This document shows, piece after piece, positions 1 through 64,000 of a stretch of DNA of 64,000 nucleotides; position 1 is the stretch's first letter; every line of letters starts with the position of its first letter. The position numbers and the translations under genes were made by a program. The notes under the pieces are model-generated. The model made no database searches. It was not told the DNA's origin and saw nothing but the letters and a program-made list of their open reading frames with translations. The stretch covers positions 44,888,001 to 44,952,000 of the forward strand of contig OX597825.1 of NCBI GenBank assembly GCA_951406725.2, given 5' to 3'. Source of the DNA: Octopus vulgaris (taxonomy: Eukaryota).

Positions 1-758
1 TGTTTTGTTGACATTGAGGCATGACGAGCTTCGGCTCTTACATTAGGAGTCGGATCTGTCAGTTTAGGGTTAAGTTTTTGCGACGACACCTCCTCTGCAT
101 GTAAACATTGTTCGTTGTTCGTAGCGTAGTTTCTTAAGGCTAGCAGATCTATATTCGTCTGTATTGTTGATAGATTTACCTCCGGACATAGTTTTTGTGG
201 TGTTTTTTGCCCTTATGAAAGATTCACTCTGTCTGTGGTAGTTCGAAAATATGAGAATAAAATAAGAAGAAAAATGAAGAAAGTTTTGATTTTGTTTTTG
301 CTTGGTTTGTGTCACGTGTTTTCATGTGCGTGAGTGTGTGTCCTGTAAATTTCACTTAGTGTGTACAACTTCGGGGTGTATGTGTAATCCTATGGGTATC
401 AAAATGTATATATGATTGTGTAGACATTCGAGTGTATGCGTAATTACTCCATTTATGTACTCACTATTTTTTTAATTTTGGTCCGTTTCTATTTTATTCT
501 ATGTAAACTTTCCAGTGTTGATATCACGCGTGTGTTTCGCACATGTTTCATTGAGACACCGTGCGTAGGAGAAACTGTACTTTTTATGGCAGCAAAATTT
601 CGTTCTTTTTCTCTTAGTGTCTTCGTTAAAAGGCCGCTCCTTCAAATTTTCCTCAGGTTCCTTTATCTAATTCCATCGATGTTAATGAATTAGATTTGTT
701 TTTGAATGGAGAGCCCGGTTTAGTACATCCATGTTGTTAGTCAGTGCGGGCCTCCTTC

Positions 759-960
<202 letters not shown>

Positions 961-1140
961 GGCGTAGGAGTGGCTGTGTGGTAAGTAGCTTGCTTACCAA
1001 CCACATGGGTCTGGGTTCAGTCCCACTGCGTAGCACCTTGGGCAAGTGTCTTCTACTATAGCCTCGGGCCGACCAAAGCCTTGTGAGTGGATTTGGTAGA
1101 CGGAAACTGAAAGAAGCCCGTCGTATATATGTATATATAT
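961..1140 (+). mobile_element. tRNA-derived SINE (5' part)
   Basis: A-box-like tggctgtgtggtaag, B-box-like ggttcagtcc, body ggcaccttgggcaagtgtcttctactatagcc. Near-identical copies at 22983, 38958 and 39388. Confidence 0.9.
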
Positions 1141-1370
1141 ATATTTATTAATCAATTTAGGGTAGCAAAAAATTCAATAGAAATTATTTTGCCACCGGCG
1201 GTCTAGTGAGAAAGAGGAAATAGTCAGAGACTATAAATAAATTCAACAACAATTGAGGAACGGCTATAATAGGTCGTTCGACCTACTAGAAAGAGCAGCC
1301 AGGGCTCCAACCGCAAATAGTAGCAATTCCGAAATCAAAGGAAAAATAAAAAAACATTTACCCTATTCAT

Positions 1371-1480
1371 CTTTAGACAATGCATTGTTTCGGCGTTTTT
1401 TAATGGTAAACCAGCCTGATTAAATTGAATTAAACTTAATCAAGTCAATCTTCCAAAAGGCCACGCGCTCATCGGTAAAG
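1371..1480 (-). ncRNA. Type I hammerhead ribozyme motif (U4C core variant, enlarged stem II)
   Basis: Minus strand reads cttta-CCGATGA-gcgcgt...acgcc-GAAA-CAATGCATTG-TC-taaag, with a 5-bp stem I and palindromic stem III. It lies 3' of a PLE RT fragment. Confidence 0.7.
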
Positions 1481-1599
1481 AAGCCAGAAGGGACAGAAAT
1501 TACACGAGGCAGCTATATCTATGCCTAGGTAATATCTGACCTAAAATTTTCAAAGTCATCGTACTCGCGCCAACTTATCGGCAGCAAATATAAACTGCC

Positions 1600-1955
1600 G
1601 ATTCAAGAATAAAGCAGTCATCCAAATAACTTTTACAGTTCTCTCTTATATATTGGTAGAAGGAGTATCCATATTTTTGCAGTAATTCTTCATATACAGT
1701 CAATTCTAAATACTCCATCACTAGTTTGCAAGAGCTGGAGTTGCTTTTGTTCCCATCGCAATTCCATATTACTGTCGGTAGTAATTGATATCAAACATGA
1801 AGTAATTATCCTGGGGCATAAATTTTAATGTTTCAGTTATAAATTCTTTGTTAATGCGCCCTGGTAATTTAACCAGAATTTGGTTGCTTCTATTCCATAG
1901 TCCTGTGGTATATTAGCATACATGTTCACAGCATCAAACGACAAAACAAGAATAA
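1600..1955 (-). pseudogene. Penelope-like RT fragment
   Basis: Manual translation gives LSFDAVNMYANIPQDYGIEATKFWL, YGIAMGTKATPALAN and SYLDDCFIL, collinear with the PLE RT ORF at 34661-35929. Contains stops and frameshifts. Confidence 0.85.
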
Positions 1956-1959
1956 AAAC

Positions 1960-2870
1960 CTATACAGAGTAAAAACCTGTAAAAATTTATGCAAGAATAA
2001 AAACCTATACAGACTAAACAGCCAATTAGATTAGACATTTAAAAGAACAAAACCACACGAAACGGACCTCACTCTTTCTAGTAAATTGTTCTCCGACAAG
2101 AGACAAGAGCGGTTCACAAATTAAAAAGGAATTATCCCTACTTCAAATACCGGCACCAGATCTGTTACATACAAAATACTGCCATTTGACTCCCAGTGCT
2201 TATGACTCGATTCTTCCATTGTGTCAACTGCAGTACCAATCCCTTTGTTACAAGATTAGACATCAGCTACAGAAGCTGCACTTTGTGAAACCGTCTGGTT
2301 AACAAAACAGTAGACTTCATCAAGTCAGTGAATGATGCCTTTCCTGAAAACTCACAAGACAAAAATACACAAATGAGATGGGATTCTCGCGGGGCAACTT
2401 TTACAGTATCATACTGAGGGCCTCTGATAAGAAATGGAGTAAGACACAGGACTAAATTGAATTAAGTTCAAACAAGTTCACCGTTATCAACGCGTGCTGC
2501 ACTATTTGAATGTAAATGCTACCCTCACCCAAACAACTTTAAAAGCACTAATAACAGCAAGGTGTAAGGCCCAGAAAACAGGAAGGTGTAGTACAACAGA
2601 CAACTGGTTACAGCTTTGCAATAGTATTCAGTTGTCATTTGACAGTGGTGACCTCTATGGAGTGTATAAGAAGAGGAAGAAAAACATTAGACTAACCATG
2701 GAAAAGATAGTATCACTGAAGTTTGTAATAGGTGAGACCATCAAAGACAAAAGTAAGCAAATGGAATGGTGGATGAAGGATGACTCCAGACTATACTCCA
2801 TGGAAAATACTATTTCTGATAATGTGCTGGACTCTGAGGAACTAGATGCATTGAGATCTGCTAAAGACAA
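1960..2870 (+). mobile_element. Highly decayed RTE-like LINE fragment
   Basis: ORF 2494-2919 segment NWLQLCNSIQLSFDSGDLYGVY resembles the RTE inter-domain region (compare TWWSKKADEIQAASDSNNTKMLYG in ORF 9511-10398). Confidence 0.5.
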
Positions 2871-3567
2871 TCCTAATCCTAAGTACCTTATTGTTGGGGT
2901 ACATAAAGTTGACTCCTAGAATCAACTGAAGTTTGACTCCCAGTAACCATGATTCTGTAAATAACATTTAGGGGAAAATGATGAAAACAATATCGCGGTA
3001 TTTGTGAAGTACATTAAAACACATTAACACTTTAAAATGTATAAGAGGGAAGCTTAATTTTAATTGCACGGGTGTAGTCAATAAGAGCTGGCCGATTTCA
3101 TTATCATTAACTTTATTTTGAAGTCTTGAATCGTGATGAATTATATGCTTTTTCTTTTATAGCATGGCTCTTGGAGAATATATTCACATTTGTCTTTAAC
3201 ATAGTGCTACTTTGGAGTTCTCTGATTCGGCATATATTGATATATGTACGCCCTATTTAAATTTATTATCCGCTTTGTCGTGATTCCATGTTGAATATGC
3301 AGAAATCCACAAATCCACAGTATTAGTGGTGGAACAGCAACATCCTTTTGCAACCGCCTTCTCGCATTCGTCTGCCATGCATGTAATTATTTTAGAACCA
3401 GTCTGTAATCTTTGTCTTCGTCATACGAATAAGGCTTTAATTCATTAAACTGTTCTGCGTTTTCAGCAGTTGGACAAATGATGCATTTTTAAACTGACAT
3501 TTTCAACATTGTCGTATCTTACGTCCAGTCAACTCATCTAAATTTTGAGATTCACTTTCGCAAAGTA

Positions 3568-4742
3568 TCAGATCATTAAGAATGAAATGTCTGATTTTGA
3601 ACTGAAAATTTATTTTACTTTATCTCATCAAAAAGCAATGCACTAAATCAAAGTATGCATCTAATTTATCAACACAATCTCACCGTTTTATCGGTAGCTT
3701 CTTTATGCCGGCAGCGAAGAATTCTGGAGAGCAAGAGGTGATGGAATCACAAAAGGCTGTTTTTGCATCTTCAGATTTGAAGTTTTCGCCTTGCAAAAAG
3801 TTGTCTAATTCCTGGAAAACGTGATAGTCAGTTGGTGCAAGGTCTGGTGAATATGGTGGATGACAGAGAACTTCCAAGTTCAGTTCCTGTAACTTGAGTA
3901 GCGTTCTTTGTGAAACATGTGGTCGAGCATTGCCTTGCAAGAGAATTGGCCTGTCTCTATTGACCAATCTCGGTTGTTTATTTGCAAGTTCACTCATCAT
4001 TTCATCCAATTGGTTGACGTATACATTCGCTGTAATTGACTTACCAGGTCTCATGAAGCTGTAGTGGATGATACCAACGCTGGACCACTAAACAGACACC
4101 ATTAGCTTTTTTCCTTTTTTGGTGAATATTCTTTTTTGTATTGTGTTTTGGCACTTCGTCTCCCTCCAATCACCGTGCAGAACTCTTGCTATTGTTGAAA
4201 AGAATCAATTTTTAATCACACATAACAATACGATGCAAAAATGGTCCGCTTCTATACTGTGACAGCAAAGAACAACAAGTTTCTAGACGACGTGTCATTT
4301 GATGCTCGTTCAGTTCGTGTGGTACCCACTTGTCCAGCTTCTTTACCTTCCCGATTTGTTTCAGATGGTCCAATTCAGTTGGAATCGAAACATCAAACTT
4401 TGCTACTAACTCACGCGTAGTTTGACATGTATCCCCTTCCACTACAGTTCATCATTACCCACCTTGGTCTCAGGTCTACCACGGGGCTGATTTTCAAAAG
4501 TAAAATCAACAGATCGGAACTTCTCAAACCATCAACGTACAATGCGCTCATTCCCCAAATATCTCATTGATGTTTCGAGCTGTTTAGGATGCATTGGTTC
4601 AATGACGAAAATCATATTTATAAACAACACGATTTTTTTATCTATCCATAGGTTCGCAAAAATTGATTTACAAGAGAAAACTCACAATATAATCAGACAC
4701 TATGACATAAGAAAATCGAAAATTTCAATCTTAATGACCTGA
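3568..4742 (-). mobile_element. Full-length decayed mariner transposon
   Basis: ~30-bp imperfect TIRs (tcagatcattaagaatgaaatgtctgatttt / aaaatcgaaaatttcaatcttaatgacctga) flanked by TA. Transposase motifs WVPHEL (ORF 4212-4442) and YSPDLAPTDYH (ORF 3680-4054). Confidence 0.95.
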
Positions 4743-7700
4743 TATTATTGCAACCAATTCTAAATCTATTATACGGCCTGTAGCAGGAATATTTAGTTAT
4801 TAGATCTCTATATCCGATGTAGCAGAAAACACCACCGCAACACAGCTTACCAGCACTTTGCGAGTTCACACAAACAACACCGGTGTATCTCTGAGAAATT
4901 TCTCCCTGGGCAAATTTTCCCTGTCGTTGTATCCCTGCTGCGCCACCACCATCTTTGTCGTCGATACACTGGTGATCGTGTCCCTAACATGCTTCTTCTT
5001 AGCACATCAAACGTTTTTGGCACCACCGCCGAGATGCCAGTACGCTATATGCAACATCATCGATATCAACCAACATAGCCAGTAAACACTTATTCATCTT
5101 GTTTTCTTTCTTGTTCATTGTCAAATAAAGACCTCGTCAACATCGGACACCTACAATAGGTTCATCTTGAGTCTGTAATGACATCAACCTCGTCATTGTC
5201 ATTTGAACGAACAATATCAACACATTCTTCTACTGATGCTTCCATCTGTTCCAGTGACAAGAACGAGATAAGTCATGTGTTTTCTCCAGTGCAGTACAAA
5301 AACACTGGTTTCTTCATTAATATTATTTTCTTCCTGATTTCTCCTTCTTTCTGCCCATACACACATACAACTGAACACAATTACATTACACACACTTCGA
5401 CGTGCATACATTCACATATAGCATGCACGCAAGCACCCAGCGCTTGCGCAACATGCATATAGACTTAGCAAACACATTCATTGCTAGTAGTATACATAAA
5501 ATTACTACAGATAGATGACACTCTACTTCAGCTGTTTATGTTCCTAAGCTTGGAAATAGCTGAACAGGTTCACTATAACAACTCACTTGCATTCAATACA
5601 AAAATACATGTGTCCTCATCACATGTTTTTCCTAGCAGGTTTGCAATTATATTCTGGCCTAACATTTAACCACAATTCTGATTTTTCTCGCATACTGTTC
5701 AGCATTTTTTTTTCTTTCACATTCCTGTTTCTGCTGATTTTTTTACCTCAAACTTGTATAGTTTCATGTAAGGGCATTATATTGTACAGGATAACGTCTT
5801 CTGATAGTACTCCAACACTTTTCGGCTGGATTAGCTACTCACCATTTATGCAATTTAACCATTATTATTAGTCTTGCATGCACCCTTTTCTAATACATGT
5901 TCTTTTATACACTTCACATCAGCAGTTCCTGCATTGTTCTCATCATTTCGTTCAATTCACTGTGAAAAGAAATTTTCACGAGAAGGGGAATAATGTAGCT
6001 GGAATATTTAGCAATCAGATCACTATATCCCATATCACGATTTGCTAGAACATTACCGAAGTCATTAAAAGAAAATCTGATAAATCACGATACCAACAAT
6101 TTCATCTTTGGCATGCTTCTTCCTGAGCTTAACTTTTACTATATATTCAACACCTAATCTACAGACGGCGAACGAGAGACATTAGAAAACGCTAGCACGA
6201 CCAGCGGCTGCCCCCAATGGGCGAACAGCAACAGCAACACAAGGGCCAGTTAACATTTTGACTGCTGCTACAATCACACCATTCCAAGAGCAATTATTTT
6301 CAAATTTAATCGATGTTTTGTTGTTTGAATTAACGACAACATTTTGTTTTCGAAAATAAATATTTTGTTTATCAAAATCTCAAGCACATTTCTGTGCCCT
6401 TCATTGTAATGGACCTGAGGATTCAGTGGCAATATAGTTTCTTCTTAAAATCCACTAGATAGTCAAATAAGCATTTATAAAGTGTTTCGCTTTGCTATTA
6501 ATTTATAAACAAGTAAAAATGTTTCGAAATCTTCTGATCAACCAGACATATGAATCTATTGTAGTTGATAGAATATTGTAAGAACGGTTTTAAAACTGCA
6601 CCCAAATTGAAGCATGACCAAGTTTCCGTAAGAAACTAGTAGAGAATAAAAGAACATCGCTGAACTTCTTGAATTTCTTTTTTAATTGACGAAGGATAAT
6701 TTTACTGCAACTTGTATCTGGTGCTACTTATGAGTGGCATAATTTGTACACGATTGATAATTTTGCAGCGGAGCATTCTTGTACGTTGCCATTATTACAT
6801 CTTCAAAATAGTCTCTGCACGCTTCGTTGCATTGAAGCAATAATCTGTTTTTGCTGCCCTAATAAACTTTCATCATTAGCCTTTTAAAGTGGAAACAAAT
6901 TTACTAGCCTCTCACCCTTTGCGATAGGGATAATTCAACGTGATATAAACAAGAAGTGTTACACAAATTGAGAAGTACAGATTCAAATTAGAGAGAAAAA
7001 TTCAACCTTGTAAGGAACAAATAAATGCTCATGTGTGAATGTTCATTGACTAATTCACATAACTCCTCTTTGAGTGTCAAATACTTTGAAAAGCTAAGGG
7101 TAATTTTTGCGGAAAAGTGATAGGAAATCAGATACTGCTTTGAACTGAATAGTTTAAAATAAGCCTGATAGTCTTTTTTCATAGACTAACTGTAGCATGA
7201 GTTCTGCGTGAGTTCTTTTGAAACAGATAATTTAACAGAAAATGTGTAGCTTGCATCGAGAAAGAAAGACAACAAAGTGAACAGCCCTTTCAATTTAGAA
7301 GCAATTGAGTGGCGAACATATATTTTCAAAGGGAAAAAGGCAAGTACGACGGACCAACAAAAGATATAGGAGCAAATAACTCAGAAAATCGTTCTGCATA
7401 CTAAATACACAAATATGTTAAGGCTGACAAACTTAATTCAACTAATATTGTCAAAACAATTATGAAAAAAGAACTTTATTCTATTCACTTTTCAAGATGA
7501 GGAATAATCGGTGTATGTGTGTGCGTGTGTATGTGCGTGCCTGCGTGTGTGTGCACGTGTGTGTGCACGCGCGTGTGTGTGTGTAGAATGGAAATATAGT
7601 GACACAAATATATAAAAATCGACAAGATGGCTGAAGAAAAATTATTTCTCTGGAACGTTCGGCGATGGAGCGTTCACTTTTGTGATATTTTGAGCTGGAA

Positions 7701-7974
7701 TGGCTTAACAAACTGAGATCATCAATAAGCAATAAGAAAAAATTTCAACAAGTATTTAAAATTTTGAAACGACTAGTAACATACCTTCAATACCGTCAGA
7801 CGATCGATATTTTTGGTTGATATATCAATTAAATCAGTATTGATGATATGTACTGTCTACATTGTTTGTAGACAAAGAAAGTGATGAGAATTTGGTCGTT
7901 AAAGCCGATTGGTAAAAGCGAGGGAGATTTTTTTGGTTTATTTGACGTTCTCGCAATACCTAACCTACATTACT

Positions 7975-8020
<46 letters not shown>

Positions 8021-8023
<3 letters not shown>

Positions 8024-10612
8024 GGCTGCCCCCTCGTTATCGAGTATGGCCATTGCACGAAGCTTAACTGTTACTGGTGCTGTGATCGAATGTGACTTTT
8101 TAGCCCAGCTAAAGATCTACAATGTCTTGGACAAAATTGGCAACTAAAACCTTTACTGGTAATAGCCGGCTGTAGTAACTGGGCTTCATGTACCTTTGCA
8201 TGTCGTTTAAGTCCTCCTGCCGAATTACACTCTCTTCCACATGCCCGACAGACTCATGAGTCCAGCTTTACTGAGGCAGGGTCTTGCACAGACATTGCAT
8301 GTCAGAATCAAAGGAAGACCCTTCCCTTCTGGGAGTGTAACAGCGATGCCCTTCCTGACATCCCTCCTTACCTTCTCATGTGCAACTCGAGATTTCTCAA
8401 AAGTGGCTGTCCCCTCATGCACAGTCCTTCTCCACCTGCTACGATCAATAGCTGTGCCTTCCCATGTGTCAGGAGAGATGCAAGCATCTCTTAAGGAAGC
8501 CTTCAGCAAGTCCTTATACCTCTTTTTTGGTTTATGTGGAGGTCGTTCTCCTTTAGCTAACTCTCCATAAAAGAGTTGTTTTGGCATCCTTGAATCCTTC
8601 ATTCTGACCAGATGACCACTCCATCTGAGCCTTTGCTTTAACATAAGAGCTTCTATACTTTCACACCGAGATCCTTCCAATATTTCAAGATCACTGATGC
8701 GGTCCTTCCACTTAATGCCATAGATCCGTCTGAGACACATCTGATGGAAACGTTCCAGTTGTTTAAGGTGGTATCGATATGTGATCCACGTCTCGCAGGC
8801 ATAGAGAAGGGAAAGGAGCACACATGCCTTGTACACCTTTATCTTTGTCTTTCTGCATATGTCTCGCCGACTCCAGAGGCGCTTTTCTAGCCTTCCGAAA
8901 GCAACACTTGCTTTCCTAATTCTATATGGAATTTCATCATCCACATTGCCATATCTATTTATAGTGCTTCCCAGGTAGACAAACTGATCCACTACATCAA
9001 GTCGTTTACCATTCACATAGATATTTGGTACACTATACTGCTTACCAGGGGCAGGTTGATGCATGACAACAGTTTTCTTGAGATTGACTGTCAATCCTAA
9101 GGCAGTGCAAGCATCAGAGAATGCATTCAAAATGTGTTGCATATCAATCTCTGTGTGTGCTACTAGCTCACAATCATCTGCAAGCAAAAATCTGCATACA
9201 AAAGGTCTCTTATGATAGAGGAAAATACCTTTGTTTTTGCAGCAAAGCGCCTGATATTAAATATGCTGCCAGAGGTTCGATAATGGATGTAAACACCGTA
9301 TCTGCAGTTTCTGAATGCAATACAGAACACCATCGCGAAATATATGGCAAATAGGGTCGGTGCCAGAATATCCCCCTGTTTCACTCCATTTTGTATTGAA
9401 ATGGGCTCCGACATTTTCCCTCTAACATTCACCCTACCATTCATGTCTTCATGAAAAGACCTAACCAAAGCAAGGTACTTTTCAGGACACCCAAGTTTCT
9501 AGAGGACTTTCTATAATGCTTTTCTATTGGCGGTATCAAAGGCTTTTGTCAGATCGACAAAAACCTGATACAAATCCAGACCCTGTTCCACACACTTTTC
9601 CTGAAGCTGTCTAGCTGAAAAGATCATATGAGTAGTGCCACGTCCCACACGAAAGCCAGATTGACTTTCTGGAAGAACACAATCTGCAATGTATTTCAGC
9701 AGACGATCCAGAAGTATCCTGCATAAAACCTTTCCTACAGCAGACATCAATGATACTCCCCTATAATTACCACAATCATTCCTGTTGCTCTTTCCCTTAT
9801 ACAGGACCACTATTACTGCATCTCTCCAGTCCTCAGGTACAGATTCACTAGTCCATATCTTACCAAACAAAGAGTGAAGTTTCTGCAGAATTTTCTCACC
9901 ACCATGCTGTAACAACTCCGCATGTATGCCATCCATACCCGAAGACTTCCCATTATTCAACCTTGAGACAGCTATTGCAACTTCTTCCAACTTTGGTGGT
10001 TCCGCGAGTGCTGCCTTCACAGGCAATCCAGGGATGAAATTCAGAACATCCTCACTAACTACAGACTGCTGATTCAAAAGTTCATCAAAGTGTTCTTGCC
10101 ACCTTCGCAGAATTCCTTGTGAATCACGAAGTTCTTTACCATCCCTGCTTCGAAGTGGTGTCATCAGGGAAGACGTCGGTCCATAAACTTCTCGCAAGAG
10201 ACCATACAACATCTTTGTGTTGTTGGAATCTGATGCCGCCTGTATCTCGTCAGCCTTCTTACTCCACCATGTATTCCTCATCTGAGAGATCCTTTGCCTC
10301 ACACGTGATTTTACGTCCTTGAGTTCCCTATGCAACACTTCCCTTTCCTGTGTCTTTGCTGACAAATATCGTGACAAAGTACGTCTTTTATCAGCCAATA
10401 AATCATCTATATGTTCATCATTTTCTTTGAACTAGTCTTGATGCTTTCTTTGTATCAATCCCAGAACTTTCTTGCCTACGTCATAAACTGATTTTTTAAG
10501 GGTCGGCCAATCCTTCCCAATATCTGCGGCATTCATTTCCTCTCGTAAAGTTCTCTTCACACTATTATACCTAAGACGATCAACATTCAGTCTTTTAGGC
10601 AGGGTAATCCCT
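8021..10612 (-). mobile_element. 5'-truncated RTE-clade LINE (RT plus C-terminal C2H2 fingers), frameshifted
   Basis: ORFs 9511-10398, 9163-9468 and 8225-9187 give KSSGMDGI, NYRGVSL, FVDLTKAFD, GVKQGDILAPTLF, LLYAD/ADD and RLRWSGHLVRM. No endonuclease domain. Bounded by (TA)n and (CA)n. Confidence 0.95.
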
Positions 10613-10767
<155 letters not shown>

Positions 10768-10800
10768 TAAGAAAGTTTGTTTGGTAAAGCACGTGGGTGA

Positions 10801-11145
10801 ATATATAAGAAAATAGTAAAGTGTGAAAAAACGACAGAAGGCTTAAATGTTAAAAGATATATATATTTGTGTCAAAATGTCTGGAGAATATTGGAAAAAT
10901 TTTTTTCCTTTCCTTAAAATGACATAATTTTTAAATTTTTAAAGAAATTACCGGTTTCGCGTGTAGCTTTTCAAATTTATTTGAAAAGCTACACGCGAAA
11001 CCGGTAATTTCTTTAAAAATTTAAAAATTATGTCATTTTAAGGAAAGGAAAAAAATTTTTCCAATATTCTCCAGACATTTTGACACAAATATATATATCT
11101 TTTAACATTTAAGCCTTCTGTCGTTTTTTCACACTTTACTATTTT

Positions 11146-11154
<9 letters not shown>
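10801..11154. repeat. Long palindrome (~176-bp arms, 2-nt centre) containing two inverted HHR variants
   Basis: The arms are reverse complements about tcaaat-tt-atttga (centre 10977-10978). Confidence 0.95.
10945..10978 (-). ncRNA. Minimal hammerhead, U3-A8 variant (mirror copy on + at 10979-11010)
   Basis: aaat-TTGAAAA-gc tacac gc-GAAA-CCGG-TA-attt. Confidence 0.7.
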
Positions 11155-11183
<29 letters not shown>

Positions 11184-11236
11184 TATTGGTGAATTGAAGA
11201 AATGGAGCTGAACGAAGATTGAACAGAAATCGTTTT

Positions 11237-11328
11237 ATTTCATTCTACACGTGTTTCGAAAGGCACAATTTACCAAAATCCGATTGAATAATGAGACCAT
11301 ATTGTGTCTTTCTCTTCAGGAAGAAATA
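11237..11328 (-). ncRNA. Type I hammerhead ribozyme with intact core
   Basis: atttcttc-CTGAAGA-gaaagacacaat...attgtgcctttc-GAAA-CACGTG-TA-gaatgaaat. Stem II is 12 nt per side with one mismatch, stem III is palindromic, stem I is bulged. Confidence 0.85.
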
Positions 11329-11531
11329 GGAAATCCGTTGGAAAACAAAAACAGAACAGAGGCGGAGCAAAACAAATCGAACTAGGCTCCTAAGAGCCCA
11401 TGGCAAAACTCATGGTTGCAACACCATATGGTTGTACCTCCAACCGTGCTGTCTTCTGCTGTGATTTTTGCTACCAAGGTATCGGTTAAACTTTTGATTA
11501 ATCTGCTACAAGATTATTCATCTTTCTATTT

Positions 11532-11596
<65 letters not shown>

Positions 11597-11600
<4 letters not shown>

Positions 11601-12090
11601 AATAGTAAATAACATAATATATAAATATATGCATATATACATACATATATGCACATAGCTACATATATATGTATATATACATGTATTTATGTGTACAGGA
11701 TGTCAAAAAACCGTGAACGAAATGAGAAATGGAAAACAAAACAAACACATAGAAAACGAACTATTTTTCGAACAACGAAAGAAACAAATAGAGAAATGAT
11801 ATGGGCAACATAGAGAACATTCCCTTCATCAGTTGTTCCCTGTTTTATCTACTCCGCGTTTCGAAACGCGGAGTAGATAAAACAGGGAACAACTGATGAA
11901 GAGAATGTTCTTTATGTTGCCTGTATTTTCTACGTTTTTACTTTTATGTTCCTGCTTCTCATTTTGTTTACCTATTTTTGATGTCCTGTACCCATATATT
12001 CAATATGCATGTATATATACATATATATGTAGGTTTGTACATATATGTATGTATATATGCATATATTTATATATTATTTATATTATTAAA
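11597..12090. repeat. Degenerate inverted repeat with a near-perfect core centred at 11862/11863
   Basis: cgcgtttcgaaacgcg centre, ~50-bp near-perfect arms, diverged similarity out to the flanking (TA)n tracts. Confidence 0.85.
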
Positions 12091-12122
12091 TGATCGAACA
12101 CTACGCATCCATTTCCAAGTAA

Positions 12123-12193
<71 letters not shown>

Positions 12194-12300
12194 AAAAAGG
12201 AGATGTGGAACACGAGTTGTGATATATAAAAAAAAGGAAATGAAGAAAATGGTGACAAAATAATTTAAGTAATTTAAGTAATTTAATTAGGTGAAAGTTC

Positions 12301-12337
12301 TTTTTACCGGTTGCGCATTTGTTATGCTTATCAAAAG
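12301..12337 (-). ncRNA. Decayed minimal hammerhead (U3-A8; GAAA>GCAA)
   Basis: tt-TTGATAA-gcat aacaa atgc-GCAA-CCGG-TA-aa. Confidence 0.55.
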
Positions 12338-12502
12338 TTTTTTCCTCTTTTTATATATATATATATATATATTAATAAAGGGAATTCCAACCTTGTCTGA
12401 TTTTCACGTTTTATTTACAATCTTATAATGATATAATATAAGATAATATAATATAATAATAAAATAAAATAAAATAATAGAATGTTAAATGTTTATTCTG
12501 AT

Positions 12503-12547
12503 TGAACTAGTACTCTCATGCATTAAATTCTGCAATCTTCAGGTTCA
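12503..12547 (-). ncRNA. Decayed type I hammerhead (GAAA>GAGA)
   Basis: tgaac-CTGAAGA-ttgca gaatttaa tgcat-GAGA-GTAC-TA-gttca. Confidence 0.65.
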
Positions 12548-12549
12548 TG

Positions 12550-13554
12550 TAGTAGTGGTGACAGTCATGCTTCACCACTACTACATGCTGGATGGGCCTA
12601 TGTGATAGAGACCCAACGTGGCTATAGTGGCACAATAAGGTCTATGACGAATTATCAAGGAAACTTGATAAACGAAACCGAAGAGATGTGTAAGGTCTTT
12701 CAGGAGCATTTCGCCTTGCTTTTTGAGAGAGGGCGGTGAACCTGAGTGTAGAAGTGACCTCACAGACTTCCTCACCGGTGTGACGCGTCTCTCGAGGAGC
12801 GAGGCAGATCACAGCTATGGAGGTGCAGGAGGCGTTATCGGACTGATTCAAGGACAAGTCACCGGGACTAGATGGTCTCCCCTACTTGTTACAGCATGCT
12901 AGACATGTTTGGGCAGCTTCTGACATACGTCTTCACCAACTGTGACCCGGGGAGTGGTGACGCTGCTTAAAAAGGACCCAAACAAGGGGGATATTATAGA
13001 TAATTTCCGGCCCATCACACTGCTTAACACAGAGTTGAATATTTTGGCTAAGGTATTAGCAAAAAGGTTGGCGTATGTCGTGGGTGGACTCGTCGGAGAG
13101 GTACAAAGTTGTGCGTTCCTGGCAAATCCATACACGACAATCTCCATCTTATACACTACACCATAGAGAGGGTTAACGGGTTTCCTGGCAGGTGTTGTGC
13201 GCTGGTCCAGTTAGATCAGTCAAAAGTTTTTGACAGGGTTGACCACAGGTATCTGGTGTCAGGTTTCGCGGCGTTCGGGCTCGGCCTCGTCCTCTGCGGG
13301 TGGATAATTGCTTTATACAGCAACATCGAATCGATCGTTCAGGTGAACAGTATTTTTTCTCGAAGTCGTTCAACATCAAGTGTTCTGTTCGACAAGGGTG
13401 TCTCCTCCTCCCCTTTCTGTATGTGTTGATCCTGGAGCGTTTACTGCGAAAGTTGGGGGGCTTGAGGGGGGTCCCACGTGATCTAGGTTGTGGAAGGACG
13501 GTTACGGCGTTCGCGGATGACATCATCATCATCGTAGCCAAAGTGGAACACCTA
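12550..13554 (+). mobile_element. L1/Tx1-like LINE RT fragment
   Basis: KSPGLDGLP, VTLLKKDP..DNFRPITLLNTELNILAKVLAKRL, LDQSKVFDRVDHRYL, VRQGC and AFADD across broken frames. Confidence 0.88.
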
Positions 13555-13667
13555 CATTTACCGAATATATGATGAATAAACATTTCCATGTGCTTTGCCG
13601 AGGGGAGCAGATGTCTGTTTGTCTTCGTCAGGTATGTTGGTCGTTTATTTATGATGTGTTCAGAATC

Positions 13668-13732
13668 AGTTCTACTGATGAACATAGATGTATTTGATGC
13701 GTTAAGTGTGAAATCACAGTTGATATAGAACT
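13668..13732 (+). ncRNA. Type I hammerhead ribozyme, copy 1
   Basis: agttcta-CTGATGA-acat a gatgtat ttg atgcgtt aa gtgt-GAAA-TCA cagt TGA-TA-tagaact. 7-bp stem I, canonical core, predicted cleavage after 13725. Confidence 0.92.
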
Positions 13733-14149
13733 AAATTCATTTTTTAAATGTCTTGCTTCGAAAACTGCATTAGGGTACGATTAGTTAAATTTTGGTAGTA
13801 ATGACTTATGTCCCTCTTAGCGTGAGGCATTTATGTGTAATAATGCCCTCTATACAATATAAGTTAATATTTTCAAAAGAAAAAAATTATTTTCGAAGTT
13901 TTTCTCTTATGAGGTTTTTCACGCTAACTACCTGATGATTTCTTGTTAAGTTTCCTTATTAAGAAGTTATCTTTAATTGTTAAATTTATTCCGAAGAAAA
14001 ACTTTTCCTACCATCATGCAGTTCGAGAAAGCCCGCCATTTACCGAATATATGATGAATAAACATTTCCATGTGCTTTGCCGAGGGAAACAGATGTCTGT
14101 TTCACTTCGCCAAGTATGTTGGTCGTTTATTTATGATGTGTTCAGAATC

Positions 14150-14214
14150 AGTTCTACTGATGAACATAGATGTATTTGATGCGTTAAGTGTGAAATCACA
14201 GTTGATATAGAACT
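14150..14214 (+). ncRNA. Type I hammerhead ribozyme, copy 2
   Basis: Identical to copy 1; predicted cleavage after 14207. Confidence 0.92.
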
Positions 14215-14354
14215 AAATTCATTTTTTAAATGTCTTGCTTCGAAAACTGCATTTGGGTACGATTAGTTAAATTTTGGTAGTAATGACTTATGTCCCTCTT
14301 ATCGTGAGGCATTTATGTGTAATAATGCCCTCTATACAATATATATATATAGTT

Positions 14355-16540
14355 AATCCAAACACGAACAAAGAGAAAACACAACAATGCGAGGACGTGG
14401 AACAAGTCTAGTGTTATTGGACGCTCAGAAGAGGAAAGAAAGAAGGAGATTTTAACGTTTCGAGCGGAGCTCTTCGTGAGAAATACAGAAAAAAGGAAAT
14501 GTCCAAGGAAGGGAAGACGGAGAAAGAAAGTCGCCAATGATACACACGCAGTCACATATTGAAATGACCTGAACGGAATGGGTGAAGAAAAAGTTCTTTC
14601 AAAGACAGCAGAGTACAAGAGAAGGAGGTGTGTGTGGGTATGTGTGTGCGCGCAGGTCTGTGTGTGTGTGTGGTTGCGGCTGTTTATCTATGTGTGTGGT
14701 TGGGCTTAGTATACTTTAAAGTCATAGGAAGAATTTATAGTAAGAATTTTGGTTGGAGTGGCTGCTTGTTGTGTGTCTACCTACACATGTGCGTAGGAGA
14801 ATGGTCAGTAGAAGTATGTGTGTCTGCGTGTATGTATATGTAGTGTGTGCATTTTGTTTACAGTGTGTGTATGGGCGTATGCGTGGGGAAGTGTGTGTGT
14901 TGAGAAACTGTACTTTACTCTGTGTATGTGTGTGTGTACATGTATGTATAATTGGATGCGTGTATGTATGAGTGTGTGATGTGTGTGTATAGGAGGTATG
15001 TGTGGGTTCATTTGCGTGTGTGTGTATGTGTATGCGTGTGTATATACACGTGTGTGCGTGTGTACATTTGCGTGTATGTGTGTCTGTGTATTTTGTGTGT
15101 GTGCATGTGTATGTGAATGAGGGGTTATGTAGGAGGTATAGGTGTATTTTTTGCGCATGTATGCATGTGCGTGTGTGTGCGTGTAGCTGTGGGTGCGTGT
15201 ATGTGTGCGTGTGTATGTATGTGTCTATATGTTTATAAGTATGTGTGTGTGTGTTATGCATATATTGTGTGTAAGTATATGTATGTGTGTGTGAATTTGT
15301 GTAGGCGTGTGTTGTGGGGGGTTGTGTGTGGAGTTTGTGTAGGCGTATATGTGCGTATCTGTGTGTATGTGCGTGCGCATGCTTGTGTGCATGTACTTAC
15401 GTGCGTGTGTGCGTGTATGTGCGTGTGTGTTTGTGCCCATGTGTGTCTAATTGTGTGCATGTCTGTATGTGTATTGTGTGTGTTGGAGGTATATGTGCAA
15501 ACATGTGCTAGTGTGTGTGTGTATGTGTGTGATCTTGTATGTGTGTGCATGTGTGTATGTGCGTGTGTGTGTATGAACGTGGAGATGTGTGCATCTTGTT
15601 GCGTATATGCGCGTGTGCTTGAGCATGTATGTGTATGTGGTTGTGTGTACGTTTATGTGTGTCTATAAACGTATGTGTGTGGGTGCGTGGGGTTGTGTGG
15701 GATAGGTATCTGTGCATTTCTGTGCGTGTGCATGTGTGTGTGTACGTTTGTGCACGAGTGTGTGTATACGCGCATATGTGTGTGTGCGCGTGGGTGTATA
15801 TGGATGTGTGTGTATGTATGCGTGTGTGTATGTGTGTGTATATGTGCATGTATGTATGTTGTATGTTTGTGGTGTGTGTGGGAGGTATATGTACGTATGT
15901 GTGTGTATGTGTACGTGTATATAGAAATAAAAGCAATAAATTATAAAAACAATAAAATATAAAAATTAAGGTTGAAAGGAGATAAGGAAGTTAATGCAAT
16001 ATAAAAGGCGCAATTACAAGCAAAAATGAATATAGTTTGCTTTGTAGCAGGATGTGTAGAAGTTTAGTTAGAGGGTTATAGTTGTTCGTAGATTAAAGAT
16101 ACTATTGTTCCAGGTGGAGTGGTGAGTGTGTGGATCCATGGTGTAGAGTGAGGCCAAAGATGAAGATGTTAGAGGGGGAATGGTTGACCAAGCAGAAGTG
16201 ACGAGCGACGGGGGTGTTCGAAAGTAGACGAACATTCCTTAGATGTTCGATGAACCGTTCGGCCAGTCGGCGGTCCATCTGGCCTACATATAGTTTGCCA
16301 CAGAGGTTGCATTTAATACAGTATATGAGGCTAGAAGAGATAAGGAATTTGTTATGCGAAGAGTTTGCTGATTAGAACCAGTGAGAGTAGTGTTGGTGAT
16401 GAAGGGGAAAGTGTTGCAGCGGAATCTGGAGCACGGGAAGGATCCGGATGGGGCTGCGGGGCAAAGGAAAAGGTGCTACGGAGCAGAAGATCGCGTAGGT
16501 TCCGGGCGAGTTTAAAGGAGGACAAGGGTGGGTTGGGGAT
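14355..16540 (-). mobile_element. PLE 3' remnant: GIY-YIG fragment, GT-rich low-complexity tract, pLTR with decayed HHR (14451-14483)
   Basis: ~16200-16335 translates as LIYCIKCNLCGKLYVGQMDRRLAERFIEHLRN. The HHR-like ttt-CTCACGA-a gagc tcc gctc-GAAA-CG-TT-aaa lies downstream on the same strand. Confidence 0.75.
14628..15920. repeat. Degenerate (GT)n-rich low-complexity tract
   Basis: About 1.3 kb of scrambled GT/GC/AT dinucleotides; source of the spurious Cys/Val and His/Thr ORFs. Confidence 0.95.
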
Positions 16541-16544
16541 CAGT

Positions 16545-17775
16545 CCTCAGCCTCCTTTTATCCATCATAGTCCTCCAAGCAATAACAGAGGAAGTCAAGA
16601 CAGGCTACCCCTGTGAGCTCCTCTATGCTGATGACCTTCCTCTAATAGCTGAGTCACTAGCAAAACTAGAGATGAAGTTTTAAGTGTGGAAGCAAGATCT
16701 AGAATCGAAGGGCCTTAGAGTCAATCTAGTAAAAACTCAAGTCCCAGTAAGTAGGAAGGTGGACAAATCACAAACCTCTTCAAGTAGATGGCCCTGCACG
16801 ATCTGTAGATAGAAATTCTATAAAATGTACCCGATGTAAGCTACGGACACATAAAAGGTGCAGTAATATCAAACGAAGGTTAACCGAGAAGATAGTTTTT
16901 GTGAATGGCAGATGCTCAGGGGCAATAAACACTGAAGATGTACAGAAAACAGATTCTATCACATGCCAGGGGGAGAAACTAGAAGTTGTTGATAGCTTCT
17001 GCTATATAGGTAACCAAGTCTGCAGTGGGGTTGGATGCTCTGAGAACATAGCCACTAGACTAATGGGCAAAGTTCAGAAAGCTCCTACCTCTGCTGGTAA
17101 CAAAGGGCCTTTCACTCAGAGTGAAAGATAGACTGTATGATGCACGTGTACGAACAGCCATGCTACAATGCAGTGAAACATGGGCTATGAATGCTGAGGA
17201 CATCGGTAGGCTTGAAAGAAATGAAGTTAGTATGAACCGCTGGATGTGTAATGTCAGTGTGCATATACGACAGAGTGTAAGCGCCCTGAGAGAAATGTTG
17301 GGCATAAGAAACATCAGATGTGATGTGCAAGAGAGACGACTGTGCTGGTATGGTCATGTGCTGCGTATGGATGAGGGAACCCGTGGAAGAGGTAGACCCA
17401 GGAAGACATAGGATGAGGTAGTGAAGCACGACCTTCGAGCGTTGAGCCTTACAGAGGCAATGACAAGAGACCGAGACCTTTGGAGATATGCTGTGATTGA
17501 GAAGACCAGGCAAGTAAAGTGAAATCGCAGCCGTGGCCGATACCAGTCCATTTAAAACTACCCTTGAATCATCGGGCGATACGCTGTGCTTGAGAAGACT
17601 TGTTGAGTCAAGTGAAATCGAAATCGTAGCCAATGATCCGGCAAGTAAAGTCAGATTGCAGCTAGGGCCAATAACTAGCCCATTTAACCAGCATAACCAG
17701 TCCATTTAACAGTAGCTTTAAATCGTCGGGCGATACACTGTGCTTCAGAAGACCTGTTGAGTCAAGTAAAATTGA
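16545..17775 (+). mobile_element. RTE-like LINE 3' fragment with tandemly repeated tail
   Basis: ELLYADDL, LEVVDSFCYIG and RRLCWYGHVLRMDEGTRGRGRPRKT. The motif ctgtg(c/a)tt(g/c)agaagac recurs three times in 17490-17760. Confidence 0.85.
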
Positions 17776-17899
17776 AATTATGATGATGATTATGTGTGTG
17801 TGGGTGTGGGTGTGTGTGCGTGTGTGTGCGTGCGTGTGTGTGTATGTGTGAGTGTATTTTGTAAACGGAAACTGAAAGCAGCCCGTCGTATATATATAT

Positions 17900-19010
17900 A
17901 GGGAGAATTCACAAAACAAAACAAAAGACGAAGACAGGTAGTGTAGACAACAAACTGATGCATTAGTATAACGCTCGGGAAGTGAAAAAGGCTTTAACCT
18001 TTCGAGCCTACGCTCTTTCACAGAAAGGAACACAGAAAGAAACAAGGAGAGAAAATATAGAATGTGTATGGCTAGCGATCTATCATGGCGAAGGCCGGAC
18101 TGAAGGGGCACACAGGAGAGTGCGTGTGCGTGTATGTCTAGGTGTGTAAATGTGGGGTGTGGGTAGGCGGAGGGTGGGGGTAAGTGTGGGGTGTGTGGGT
18201 GTAAGGGGTAGGGTAGCGAGGGATAAGGAAGGATAGGGAAGGTAGGGTTGGAATGTGTAGGGGTGGGGTGGGCTTAAGAGGGAGGGATGACGATGAAGGG
18301 ATGAAGGAGAAGGTGGGTAGGAGTGAAGAGAAAGAAGTAGGAGTTGGCGTAAGAGAGGAGAGGTGGGTGGGAGGATGTAGATGTGAGAGGGAGAGAGGCG
18401 AGAGGAGGAGGTTAGATGAGGAGGGGAGGAGAGTTGAACCCATGTGGGGCAAAGGAGAGAAGAGAGAAGATTCATCACTGTTCACGGCGCAAGCGGGAGT
18501 CCTGATGGCCCCTGTGGAAGGACAGTCCGAACACGGACAGGTGTTGCAAAGAGTTACCGGTAGAGCGGAAATGGCGCGAGACCGGGATGTCATTACCGAG
18601 TAGAATGTCTCGGAGTGTTCCGCGAACCGGTCAGCCAAGCGGCGTCCCGTTTGCCCGATGTATAGAGAATGGCAGAAAGAGCAGGAGATGCAGTAGATGA
18701 TATTGGTAGAAGTGTAGGGGAAGGAGTCGGTGATATGATAGGGTCGATGATGGGTGCCGGTGAGAAGGGTGGTGTTGGAGAGGTAAGGGCAAGTGCGGCA
18801 GCGTTGGCGGGAGCAGGGGAACGAGCCGGGTTGGGAGGTTGGGTTAGGGAAGAAGCTGTGGACCAAGAGGTCTCGTAGGTTGTGAACTCGTTTGGAGGGG
18901 AGGGGTCGGTTAGGGAAGATGTGCGAAGTGAAGGGGTCGGACTGGAGTCGCCGGAAGGCTTGGAGAATGATGCGTTGGAGGGGTAGGGTGGTAGGGTGGT
19001 AGGTGAGGGG
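17900..19010 (-). mobile_element. PLE 3' remnant (GIY-YIG endonuclease plus pLTR with decayed HHR-like motif at 17993-18026)
   Basis: ORF 18138-19097 gives CSRQRCRTCPY...NIIYCISCSFCHSLYIGQTGRRLADRFAEH. The pLTR resembles 14355-14600. Confidence 0.88.
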
Positions 19011-19072
19011 AAATATATATATATATGTATGTATGTATGTATATGGATCAAAACTGTTTGATTGAAATTCGT

Positions 19073-19113
19073 TGGTACTCTTGAGTTTCAAGCGCAATGT
19101 AAGTCGTCAGCCA
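19073..19113 (-). ncRNA. Hammerhead motif with degenerate stem II
   Basis: tgg-CTGACGA-cttacattgcgctt-GAAA-CTC AA GAG-TA-cca, between microsatellites. Confidence 0.6.
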
Positions 19114-19177
19114 TTTTGAATTTGAATTTCGTTTGTCCACTCATATATATATATATGTGTGTGTGTGTGTGTATATA

Positions 19178-19235
<58 letters not shown>

Positions 19236-19269
19236 AACACACATATACATATATTTATTGTGGGTTTTT

Positions 19270-19815
19270 TTAATACTTTTATTGTTAAAAATTAAGATAA
19301 ACAAAGTTCTTTTCAATCTAAAATATACTCTCCTTCATTTTCTACAATGCTCTTCTATCTATTTGGTAGATTTGTAAGGCTCCTCTTCCATAATTCATTT
19401 GTCCATGAGGAAAAATACTCCTCTGTTACAGTTTTGACCTCGTCTACAGAATTCATATTTTTTCCGTCCAAATGATTTTGAAGACTGCGAAATAAATGCT
19501 AATCAGGTGGAGTAATGTTCGGTGAATACGGTGGATGGGGCATCGTTTCCCATTCAAACTGCTCTTCACTGTATGTGGCCGAGTATTATCTTGATGGAAG
19601 AACACTTTTCGTCTTGAAACAAAAGATGGTCATTTTCCTTCTAACGATGACTTAAACCGCTCAAGCTGCTCACATTAGATCTCCTTTGTTATTGTATGGT
19701 TTGGATTTAAAAGTTCAAAGTGGACTAAACAGTTCGTATTCCACCAAACAGATAACAACAATTTATGCGGGGGAATACCTTCTTTAATCTGGAGTGCCAG
19801 TGTTTCTCATCCCCT
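19270..19815 (-). mobile_element. Mariner 3' fragment
   Basis: Manual translation gives EWETMPHPPYSPNITPPD*HLFRSLQNHL and VFFHQDN. Confidence 0.85.
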
Positions 19816-20648
19816 GTTAGAATGAATGTAAGAGGACATGCCAAAGAGGGAGAAAAGTTTACAAAGACATTTTTTGATAGTTGAAGCACTCATGTTGGAA
19901 CAAGGGAAGGCAAAGGGAAGCGAAAGTATTCATCAATGGCAATAAGAAGATACTTGTGGGAATTAGAAGGCAAAAGTCCTTTAAAATCAACACTGAGTCT
20001 CTCAAAAAGTTGTGTTGCTTTAATCAAATGAGTCAGAATGTTGGTAGAAAGAAAGTTCACGGCAGACGTTACAGTTTGCAGTCATTTGCTTCACTTATTC
20101 GATGGAGAAGGGTAAGTTTTTAGATTTTACAAAGTTAAACATTCTAGAGATTCTAGGATGACAAAGAGAGGAATGGATTTCTTTAAGTCTGTCAGAACTA
20201 CCCGAGATGGAAGCAGAACAGGAAGCGCGAGAAAGCGCATTAGCTACGAGATTTTCAGTTCCAAGCCTGTAGACTACATCGTAACTGTAGCAAGACAGTT
20301 CAATATGCCAGTGCTATATTTTGATATGCTTGATTTTGCTCGTCTGGGCATTGCCAAACACAAAAGTAACACTCTTTTGGTCTGTGATTAATTTGAAATG
20401 CTTGCCAAGAAAATAACGCTTCCACTTTCGAAGAGCTTCTACGATGAATGATTCCTTTCACTTGGACTAAGTGATCTTGAAAGAAGTCAATGGGTTTTCC
20501 ACATTGATTAAGAGTTGCTGTGATAGCTATGTCTGAGGCATCTGTCTTAACCACTAGGAGCTGAATCAGGTTAATAGTCATAACAACTACTTTTGCGATC
20601 TCTGCTTTCGTATACTCAAAGGCAGTAAAAAAATGTGGAAGACCCAAT
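19816..20648 (-). mobile_element. Gypsy RNase H / integrase-region fragment
   Basis: ORF 20300-20647 gives LVVKTDASDIAITATLNQCGKPIDFF. Confidence 0.8.
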
Positions 20649-20649
20649 T

Positions 20650-21660
20650 GCGGGATATGCGATTATCTAATTGAGGGATCAAAGTTCTCCTTCAAACAGG
20701 GACAACGGTTCACAGTGAAAAGCAGCTTCATATGTGCTTCGGAGAACCTGATATACACACTAACCTGCTCTGGGTGTCAAGAGCAATACATAGGCCAAAC
20801 AAAAAATAGTTTACATAAAAGAATGGCCCTGCACAGATCCCAGATAAAAATTCCCCAAAACAGAAAAATAGCATTCAGCCAACACATAGATATTTGCGCC
20901 AACAACAAAACTCCAAGTTTCAGGATTTTCCCCCTCTACCAATTCAGGGACGATACAACCTCGAGCCAACGAATAAGTAAAGGAACTCTCTTTATTACAA
21001 AATATAGGCCCCTTCTGAACGCATCTACGACAAACGATATATCCACCTCAGCTTTAGAATAACACAAATACACACGCAAATATTACTTTCCTAAGAATTC
21101 ATTAAAAATCAGCCCAATCACAGCTATAACACACAACATGCCAACTATAAGTCATCCAACATCCCACTACTTCCACGCATTCATATTCTCCCTTCTTCTT
21201 CTTCTTCTCACCCCTATTCTTCCTAACTTTATCACTAATGCTTTTTAGTATAACACCTAGCAAATTCTATAAACAAACCTTTCAATAGAAATATTTTCAT
21301 GAATTGAACTGCAGGAACTGCTAGCCACCACTAACCAACGACAATCAAGGCAATCCCAAATTCTTCCTCCCATCTCCCCCTCCCCCTCCTTCCCTACCAA
21401 GAATTCACATGGACCTTGAACCCACAAGAGTAACCAAGAGAGACAGAGAAAGGCAGAAACAAGGAAAATGCCACTTATATTTGAACACTATACAAATATT
21501 CTTTTAAAAAAACTTTTCTTTTAATTTTTCTAAATTTAATTATTTAATCGTTACAGTTGAAAAGGTCTCAAAATGACTGAAACCGGTACTGAAATGTTCT
21601 TTATAAAATTACTTTAGCATTTTAACTTGTTTTATCCATACACATACATATATCATCTTA
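20650..21660 (+). mobile_element. PLE 3' part: GIY-YIG endonuclease plus pLTR
   Basis: ORF 20715-21062 NLIYTLTCSGCQEQYIGQTKNSLHKRMALH, homologous to 36050-36451. HHR near the 3' end. Confidence 0.92.
21554..21591 (+). ncRNA. Minimal hammerhead, U3-A8 variant
   Basis: cag-TTGAAAA-ggtc tcaaaat gact-GAAA-CCGG-TA-ctg. Confidence 0.8.
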
Positions 21661-21664
21661 AATT

Positions 21665-22400
21665 AGAAGCCACAAATCTCGCAATTATAGCTACCCAGGG
21701 TTTTCTGCTCGAAATGATAATTCATTCCGCCATTTATCAAGCTGTCAGTTGTCTTTTGAGCAAATAATGTTTAACACTAAAAGGAATGAGTGAATCAATT
21801 GGCGTATTTTGAACAACCACATAATTGTTGTAGTTTTTCTTTGTTTTGGTTATTGTTACTTTCTGTTATTTCGGCCATTATGACGGTATCAAATGTTTTA
21901 ATCTTATCTTCCTGGTGTAAACTTTGTGTTTGTAGAAGGGAAATTTCCGTTTCTAGTCGGCATAGGGCTAGGTTTGCACGTAGTGTTGTTTGTTCTAGTG
22001 TTTCACCTCTTATTTCTTTGATAAGGAATTTTCTAGGGAGTATTGGGCTCTTCTTGTCCCGCCAGTTTTGGTATATGTTGGCTATGTTCTTACAGCGTAT
22101 GCTTTTCCAATAAGCATGTTTACGTTGGTTTAGAAGTTTGTTCCAGTCTTGGGGTTTTTAAGGTTTTTCTTGGTTCGTGTCAGTTTTTGTTCCTTCGCCA
22201 TTTGTTTTCCTTTGTGATGGGGTGGTCCCGCCAAAAGTTTTGTGTTGGCAGTTGTGTTTGCTTGATTATTTTTAGAGAGAAAAATAAATAAATAAACACC
22301 CTCTTCACTCCGCCAGCACATCTGTGACAAAAAGTGAACATGTTGTGGTTGAGTGTCTTTTCGAATTAAGAGGGGTATGTAAAAATTAGATTTTTTGCAC
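21665..22400 (-). pseudogene. PLE upstream (N-terminal) coding region, inverted relative to the adjacent PLE
   Basis: Manual translation WKSIRCKNIANIYQNWRDKKSPILPRKFLIKEIRGETLEQTTLRANLALCRLETEISLL aligns with the part of ORF 33062-33745 that follows the Gypsy junction. Confidence 0.75.
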
Positions 22401-22982
22401 ACACACACACACACACACACACGACAACAAAACATTAAAATTTTTTTTTTCTTTTCTGGTAATTCGTATTTAGGAAGTGGATCTTCGGTTTGGCAGTTGT
22501 TTCTAGCTTGCCGGACTTTCCGGCTGGAGCATACTTAAAAACTGAAGAATTTGAAAACCCACAAAACACGTTTTCAAAATTTTAATTTTCTCCCTCTCCA
22601 CTGCTTTGGCAAAGAAAAAAAAGGGGGTGGAGGAAATTAAAATTTTGAAAACGTGATTCGTCGTTTAGCTGCTATTTCTAGCATGTTGAGTTTTCTGTTT
22701 AGATACATTTTACATCTGCTATTTTAGTAGGAAGGGAGGGGAGTTTATTCTTTTTTGAAAAATTGAAATTTTACAAAATCTTTTTTTTTCAGATTCATAA
22801 TCTCTGTATTTTTCTACGTATTTCGCAAAAAAAAGATTTCTAAAAAAAGTGGAAAATTGGCGTGGGATGGGGGTGGAGGGATTAAAATTTTGAAATGCAA
22901 AATTTTTTTTTTTTTGGCAAATTCGGAATCTCCACACGAAAAAGTGGGTTTCTGTAGCAAAAACACACATAAAAAAACCTAG

Positions 22983-23395
22983 AGCAGGAGTGGCTGTGCG
23001 GTAAGTAGCTTGCTTACCAACCACATGTTTCCGGGTTCATTCCCACTGTGTGGCACCTTGGGCAGGTGTCTTCTACTATAGTCTCGGGCCGACCAAAGCC
23101 TTGTGAGTGGATTTGGTAGACGGAAACTAAAAGAAGCCCATCGTATATATATATATATATATACATGTGTGTGTGCACGTGTTTGTGTGTCTGTGTTTGT
23201 CCATCCCCAACATCGTTTGACAACCGACGGTGGTGTGTTTACGTCCCCGTAACTTAGCGGTTCGACAAAAGAGACCGATAGAATAAGTACTAGGCTAACA
23301 AAGAATAAGTCCTTGGGTCAATTTGCTCAACTAAAGGCAGTGCTCCAGCATGGCCGCAGTCAAATGACTGAAACAAGTAAAAGAGTAAAGAGAAA
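22983..23395 (+). mobile_element. Full-length tRNA-derived SINE with internal microsatellite
   Basis: Same head as 961; tail cagcatggccgcagtcaaatgactgaaacaagtaaaagag. Confidence 0.92.
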
Positions 23396-23439
23396 GTGGG
23401 TGCAGTCCATGTCATTTACCTCTGCCGTATATATGTGTG

Positions 23440-23486
<47 letters not shown>

Positions 23487-23749
23487 GTGTGTGTGTGTAT
23501 ATTAACTTAATACACAGCCGAAAGAGCTACTAATAATTTCATGCTTTAACTAGTCATATTTATAAGATATGCTGTGCATCCCCAAGCAATCTTTCAGACT
23601 CTGTTTATGCATTAAATATATTTTAAAAACAGAGATGCTGGATAATGATAGAATAAGAGAGAAAAAAGAAGAGAAGAAAAACGCAAAGTAGGTTAATGCA
23701 ATAATTGGAACGAGAAGAAAGAAAAGAAAGGAAGACAACTTAGATCCCC

Positions 23750-25640
23750 ATCCTCTCTGGTTGCAGAATTACATCAGTATATGTATATCAGCATATGTGA
23801 TTTCAAAAACATTAAGCACCTATCCTTTTTCCAGCACTTTGACAAAAGTAATGCAAATCAGTTGGTTAACCACATATGGAATTTGAAGAGTAGTTCCACA
23901 CCACATTCAATTAAGTGGAGAATCGTAGAAAAATCCAAGTTATATGTTAATGCAACTTATGTGTGGCAGAAAGATTTCATATTCTTCTGAGAAGTTCAAC
24001 ATATTACTTAATTTCAGATCTGAAGATTTTAGCAGGTACAAACACATGACCAGGTTTCTTTTCATGAATTAGAGGCCACCACCTGCACCAGAATATGTCA
24101 AAGTTTTGTGGACTTTGACATATTTTCTGTCATTTTGTTCTATACCAGCTGCATTGATTATGGTTTCTGCTACAACAATGGGATAATAGTAATACTGTAA
24201 TAGAATGGTTTAAGAATATAAAGGATAAACATAGGGTTAGATTTACTCAGTTTGATATTATAGATTTTTATTCCACTATAAGGCAACTGAGTTTACAAAA
24301 ACATATGTTGATGGACCTAGACTTTATCATGCATCTGAGAAAAATGCTTCTATTTAGTAAGGGTCCAGCATGGGTTAAAGATTTGATGTATCGATGGAAT
24401 TGTATGACAGTACTGACATCTGTGATCTTGTAAATCTTTTTATATTAAATACTTTGAGATCCAAGAAAAAACTACCTTTAGTCAATAAAGTCTCAAAATC
24501 ACTGTTACTAGTAATCTGTCAAAAGTCGATTTTTAGGTGTTTCACCAGGTCTAAAATCTCATGCTTATAAACCATACTACAAACCTAACAAGAAAATAGC
24601 CTACATACATAAACAACCCTGCTGCCTCTCTATAGTATTCAGAGACCTGATAGCTAATATAGGATATCCAATTTCTTCCTCCAAAGAAATTTTTGATGAG
24701 GCTGCCCCCTACTATAATAGTGCCCTAGCTAACAGTGGCTCCAACGATAAGATATATTACAGCCCTTCTAGTAATAATATGAATCAAAAAAATAGACTAG
24801 GACAATAATTTGGTTCGCCCCACCTTCTCCCTGAATATTAAAACTAACAAATACAGAAAGATCTTCAACAAATACTTAATTAAATTATTATATAGCTGCC
24901 ACCCCAATATGAAGATCATCATTACCCAGAGACACCATCAAGAGCCCACTCCCAGTTGCAACTGTTGAGACCTTGGAGCTTGCCCACATGACCAGGCATG
25001 CATGATAAACTCCAATGTATATGAGGCAGAAGTAACAGCAACGCTACAGGATAACCTAACCAAAAAGAAGACTTACATCGGGTGTAAGACTTACAAGGTG
25101 ACTTCAAAAGACACTATGCTGATTACCTATCTTCTTTCTGGCATGTAGACAAAAGTAAAGCTACATATGGAGCTTTGAAGACCATCTCGATGTCACATGT
25201 AATCAAGTGGAAAATCGTAGCAAAATCCATGCCAAATGTTAATGGATCTAAAAGATGCAAGTTATGCAAAGCTGATAGATCGCATATCCTTTTTAGATCT
25301 GGGAATTCCACGGCACTGCTGGATTTCAGATTGGAAATTTTCAGCAAATGCAAACACATGCACAAGTGTCTTTTGGTGAACTGGAGAACACCACCCGTTC
25401 CTGATTGAGCAGGTGTATCGCTGAATTTAGAGCCTTTCCTTTGATTCTACACCAACAAGCTTTATGGCTTTACAGTCAAAGGGGACATAACTCTAATTCT
25501 CATCTTTTTTTTAATTCACCTTTTTCTCGTGATTTCTCTTTTCCTATTGTCATGATTAGTAATAGGCCATGTGCTCAGAGACTGAAAATACTTGGAGATA
25601 CTCCACAAAACAAACTTGCCTGGACTTGTAACTCAGAAGG
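23750..25640 (+). mobile_element. Decayed PLE, probably Hydra-clade-like, with a diverged second copy of its 3' end upstream
   Basis: VIEWFKNIKDK..FTQFDIIDFYSTI and FDVSMELYDSTDICDLV (RT); IKWKIV...CKLCKADR...EIFSKCKH (endonuclease C-terminus) at 25175-25408 and again at ~23870-24090. Confidence 0.75.
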
Positions 25641-26038
25641 GGGTCTTCACCCTTCTATCCAATCTTTCAAAAGGAGTAGAGAATTAAGAAATAGTTCATT
25701 AAAAGAAATATATGCATACATGTATATAGATATTTTCTTTATTTTTAATATTTTAAAAGGTAACAAAATATTAGTAAGAAAATAAGGCACAATATTCCAA
25801 AATGCTTCTGGTAGCAATCTATCAATATTTTATATAAAGCCCCAATTTATATAAGGTACAAATTGTTTTTTATCTCTAATCTTTTCTTTTCTCTCTAGGT
25901 ACTGAAACTGAATCTAAAATAAACTTTTGTTTTTGTTTTTCTCTTTTGTTTTGTCATGTTGTTCTTTTCTAATGAAGTTTGTATCAGAAATATTCAATAT
26001 TTAAGCATGATAGAATAATGTGCTTGTCTGATTAATTT

Positions 26039-26119
26039 TCATTTCTTTTTTGTTTTCTTATCCTCCTGCTCATTCAGCACAGTTATTCCAATAATTTCTT
26101 CAATGCTGTTAATGGCCTC
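26039..26119 (-). CDS. Putative terminal coding exon of an unidentified host gene (EAINSIEEIIGITVLNEQEDKKTKKK*)
   Basis: Acceptor ttcccag, phase 0, TGA stop. In frame with exon 29728-29836. AATAAA on the minus strand at 25738-25743. Confidence 0.6.
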   Translation of the reverse strand, partial: EAINSIEEIIGITVLNEQEDKKTKKK

Positions 26120-27419
26120 CTGGGAACATGAGGAATATAAAATATCAAAATAAAATAAGAGTAAAAACAATATTTTTTAAATGACAAAAACATTTAATGA
26201 GAAATAAAGCAGTTAAAACAACAGATATCAACATTATCACACATAGTAACTATCATGCCACAAATATTATAAAAAAAAATTGTACTTGATAATTTCCATA
26301 GTTATTCAACTTGAATATTATCTAATTCAATATGCCAAGTTATCAAGGTTGTATAAAAAAAAAAAAAACACTGGTATTCGAATTGAAATGGAAGTCAACC
26401 ATTTTAAGTCTGTAACCTTTGCTTAAAGCAGTCCTGAAAAATTATCTGCTTTAAAATCAATTCAGTATAATGGAATTTCAATCTTTTTTTTAGATATTAT
26501 ATGCTTCCATCTCTGTCAGTTTAATACATTAAAATCAGATTTAAAGTTATAACAGTTATATGTAGTATTATCCACTATATAAATTTGCCAGCACATATGG
26601 ACTGTTAAAAATTTTAATATGATAATGACTATTTGAATAGCTATTCATAGCAGTGACCATCATTTGATAGTGTCTAAAAAAGATGGAATTTATACTCAGT
26701 GAGAGAAAAAAATTAAATTTAAAAAAAAGACAAAAACAAAGTTTAATCTTATGAATATTTGTTCCAAGAATAATTCTATGTCTGTTTACTTTGCTCTGAA
26801 AAATACTAATTTTTATTTTATGGATTATTATTGGAATATTTCATTTCATGCTGAAATTATTTAAATTTAAAAATAAACATCTAACAATTGATTTCAATAA
26901 ATATTATTTGTTTGTAATAATTTTTTTTTAGTTTCCTTCTACAATATATTTTTCTGTCTACCTATAACTTTTATCAATATTCACATGCTCATAATTTTTT
27001 CTATATTTTTTTCAAACAAAATCTTTCTTAACATACATTTATAAGAAAAATAATATGACGAAAGGAAAAAAAATGTTTTCCAAGAGAAATCGATGTTTAA
27101 TAACAAAGATAATTGAAAAATACTAAAAAATATTGAAAAATTCACAATCAAAACTACTGAAACCAATACAAAACACAAGTAAATTCTGGGAAACAGAAAT
27201 AAACTTGGAACATATTTTACAGTCACTATTTAATATCATTATATTAATAATGATGCATCAATATACAGTTAAGAAGTGTCAGATTAATTGTGAAGATATG
27301 ATATTCATACCCTTCTAAAGAATAAAAACCAAGTTTCTATCTCTTGAATAACAAACAGCTTAGCACTTACCACATCAAGTGGTGGTGGTGGTGGTGGGAG
27401 GAGTGGATGATTTGAAGTG

Positions 27420-27685
27420 GGAAGTATGAAGTTTGTCAATGAGAGGAGTAGATGGGATGCCAGTAGTAATTGGCACACTTGGAAGTATCAGCACTCAACT
27501 ACCAACGTGGCTCAAAAACATTGGTACTATAGTAAAGATATAACATCTACAAAAATCAGTATTGATTGGAACTGCAAGAATTTTTTGCAGGATTCTTGAA
27601 GCATGACCAGTAAACAAGAGTCACTTCAGTCTGCTGGCTGTGGACAGCTGACACTTTCCATCATACCCAGCAAAGTAATAAACTG
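27420..27685 (+). mobile_element. R4/Dong-like 3' end fragment
   Basis: MPVVIGTLGSISTQLPTWLKNIG..HLQKSVLIGTARI parallels IPIIVGALG...IQKIALQGTAHILRR at 51530-51754. Confidence 0.75.
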
Positions 27686-27689
27686 CCCT

Positions 27690-28195
27690 GATGCAATACC
27701 AATCAGTGGCTCTCATGGCTTCTGATCTTAATTAATTGGATTGTTATCATTACATGTTTTTGTCTTGGTGTAAAACATGGGCTACAGCAGATATTCTGCT
27801 CAATACCACAGATTTGCTTGTCAATTTCTTGACCTTAACCAGTTGAGTATGTCCCTTAGTGGCTAATAATGTGTGCATCTCTAATCACAAACAGGAGTAG
27901 TGGGGGAGCATCATAGCCATATGTTGAAAGGAATTCTTTGGGGATTGAATAATTCACCTCTGGAAACATGGGTGTTTTGTTCATCATCCTTAAACAACTT
28001 CTATTCAGGGATCTTTTGAGTTGGTTGGGCTACTTAACCTGAAGAAAATTCTAACAGGAACCTAGCTGCAAAGTCACATACTGTTTATCTTGATATGAAA
28101 TCAGCATGTTGTGTGCATATGGTTGTAATGCATGTGGCTGGTGTACCCATGTCAAACAGTAATCATGATGAGTATATTGGGCTTCATATATTCTA
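27690..28195 (+). mobile_element. Non-coding interspersed repeat (copy of 51895-52415 and 47352-47712)
   Basis: Shared ctgctcaataccacagatttgctt...aataattcacctctggaaacat...tgtttatcttgatatg. Confidence 0.9.
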
Positions 28196-28479
28196 GGTAA
28201 GGGGGCTAATCAATTACGTTGACCCCAGTGCCCAACAATTACTTATTTTATTGACCCTAAGGGATGAAAGGCAAAGTTGACCTCAGTGGCATTTGAACTC
28301 AGAACCTAAAGCCAGAAGAAATGCCGGCACAAAGCCAATGATCTGTAAAGGGATAGATGTAGTTAATTTCTTTTCTATATCATTAAGTGAAAGGTGGAGG
28401 GTAGTGCCCTTGACATTTGCAGGATAACCTAGTTCAGCATAGGTGATTGACGTGACGTTCAAATTAAACTTCTCCATAT

Positions 28480-29430
28480 TGTCATCAATGAGAGTGCCAG
28501 TGGAAATAAACTGCAGAGAATTGATTAGCAGCATATCTATTGCAGGAATTGGCAAATGAAGTAAAGTAGAGAAGGTAAGTGGTGACATATGTATATCAGT
28601 TGTCTTTGGGTGGAAGTAGTATGCAGTTTTCTTATTTTCAGAATCAGATACCATCATAAAACAGTAAAACAAATAGCAAAAGGAAACAACACAACTGTGA
28701 TCAAATGACAGTATTGAGCTATTGATGGAATCTTTGCAAATCAAGTGAATTGTCATGTTTAGAAGTTTCCTAAGTTATTTAGCTGTGTAGCAGCACTATC
28801 ATATGTGTGTCAAACTTGAGTTTTGTAGAGTTTCAGCTTCACCAGTATTGAAGTATCTTTTGGTGCAACACAGGATGCCTAGACTTTGGGATGCTGGTTT
28901 GGGAATGCTATAGATTATGAAGCCTAGCATTGATAAAATTTCTGAAATTTTAGTTGGGCTGTATAATAGAGAAAGTATTACAAATAAGTTTCCTTACTAT
29001 ATTTGCTGGCTGCATCTGGATGTTATTGAATGGGACAAGCTGGCCCTATTCTGAATGGAAGATGACTACTAGATCTCCCTTTAGTGTATATTTGGAGTAA
29101 GCTGTTTAGGTTATCAGAGTGTTGACTTGCATGCAAAGTGTTGAGGAGTATACATAGATGTGACAAGAATATAATTAATGAACAAAAGAAACAATGTGAG
29201 AGATGTAACAATTGAGTGTAGCAGAGTTGATGAAATGAATGATAGAGAGTATCCCCCACTGCATTAGAAAACTCTGAGATGGAACCCTTGACCTGAGATA
29301 AGTGAGCAACTTTGATAGGATGCTTTCATGGTTGAAGGCTATATTGAAGTCAAAACCAATAACATTTTTAGCTCTGTAAGGGTTATGGATTTGCATACCA
29401 AGGGAGGTAAAAGTAATCATATACTTAGCT
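28480..29430 (-). mobile_element. Very decayed CR1/L2-like LINE RT fragment
   Basis: GFDFNIAFNHESILSKL resembles the D..KAFD.V.H..LL.KL motif; weak downstream similarity. Confidence 0.45.
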
Positions 29431-29727
29431 GTCTAAAACAGATCAGAAGTGAAGCACTAAATCCAATACATAAATAGATGAGAAGGAAAGAAGACAAAGT
29501 AAGCAGGTAGGTTAACAGAGAGAAAAGTAAATAGTTGATAGATTTAAAACATATATAATCTCATTAATGTATGAATAATTTGGGGTTTTCAGTAAATTTC
29601 TTATTTATTTTAAATAAATAATTTATGTGTGATAATTTTAGTGTTTGTTCCTCATATTCATTATTTACATTCCTAAGATCTAAGTAGCATGGAATGAAGT
29701 AAATGTAAATAAACAAATAGTACCAAC

Positions 29728-29836
29728 CTTGAAATTAGTTTCTCCTTGCATGTTAGGGGATGATACTTCTTCATGTAGTGTGTTGAGGTTTCGAGCAAAT
29801 GCAGCCAAACCATTGCGTAAGTCCTTACTAATGACC
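29728..29836 (-). CDS. Putative internal coding exon ([37 protein letters not shown])
   Basis: Acceptor atatttttag, donor GTTGGT, 109 nt (phase 2 to phase 0), open frame, non-repetitive sequence. Confidence 0.55.
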
Positions 29837-30630
29837 CTAAAAATATTTCCGGATTGTTAATCGTAAAATCTGTACAAGAAAATAATGCAACAAAGCTCTG
29901 CAAATGTAATTCTCTAAAGATGATATGCACAGATAACTTTATATTAATGTAGCAACAATAGTGCTGCCACTACCATTACCACTTTATATCTATTTTCCTT
30001 TGCTGCATGGATTTAACATGTCTTCTCTAGCATAGCATCTGCCATTTAACTTTATCTAGTCCTTCATTGTCTTCACTGAGTTCACCCCACAAAGATCAAC
30101 TTTACCACTTCTTTTTGTGTCTATTCTCTTTACTCTTCCTCTTTTGCAGGTCCCTTACACCTGGATTCTTTGGCACCTCTTTACCCAACTGCTAACCTCC
30201 ACACACAATAAATATCCCCACCAGCAAACTCTTTCTACTACTTTCATAATTTAGCCCATCAGTTCGAACCTCTGTAGTTATTCCTTTCTAGAGTATTTCA
30301 GCTTTGCAGTTGATGACAATATTGTTATGTTAGTTATTTAGAATGAACCATCCAACCTTACTTGATTGACTATACAAGTGACTAGTAGAGATTACTTTCA
30401 GCATCTTAACTGGTTGATTGTCTGGCTGCTTTCTTTCTCTTCATAACCTCTAACTTCAGCTTCTTTCCTTGATATATATATATATACTTACTACCTGGTA
30501 CTGCTCTTTGCACTCACCAGTTTTCCTTTCTTTTGGGTTTGTGTTTTACTTCTTTTATGGTAATTTTCATCTGTCATAGTGAAACCTTACTACATTCATA
30601 GAAACTCACAGCTGTCATCTGTGACCTGTA

Positions 30631-31661
30631 TGAGGTTGGACTGAAAAGTTCATAGGCTGAATATGAAGGAGTGATGCTACAGCTATGAAATCTTGCATGC
30701 ATTAATTTCAACTCTTTTTTTTTTTTTTTTAATAAGTGAATTGTTTCTTTCCAGCTAAACTTACATCTAGCTATTCAAAGAAGACTTCACTAGTGAGTTG
30801 TAGTGAATTCTCTTGAAAATGGAAAAAAATTGATATCATGACGTTATCAAGTACCTGCAGAAAATGGGTTTATTCCCCCAATGACATTCATACTGACATG
30901 GCTGCTACATTAGGGGATGACACTTCTGCAAAAATAGGAGAGGAAGGGAAGCCTTGAAGACAAACCACCATATGAATGTCCTGCAACTACCACTATTGAG
31001 GAAAACATTGATCATTGCATATCCCATGAGAGAGTTGAAAATACTCTGCACAATAAACTCGGCATTAGGAAGGTTTCTGCACAGTGAGTACCTCATATAT
31101 AGACACCTGATCAGAAGCACATCAGACTGATCACATCATGGGAAAATCTGACATTATTTCAGGCAGATCCAGATGGTTTCCTTGTGTTTTCTAACCCACG
31201 ATGAGTGTTGGGTTCACTACTTTGAGCCAGAGACAAAGAGACAATCCATGCAGTGGAAACACCCCTCTTCACCTGCTCCAAAGAACTACTAAAAAGAAGG
31301 CCAAGGTCATTTCAAGCAGGGAAAGTGATGGCCTCAAGTTTTGGGGATGCAAATAGCATTGTGTTTATTGACTTCCTTCAAAAGGGCCACACCATCAATG
31401 AAGAGTACTATACAAACTTTCTGAGGCAATTACAAAAGGCTATCAAGACCAAACACCAAAGAAACGGGTCTTGTTTCATTAGGACAATACTTGGTTTCAA
31501 TAGCTGCTGTACATGACTGTGGCTTTGAACTGGTTGATCACCCTCCCTATTCTCCTGATTTGGCCCCATCTGACTATCACCTCTTCCCCAGCAGGAAAAA
31601 CCAGTATCACAATGATGATGACATCCTATTTCCTGTTGATGACTGTTTTAACCAACAGGAT
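30631..31661 (+). mobile_element. Decayed mariner, 3' end interrupted by a Gypsy LTR
   Basis: TA followed by TIR-like tgaggttggactgaaaagttc; THDECWVHYFEPETK, GKVMAS and HPPYSPDLAPSDYHLF. Confidence 0.92.
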
Positions 31662-33332
31662 TGTCAAAAATAGCATGATTTGTGTTTGTATCTAAAGTTT
31701 GTCCTCATTAGATGTTTCATTGCTCATGATTAACACTTGTCATCTTGTATGCTTTTATTGTAGCTAATACTGTGAAGTATGCTGTATTGAATGTTAAATG
31801 AAACCTATCATAAGGTCACACCTGTCTTTTGTATATTGTCTTACTTCAATTTATTTGACATTCAAAACGGAGTGGTTTCTTTGACTGGAATGCTTTGATT
31901 CTCCTGATTCTCTCGATGCTGCAAAGAACTAGAACCAATGAACTTTCAACAATTTCTTATCCTCCATTGAAGATCAAAATCCTGATAAATTCCACTTGCT
32001 GACCAATTTTGTGGCTCCGTCAGTATACAAATATATTGCAGAATGTCCTAATTATGAAACTGCTATTGAAATTCTTGAAAACTTTTATGTTAAACCAAGA
32101 AATGAGATTTTCGCTAAGCATATTCTCACTACTACAAAACAAGATCTGGGTCAAACCTTAGACCAGATTTTACAAAAGCTTAAAGGACTTTCCAAAGTAT
32201 GTAACTTTAAAACTGTTACTGCAGAAAAGAATTATGAAGACACCATTTAAGATGCATTCATCAGTGGTCTAAGTTCAAATCATATCAGACAGAGACTGTT
32301 GGAAAATAAAACTCTTGACCTTCAAAGGCTTTTGACCTGGCTTAATCTCTTGAAATGGCTTACACAACCCAAACACCCTGTGGTAGTATCTCTTTGACCA
32401 AGAATACTGAATCTGACGATATGTCATCTACAATAGGAGCAGTGAACTCCTTAAAACATTTTTTTTTGTGGTTACTCTGACCATCCTAGGTCAAAATGTC
32501 CTGCACAGAATGCCACCTGCAAAAGATGTGGTAAAAAGGGGCATTTCTTAAAGATTTGCTAATCTACGCCTAATTCTACATGGTCTGAATTTGTATCTGC
32601 CACAGATCCTCAATTGAGTATGGTTATTACTGCAGCTGCACCTACAAGCCTGTCTAAAGCTATCATCAAAATTTCCATCAATGATACTTCTATCAAAGCT
32701 CTTGCTGACACTGGAAGTTCTGAGAGCTACATCTGCTCTGATCTTGCCAAATCCCTGGAACTAAACACTTATCCTTTAGAGCCAAAGATTTTCATGGCTT
32801 CCCTGAAATTTTCAAGTGTAACAAAAGGTAATTGTTTTGTGCAACTCTGCTACCAAGGTCAAGTGTATGACAATGTAAAACTTTCCATGTTACCCGAACT
32901 GTGATCAGATGTTATACTGGGACATGATTTCTTGGACCAGCATGAAGACCTCCAGATTTCTTTCAAAGAAGAAAAGCCTACTTTTTCTGTGTGTGGAATA
33001 GCAGCAGCAATGCTTGAAGCACCATCCTTATTTCGCAACCTGGCCCTAGGCTGCAAACCAATTGCAACAAAGTCTTGTTGTTTTTCAAAGCCTGATAAAC
33101 AGTTCATTGGCTCTGAAATACAAAAACTGTTATGTGATGACATCACTGAGCTTTTCAAACTCACCCTGGACACAAAAAAAAAGGCTCATAGTTGATTACA
33201 GTCACACCATTAACCACTTGACTCAGCTCAATGCTTATCCATTGCCAAGAATCGATGAAATGGTTGAGAGCATATCAATGTATGAAATGTACAGTACATT
33301 AGAACTCCACAGTGCCTATTATCAGTTACCAA
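31662..33332 (+). mobile_element. Gypsy 5' half: LTR (31662-31860), gag, protease, start of RT
   Basis: LTR tgtcaaa...tttgaca; Zn-knuckle CKRCGKKGHFLKIC; protease ALADTGSSESYI; RT start RLIVDYSHTIN..AYPLPRID. Confidence 0.9.
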
Positions 33333-36300
33333 ATAAGGAACAATTTTCATTTTGGAATATGATAAAAAATAACAATAAAGCAGAAATTTACAAAAAATGG
33401 ATTAACTCAACACCTTTAATTTCACGCAAATTTCAAATTAAACTAATCCCAGAAGAACCAGAACAGCAAGGAAAACTTAGGGAGAAATTAGCATTAGAAA
33501 AATTAAAAATAGAAATTGAGTTACTCAAACTCAGAGCATCGAATAACGAACAAAAATACAAAAAGATTGATGAGGAAATGCACACTGAACTCACCAAACA
33601 AGCTGAGGAACAACTTTTGGAAAGTGTTATAAAACTATGGAAAGACAGCTGTGAGACGGAAGAAATAAACTCCCTGCAACGATGGGGAAACAGTATTAAC
33701 TTCTTTCTCAATTATGAAGTTCAATTTAAAAGAGACTACACTTGAGATAACCCCTTCATAAAAAAATCTAGAACAAATGCATCTACACAAATAAATGCAC
33801 ATCCACCTAGATCAAACAATCAAAATCCAAAAGAACACAAACACAGAAAAGTAACCCAGCGCCTAGAAGTAAATCATTCTCTATCTAATAACAGGAACTA
33901 CTCGCTAATTAGAAACACTAGAAGAAACCAGCCTAGAGTAAGGAGTGATAATTTTTTCTACCCAGCATCTAGAAATATATGAGACCCGCTTTACCCCTCA
34001 ATGAAGAAACAACATAATTAAGCACCCCAAAAATTCATTCCAACAAAGAAATCCTAACCACGTGCTCCCAACCAGCTTACCCAGGCAGCAACACCAACCC
34101 CTCAGCAACCCGAATATGATAAGTACTAATAATACTGATTTAATTAATAACAATAATAACACAAATAATAAATTCTACCAACCGAACTACAATCAACATT
34201 TTTTAGACCAAGTGGAGAGAAACAGGGACACACATTGGAACAAAGCGTACAGGAGAAACCCAAAGTCATTAACTTATCAAAGCAAATTCTATCCATAACA
34301 AAAATCAATATACTAGCCAAAGGTTTAAAGCTCACTCCAACCCCACGAAGAGCTAACCAAAATGAAATTAAAGACAATATTTCGGAATTCCGCAGAAAAC
34401 TACTACTCACAGAAGCACTAACTGACTACGACAATGAAGATGAATCACTAGTCAAAAACAGAAGTAATTACCTTCCACATAAGGGTAGGAATAAAACACT
34501 GGATAACTTCTGCAACCATATCCAAAATTTCCCCTACACATCCATTAAATGAAAAATTAATCCTAACCTCAACAATCTAGAATGGAAAAATCTGACTGAA
34601 CTACAAAACGACAAAGACCTGACAATTAAAGAAGCTGACAAAGGAAGTGCTGTAGTTCTGATGGACACAGAACACTATAAAAAACTAGTACTTTCCATAC
34701 TAGAAAACGAGGCCTTCTACAAAAAAGTTATAAACTATAAACAACAAAAAACAATGAAAAATCTTGCATCCTTAATTCTTCTACATGGAAAAGGCCTGTT
34801 AGAAAAAGAAACAGACTACATCACAAACTTCAAATGTAAACCCAGTCTCCCTAAAATACACAAGAGCAAGATAATCAATGAAGCCTGCAAACAATCACCA
34901 GGCAAATATATAAATATCCAAACGCCAGAAGACTTGACTTTAAGATCCATTGTAGCTGGGCCGGCCTGTGAAACCCACCAACTAAGCAATTTTCTAGACA
35001 TCCTACTGAAACCGTTGCTGAAATACATCAAAAGCTTCATTAGGGATGATTTAGACATGCTAGAACACCTACCAAAAACAATTAATGAAGAGGCAATATT
35101 GGTTACCCTCGATGTTATCAATCTTTACACCAACATCCCCCATGATTATGGAATAAAAGCAATGAAATTTTGGTTGGAAAAGTACCCCAAAGTCCTCCCG
35201 GAACACATAAACCAGATCTTTATTATTGAATCCTTAAAATTTATACTTCAGAACAATTATTTCCTATTTGATGACATATACTATTGTCAGAAATGCGGAA
35301 TTGTGATGGGGACAGAAGCAGCTCCTGTTCTTGCAAACCTAATAATGGGTTATTTTGAATTCTCCTTATATGAAGTATCACTTCAGAAATATGGTTACCC
35401 ATTTTACCTCTACATAAGAGAAAATTGGAAGAGATACCTAGATGACTGCTTTATCATCTGGAAGGAGAACATCAACAAACTTTTGGATTTCAAAACAACA
35501 CTAAATGACATAAATAGTAACATTCAATTCACAATGGAATATAACAAAGAACAACTCCCATTTCTAGACATCATGATAAAAAAAGTTAACAATGAAATAA
35601 TAACTGACATTTATTATAAACCAACTGATTCAAAACAATATCTTCTCTTTAACTCATGCCACCCAAAACACATCAAAATAAACATCCCTTTCAACTTAGC
35701 AAAACGAATCTGCACAATAATGTTGGATAGAACAACTCGAGACTTTCGTCTTCAAGACCTCAAAACAACACTTATTAAAAGACAATATCCACCCTCTCTT
35801 ATCGACGAGGGAATTAAACGTGCCAAACAATTAGACACCAAAACACTAAGAACAAAAAAACATAACACTACACCTCAACTCAAAACAGTGAGGCATTCAA
35901 CACTATTGTGCAAACTCTTCCTTTACTAACTAGAGATCCAAAAATGAACGACATCCTGAAAACACGCAAACTCATCAAATGCAAAAAACAAGATAAATCG
36001 CTAAACAAATGCGAAGTTTTACAAAACAACCACGAAACCAACGGTTGAAAAATGTGGACGCCAAAACTGTGGAACCTGCCCCAACCTGCTTGAAGGCTCG
36101 GATTTTCTTTTCAAACAAGGACAGAGGTTCACAATTAAAACTAGTTTCACTTGTGCCTCTGAGAACCTAATTTATGTAATAACCTGCTCGGGTTGTGGAC
36201 ACCACTATATTGGACAAACGAGTATAACCTTGAAAAAGAGAACCACTCTACATAAGGAGCAAATCCGTTTCCTGCAATACAAACAAATTCCTCTCAGTGA

Positions 36301-36885
36301 ACATATAGAAAAATGTGCAGGTAACATCAAACCAAATTTCACAGTCTTCCCTTTCTACCAGTGCAAAGACGCAATCTCTCAACTAGAACATTTAAATAAA
36401 GAAGCCTTTTTCATTGAAAAATACAAAACACGTCTTAATATGCACGCATAACCAACTTTTATCTTTTTATATATTTCAATTCACGATTACATTGTACATA
36501 AATCCCCTACTAAACAAGGTTTTTGAAACTTGTCTCTGTCTGTACACTTATATAATCCCCACCCATTACCGAAAGCTGAACAGTTATCTCCCTTAACCAC
36601 AACAATAACAATAATAACGACAACCAATTACCTCCCTTTATTTATCTACTTGTGAAGTCATTCACTCGTGAATTTCATCACACACAACATGGACCAAATT
36701 TCTTCTTAAGAAAAAATATATATTCAAATAAGTAAAACATAATATCATGAATAGCGATAGCGAAACCGGGCGATATATTAAAAATTATATTAAAACTATG
36801 TAAGTGTGTGTATTTTCCTTTTTTAATTTCTTATATACATTACAACTCACCATGTGGGGATAATTGAAATTCTTCTTTTCTGTTA
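33333..36885 (+). mobile_element. Near-complete Penelope-like element (Neptune-like): upstream coiled-coil region, RT, GIY-YIG, pLTR
   Basis: ORFs 34235-34552 and 34661-35929 (LDVINLYTNIP, GIVMGT, RYLDD, LPFLD, SCHPKH); linker CGRQNCGTCP; NLIYVITCSGCGHHYIGQT; terminal HHR-like motif; ends at (TAC)n(TA)n. Confidence 0.95.
36742..36776 (+). ncRNA. Minimal hammerhead, A3-U8 variant with mutated U16.1
   Basis: atatc-ATGAATA-gc gata gc-GAAA-CCGG-GC-gatat. Confidence 0.65.
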
Positions 36886-36898
36886 CTACTACTACTAC

Positions 36899-36986
<88 letters not shown>

Positions 36987-37091
36987 AGTTCAGCAAAATT
37001 TAGATTCAAATGAATATGGTACTTAAGTTAGATGCACCAGAATTTTGTATGGTGTTATCCAAATTATGTATTAATGGAAAACCTCTATTAA

Positions 37092-37175
37092 TGGCTGATG
37101 ATTGCTCAACATTTTAAAACTGTTGTAATACTTACAACATTTAATAAAATGATGTAGCGTGAAACGATCATACCA
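37092..37175 (+). ncRNA. Type I hammerhead with long stem II in a solo pLTR-like module
   Basis: tgg-CTGATGA-ttgct...tgttgtaa tac ttacaaca...agcgt-GAAA-CGATCA-TA-cca, between two (TA)n tracts. Confidence 0.75.
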
Positions 37176-37231
37176 AATTACCGAAGGTATTTTTGTTGCT
37201 TATTTTGATTATATATATATATATATATATA

Positions 37232-38949
37232 CTAGCAAATTCACCCATCATCTGGATAGTTTAAGCTGCTTTGGTGGGGGTTTTTCACCAAATAATTGAA
37301 CTACCAAAAAGGTTTGTGAATAGCACAGTAATCTGTTTCCAATAAACCTAGGAATGGAAAACCAAATTGAAGGCTGGTTATTGTGGAGGTCATTGCACTT
37401 TAATGATCATTGAACCTATAAGTTTGCAAGTGATGCAAAGTAAAGCTACAGTAGTGTTTTGGGAGTAGATTACAGATAATGACTACAAAATATAATTGTT
37501 TTTCCTGAACAATGAGTGGAATATTCATCAGCAAGATCACAGTTGAGCACTTTTGATGCCCATCAACTACTTGATGGCTTCTAATAGCCATGGGTAAGAG
37601 TCTTCCAGTGAACATTAGACTGAAGTTACATCATCTGATGGTTATTTTCATCTGCCAACCTTGCGGCAGAAGTGGATGCAGCATTGCATGCCCGGCAGGG
37701 GTTTCTGCAGCCCTTGCGACTGCAGCATGCACTCAATAGGTTTCATGCTGCTCTGGAGTAGTCACAGCTCTAGCAGCAACAGCCCTTTTCAACAGTCTAC
37801 AGTACCTCTGGTTCTCAGTTTTTTAGCCTCCCAGCACTGCTGCCTTGCTGCTGCAGAAGACTTGCTGCTGCAGAAGACTTGCTGCTGCAGAAGACTTGCT
37901 GCTGCAGAAGACTTGCTGCTGCAGAAGACTTGCTGCTGCAGAAGACTTTCTGCCAATGCATGCTCTCTTTTTAGGTGATATGCTTGTATTATCTGGAATA
38001 GGAAATGGGTTTTAGTGAACCAAGTGATAACTGATTTTATTATAAGCTAACAAAAGCCCCTTTATTCTGTCTTCTCACATAGCCTGTGGCATAAACTAAC
38101 AGTGAATGCCACATAAAGTTAAATTGGTATGGAACTTTCTGAAAGATATCTATAGCTTTTGCTAGTGGAAGTAAAACTCTTAAGGTTGATTTTTTTTGGA
38201 CGAATCATATGTGACTGTTTAAGAATGCAAGAATGACAATGCTAAAATGTATTTGAAACAATGGACAACAGTCGAAATATTATAATGGATGAGTAAATAA
38301 GCATCCTTAAAGTGAAACAATGCATTGGTAGGTAAACAAAGGTATCGACAAATAGAAGAAAACTCAGAATAGGTAAAGGTAAGCTTGCCAAAGTTTAATG
38401 CAGTTTAAATATGGAGATTAAGATTGTTTGGTATTGGATATTCATCACGTACAGTGTTTCTAGTCAATTTAATCACCATTGCAGGTGGATAGTCAAAATA
38501 AATAGACAAAATCCTTTCACCTTTATAATATTCTCAAACCAAAATACTCAAACAATACACACCAGTACACATAAAAATATAGAAATTAATAATACACAAT
38601 TACAACATATAAATAAATAATAAATTAAAAATGTGTTTCCACCTACAACTACAACTAAAAAATATTCTGTAATGCAAATATACAACCATAGAGATTAAAA
38701 AGGTATGGAAGACCCTACATACAAAAATACTATGTACATACAACAAGTTAGAGAAAAACCAGTGTAAACTACTGTTTTTCCCAGTTTGTCCATTTACACG
38801 GGAGCTCTGGGTAAAATGTTATAGTGCATGACAATTTTTGGGACATAAATAATGTGTGTGTAAAGTTTGATGAAAATCAGTTGAGAATTGTGGAAATGTA
38901 TGCATTAATCAATATACACACACCTACTGTGATCTATATATACTAGATA
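37232..38949 (-). mobile_element. Non-autonomous Helitron-like element
   Basis: The minus strand starts a|TCtagtatatatag and ends CTAG|t. The subterminal tgtgtgtaaagtttgatgaaaatcagttgaga resembles 44120-44155. Decayed SPKKR-type ORF start near 37980. Confidence 0.6.
37844..37948. repeat. 17-bp tandem repeat (cttgctgctgcagaaga) x6
   Basis: Six perfect adjacent units with no spacers. Confidence 0.97.
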
Positions 38950-38957
38950 TTATATAT

Positions 38958-39105
38958 AGGCGTGGCTGTGTGGTAAGAAGCTTGCTTCCCAACTATATGG
39001 TTCTAGGTTCAGTCCCACTGCATGGAACTTTGTGCAAGTGTCTTCTCAGGCCAACCAAAGCCTTGTGAGTAGATTTGGTAGACAGAAACTGAAAGAAGCC
39101 TGTTG

Positions 39106-39145
<40 letters not shown>

Positions 39146-39342
39146 TTTGTGACTGTGATTGTCCCTTCACCACCACTTGACAACTGGTGCTACTGTGTTT
39201 ACATTCCTGTAACTAAGGACCAATAGAATAAGCACCAGGCTTTTAAAAGAAAAGAATAGGATAGATATATTTGACTAAAAATTCTATAAGGCAGTGCCCC
39301 AGCATGGCCACAATCTGACTTTAAACAAGTAAAAGGTAAAAG

Positions 39343-39345
<3 letters not shown>
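38958..39345 (+). mobile_element. tRNA-derived SINE
   Basis: Same family as 22983, more diverged. Confidence 0.88.
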
Positions 39346-39387
<42 letters not shown>

Positions 39388-39388
<1 letters not shown>

Positions 39389-39785
39389 TGCAGGCATGGC
39401 TGTGTGGTAAGAAGCTTGCTTCCCAATCACATGGTTCCAAGTTCAGTCACACTGCGTGACACCTTGGGCATGTGTCTTCTACTATAGCCTCGGGCCAACC
39501 AAAGCTTTGTGAGGGGATTTGGTAGATGGAAACTGAAAGAAGCCCATCGTATATGTGTGTGTGTATGTATATGTTTTGTGTCTTGTTTGTGTTTGTGTCC
39601 CACCATCACTTGACAATGTTGGTGTGTTTACGTCCCCATAACTTAGTGGTTTGGCAAAAGAGACCAACAGAATAAGTACCAGGCTTACAAAGAATAAGGC
39701 CTAAGGTCAATTTATTTGACTAAAGGTGGTGTTCCAGCATGACTACAGTCAAATGACTGAAACAAGTAAAATGATAAAAGAATAT
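39388..39785 (+). mobile_element. tRNA-derived SINE (tandem neighbour)
   Basis: Same family as 22983. Confidence 0.9.
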
Positions 39786-39824
39786 ATATAAACACACACA
39801 CACACACACACACACACATAAATC

Positions 39825-40420
39825 TTGGATTGTTAGGTAAGTTCATTTGTTTCTTTCCAATATTACTTGAATTAATAAAAAAAACATTTGTACCATAGTG
39901 TTTTATGGGGTGGGAGAATTGTAGCTCTATTTTTCCTTGGCAATTTTATTGTTTTTAAAATTTCAATAAAGTTTGCTTCTTTTCCAACATATGATGATAG
40001 AGTGCCAGGCTGGAAAAGAATGAGCAATTTTGACATCTTTTCAGTCATATTTCAAAAACTGCTAAAGCCACTTGCAAACATATAATCTATGTACAGAGAA
40101 AACACTATAACTGAAAGAACTGTGTAGAAATGGTTATCACACTTCAAGGAGGGGAAATTTGACCTCACAGACTCTTTGCATTCTGGTCAACCTGTTCAAT
40201 CCAATGAGGATTGATTAGACAAGCTCATCCACAAGGATCCAAAGCAATTCACTATGGAAGTAGCCCAGCAGATGAGATATTATGATACTGCTGCCTCTCA
40301 CTTTCAACGGGTAAGGTCCAAAAGCTCAGTGCATGTGTGCCACACACTCTGACAAACTTCAGACAAACTTTGTCAATTGCCACCAGTTTGCTTGCTTGAC
40401 ACCAAGCTACTCATGTATAG
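39825..40420 (+). mobile_element. Mariner 5' fragment
   Basis: HTH region TITERTV*KWLSHFKEGKFDLTD..SGQP and KLSACVPHTL (decayed WVPHEL). Confidence 0.8.
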
Positions 40421-40879
40421 GCATGGAGGATGATGGATTTTGTCATGAAGAACAGATTTTTTTTTACATCCCTTCAGGAAGTTGAGGTTCCAGGATTTCC
40501 AGAATGCATTGAGCATCTACAGATGACTTGTTAATTCATTCAGCAGTGCAAGATATGTCAATGCCATTTAGTTATATTTGGCTAAAGTGTATGGCTTGGT
40601 GTGTCATAACTGCCTGCAATTTACACTAGACTTCTGGGTTCTGAAAGTGATCACTGATACACTGCAGAACTACTATCATAAGTTCAAAATGAGATTCACG
40701 AAAAGACTTGATAAAACTATGGAATAGCATAGCCTGAAAATAGGAACCTCTATTGTATGTCCTGTTCACCATTCCTCTTCATGACGGGGATGGAGGTTAT
40801 GACTCATTGTGTAGCAGGGTGTATTGAAGGATCGCTACTTATAGAGGAAGTTATGGCGCCATCAGTGAGGGTTTTCATG

Positions 40880-41900
40880 AATGATTAAATGATTGTATGG
40901 AGCTAAGTAGATTGAAGGAACTTTGGGAAAGTTTGAGAAGCTAACTTACTTCATGGCTCAGGAAAGGTAAAGTAATGGAAAAGCAATTTCAAGTAAACAG
41001 AGAGAACATCCCATGGGTTTTGAAGCAACATACAAAAAGTTTGAGATGTTATTATGAGGTTAGCTTGAATAAAAAACATTGTGGAGTAAAGACTCAAGGG
41101 CAAGTGAGCAAGTAATCCAAGTAAATTGATGGGATATTGATAACTGAAAAATCAAAGCTCTGGTGCTGTCAGTTTGGGTTGCAACCAGGAGTTGTGTAGC
41201 AGCTGCTTGTATACAAGGTTTCTGAGTATGCAGCAAATGATGAATGTTTACTAAAAGAAGCAGTTCAGTGAGCTCCAAATGTTGTCTAATATAGCTCTGT
41301 TGGTCATTCAGCTGAAACTGTGGATTGCCATTAATATCAGCATTTGAGGAATTCAAAGTAGACAAGGTACACTGCATTGTAAAGATGGGAGAGTCTGGAA
41401 ATGCAACAATTGTCAAGACAATGCCTCTCATATGTACAAGACACAAGTGAAAGGTGGAAGAAGTCACAGATGAAGCTCTTATGCAAAAGAAGTGGAAGAA
41501 GACTTTGGGTGCAAGGGCAATTTTGCTCTCATGATAGGTACCAGAAAGATGGAGAAAAGTAGTTACAAAGGTATATTAGTAACAAGATCAGTATGGTGGG
41601 GCAAAGTGGATCAGAAGCACATCTCATGGAACAATTTGCTTTTGATGTTGGCGAAAACAATTTGGTTTGTAACTGATTCTGCATTTGATATGCTATCATC
41701 TCCAGTGAATATTAAGAGGTAGTTATTGACTAAAGTGAGTTGTGAAAGTTTTGCAAGAGGTCAAGTAACATGCTGAAGCACATGTTACTTATTGGTGGAC
41801 TTTTCTGTCAGTCTATATTTGGAGGCACAATCAAGTACTCTAGTGGCTAGCAGAGGTTACTTGCAAGGAACTTCAAATGGGAAGTGTACCACTAAATTAG
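40880..41900 (+). mobile_element. Very decayed REL-type (Hero-like) non-LTR fragment
   Basis: LPLISAFEEFKVDK, IWFVTDSAFDMLSSPVNIKR and YIWRHNQVL resemble the post-RT region of Hero/R2-superfamily elements. Confidence 0.55.
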
Positions 41901-42186
41901 CTGCAATAATCCAGTAATTTCTCATAGGGAGGGCCAGATCCCACTGGTGGAGTTGGAAAGGGAGAAAATAAATTGCCATGTGAAATAAGAATAAGATGGC
42001 TTTAAATTGTTAAATACCAAAGTAAAGTGAAAAAGAATATTAGAATTTCTTTTTTTTTCATAAAAAAGAGGTAGAATCAAAACCTTTTCACAAATATTTG
42101 ATAGGGAAGGCTGGTATTTATCAGCTTGAGCACAATTGCTATAAATTATCAAGACCAGTGTACCACAGTCTTAGTTTTATTTACTG

Positions 42187-44243
42187 CTAGCAGCATAGCC
42201 CGGCGTTGCCCGGGTATGTAAGAAACTTTGTCAATAAGCAATGCCCTTTACCTTTTTACCCTTTTTTGTACTCATTGAACCGTTATTTTGTAAAATGAAG
42301 CCTAAAAGGCATTAAGGCATTCAAGGCACCGTTCCCTTGCATGCATGAAGAAAATCTATGACAGTCAAAGTGCATTTTCTGATTTTGTTTAGATGTTGTC
42401 ATGCAAGGAGAAGTTAATTGTGGCATCGTAGTTGAATGCTAGTGACAACCAGAAATGATATCCCGACGTTGGTTGATACTCTCAAGTCGAGTGCGCCGTG
42501 CCTCAGCAGATTGAGATGTGCGTGCAACAGCGGTAGCAGTGGCATCCCTTGAAAGCCTTTCAGCTCTCGCCTCAGCACTCTCTGAAGCCCTAGCGGAAGC
42601 AGTGTTAATGGCATCTCTGGATGTCCGAATAGTTCGTTGGTCTGGAGTTTCGGCAGATCAAGCCATGGCTGTGTTTGCGGCGTTAGCAGCTTGGCGAGCT
42701 CTCCTCTGTTGAGGTGTTTCGGTAGATCAAGCCATAGCTGTGTTTGTGGCGTCAGCAGCTTGGCGAGCTCTCTTCTGTTGAGGTGTTTCGTCAGATCAAG
42801 CCGTGGCTGTGTTTACGGCGTCAGCAGATTGGCGAGCTCTCTTTTGTTGAGGTGTTTCAGCAGATCGGGCCATGGCTGTGTTTGCGGCGTCAGCAGCTTG
42901 GTGAGTTCTCCTCTGCTGTGGGGTTTCGACAGATCGTGTCCTGGTGGTGCTAGCGGTGTTAGCCACATTCTGAATGGCCCTTTGTTCAGGGTTCTCGCGA
43001 GGTCTGCGGATGGAAGCACAGGAAGAAGCCCGCATGTTTTGGCTGGACTGTTACTCTTTCGTCAACCTCGAGCAGAGGGAAGATCTGTACGCTGCGGCCC
43101 TTGCAAGTTGGGTAGAACGGTTGCTAGTAGTTTCAGATGCCTGAGCAGCGGCAGAATGGGAAGCTTTTTGCGAGAGGCACAAGGCGGTTTCCTCGTGGGT
43201 CTCACGTGCCCTTCTAGCCCTAGCAGCCGATGCATTGGCCGTCTGAGGGCTGAGAAGGGTCCTTCTCTTCTTGGGTGGCATTTTGGTGGATAGCAATGTG
43301 TTTGGCAAAGGTGTAATAAAAAGGAACATGTGGGGTAAGTATCCCAAAATGTATAAAAATGTACAAAAATGGAAAAAAAAGCGGGCAGCAATGTGAGTGA
43401 CAACAACGAAAAAGCGAAAAGGGACCAAACTGAACAAATGAATGGAAAAAGTTTTTTGGTGAACATGACAAAAGCGGCTTATAATAAACCAAGAGTTTGC
43501 AAGTAGTGTCCGAGGACCCTTAGGGTACGTCAAAAATTTAAGGTAATACGTTTGAGGTGGTAGTTATAAAGAAAGTTTAAACAAAAAAAGTATTCAAATA
43601 ACTTGCGGCTGCAGCAGCGATTAGCAAAAGTAGGCCAACGTGTGAAGCAAGCGGGTGTGAGCCGAGAGAAGTGAGTCACAAACTATACGTGCACAACTGA
43701 GTGTGTCAGTGCATGTGATTGGCCAAAGGGTGTTTAATTGAGAGCATTATTCACTGTTTGGGGAGCCAATGGGAAGAGCTGCAATCATCGTGTCAAGGAC
43801 AAGCGCGCACAACCGCAAACGCATCTACAGCCCAACTTTGCTCGGATTTGAAGCAAAAGGAAAACATATGCCATTTCTAGTAACCTTTATGATAAAAGCG
43901 GCAAAAATCGACTAAATCGCCTGAAATCCGCCAACTATTTAACAAAAGTCAGTTTTGTAGGGTTCGCATGGTTGGTCTCAAAGTGATATGGTTTTGACGA
44001 TTTCTCCCAATACTTGTTAACTGCATTGACAATGTCGAATTTATTGATTTTTTTTTCAGAACAGGGGGAACTTTTCAAAATTTTCGCTGCGTTAGTTTTG
44101 AATTATGACATTGGGCTATGTGTGTGTCAAGTTTCATCAGAATCAGTTGAAAGCCGTGGTCAGGGTGAGGGTACAACCTGACAGACTCACAGACAGACAG
44201 ACAGACACACAGACAGACGAACTGCCTTTTATATATATAGAGA
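42187..44243 (-). mobile_element. Internally deleted Helitron retaining N-terminal 20-aa repeats
   Basis: 5' a|TCtctatatata; 3' hairpin cccgg-gcaacg-ccggg then CTAG; (gaca)n near the 5' end; ORF start MPPKKRR followed by ETPQQ(K/R)RARQAAD repeats (60-bp period). Confidence 0.85.
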
Positions 44244-45216
44244 TTCTGTAGTTTTAAATTGAATTTCTGGATAATCTCGTGCCAATCCTATACTTGAATT
44301 ATTTCTATTCCTCTCAATCTGTTTGTCTGTTTGTTTTTCTCTCTGTCTTTCTAGAAGAAATCAGCCCTAATCAAATTTGGCAAGGCTTCTGCCAGATCTA
44401 AACATGCCCAAGACATGCCATATGTCATGATAGCCCTACTACAACTCTATCAAAGAGTAGAAAGCCTTAGACAAGGCCAAGGCAAGTTTTAATAAATATT
44501 CCTGAATGGTGGAGTGGAAACTAAATATCTTATAGTAATTAATGTTAACCAGCTACATTCTAGTTTCAAATAATATGGAAGCTGGTTTTACTTTTCCAAT
44601 TTCTGTAGCCAGTAAAATAAGTAATAGACATTTACTGAATTCAGCTCAATTGATGTAACAATTCTTTAAAAACATGTGGTCTTATATCACAGTGAGGAAT
44701 CAACAATGGTTACAAATTGTCTCAAATTTTATATAATAAAGTAGAGTGGAGAAAAAGAGAAATTGTCAGGTTTCAAAAAACATCAACAATATAACAGAGG
44801 TGAAATAACCTCAATCAGAAACCAAAACTAGACAACAGACTCAGCTTTGCAGCTAATTATCACTTCTATGCTCTCCAAATCTAAATCAATAGCAAAGATG
44901 GGAAAAGAAATATATACATATATAAATACACATATATATACTTACAACATTCCAATATAATTTCGTGCAGTATAGTCAATGAGTGTGAATAGTGTACCCT
45001 GTTTTTCCTAAAAGAAAGGATCAAGTTTAAATATAACACTAAGTCAAAAAACAATCAAAAAGTGGGAAATGAAACAATGGAGAAAGAACACAGTATGATG
45101 AATAAAGTATTAGTTTAATATCAAAATGAAAAGAAAAAACATCCTTGATGTTAAATCCTCATTATGAGATAAAAGGAGGCATAGATGAAAAATATGGGAA
45201 GGGAGGAGAGAGGGGA

Positions 45217-45217
45217 C

Positions 45218-45266
<49 letters not shown>
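45217..45266. repeat. (TAG)n microsatellite
   Basis: Direct reading. Confidence 0.97.
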
Positions 45267-45481
45267 TTAGGAAAATGAAGGATGACAACTAAAATGGTTT
45301 GAAACCCAGGAAATAACTTTCCAATAAAGTGATGTAAAAAAAAAGTATGGCTAAGTGTGTAAGTCAAGTGCTGATGTATGTGTAAGGAGGGTGTGCATAT
45401 ATGCAATGTGAGAATATATAAAGCATGTGAGAAGGTATGCATGCATACATACATACATACATACATACATACATACATTAT

Positions 45482-45735
45482 TATGGCTGCCCCCTCGTTA
45501 TCGAGTATGGCCATTGCACGAAGCTTAACTGTTACTGGTGCTGTGATCGAATGTGACTTTTTAGCCCAGCTAAAGATCTACAATGTCTTGTACAAAATTG
45601 GCAACTAAGACCTTTACTGGTAATAGCCGGCTGTAGTTGTAACTGGGCTTCATGTACCTTTGCATGTCGTTTAAGTCCTCCTGCTGAATTACACTCTCTT
45701 CGACATGCCCAACAGATATGATTAGTATGGTGTGT
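45482..45735 (-). mobile_element. 3' terminal fragment of the RTE family at 8021-10612
   Basis: Near-identical to 8021-8250; encodes two C2H2 fingers; abuts (CATA)n. Confidence 0.93.
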
Positions 45736-45784
45736 TACACCATACATACATACACACATACATACACACATACATAGAATATAT

Positions 45785-47313
45785 ACAGCATGTTTAAACC
45801 TCTTTCTCCAAGATTGTTGTGAAACTAATAACATCATCACAGCAGAACAAGCAGCTGGGAAGAAGGGAGTCTGGGGATGTGCTGAGTAATTGTTAATAAA
45901 CAAAACTGTAATGTCAGAGGTATGGAAACATAAGAGGAATCTAGTTTCAATGTGGCTGGACTACAATAAAGCTTTTGACTCTGTCCCCCACTGATGGATG
46001 CTAGAAGCCCTTCAACTTGCTAAAATTCCAAAGCCACAGCTGACCCTGACTTCATCATGGGCCACCATCTTGAAATTAAACACAAGGCATGACTGTTTTA
46101 TCATTGATAGAGTACGGTATCGCAGAGGCATATTCCAAGGAGACAGCCTCTCTGTGATGTTGCTTATATTTTTTGTAAACCCCTTGTCATTCATGTTAAG
46201 GAAGTCTGAAGAACATCCCACTGGTTCACAAAGAAACAAAAGTACCAAAATTACACTGTTTCTTTGTGGATGACTTGAAACTATATGCCAAGAATATGCA
46301 CGAGATGCAAAAGAGTGTTGACCTGGTTACAACATTCGCAAAGGATATAGGGTTATAGTTTGGCCAGGATAAATGTTGCTATATGGTAGTGAAAAGAGGG
46401 AAAACTATAAACCAGACTAGCAACATCAATGACTTAACTGTTTCCTCTACTTCTGATGAGGAATGTTACAGGTATCTAGGAGTGGGTGAAAGCATATCTT
46501 ACAATGGCATCTATAACAAAACACATGTCACTAAAGAATATTACTGCTGAAATAAAGAAACTATGGGCCTTGGAAATCTCTGCATTCAATAAAACATAGC
46601 CTACAATATGTTTGTAGTACCAATACTCATACCAACATTTGGGCTGCTTGATTGAACACCTGATGAGATCCAAACTATTGATGGGAAAACTCAGAAGATA
46701 CTAACCAGCACACATAATTTCCACATCAATAATGATGCAGACTGCCTCTACCTAAAATGAAAACAAGGGGGCAGGGGCTTAACAACGAGCCAGACTGCCT
46801 TTGAATGTTGTCTTACATCCCTTCAGCAACATCTTTTAACCACCAAGTGTCAAAGTGCACCCCTTAACCAAGTTTGGATGCATGAGGCTGATAATATCAT
46901 AAGACTTGGAAAGCAGCTCCTTGAGCAGCGTATACCTTGTCTGATGAACTTAAATACATGCCCAAAGAAGTCGCACAACCCTAGTGTAATGTATCATTAG
47001 GTGAAAGGATGAGCATATATCAGCAGAAGACCATGCATGGAGATGTTATTAGAAATAAGAACCACTCAAAATAAACAAAGAATACTGTGTCTTAATCAAA
47101 ACCTCAATAAAATGTAAACATAATAGACGTGACAGAGTGATTTTGAACATAGAAGAGAAACTGTGTACAGTTGTAGAAACTCTGTACAGCAGATGTTAAC
47201 ATAAAGTTAAAGGTCAGCGAAAAAGAAAATACCTACTCTGAACTACTGAAAAATTATCTAGATTGCAAGTTCAGGTTTATAACTGTAATTATTGGGGCAC
47301 TGGGATATGTAAC
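45785..47313 (+). mobile_element. Older decayed R4/Dong-like element
   Basis: EQAAGKKGVWGC, WLDYNKAFDSVPH, RRGIFQGDSLS, FVDDLKLYA and GGRGL; cut at 47313 by the Gypsy LTR start. Confidence 0.88.
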
Positions 47314-47351
47314 TTTTATGGGGATAATAATAATAATAATAATAACAATAA

Positions 47352-47712
47352 TCTGCTCAATACCACAGATTTGCTTGTCAGTTGTTTGATAGCCATGTGT
47401 TGAGGGGGATTCTTTGGAGTTTGAATAATTCACCTCTGGAAACATAGGTGTTTTGTTCAACATCCTAAAGCAACCCTTATTCAGGGACCTTTTGAGCAAG
47501 ATGGGCTACTCGACCTGAAGAAAATTCTAACTGGGCCCCACCTGCAAGGTCATGTGCTGTTTATCTTGATATGAGATCACCATGTCGCACACATATGGTT
47601 GTGATGCAAGTGCCTGGTGTACCCTTATCAGACGGGTAGTCGTGATGGGTATGCTGGGCTTCGTATATTTTACCCCAGTGTCACTTTGATAGCATGTACT
47701 GCTCTCTCACTC
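47352..47712 (+). mobile_element. Non-coding (AAT)n-tailed repeat, 5'-truncated copy
   Basis: Ends actgctctctcactc-(aat)n; matches 51895-52415. Confidence 0.9.
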
Positions 47713-47717
47713 AATAA

Positions 47718-47759
<42 letters not shown>

Positions 47760-50700
47760 GACAGAGAACACCAGGGGACATTTAACATGTGAGAGCGATA
47801 AAACAGTGCTCCAAAATCTATCCACAAACATCGGAAACAAAGACATTGCATGGAGCCAAAAAATAACTGACAAAGGATTGGACTATATCCGAATAAATAA
47901 TACACATTGAAATTTATTGCTATTTTCCAAACAAAATGATGTATTTTAACTCGATATCATCTCCAGCCATGTAAACATGATTGATACATTACGATCCATC
48001 AATAACAGATCATCTCCGGCCCCAAACACCATGTACAAAAAACTACAAACAAATTAAAAAATACCGGTATTATTCAACCCAAGAATAACAATCGGGAAGT
48101 ATGTACTTGAACCTGTTACAAAAAAAGTACGAAAAACTACATGTGCAAAACAATGTGACAACAGAAATGAACAGACCGGTACCCTACGAAAATGACAACC
48201 ATCAAAATAATGGGCCGGACGCTGTTCCTCATGTCCTACAAATAAAACCAAAAAGGCATAAATGGACACGAGAAATACATTTCTATCCTACACGCTTACT
48301 TTACAGCAGTGCTCTACCCAAAGAACGAAAACATAACAACATATACATATAAAATATGGAAGAAAGACTTGGATAGAGCAATGAACCCTAATAAACTAGC
48401 TAATGTACGAAGATATATTCTCAACGCTAAAAAAATATCAGAAATAGAATTAGAACATATAAAAGAAAAAATACATCAGGGAAATGTAGATAGAAACCAC
48501 ACAACAATGCCAAATAATATAAACACTGAGATAGTAAAACACGAAGACAAACGTAACATTTCCAACAAAAACGAGGTAAACAAAAAAACAACAATCCCAG
48601 ACCGTAAGGATGCATAATAATGCACGACAAGCAGCAAGCCAAAACATGACAGACAAATATACGAACGAGAAAGAAAGCGACACAAATCTAAAACCTGGAA
48701 ACAACGAAGGGGAGCCTAATGATTATGATACTATAAAAAGTAGAATAATCAAAGAACTGAAAAACATAGATCTGAAAATGGACCACTGATCATACCTCCC
48801 AAAAATCAAAATAGACAAAAAAACAACATCAATTATAAACAGCATAAACCTAGCCGTCACAGAACTAATAGCCACTGAAACAAATAGCGATATCACTGAG
48901 CTAAATGACTTAGTATTTGCAGCAGCCACTTCAGCCACAAAAGAAGCTGGATACTCCCTCAAACCCATTCAAACAGGAGTACCACCACCCAAAAAAACCC
49001 TGTGGATAAATAACATCCGAAAAAAAAATACAAAAAATGAGAAAAGATCTATCGATTCTTAATGAAATCAGTAGACAATCAACGCTACTAAGCAACAAAA
49101 AGAAAACAAAAATACTGTGCAAATACAACATCACAGAAAAAGATTTACCTGAGATAAAAGAAAAGCTAAAGCAAGATATCCTTGCCAAAGCACAAAGGAT
49201 CCACCGGTATGAGAAACACCAACATTTCTTTGAACAAAACAAACAGTTCAACTCCAACCCCAAAAAGTTCTACCAAGAACTTGTCAAAAATAAAATAGAC
49301 ATCACTGCAGCACCAACGGCAGAAGAAATGGAAGAATTCTGGAAAGAAATATGGTCGGCGAATGAACAACCAAAAAAAAAGAAGTATTAAAACAACAAAC
49401 TTAGCATCTGAGCAACTTTGGACCCCCATAACAACTGAAGAGGTCACCCAGGCACTGCAAAGACTAAGCAACTGGAAGGCACCTGGACATGACAAGATCC
49501 CCAACTTCTGGTTGAAATATCTGACGGGAATGCACAAAAAGCTAGCTGAAAACTTTAACAACATACTGGCAGAGCCAGAGACTATGCCTGAATGGCTCAC
49601 GAAGGGGAAAAACCATCTTAATTCCCAAATCCAATGAGACAGCAAAACCAGAAAACTACAGACCTATAACCTGTCTCCCTACAATGTACAAAGCATTCAC
49701 TGCAGTAATATCACAAAGATTGAACAAGCACCTGGATGAAAACAACCAGTTTCCAGAAGAGCAGAAGGGGTGCCGCAATTGCTCATATGGCTGTAAAGAT
49801 CAACTAATGATCAATAAAGCCATAAATGAAGACAGCCACAAAAAGAAGAAAGGCCTCAGTATGTCTTGGATCGACTACAGAAAGGAGTTTGATAGCATCC
49901 CCCACACATGGATCCTCGAAACACTAGCCATTAACAAAGTAGCACCAACAATTATAAAATACATAGGACACTCTATGAATAAATGGCAGACAGTGCTACA
50001 GCTCCAAACAAAAGAAAGACTTGTGAAAACCAAAGCCATTCCCATTAGAAGAGGAATATTCCAGGGAGACACGCTCTTTTCACTCCTTTTCTGTTTTTCA
50101 TAAATGTTACGGTGAAACGATCAGCCACCTTTTATATATGGATGACCTAAAACTATACGCTACAAATGACAAAGAGCTGGAAACACTACTAAAGACAGTT
50201 CATGGATTTACCAATGAAATAGATATGAAATTTGGATTAGAAAAATGCGCCAAAGTAATCCTGAAAAGACGAAAACTAGTTAAGAGTAGCAACATTACAC
50301 TAGATAAAGCCATTGAAATAAGAGAATCAGACCAAAGCCAAACTTACAAATATTTAGGAATCCATGAACTAGATAAGACACAACACACACAAATGAAAGA
50401 GAAAATAAAGAAAGAATACTATAGACGAGTTAGATCAATACTAAAAGCAGAGCTCAATGCTAAAAACAAGATAATAGGTATTAACACTTTAGCCATCCCA
50501 GTTATAAGTTACAGCTACAATATCCTTAACTGGACGCTAAATGAACTAACCAAAATCGATAGGAAAACAAGAAAAATTTTGACAAGATCTAGGATGCATC
50601 ACCCAAAATCTGACATAGAAAGGCTATATATACAACGTATAGAAGGTGGTAGAGGCCTTATACAGCTGGAAAACTACTATAAAATAACCACCATAGGACT

Positions 50701-51855
50701 GCAAAAATACCTACTTCAGAAGCAAGGAAAACTGATACAAATAGCGGCAAAACACGAGCAAAACAAAAAACTGTTCTCAGTATTTAAGGAAGCTGACAAA
50801 TACAAACAAGAAATCATACCACCTAACGAAGAAGAAGAAGAAGAAGAAGAAGAAGAAGAAGAAGAAGAAGAAGAAGAAGAAGAAGAAGAAGAAGAAGAAG
50901 AAGAAGAAGAAGAAGAAGAAGAAGAAAAACAACAAAAGCTTTAAAACAAATGAAATCCAAACTAAAACTAGAACAGCAATGAACCATGATAAAACGATGG
51001 CAAGAAAAGCCCCTTCATGGCAAATACTGGACTAAACTAAATGCAAAAGAAATAGACAAAGAAAATTCCCAGCAATGGTTGAGAAGCTCAGGGCTCAAAG
51101 TAGAGACAGAGATTTTTAATTGCAGCACAAGACCAAAGCCTCCCCACCAGGAATTACCAAAAAACATGTAATGAAAAGAAATATAACAAGTAACTGCAGA
51201 ATATGTGGAGATGGACAAGAAACAATAAATCATATTATCTCTGGCTGCCCAGTCCTGGCTAAGAAGGAATATATTCACAGACACGACAAAGTTGGGACCT
51301 ACATACACTGGAAGCTATGCCAACATCATGGAATAACAACAGAAAAAAGATGGTATAGGCACACACCAGAAAAGATCACAGAAAACGAGAAAGCAACCAT
51401 ACTCTGGGATATGCCAATACACACAGATAGAGAAATTAAGGCCAACAGACCAGATATAGTTGTCAGAGATCATGAAGAAAAAATATGCTTTCTAATTGAT
51501 GTATCAATACTAGCAGATTTCTAAAAGAAATGGAGAAACTTTCAAAATACAAAGACCTGGAAATAGAGGTAACTAGAATGTGGAATCTAAAAACAGAAAC
51601 AATTCCTATCATAGTAGGTGCATTAGGCATGATAAAAAAATATTCAGACAAATACATAACAAAAACACCAGGACTTACAAACACATATAACATACAGAAA
51701 ATTGCACTACAAGGCACTGCACACATCCTACGCAGAACACTTTCAATACAGTAACCATCAGAGCATCACAATAAATCACAGCACATACCCAAGGTACACA
51801 GAGCTGCACTCGGTAGTGAAGTGAAAGCACGTTATAAAAATAAAACTACTGAATG
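47760..51855 (+). mobile_element. Near full-length R4/Dong-clade non-LTR element in a (TAA)n tract
   Basis: RT (NWKAPGHDKI, WIDYRKEFDSIPH, GIFQGD, YMDDLKLYA), KPLHGKY, CCHC CRICG..ETINHIISGC, RHD, REL nuclease RPDIVV..FLIDVSI..KLSKYKDL. (TAA)n on both sides; frameshifted. Confidence 0.95.
50828..50926 (+). repeat. (GAA)33 within the R4/Dong ORF
   Basis: 99-nt perfect run, read as poly-Glu in ORF 50138-50944. Confidence 0.97.
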
Positions 51856-51894
<39 letters not shown>

Positions 51895-52414
51895 GCAGTA
51901 TCAGGCAGTTGCTCTTGTGGCTTCTGATGTTAACTGATTGGAAGTGTTATCATGTACATTATTTTGTCTTGGTATAAAAGATGGACTACAGCAAATATTC
52001 TGCTCAATACCACAGATTTGCTTATCAGTTGTTTGACCTTAACCAGTTGAGCATGTCCCTTAGTGGCTGACGATATGTGCATCTCTGATCACAGGCAGAA
52101 GTAGTGGGGGAGCATCATCGCTATGTGTTGAGAGGGATTCTTTGGGGTTTGAATAATTCACCTCTGGAAACATGGGTGTTTCGTTCAACACCCTTAAACA
52201 ACCTTTATTAATTCAGGGACCTTTTGAGAAGGATGGGCCCCACCTGCAAGGTCATGTGCTGTTTATCTTGATATGGGATCACCATGTCACGCACATATGG
52301 TTGTGATGCATGTGCCTAGTGTACCCTTATCAGACGGGTAGTCATGATGGGTATACTGGGCTTCGTATATTTTACCCCAGTGTTACTTTGATGGCATGCA
52401 CTGCTCTCTCACTC

Positions 52415-52415
<1 letters not shown>
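51895..52415 (+). mobile_element. Non-coding (AAT)n-tailed repeat
   Basis: Third copy of the family; flanked by (AAT)n on both sides. Confidence 0.9.
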
Positions 52416-52451
<36 letters not shown>

Positions 52452-55400
52452 GAACACCCCTCCCACATGACGAGTGGTATGTGTTAGTTGTTACAAATAA
52501 TGTGACGTTGAGAAGTTGAGGAAGTTGGTCATAGATACTCGTGTCTTTACTTGTCTAACTAACTATACTGCTATACTGGAGTGTGCGTTATAACAGTCTG
52601 ACATTGGATTACAACAGTGGTGTTGAGGAATTAACAAACTCACAGGGAATTAACAAATGTACAAGAATTAAATGAAATCACAAAAGTTTTTTGTGCAAAT
52701 TTTATTGTATGCAAAATCGTAAAATCATGGAGATTTGTTGGCCAGTTTGCTCAAGTTGCAAAAATAGCAACAACAACTGCAAGAACAACAACAACAACAA
52801 TTACTATTACAGCAACAAATGCAACAATTAATGAAGAGCAAGTCATCCAAAAATACTGAAAAGATGCTGTTGCCAGATTATGTTGCAAACTCAATAATGG
52901 AATTTATGTATGAACCAGACAAAGGAGTTACCTTCAAGGCATACTATAGAAGATCCAAACAGATTTTCAATAAAGAGTGCAAAGATGATATGAAAATATG
53001 TCTAATCCTAAGAAAACTGGCAGCATGAGAACATGAGCATTACAGCAATTACGTACTCTCAGACAAACCATCTGATATAAACTTTAAAAATATTGTGTAA
53101 AATTTTTAGCGAGAAAAGCTTGTTGTTCAATACACACTAGAAATGTCTGAACCTAGAAAAGAACAATGAGGACTACATCACACATGCTGGTAGAGTTAAC
53201 AGAGAATGTGAAAAGTTCAAACTGGATGAGTTAACGCCAGGCATGTTCAAGTACCTGTTATTTACTCAGGGAGTAACTGCAGAGACAGACACAGAGATAA
53301 GAATGAGAATTCTTGCTAAGCTGGGAAAAAACCAAGCTGTAACCTTACAAGTATCAGAAGAGTGTGAAAGAATAGTAAATTTAAGACACAAATCAGAGAA
53401 AATTGAACACAAAGATTGCTCCCAAGCAAAGCAAGTACAAAACAGGGAGAATAGAAATCAAATGTCAACTAAAATACAGTACAAACAGGACAAAATCCAG
53501 GAAATAAACCCATGTTTTGCATGTGGAGGTCTGTGGAAAAATTGGACACATAAAAGCGCACTGTAAAACCAAAATAACAAAACATTGGAACAAAGAAAGA
53601 GGAATAAGCAAGATGTCATTGAAAGAAAATGGTAATATGATAAAGAGGAAATTCGTAAATGTGAAAATTAAAGTATAAGAGTAAAAATGCAGTTAGTACT
53701 GGAAGTGATATTAACATTGTGAATGGAGAAACTTGGAAGTATATTGGTAAGCCAAAATTAAGTAAATCTACAAAAGTAACACACAGTGTTATGAGTAAAA
53801 GATTGTATTTTGTAGGTGAATTTGTGTGTAATGTGACATTTTGTGACCAAATGAAAATGGCAAAAAAATTCAGTTGATCTATTTAACACGGGGTGGATGG
53901 AACTGTTCAAATTGTGGAATATGCCCATAAGTGTTTTTTGTGTGTGAATATAGTCAGTTCAGTTGAAGTTTCAAATGTGGCTGAGGGACTGAAACAAAAA
54001 TAGAACATTTATTTCCAGATGCTTTCTCTGATGACCTGGGCTGCTGCACAAAAACGAAGGCAAAAATTGTAGTAACACAAAGTGCAATACTGGTATTTAA
54101 GCCAAGACATAATGTACCATTTGTGGCACTAGTGTGACACTAGAACAGGTAAATAAGGAACTTGAAAGACTTGAAAGCCTAGGAATAATCGAGAAGAAGA
54201 ACTATTGAGATTGGGCAGCACCTACAGTCTACGTAAAAAAGAAAAATAGTAAATCAAGGGTTTGTGCAGATTTTTCAACAGGGTTAAACAATTGCTTAAT
54301 GTTACATAACTACCCATTACCGAGTCCCGAGGAAGCATTTGCTAAAGTGAATGGAGGGAAATTCTTCACAAAATTAGTTCTTATGGAGGTATATTTACAA
54401 ATTCAAGTAGAAGAAGAAGGCTTACACTTATTAGCCATTAATACATGCTGTGGCTTATTTAAATTTAAGTGGTTTCCCTTTGGTGTAAAAGTGGCCCCGT
54501 CTATATTTCAACAAATAACGGATACAATGCTAGCAGACAGTGATTTTGCTATTGCCTATTTAGACGATATCCTAATAAAAAGCAAATCACACAAAAAACA
54601 TATAGAGCACATAAAAAGAGTATTTAAAATAAGAGAATATGGTTTAAAATAAAATGAAGAAAAATGTGAATTCTTTCTGAAAAATTGAATACTTGGGCCA
54701 GATAATAGATAAAAACAGATGGAAACAATTGTGATAAGAAATATGCCCATGCTGAATAATGTAACTATGCTACAATCCTTTTTGGGATTAGTAAATTACT
54801 ATCAAGTTTATATTCCTAATATACATAATGTAAGAGCCCCACCAAATGATTTGTTAAAGAGAAATGCAAAATGGTGCTGGAGTGATAAGTGTCAGAAGGT
54901 ATTTGATGAATTAAAAAACATTTTAACATCAAACTTATCGTTAATGCATTTTGATCCAAAGCCAAATATTTTATTGGCTACAGATGCGAATTATTATGGT
55001 GTAGAAGCACTGCTTCTGCACAAATATGATGATGGGAATGAAAAGGCTATAGCCCATGCATCACGATAGTTATTATCATAAGAAAGGAACTATATCCAGA
55101 TAGAAAGGGAAGTATTAGCAATCATATTCAGTGTGAAAAAAATGCATAGATTTATTCATAGAAGAGGTTTCCATCTACAAATGGATCATTGCCTGCTACT
55201 GTCGATTTCAGTTCTAAAAGAGGAATACCAACACACAGTGAATAGACTACAGCAATGGGACACTACATTATTGAATTCTGATTATAAAATAGAATATTTA
55301 CTGTCAAAAAAACTAGGGTGTGCAGATGGTTTGTCCAGACTAATACTGAAATACTGTGAGCCATTCAAAGATATGGTAATCACAGCATTAAGATCAGAAA

Positions 55401-56869
55401 GAGAAATAAAAAATGCAATGAGGAATGTGATATGCAAATCATCGATGACCCTTGAAGACATAAAACAAAATGTGATAAAGGACAAATTCATAACAGAAAT
55501 GAAAGGAATACTGTGGACAGGAAAAGTAAATAGGAACAGGATTGGTGCAAAATGAAACCATCATGTGAACCTAAACTCAATTTTTGATGGTGTACTGATG
55601 TATACACAGAAAGTAGTAATACTTGAAACACTGCAAAAGAAAAATTCTGAGTGAATTCCATGTTGGACATCCTGGTATTTTGAGGATGAAAGCTTTAATG
55701 CGTAGCTATGTGTACTGGCCAAAAATGGATAGAAAATCGAAAATTTAGTGAAAGGCTGTAGAGGATGTGCCCCAGCAGCAAAATGATGATAAAAAGTGAA
55801 CCTTGGCCACATTGATTTCACTAGTCCCTTAAACAATTCATGCTACTTAGTGCAAGCAGATAGTTTCATTAAATGGCCAGAAATTTGTATATGTAAAAAG
55901 CCAACCTTCTCAGCTATGATAAACTTCCTACATGAGCTGTTTGTGAGATTTGGAATGCAATTTGTGTCTTTTGAGTTTAAAAAGTTCTGTAAAACATTCA
56001 CTGTAGAACATGTAACTATTGTGCCATATCACCCCAGATCTAACAAAAAAGTAAAACACTTAGTCAATACGTTCAAAAGAGCCTTAAGAAAATCAAATAA
56101 GGAAGTCATGGATGAGGTAGCTCTACAACGATTCCTAAGAGTATACTGGGTGACACTAAATCCAAATACACCAGCAGGTATGTCACCAGCAGAGCTGATG
56201 CTTGCAAAGAAAATAAAATCAGTCTTCGACAAATTGCTAACTCATAAGTATAGGAAAATTGTAAGGGATAATACAGGAAGATATTTCAAAATTAGTGAAA
56301 GTTTATTTGTTAGGGCATATAAGAACGGAAAACAAAGTTGGGAAGATGGTGTGATTATCAAAAGCATAGGAAAAATGTTATACTTGGTACAAGAAAGAAA
56401 ATGGATATACAAGAAACACACGAATCAACTAAAAAAAAGATTTGTTGAGAGCGAACCTGAAAGAATGGAAGAACCAATGGAATGGCTATATGATACTTTT
56501 TAAGTACCAACACTGCTACAAATAATTGAACCCAGTTACACAAGCAAAGAAAAAAGAAAATGTACAGAGTTCCTGGAAGTGGATGCCAAATGAAAAAAAA
56601 TATTAAATTTGTAACTGTATGAAAAAAAATTTCAAAAAAAGAGGTGGAGTGATGTAAAAAATTATTGGTAATAGAAAGAAAATTACACTTCCTAAGAAAA
56701 ATTAAAACATAAAAAGGGGTGATGTTATGGGGATAATAATAATAATGGAACTCCCATGCAACGAGTGGTATGTGATAGTTGTTACAAATACTGTGACATC
56801 GAGAAGTCGGTCATAGATAGTCGTGTCTTTACTTGTCTAACTAACTATACTGCCATACTGGAGTGGATG

Positions 56870-57275
56870 TCATTCCTAAGGTATGTTGCTGCTGTTAATT
56901 TTCTGTGAACTAAGAATCCAAGGGTTAGTAGCCAATGCTCTTATCTATGTTATATGCTCTGGGCATATAATTTTAAAATGTAGTGGATAAGTGCATGGGC
57001 TACTAACCCTTGGGTTCTAAGTTCAATCCCAGGCAGGGACCTGAAAAATAATATCAACAGAAAAATAACACCAGCAACATACCTTAGGAATGAGAACAGT
57101 GTACCCCATTAGTCAAATAAAGGGTTGGGTTCGAAATCCCACCAGAACACCCTGATGAAAGCTGGAGAGTACATCAGCTGAAACGTTGTGATAACAACAA
57201 ACAAGGTGAGGACATCTATCTGTCCATTGTAAATAATGTACATAATTCCTCACCACCTCAAAAATATAGAATAGT
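56870..57275 (+). mobile_element. Fold-back element: inverted 5' duplication, tRNA-like head and hammerhead tail
   Basis: Inverted arms about ttatatgctc-t-gggcatataa (centre 56960); tRNA-like segment tgtagtggataag...gttcaatccc (56979-57030); HHR at 57146-57192. Confidence 0.75.
57146..57192 (+). ncRNA. Minimal type I hammerhead
   Basis: aacac(c)-CTGATGA-a-agctg gagagtacat cagct-GAAA-CG-TT-gtgat. Canonical core and palindromic ACGT stem III. Confidence 0.8.
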
Positions 57276-57399
57276 ATGAAATGCCTTTTTTTTAGTTATG
57301 ATAACTTATTTAGTTGCTGAAAATGAGTAAAGGAAAATCCTACTGTTAGGTATACGAATAGATTAAACATACAAGGATGATCTGTACCCAGAGCTAAAT

Positions 57400-57630
57400 T
57401 ATTTTCAACAACACAATTGTGACAGCAAGTAACATTTGTTGAACAGAGGGAGAAAGTTATTGAATGTAACTTTATCCCAAGAAGAGGTGAAATCCACTTT
57501 ATTTCAAACAGTGCAGACAAAAGGAAGAATGATGCAAGAATACCACATGCTTTCACAGTTAACAACATTCCTACAGCTATACCCTCTATCAGCCAGTCCA
57601 TATTGTAAGCAAAGACAACTGCTACTACTA

Positions 57631-57677
<47 letters not shown>

Positions 57678-58868
57678 TAATAACTAGTAGGTACAACATT
57701 AATATATTCCTGCTTATTACATTGCAGTGGTTAATCAGGAATATATATTAATGAAATATGCCTTTATTAGAAAATTTCAAGAGAAAATAATTTTAGCTTT
57801 AGAATATTCTCTTGAAGAGATTATTCTAAAAAAGTAAACAAAAGTAAGCAAAAGACCAACGGAGATAGTATTAAGAACAACTGATGAAATTGGAGAATAT
57901 TTACAACCCTCATACTAACAAATTAATATCTGTTTATATGCCTAGTCAACCACTTGTCACCCATACATGAAAGGTACTCAGGAAGTAGACAAAACCAAAA
58001 CAATGGAAAAAGTATTATCATAGGTTTTGAAAACTGAGAGAAAGATTGCTATTTTATGGAAGATAATCGGTCATGTTTGAATGGTTATTGCATGCAAACA
58101 AGCAAATCACTACATGCCTCGTCAACAAAATGTGAAGAAGATAGAAACAGTATAACAAGAAATCTTGATTACAAATTCACTGCCCTAAAACAGGAACTAA
58201 AAGCTGTCAATGAAAAACTCCAACATCAGAAGATAGTAACTGAAAGAAAAATAATTAACATCAAATTTAACTAAAAAATAAGCAGCAGTTTTTGAAGACA
58301 GAAGTAAAACAATAAATATCATAGAGACTCCTTCTGACAAGATACAGATTCCTTCAGTAGGAAAATCTTGAGCAAGGATGCTCTGTATCTGGAGGAAATC
58401 CAAAGACATTGTCCCTGCTTTACACCCAAGACAGCATCAATACTTGCTGTAATTTGAAAACTTTATGGTGGAAAGCTGCCAGGAAAAACTTAATTGTTAG
58501 ATACAAGAAGCTGACCTCCTACTCAACAGGTTGATAATGGGGATATTAGCAGACCAAAATTGTTAGCTCTGGCAGAAATAAAACAGATCCCTCCAAACAG
58601 AACCACTCACATGGCAAAAACAGGGAAGTAGAAGTTTTACATTGATTCAGACAGCTGTTAAATGTCACATTGTATCTCTTTCGCAACAGGTTTAAAACTT
58701 ATGTTGAAATGCATCCATAGACCAAGTTTGGATGAAAGAAAGAGTACAAATGTCAACATAAAGTGAAAGATCAGTGAAAAAGAAAACACCTACACTGACC
58801 TATTGAGAAATTTACAGATACTCTACTCAGATTACAAGTTTAAATTTATACCTATATTTATTGTGGCA
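57400..58868 (+). mobile_element. Deleted and decayed R4/Dong-like element related to 45785-47313
   Basis: The 3' part KISEKENTYTDLLRNLQILYSDYKFKFIPI matches ~47200-47305; a WWKAA motif lies near 58470. 5' limit uncertain. Confidence 0.6.
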
Positions 58869-59600
58869 CATGCCAATGATATGCTCCCAGTTGATATCAT
58901 GTGCCTCAAAAAACTTGTCCACTATGTTCAATATTTCCTTTGTAGTTGTTTCAGTGCTGAGAGTTTTGCAAAACAGAAATTCATCCTCCAGGTGATTGTT
59001 ATGTACATAACATACATAGATGCAAAGTTGGGCTAAGTTGGCAACAGCTGTTGTTTCATGAAGCTGGATTGGGAAAAAGTTCAAAAGTGAATTGTGAATC
59101 TTAAAGATCAACTGTGACAGAATGTTATAAGCTCAGATATTCACCTGCTAATAGTATCATTTGAGAGAGACATGCTTTGGCTTCTGAAGTTCAGAACTTC
59201 CTAGCACATTGGATATGATACCTTTGCAGCAAGGCTATATAGACTCTTTGCCAATATTGTGAGGTTTTTTGGCAACAGTTATTTTCTTTGAAATCTCACA
59301 GGATGCTTTCATACCAGCTGTAATATCTAGTAAAACATTCCTGTATCATCAAGTCTGGATTTTGTCAATCTGTCGGCTTCATGTCTGAAGAAGTCAGCAT
59401 CTTTATATATTGAACTAGGATGTTTCATTTCAAAGTGCCTCTTTAACTTGATGGGCTTTAGTGAAGTAGATGCCAAAACCTCAGACACACTGTGGTTTTC
59501 TTTTCCATCAGACTTTATCACAGTAAAACCGAATTTTAAATAAGATTCATCATATCTCACTTTCTTTTTTGGAGGCATTATATAAAAAAATAAAATTCAG
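58869..59600 (-). mobile_element. hAT (Buster/ZBED5-like) transposase 5' fragment
   Basis: YDESYLKFGFT..LKPIKLKRHFEMKH, LSNDTISR and IQLHETTAVANLAQL..EDEFLFCKTL. Confidence 0.9.
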
Positions 59601-61805
59601 TAAACCAATTTAAGATAACTACATTGTATATTTGTTTCACATTTATCTTATATTATGGGTGTGCATATATGTCTTAGTGTAGCTAGCTTTTGGGTGCACT
59701 AATTAACAATAAAGCTTACCTCTCACTATTAACTATGGAAGAATCCAAAGTGCACATTAGCATTGTTTTGTCTATAGATAAAACTCCATAAATTGATAAC
59801 CATTGAGAAGACAGTTCTGTTGGAACAAATTGCCATGAAAACAACCATGCCTTATAAAGCCCAGCCATCTTGCAAGATGAGAATGGTTGTCTGGTGAAGG
59901 GCAAGGTCATGTGGGAACATGTACCGATGAAGTTTTAATGACAGCAAGAGACATGCAAACATGTGGATTGCAATATTGGAGTCGTGAATCATGTGAGCAT
60001 AGAATACTGACAGCACATGCACAATCAACTGTTATACCTGCATATTTTCTATCAGCCAGTCACACTTGTGGTACAACAAGTGTGATTAGCAAATAAGGCA
60101 ATATTTCCCCATGACCAAACCTGTTTTTATGGAAGATTGGAAATGTACATTATTTACAGGTCAGTGATACTCATGTTTAGCTATCACTTGATGTCAAGGC
60201 AAGGAGACTCAAATACACACACACAAATGTGCACATAAATACATACATATTTGATTAAAGTGGGGGTCTATTGAGGATCAAGGCATATCAAAATAAAGCA
60301 CACCACAATCAATGGCCAGCCAGAATGAAGCAAAGCAGGCAGTTAAGTAATTCATTAATATAGAATGGAATGCATTAATGAAGATATGTTCACTTGCTTG
60401 GTAATCCACACCTCCAATAGCACTCAAAAGTATCCAAAGATGGATAGAACATTAAGTATAAGCATAAAACAGATGAGTGGGTTATCTGGTACTGATACAA
60501 ATGTTTCCTTAAGAGTCTTTATTACAACATAAACATACTACACTCAGTTATGTAGTCAGCACAACATCCATAAGAATATGTATTGTTATGAAACTCTCAA
60601 CTCATCAGGTTCACCAAATATACAAGTAAGTGGTAATACGCTGATTACTCAACAGATCAAGTAAAATTTCTAAATCAGAATTACCAACACTTAAGAAATG
60701 TGAAATGGGTGGGACTACAATATGTTAATCACATAAATAGATAGCAGAATAAAGATCTAAATTATAGAGTAATTAAAAGGCATCTATTCTAAAGATGTCA
60801 TTATACTTCACAACCTCACTCATAAAGGATGATACTGGCAAAACAAGTTTATGTACGAGCAGATAGCAAGCATCAAGCATAACATTTGACCTCATCAAAA
60901 CATATTTGAAGACAGTTAACCAACATTATTCTAAAAAGCCATTTACTTTATGTTGTTTAGTACATCCAAGAAATAACATGGTTAATAAATTTCAACATTA
61001 CTTATTCATTTACTTAGTTCCTCTTAATTAAATGCTCTGACTGCTTATTGAAGAACTAATAGAATACTAAGGTAGATCTGGCTAATTCATAAAAAATAAT
61101 TTGAGAAAAAATCCAGAGAAAAGTGAAGGTCACAGCAAAATTTCAGAGAATTGGGAGGGAAAAGAAGTAGAGAAAAGAAAAATAAGTGAAATAATTAATA
61201 AATAGAAATATCCATAATTAAAGTGCCAGCGATCATAACCTATAAATACTTAAACAGAAACAAAATACGATAGTTGTAATAGAGAAAGGAGACAACACAG
61301 TTGACAGGAAGATGACATTGTCATAAACAAATAAATAAAGGTGTATACTAGACTAATGAAAGTAATTTAGGCAATAATCAATGTCACCACAAAGATACAA
61401 ATATTTAAATTTATGTTAGTTAAATATCAAAATTTAGAGAGATCAGTCATATAGCTATAATGAAGTTACAAGTTGAAAGACTAGGATTAATAGAGAAGGA
61501 AAAACAACTTTAAAAAGAAAAATGAAAACCATGAATTTCAACATTTCTATCAACCAGTATTGTCACATAATTATTGATAAATTAGATCACCACTATAATA
61601 ATATAGAATTGTGAAGAGTTTTAAGAAAATGTTAAAAGAACTTATAAGAATTATAAATAACTATAAAGACCAGCAATGTTAATAAACGTTGAAAGAATTT
61701 ATAGGATTATAACAAATTATAAAGTATTATAAAGGCCATAACTAAGGAGAGTGAAGCAATTATCATAAAGATATCACTTAAAGATAGAAGCAAATTGAAT
61801 AAATT

Positions 61806-62430
61806 ATCATCATCATCATCATTTAACGTCCGCTTTCCATGCTGGCATGGGTTGGACAATTTGACTGAGGACTGGCGAGCCTGATGGCTGCACCAGGCTG
61901 CAATCTGATCTGGCAGAGTTTCTACAGCTTGATGCCCTTCCTAACGCCAACCACTCTGAGAGTGTAGTGTGTGCTTTGACGTGCCACCGGCACATGGGCC
62001 AGTCAGGCAGTACTGGCAATGGCCACACTCAAACAGTGTTTTTTATGTGCTACCTGCACAGGAGCCAGTCCAGCAGCACTGGCAACGACCTCGTTCGAAT
62101 ATTGTTTTTCACATGCCAGTAAAGCGACGCTGGTAACGATCACGCTCAAATGGTGCTTTTTACATACCACTAGCATGGGAGCCAGTCAGTGGCCCTGGCA
62201 GTGATCATGCTTGGATGGTGCTCATAGAGCTCCACTAGCACGGATGCCAGTCATGCAGTGCTGTCATCAAATTTGATTTCAATTTCGATTTCCCTTGCCT
62301 CAACAGGTCTTCACAAGCAGAGTTTAGTGTCCAATGAAGGAAAGGTACACATAAGTGGGTTAGTTACACTTGGCTTGCCGGGTCTTCTCAAGCACAGTAT
62401 ATTTCCAATGGTCTCAGTCACTAGCCATTG
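61806..62430 (-). mobile_element. LINE 3' UTR with (GAT)n tail, related to the tail of 16545-17775
   Basis: Shares ctgtgcttgagaagacc and gaagacctgttgag..aag.gaaatcgaaat with 17490-17775; ends in (atc)n on +. Confidence 0.75.
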
Positions 62431-62533
62431 CCTAAAATCAGTCATTGGTTACAGTCATTAGAACCAAGGGTACACAAAAGTAGCTTAAACATGATCAGTT
62501 ATACAAACATGCACACACGCACACACACACACA

Positions 62534-62572
<39 letters not shown>

Positions 62573-63430
62573 GGTTATGGAGCTAGAGGGGATGACAATG
62601 ATTTTGATGACGATAAATATTAAAGATTATTCATTTTTAAAGAATACTATTCAGATGAAAATATAATAACTTTCCCAACAGGGTGGTCATATTAGAAAGT
62701 GTCTTGGTTTATATAGTGACCATTTGAGCAATACTCTGTCATCTTAGCCATCTTATAATATATATCACAAGGAAAACATCAACAATGGTGAAACTTACAA
62801 GATTAAGTCATCTCTTCAATTCCAGAAAAAATATATCCAAAGAGTTCACTCCATTAATATTTTATTTATTGACCAAACCCAACAACTCCAACATCATATC
62901 CATACAAATGTTAGTCCTACTGAGCTCAACATCACACCACCACATCCACTGACATCAAATTTATCCACCATTAACATCACTATCATCACATCTAGGAACT
63001 TCACCCATCACCTCACCACTTTCTACATATTTACAATTCACGACAGACTCTTACCTTGATGTCATAGCCAATGCCATGAGCTCGGCACATTTGGAAAAAT
63101 ACACTATAGTGGATGATTGATAAATTCGAATGATACAACTTTGTACTCAACACACCATACCGGTACTGCTTCTGAAAATCAATTATACAATATTTTAGAA
63201 ATTTTTTACAGCAAGCAGTGATAAATAAGTTTTTAGTAACTATAAATTTAAGGCAGTGTTTTTCACTCCAATCAAGTTAGCATACCAATCATGCATGCGT
63301 GCACATATATCCAGAAAGATATGCATGCATACATGTGCTTATTTTAGTTACAAATCTATATGCATATATAAGTGTGTGCATTAGTTAATGTAGATTTGTA
63401 CATCATAAATACAATATGTCTAAGTACATA

Positions 63431-64000
63431 TCAATCTTCCTATAAGTTCTGTCCGATTTTACCTTTTTTAAAATTGAATGAAATTTAATAGTATTTTAGA
63501 ATGTCTAATGGAATTAAAAATTATTCTTATGCATTTGTGTACATTTAAACTAATTAAATATTATTTTACAGAATAACAGAATTTAAATTTCTTTGATTAA
63601 AACCCTTTCTAACATGGAAGTATCCAAAGAGCATTTGAGGCACATACCACTTTATGAGTACAAAAAAGGAAACTCTGCAGCCGAAGTGACTTGAAACATA
63701 CACTCAGTTTATAGGAAAGAATACTTGAATGAAAGAACTTGCAGAAGATGGTTTGCAAAATTCAGAAGTGGAGATTTCAGCCTTGAAGATGAAGATCGAA
63801 CAGGACATCTAGTTGAGTTTGATGATAAGCTCTTTGAGGCATTACTTGAAGAAAATCCTGCATTATCAGTTGAACAATTGGCAATAAAGCTTAGTTCAAA
63901 CCATACAACTGTTCATCATCATCTTCAACAACTTGGAAAGCTTCCTAAACTTTGAAAATGGGTGCCTCATGAATCGTCTGAAAGCAATCACAAATCCTGC
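63431..64000 (+). mobile_element. Mariner 5' part (runs off the window)
   Basis: TA plus a TIR-like start; MEVSKEHLRH, ERTCRRWFAKFRSGDFSLEDEDRTG and WVPHE at ~63958. Confidence 0.92.

Follow-up and report, generated by a model that had tools for sequence, protein, structure and literature searches.

A dispersed hammerhead retrozyme of Octopus vulgaris whose paired insertion ends point to PLE-mediated mobilisation

Two identical hammerhead motifs lie in a non-coding part of a 64,000-nucleotide stretch of Octopus vulgaris DNA (hereafter the window), and the question they raise is what kind of element carries them and how it came to be inserted there. The assembly itself consists of 2.8 Gb in ~30 large contigs with a heavy load of TA and CA microsatellites. 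The original prediction had described a retrozyme-like cassette of two repeats that might borrow PLE machinery. Based on the analysis below, it seems likely that the locus is an insertion of a dispersed, non-coding, hammerhead-bearing non-LTR retrozyme of 482 nt, probably copied into (TA)n in trans by a PLE reverse transcriptase (RT) and GIY-YIG endonuclease. We put the probability of this reading at roughly four in five.

The two repeats proved to be much as predicted (~306 bp), measuring 307 bp with 8 mismatches and a period of 482. Their interpretation as a two-repeat cassette had to be replaced: the locus holds 1.64 turns of one continuous 482-nt unit (Table 1; unit positions are given as q), the apparent repeats are the overlap of that unit, and q482 flows into q1 in many copies. 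The insertion is a single 789-nt arm, with its 3' end at the point we call site A inside a (TA)6 tract. As predicted, no ORF belongs to the unit among the listed frames of at least 120 aa; the only one to overlap it is an antisense stop-to-stop frame (13173-13730) that also covers the left flank. The predicted monomer folds well beyond its shuffles (z -7.2 linear, -6.5 circular), and the self-pairing of a sister family, described below, gives z -2.7. Low GC, a non-coding unit of a few hundred nt and head-to-tail copies, all features of retrozymes, are present. A search of a plasmid collection gave no match to the unit.

Table 1. Features of the retrozyme locus and its flanks (positions in the window; q1 = 13555)
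Feature	Positions	Strand	Basis or remark
Left flank, outside the element: decayed multicopy LINE RT, broken at the junction	12600..13554	+	2-nt microhomology
Single retrozyme insertion, 1.64 turns of the 482-nt non-coding unit	13555..14343	+	Repeat and copy mapping
First copy of the 307-bp repeat (q1-307)	13555..13861	+	
Hammerhead 1: extended stem I, core 13675-13681, two-part stem II 13682-13709, GAAA 13710-13713, stem III 13713-13724	13663..13738	+	Predicted cut after 13725
Predicted self-excised 482-nt monomer, strongly self-paired	13726..14207	+	Fold z-scores
Site B, second fixed 3' end of the family (q430-435)	13984..13989	+	Read through at the locus
Second copy of the 307-bp repeat, 97.4% identical, finishing at site A	14037..14343	+	
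Hammerhead 2, identical to hammerhead 1	14145..14220	+	Predicted cut after 14207
Site A, q300-319 in the family (mostly 307/316)	14336..14343	+	3' end of the locus, merges into (TA)n
(TA)6 target tract, common to the insertion and the 3' end of the neighbouring PLE	14340..14351	.	
Right flank, outside the element: 5'-truncated PLE, frameshifted GIY-YIG at 16243-16556	14352..16556	-	

The claim that each repeat carries an identical canonical type I hammerhead held up. CUGAUGA lies at 13675 and 14157, with a stem I of 7 bp, a stem II region of 28 nt whose basal part has 4 bp, GAAA, a 4-bp stem III and an AUA site, and these two ribozymes were the sole matches of a strict type I scan of both strands of the 64-kb window. 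The minimal hammerheads that had been placed nearby have non-canonical cores and failed the same scan. A covariance-model scan, proposed as a check, gave nothing: the Rfam models miss the locus hammerheads both at gathering score and at E<=10. Rfam being silent, we take the fold as real because of covariation across the family. In 24 diverse members, picked by hand (six further candidates without a match to the extraction pattern were excluded), 93% of cells pair and two-sided changes are seen in 10 of 23 pairs; such changes affect 5 of the 6 stem I pairs, and stem III is almost invariant. None of 500 shuffles scored as high, and slid controls paired at 26-44%; kinship inflates covariation scores, and the slid control retains it. 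Stems I and II carry compensatory changes between diverged subfamilies, an argument for structural selection on the ribozyme fold.

The suggestion that the 4-bp stem III may allow monomeric cleavage now looks doubtful. As a hairpin it is marginal in the aligned members (computed dG +0.3 to +2.6, with ~+0.3 at the locus), and the predicted minimum-energy fold pairs the core with stem III at ~3 kcal/mol below the hammerhead fold. In 23 of the 24 members the 12 nt of stem III form a palindrome, perfect or nearly so, whose self-duplex dG is -6.8 to -15.8 kcal/mol; the locus alone breaks it, through a private loop change (self-duplex dG -2.4). Given this palindrome, the marginal hairpin and the precedent of axolotl retrozymes, in which dimer-assisted hammerhead cleavage has been demonstrated (PMC7229834), dimer-assisted cleavage appears at least as likely as monomeric cleavage, and the locus copy may be weak in cleavage. 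Cleavage may be dispensable, since the core is altered or the stems are weak in some subfamilies and in a 7.5-unit array. Eight of nine Xenopus dimers are reported without cleavage in vitro (bioRxiv 10.64898/2026.07.22.740005).

The unit belongs to a large family. Searching the genome with it gave 92 matches from the best 40 of 2,171 candidates, and a family 20-mer has 1,414 exact genome matches (control 0), which points to about 1,000 dispersed copies. A 22-mer from the 3' half of the ribozyme has 94 exact matches in its family version, and the locus version is unique to the locus. A sister family (L175-L194) has a 498-nt unit, 66% identical to the 482-nt unit and with the same layout; it is younger, its copies are 97-100% alike, and its stem III is a perfect palindrome. 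A fragment of a third relative was found at L038. Tandem loci include 2.2-mers and a 7.5-unit array (L093:2431-6061) with units 99.2-100% alike, which begins at about the ribozyme cut site and finishes at site B, between TA tracts; all seven of its ribozymes have one altered core and a shortened stem III. The original description is thus borne out, also by the genome-wide copy-number check that it had called for: the unit is of retrozyme type, lacks coding sequence, bears a type I hammerhead and occurs in many copies, in 1.x-mer and tandem layouts. We saw no clear A>G bias of the kind left by RNA editing: private A>G changes numbered 34 against 32 T>C in family 1, and in family 2 the counts were 7 and 4. 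No earlier description of such a family in cephalopods was found in literature searches; Repbase/Dfam, subscription papers and supplements lay outside the search, so that the family may already stand there as an unnamed repeat. The main text of an octopus repeat-annotation paper contains neither 'hammerhead' nor 'ribozyme' (PMC13282606).

To see how the unit inserts, we mapped 158 distinct insertions, with duplicates merged. Of these, 63 are every insertion on one contig (C1) with an exact 20-mer, and the remainder, selected for similarity or for a match to the ribozyme 22-mer, over-represent long copies. The outward 3' ends fall at site A or at a second point, site B, in 221 of 232 cases and adjoin (TA)n in 222 of 232. 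The two sites are ~125 nt apart; site B was binned as q395-441 and is mostly 435, the ends at 399 belonging to an older subfamily whose alignment drops early. Site A would be a start of reverse transcription. Nearly half of the insertions (74/158) are two-armed and head-to-head, and these comprise 64 A+B, 1 B+B, 0 A+A and 9 with one unclassified end, so that 64 of 65 classifiable pairs join A to B (binomial p ~2e-18). The same pairing is seen in 23 of 24 two-armed insertions in the C1 subset, chosen only by the 20-mer, and in the sister family, where 19 loci read by eye gave 9 A+B, 0 same-class and 2 unclassified (9/9 classifiable). The 84 single arms finish at A (43), at B (39) or elsewhere (2).

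The 5' ends of the arms, by comparison with these fixed ends, are scattered and variable. The ribozyme cut site is crossed by 34 of the 87 C1 arms, 4 of them crossing it twice, and shows no pile-up of 5' ends: 8 of the 87 stop at q164-180, equal to the next 17 nt. In all, 37 arms are longer than one unit and wrap head-to-tail into the unit. Within pairs, the two 5' ends lie <=10 nt apart in 16 of 74 insertions against 4.4 expected (maximum 13 in 2,000 permutations). Arms within one insertion are also more alike (median 97.9%) than they are to other copies (median 90.5%; 39 comparisons, from 38 two-armed insertions and the locus), suggesting that both usually derive from the same subfamily. Four two-armed insertions (L104, L126, L130 and L020) have arms less alike than each is to other copies, which suggests two different RNA templates in one event.

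Two fixed ends, A+B inversions and (TA)n together form the tail and inversion signature of PLEs, and on this basis the retrozyme is very likely PLE-mobilised. The dependence on PLE machinery that had been proposed thus gains direct support from insertion anatomy. The Poseidon PLE protein of Anolis, once purified, cleaves both strands of AT-rich DNA and extends both; its reverse transcription begins at two internal sites, which mark the limits of the tail found in the genome, and it is predicted to be a dimer (PMC11167929). In published descriptions, PLE insertions contain a truncated copy in inverted orientation, and the tail is often confined to one end (PMC8557442, PMC3846280).

The flanks at the locus are both remnants of other elements. 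For the LINE on the left, which we take to be L1/Tx1-like, no continuation was found in the 64-kb window, and seven other copies of it lack the unit. The PLE on the right lies tail-to-tail with the insertion and has a microsatellite-rich UTR with a minimal hammerhead-like motif near 14450-14483; judging from the layout of related copies, UTR and GIY-YIG would be continuous. Within the window, 14352-14620 (-) and 17900-19106 (-) are ends of an abundant PLE group whose minimal hammerhead-like motif has a non-canonical core. A near-complete, decayed PLE with RT, GIY-YIG and an upstream CxxC linker occupies 34172-36900 (+), and its autonomous family, like the retrozyme, ends in (TA)n at two points, here ~56 nt apart. 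At 10801-10976 and 10979-11154 a perfect 176-nt inverted repeat with a 2-nt spacer sits between TA tracts; it resembles a folded-back element end, or may be an artefact.

In contigs from runs that we guess to be RNA, parts of the unit are represented at low depth; such contigs cannot show ends, strand or circles, and no informative joint was found in them. Coverage of the PLE part at 14352-14500 by such contigs exceeds that of the retrozyme by a factor of hundreds. The 14207>13726 junction suggested as a sign of circular RNA is itself genomic sequence, so a junction of this kind cannot prove a circle.

We also searched for a partner PLE that shares sequence with the unit. In none of the copies examined did the unit form the pLTR of an RT/GIY-YIG element or continue 5' into common coding sequence; the concern that copies might always be attached to such sequence was not realised in this sample. 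Among 90 PLE loci with 1.5-kb flanks, drawn by three PLE searches from a genome with thousands of PLE fragments, there was no unit-homologous end. Matches near PLE loci at L242 and L038 are separate insertions of family relatives, and one at L258 is an AT-rich chance match; none is a partner end. A young PLE family (L241, L246 and others) with many equal-scoring copies and intact 781-aa frames is a candidate active helper, and showed no sequence match to the unit. At one copy (L064:380-1651) the 5' end (q371) joins a PLE 3' UTR with no TA tract at the junction, and beyond the copy this UTR is not taken up again; either sequence would have been deleted as the copy inserted, or the template would have switched between the RNAs of retrozyme and PLE.

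These observations can be combined into a model of the insertion. A PLE protein, probably as a dimer, would cut both strands of (TA)n, and the two 3'-OH ends would prime on the RNA, one at A and the other at B. The two cDNAs would then join head-to-head; alternatively, one arm would be lost and the other would join the far flank by microhomology, as appears to have happened at the locus. Because arms read through the cut site, the RNA that was copied had either been ligated into a circle or was a multimer that had escaped cleavage. Selection on the ribozyme speaks for the circle, as does the need to restore length, and we lean slightly towards a scheme in which the hammerhead cuts multimeric transcripts, the monomers are ligated into circles, and reverse transcription around a circle yields arms of more than one unit. 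Cleavage is predicted to be aided by dimerisation through the palindromic stem III that the locus copy has lost. More tentatively, and at somewhat less than even odds, PLE integration in general may be an asymmetric double priming, in which the break ends in (TA)n are obligatorily primed at A and B and a circular, ribozyme-made RNA without detected helper homology supplies both sites and is copied by rolling circle. Several points count against the preferred reading of PLE-mediated insertion. In vitro, Poseidon PAc showed no difference in start site between the strands, could prime in the absence of homology and worked without hammerhead cleavage (PMC11167929). The published PLE tail is 30-40 bp against an A-B distance of ~125 nt. 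The lack of a pLTR-type match among the 90 PLE loci also counts against this reading, and differs from Xenopus retrozymes and non-autonomous Chlamys elements, which share sequence with autonomous ends.

The same PLE-mediated insertion could instead have used an uncleaved linear multimer from tandem master loci, with circles absent or a by-product, and we regard this as a real possibility though well short of even odds. Tandem loci of the kind required do exist (the 7.5-mer and the 2.2-mers), PAc uses unprocessed RNA in vitro (PMC11167929), and the computed minimum-energy fold sequesters the catalytic core. Yet the compensatory changes in stems I and II argue for a selected ribozyme fold, 1.x-mer lineages would be expected to shorten at each generation unless length were regenerated, and the 7.5-unit array itself runs from about the cut site to B, between TA tracts. 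It is much less probable that the unit is the pLTR of an unsampled autonomous PLE and its copies 5'-truncated remains. The ends, inversions and target are the same as those of PLEs, and our sample covers 158 of ~1,000 insertions and 90 PLE loci; but arms longer than one unit wrap into the unit itself, the sole common 5' flanks of the 84 single-armed copies are diverged unit sequence, PLE protein matches near copies vary in distance and orientation, and the UTR junction at L064 is a single, chance-like case.

Mobilisation by a LINE through twin priming, to which the position of the left junction within a LINE RT might point, is very improbable. Twin-priming inversions of L1 are not known to have arms that overlap in sequence. 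Here the two arms overlap, there is neither poly(A) nor a 3' terminus at the unit end, and the unit is missing from the other copies of that LINE examined; the fixed internal ends in (TA)n largely refute this explanation. Nor do we give any real weight to the idea that the locus is a lone duplication or an assembly artefact whose ribozyme-like motif arose by chance, for which one could cite the restriction of the locus 22-mer to this site and the silence of Rfam. The two repeats differ at 8 positions, the ribozyme covaries, and as to copy number the idea of a single-locus duplication is overturned by the 92 search matches and by the exact matches of the 20-mer and of the family version of the 22-mer. 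PLE-mediated insertion of a dispersed retrozyme thus remains the preferred reading.

With metazoan non-LTR retrozymes (Cervera and de la Pena 2020, PMC7229834) the octopus unit shares its non-coding, AT-rich and self-paired nature, the type I hammerhead and head-to-tail copies. Such retrozymes are known in a mollusc (mussel, 350-390 nt), and their mobilisation by PLEs was proposed from co-occurrence (PMC7229834). The octopus units are longer (482-498 nt) and known from sequence, whereas circRNA has been shown for those retrozymes; they are mostly dispersed as copies from sub-unit to two units, with inverted arms in (TA)n, rather than in long arrays; and they have fixed A/B ends, of which no description was found in the portion of that article available. 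The two consecutive hammerhead units of the locus fit the definition of an 'active retrozyme' given by Li, Clavereau, Pollet 2026 (bioRxiv 10.64898/2026.07.22.740005), and the unit length lies within their 51-972 bp and likewise co-occurs with PLEs. Their evidence, from 35 species with no mollusc class listed in the part of the preprint available, is pLTR homology and co-occurrence, Xenopus retrozymes sharing sequence with autonomous PLE ends. The octopus unit showed no pLTR homology in the loci searched, and here the argument comes from the anatomy of its insertions.

Features in common with EN+ PLEs, namely Poseidon PAc (Frangieh 2024, PMC11167929), Neptune/Naiad (Craig 2021, PMC8557442) and Adineta Penelope (PMC3846280), are 5' truncation, partial tandems, a head-to-head inverted copy, an optional one-end tail, an AT-rich or (TA)n target and two internal RT starts. 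The octopus unit differs from them in having no ORF, a tail of ~125 nt against 30-40 bp, and an extended hammerhead with a 4-bp stem III where EN+ PLEs have the minimal form. Non-autonomy and head-to-tail copies are shared with the non-autonomous Chlamys elements (MRC1, PMC8557442); the latter, however, have 3' sequence in common with autonomous partners, and canonical hammerheads are described, in the text available, as lacking from the Naiad/Chlamys group (PMC8557442). A plant-type LTR retrozyme (true LTRs, type III hammerhead, PBS/PPT, 4-bp TSD) differs in topology, the octopus hammerhead being type I, and in that the octopus unit is continuous. Judged by its sequence, then, the unit has every testable feature of a metazoan non-LTR retrozyme and the structural features of a non-autonomous PLE, partner homology apart.

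The class, a hammerhead retrozyme in a mollusc, is already known, and the single locus is ordinary. Both the route by which PLEs form tandem and inverted insertions and the PLE mobilisation of animal retrozymes are stated as open in the available text of PMC8557442, PMC11167929, PMC7229834 and bioRxiv 10.64898/2026.07.22.740005, and on these the octopus family offers ~1,000 insertion scars, each short and readable in full. With A and B paired almost without exception, 'tail often at one end only' becomes a countable rule that can be tested in vitro. If asymmetric double priming is true, it would give one rule for the tail, for head-to-head inversions and for pLTR formation, and a 480-nt RNA would be a minimal substrate on which to test it.
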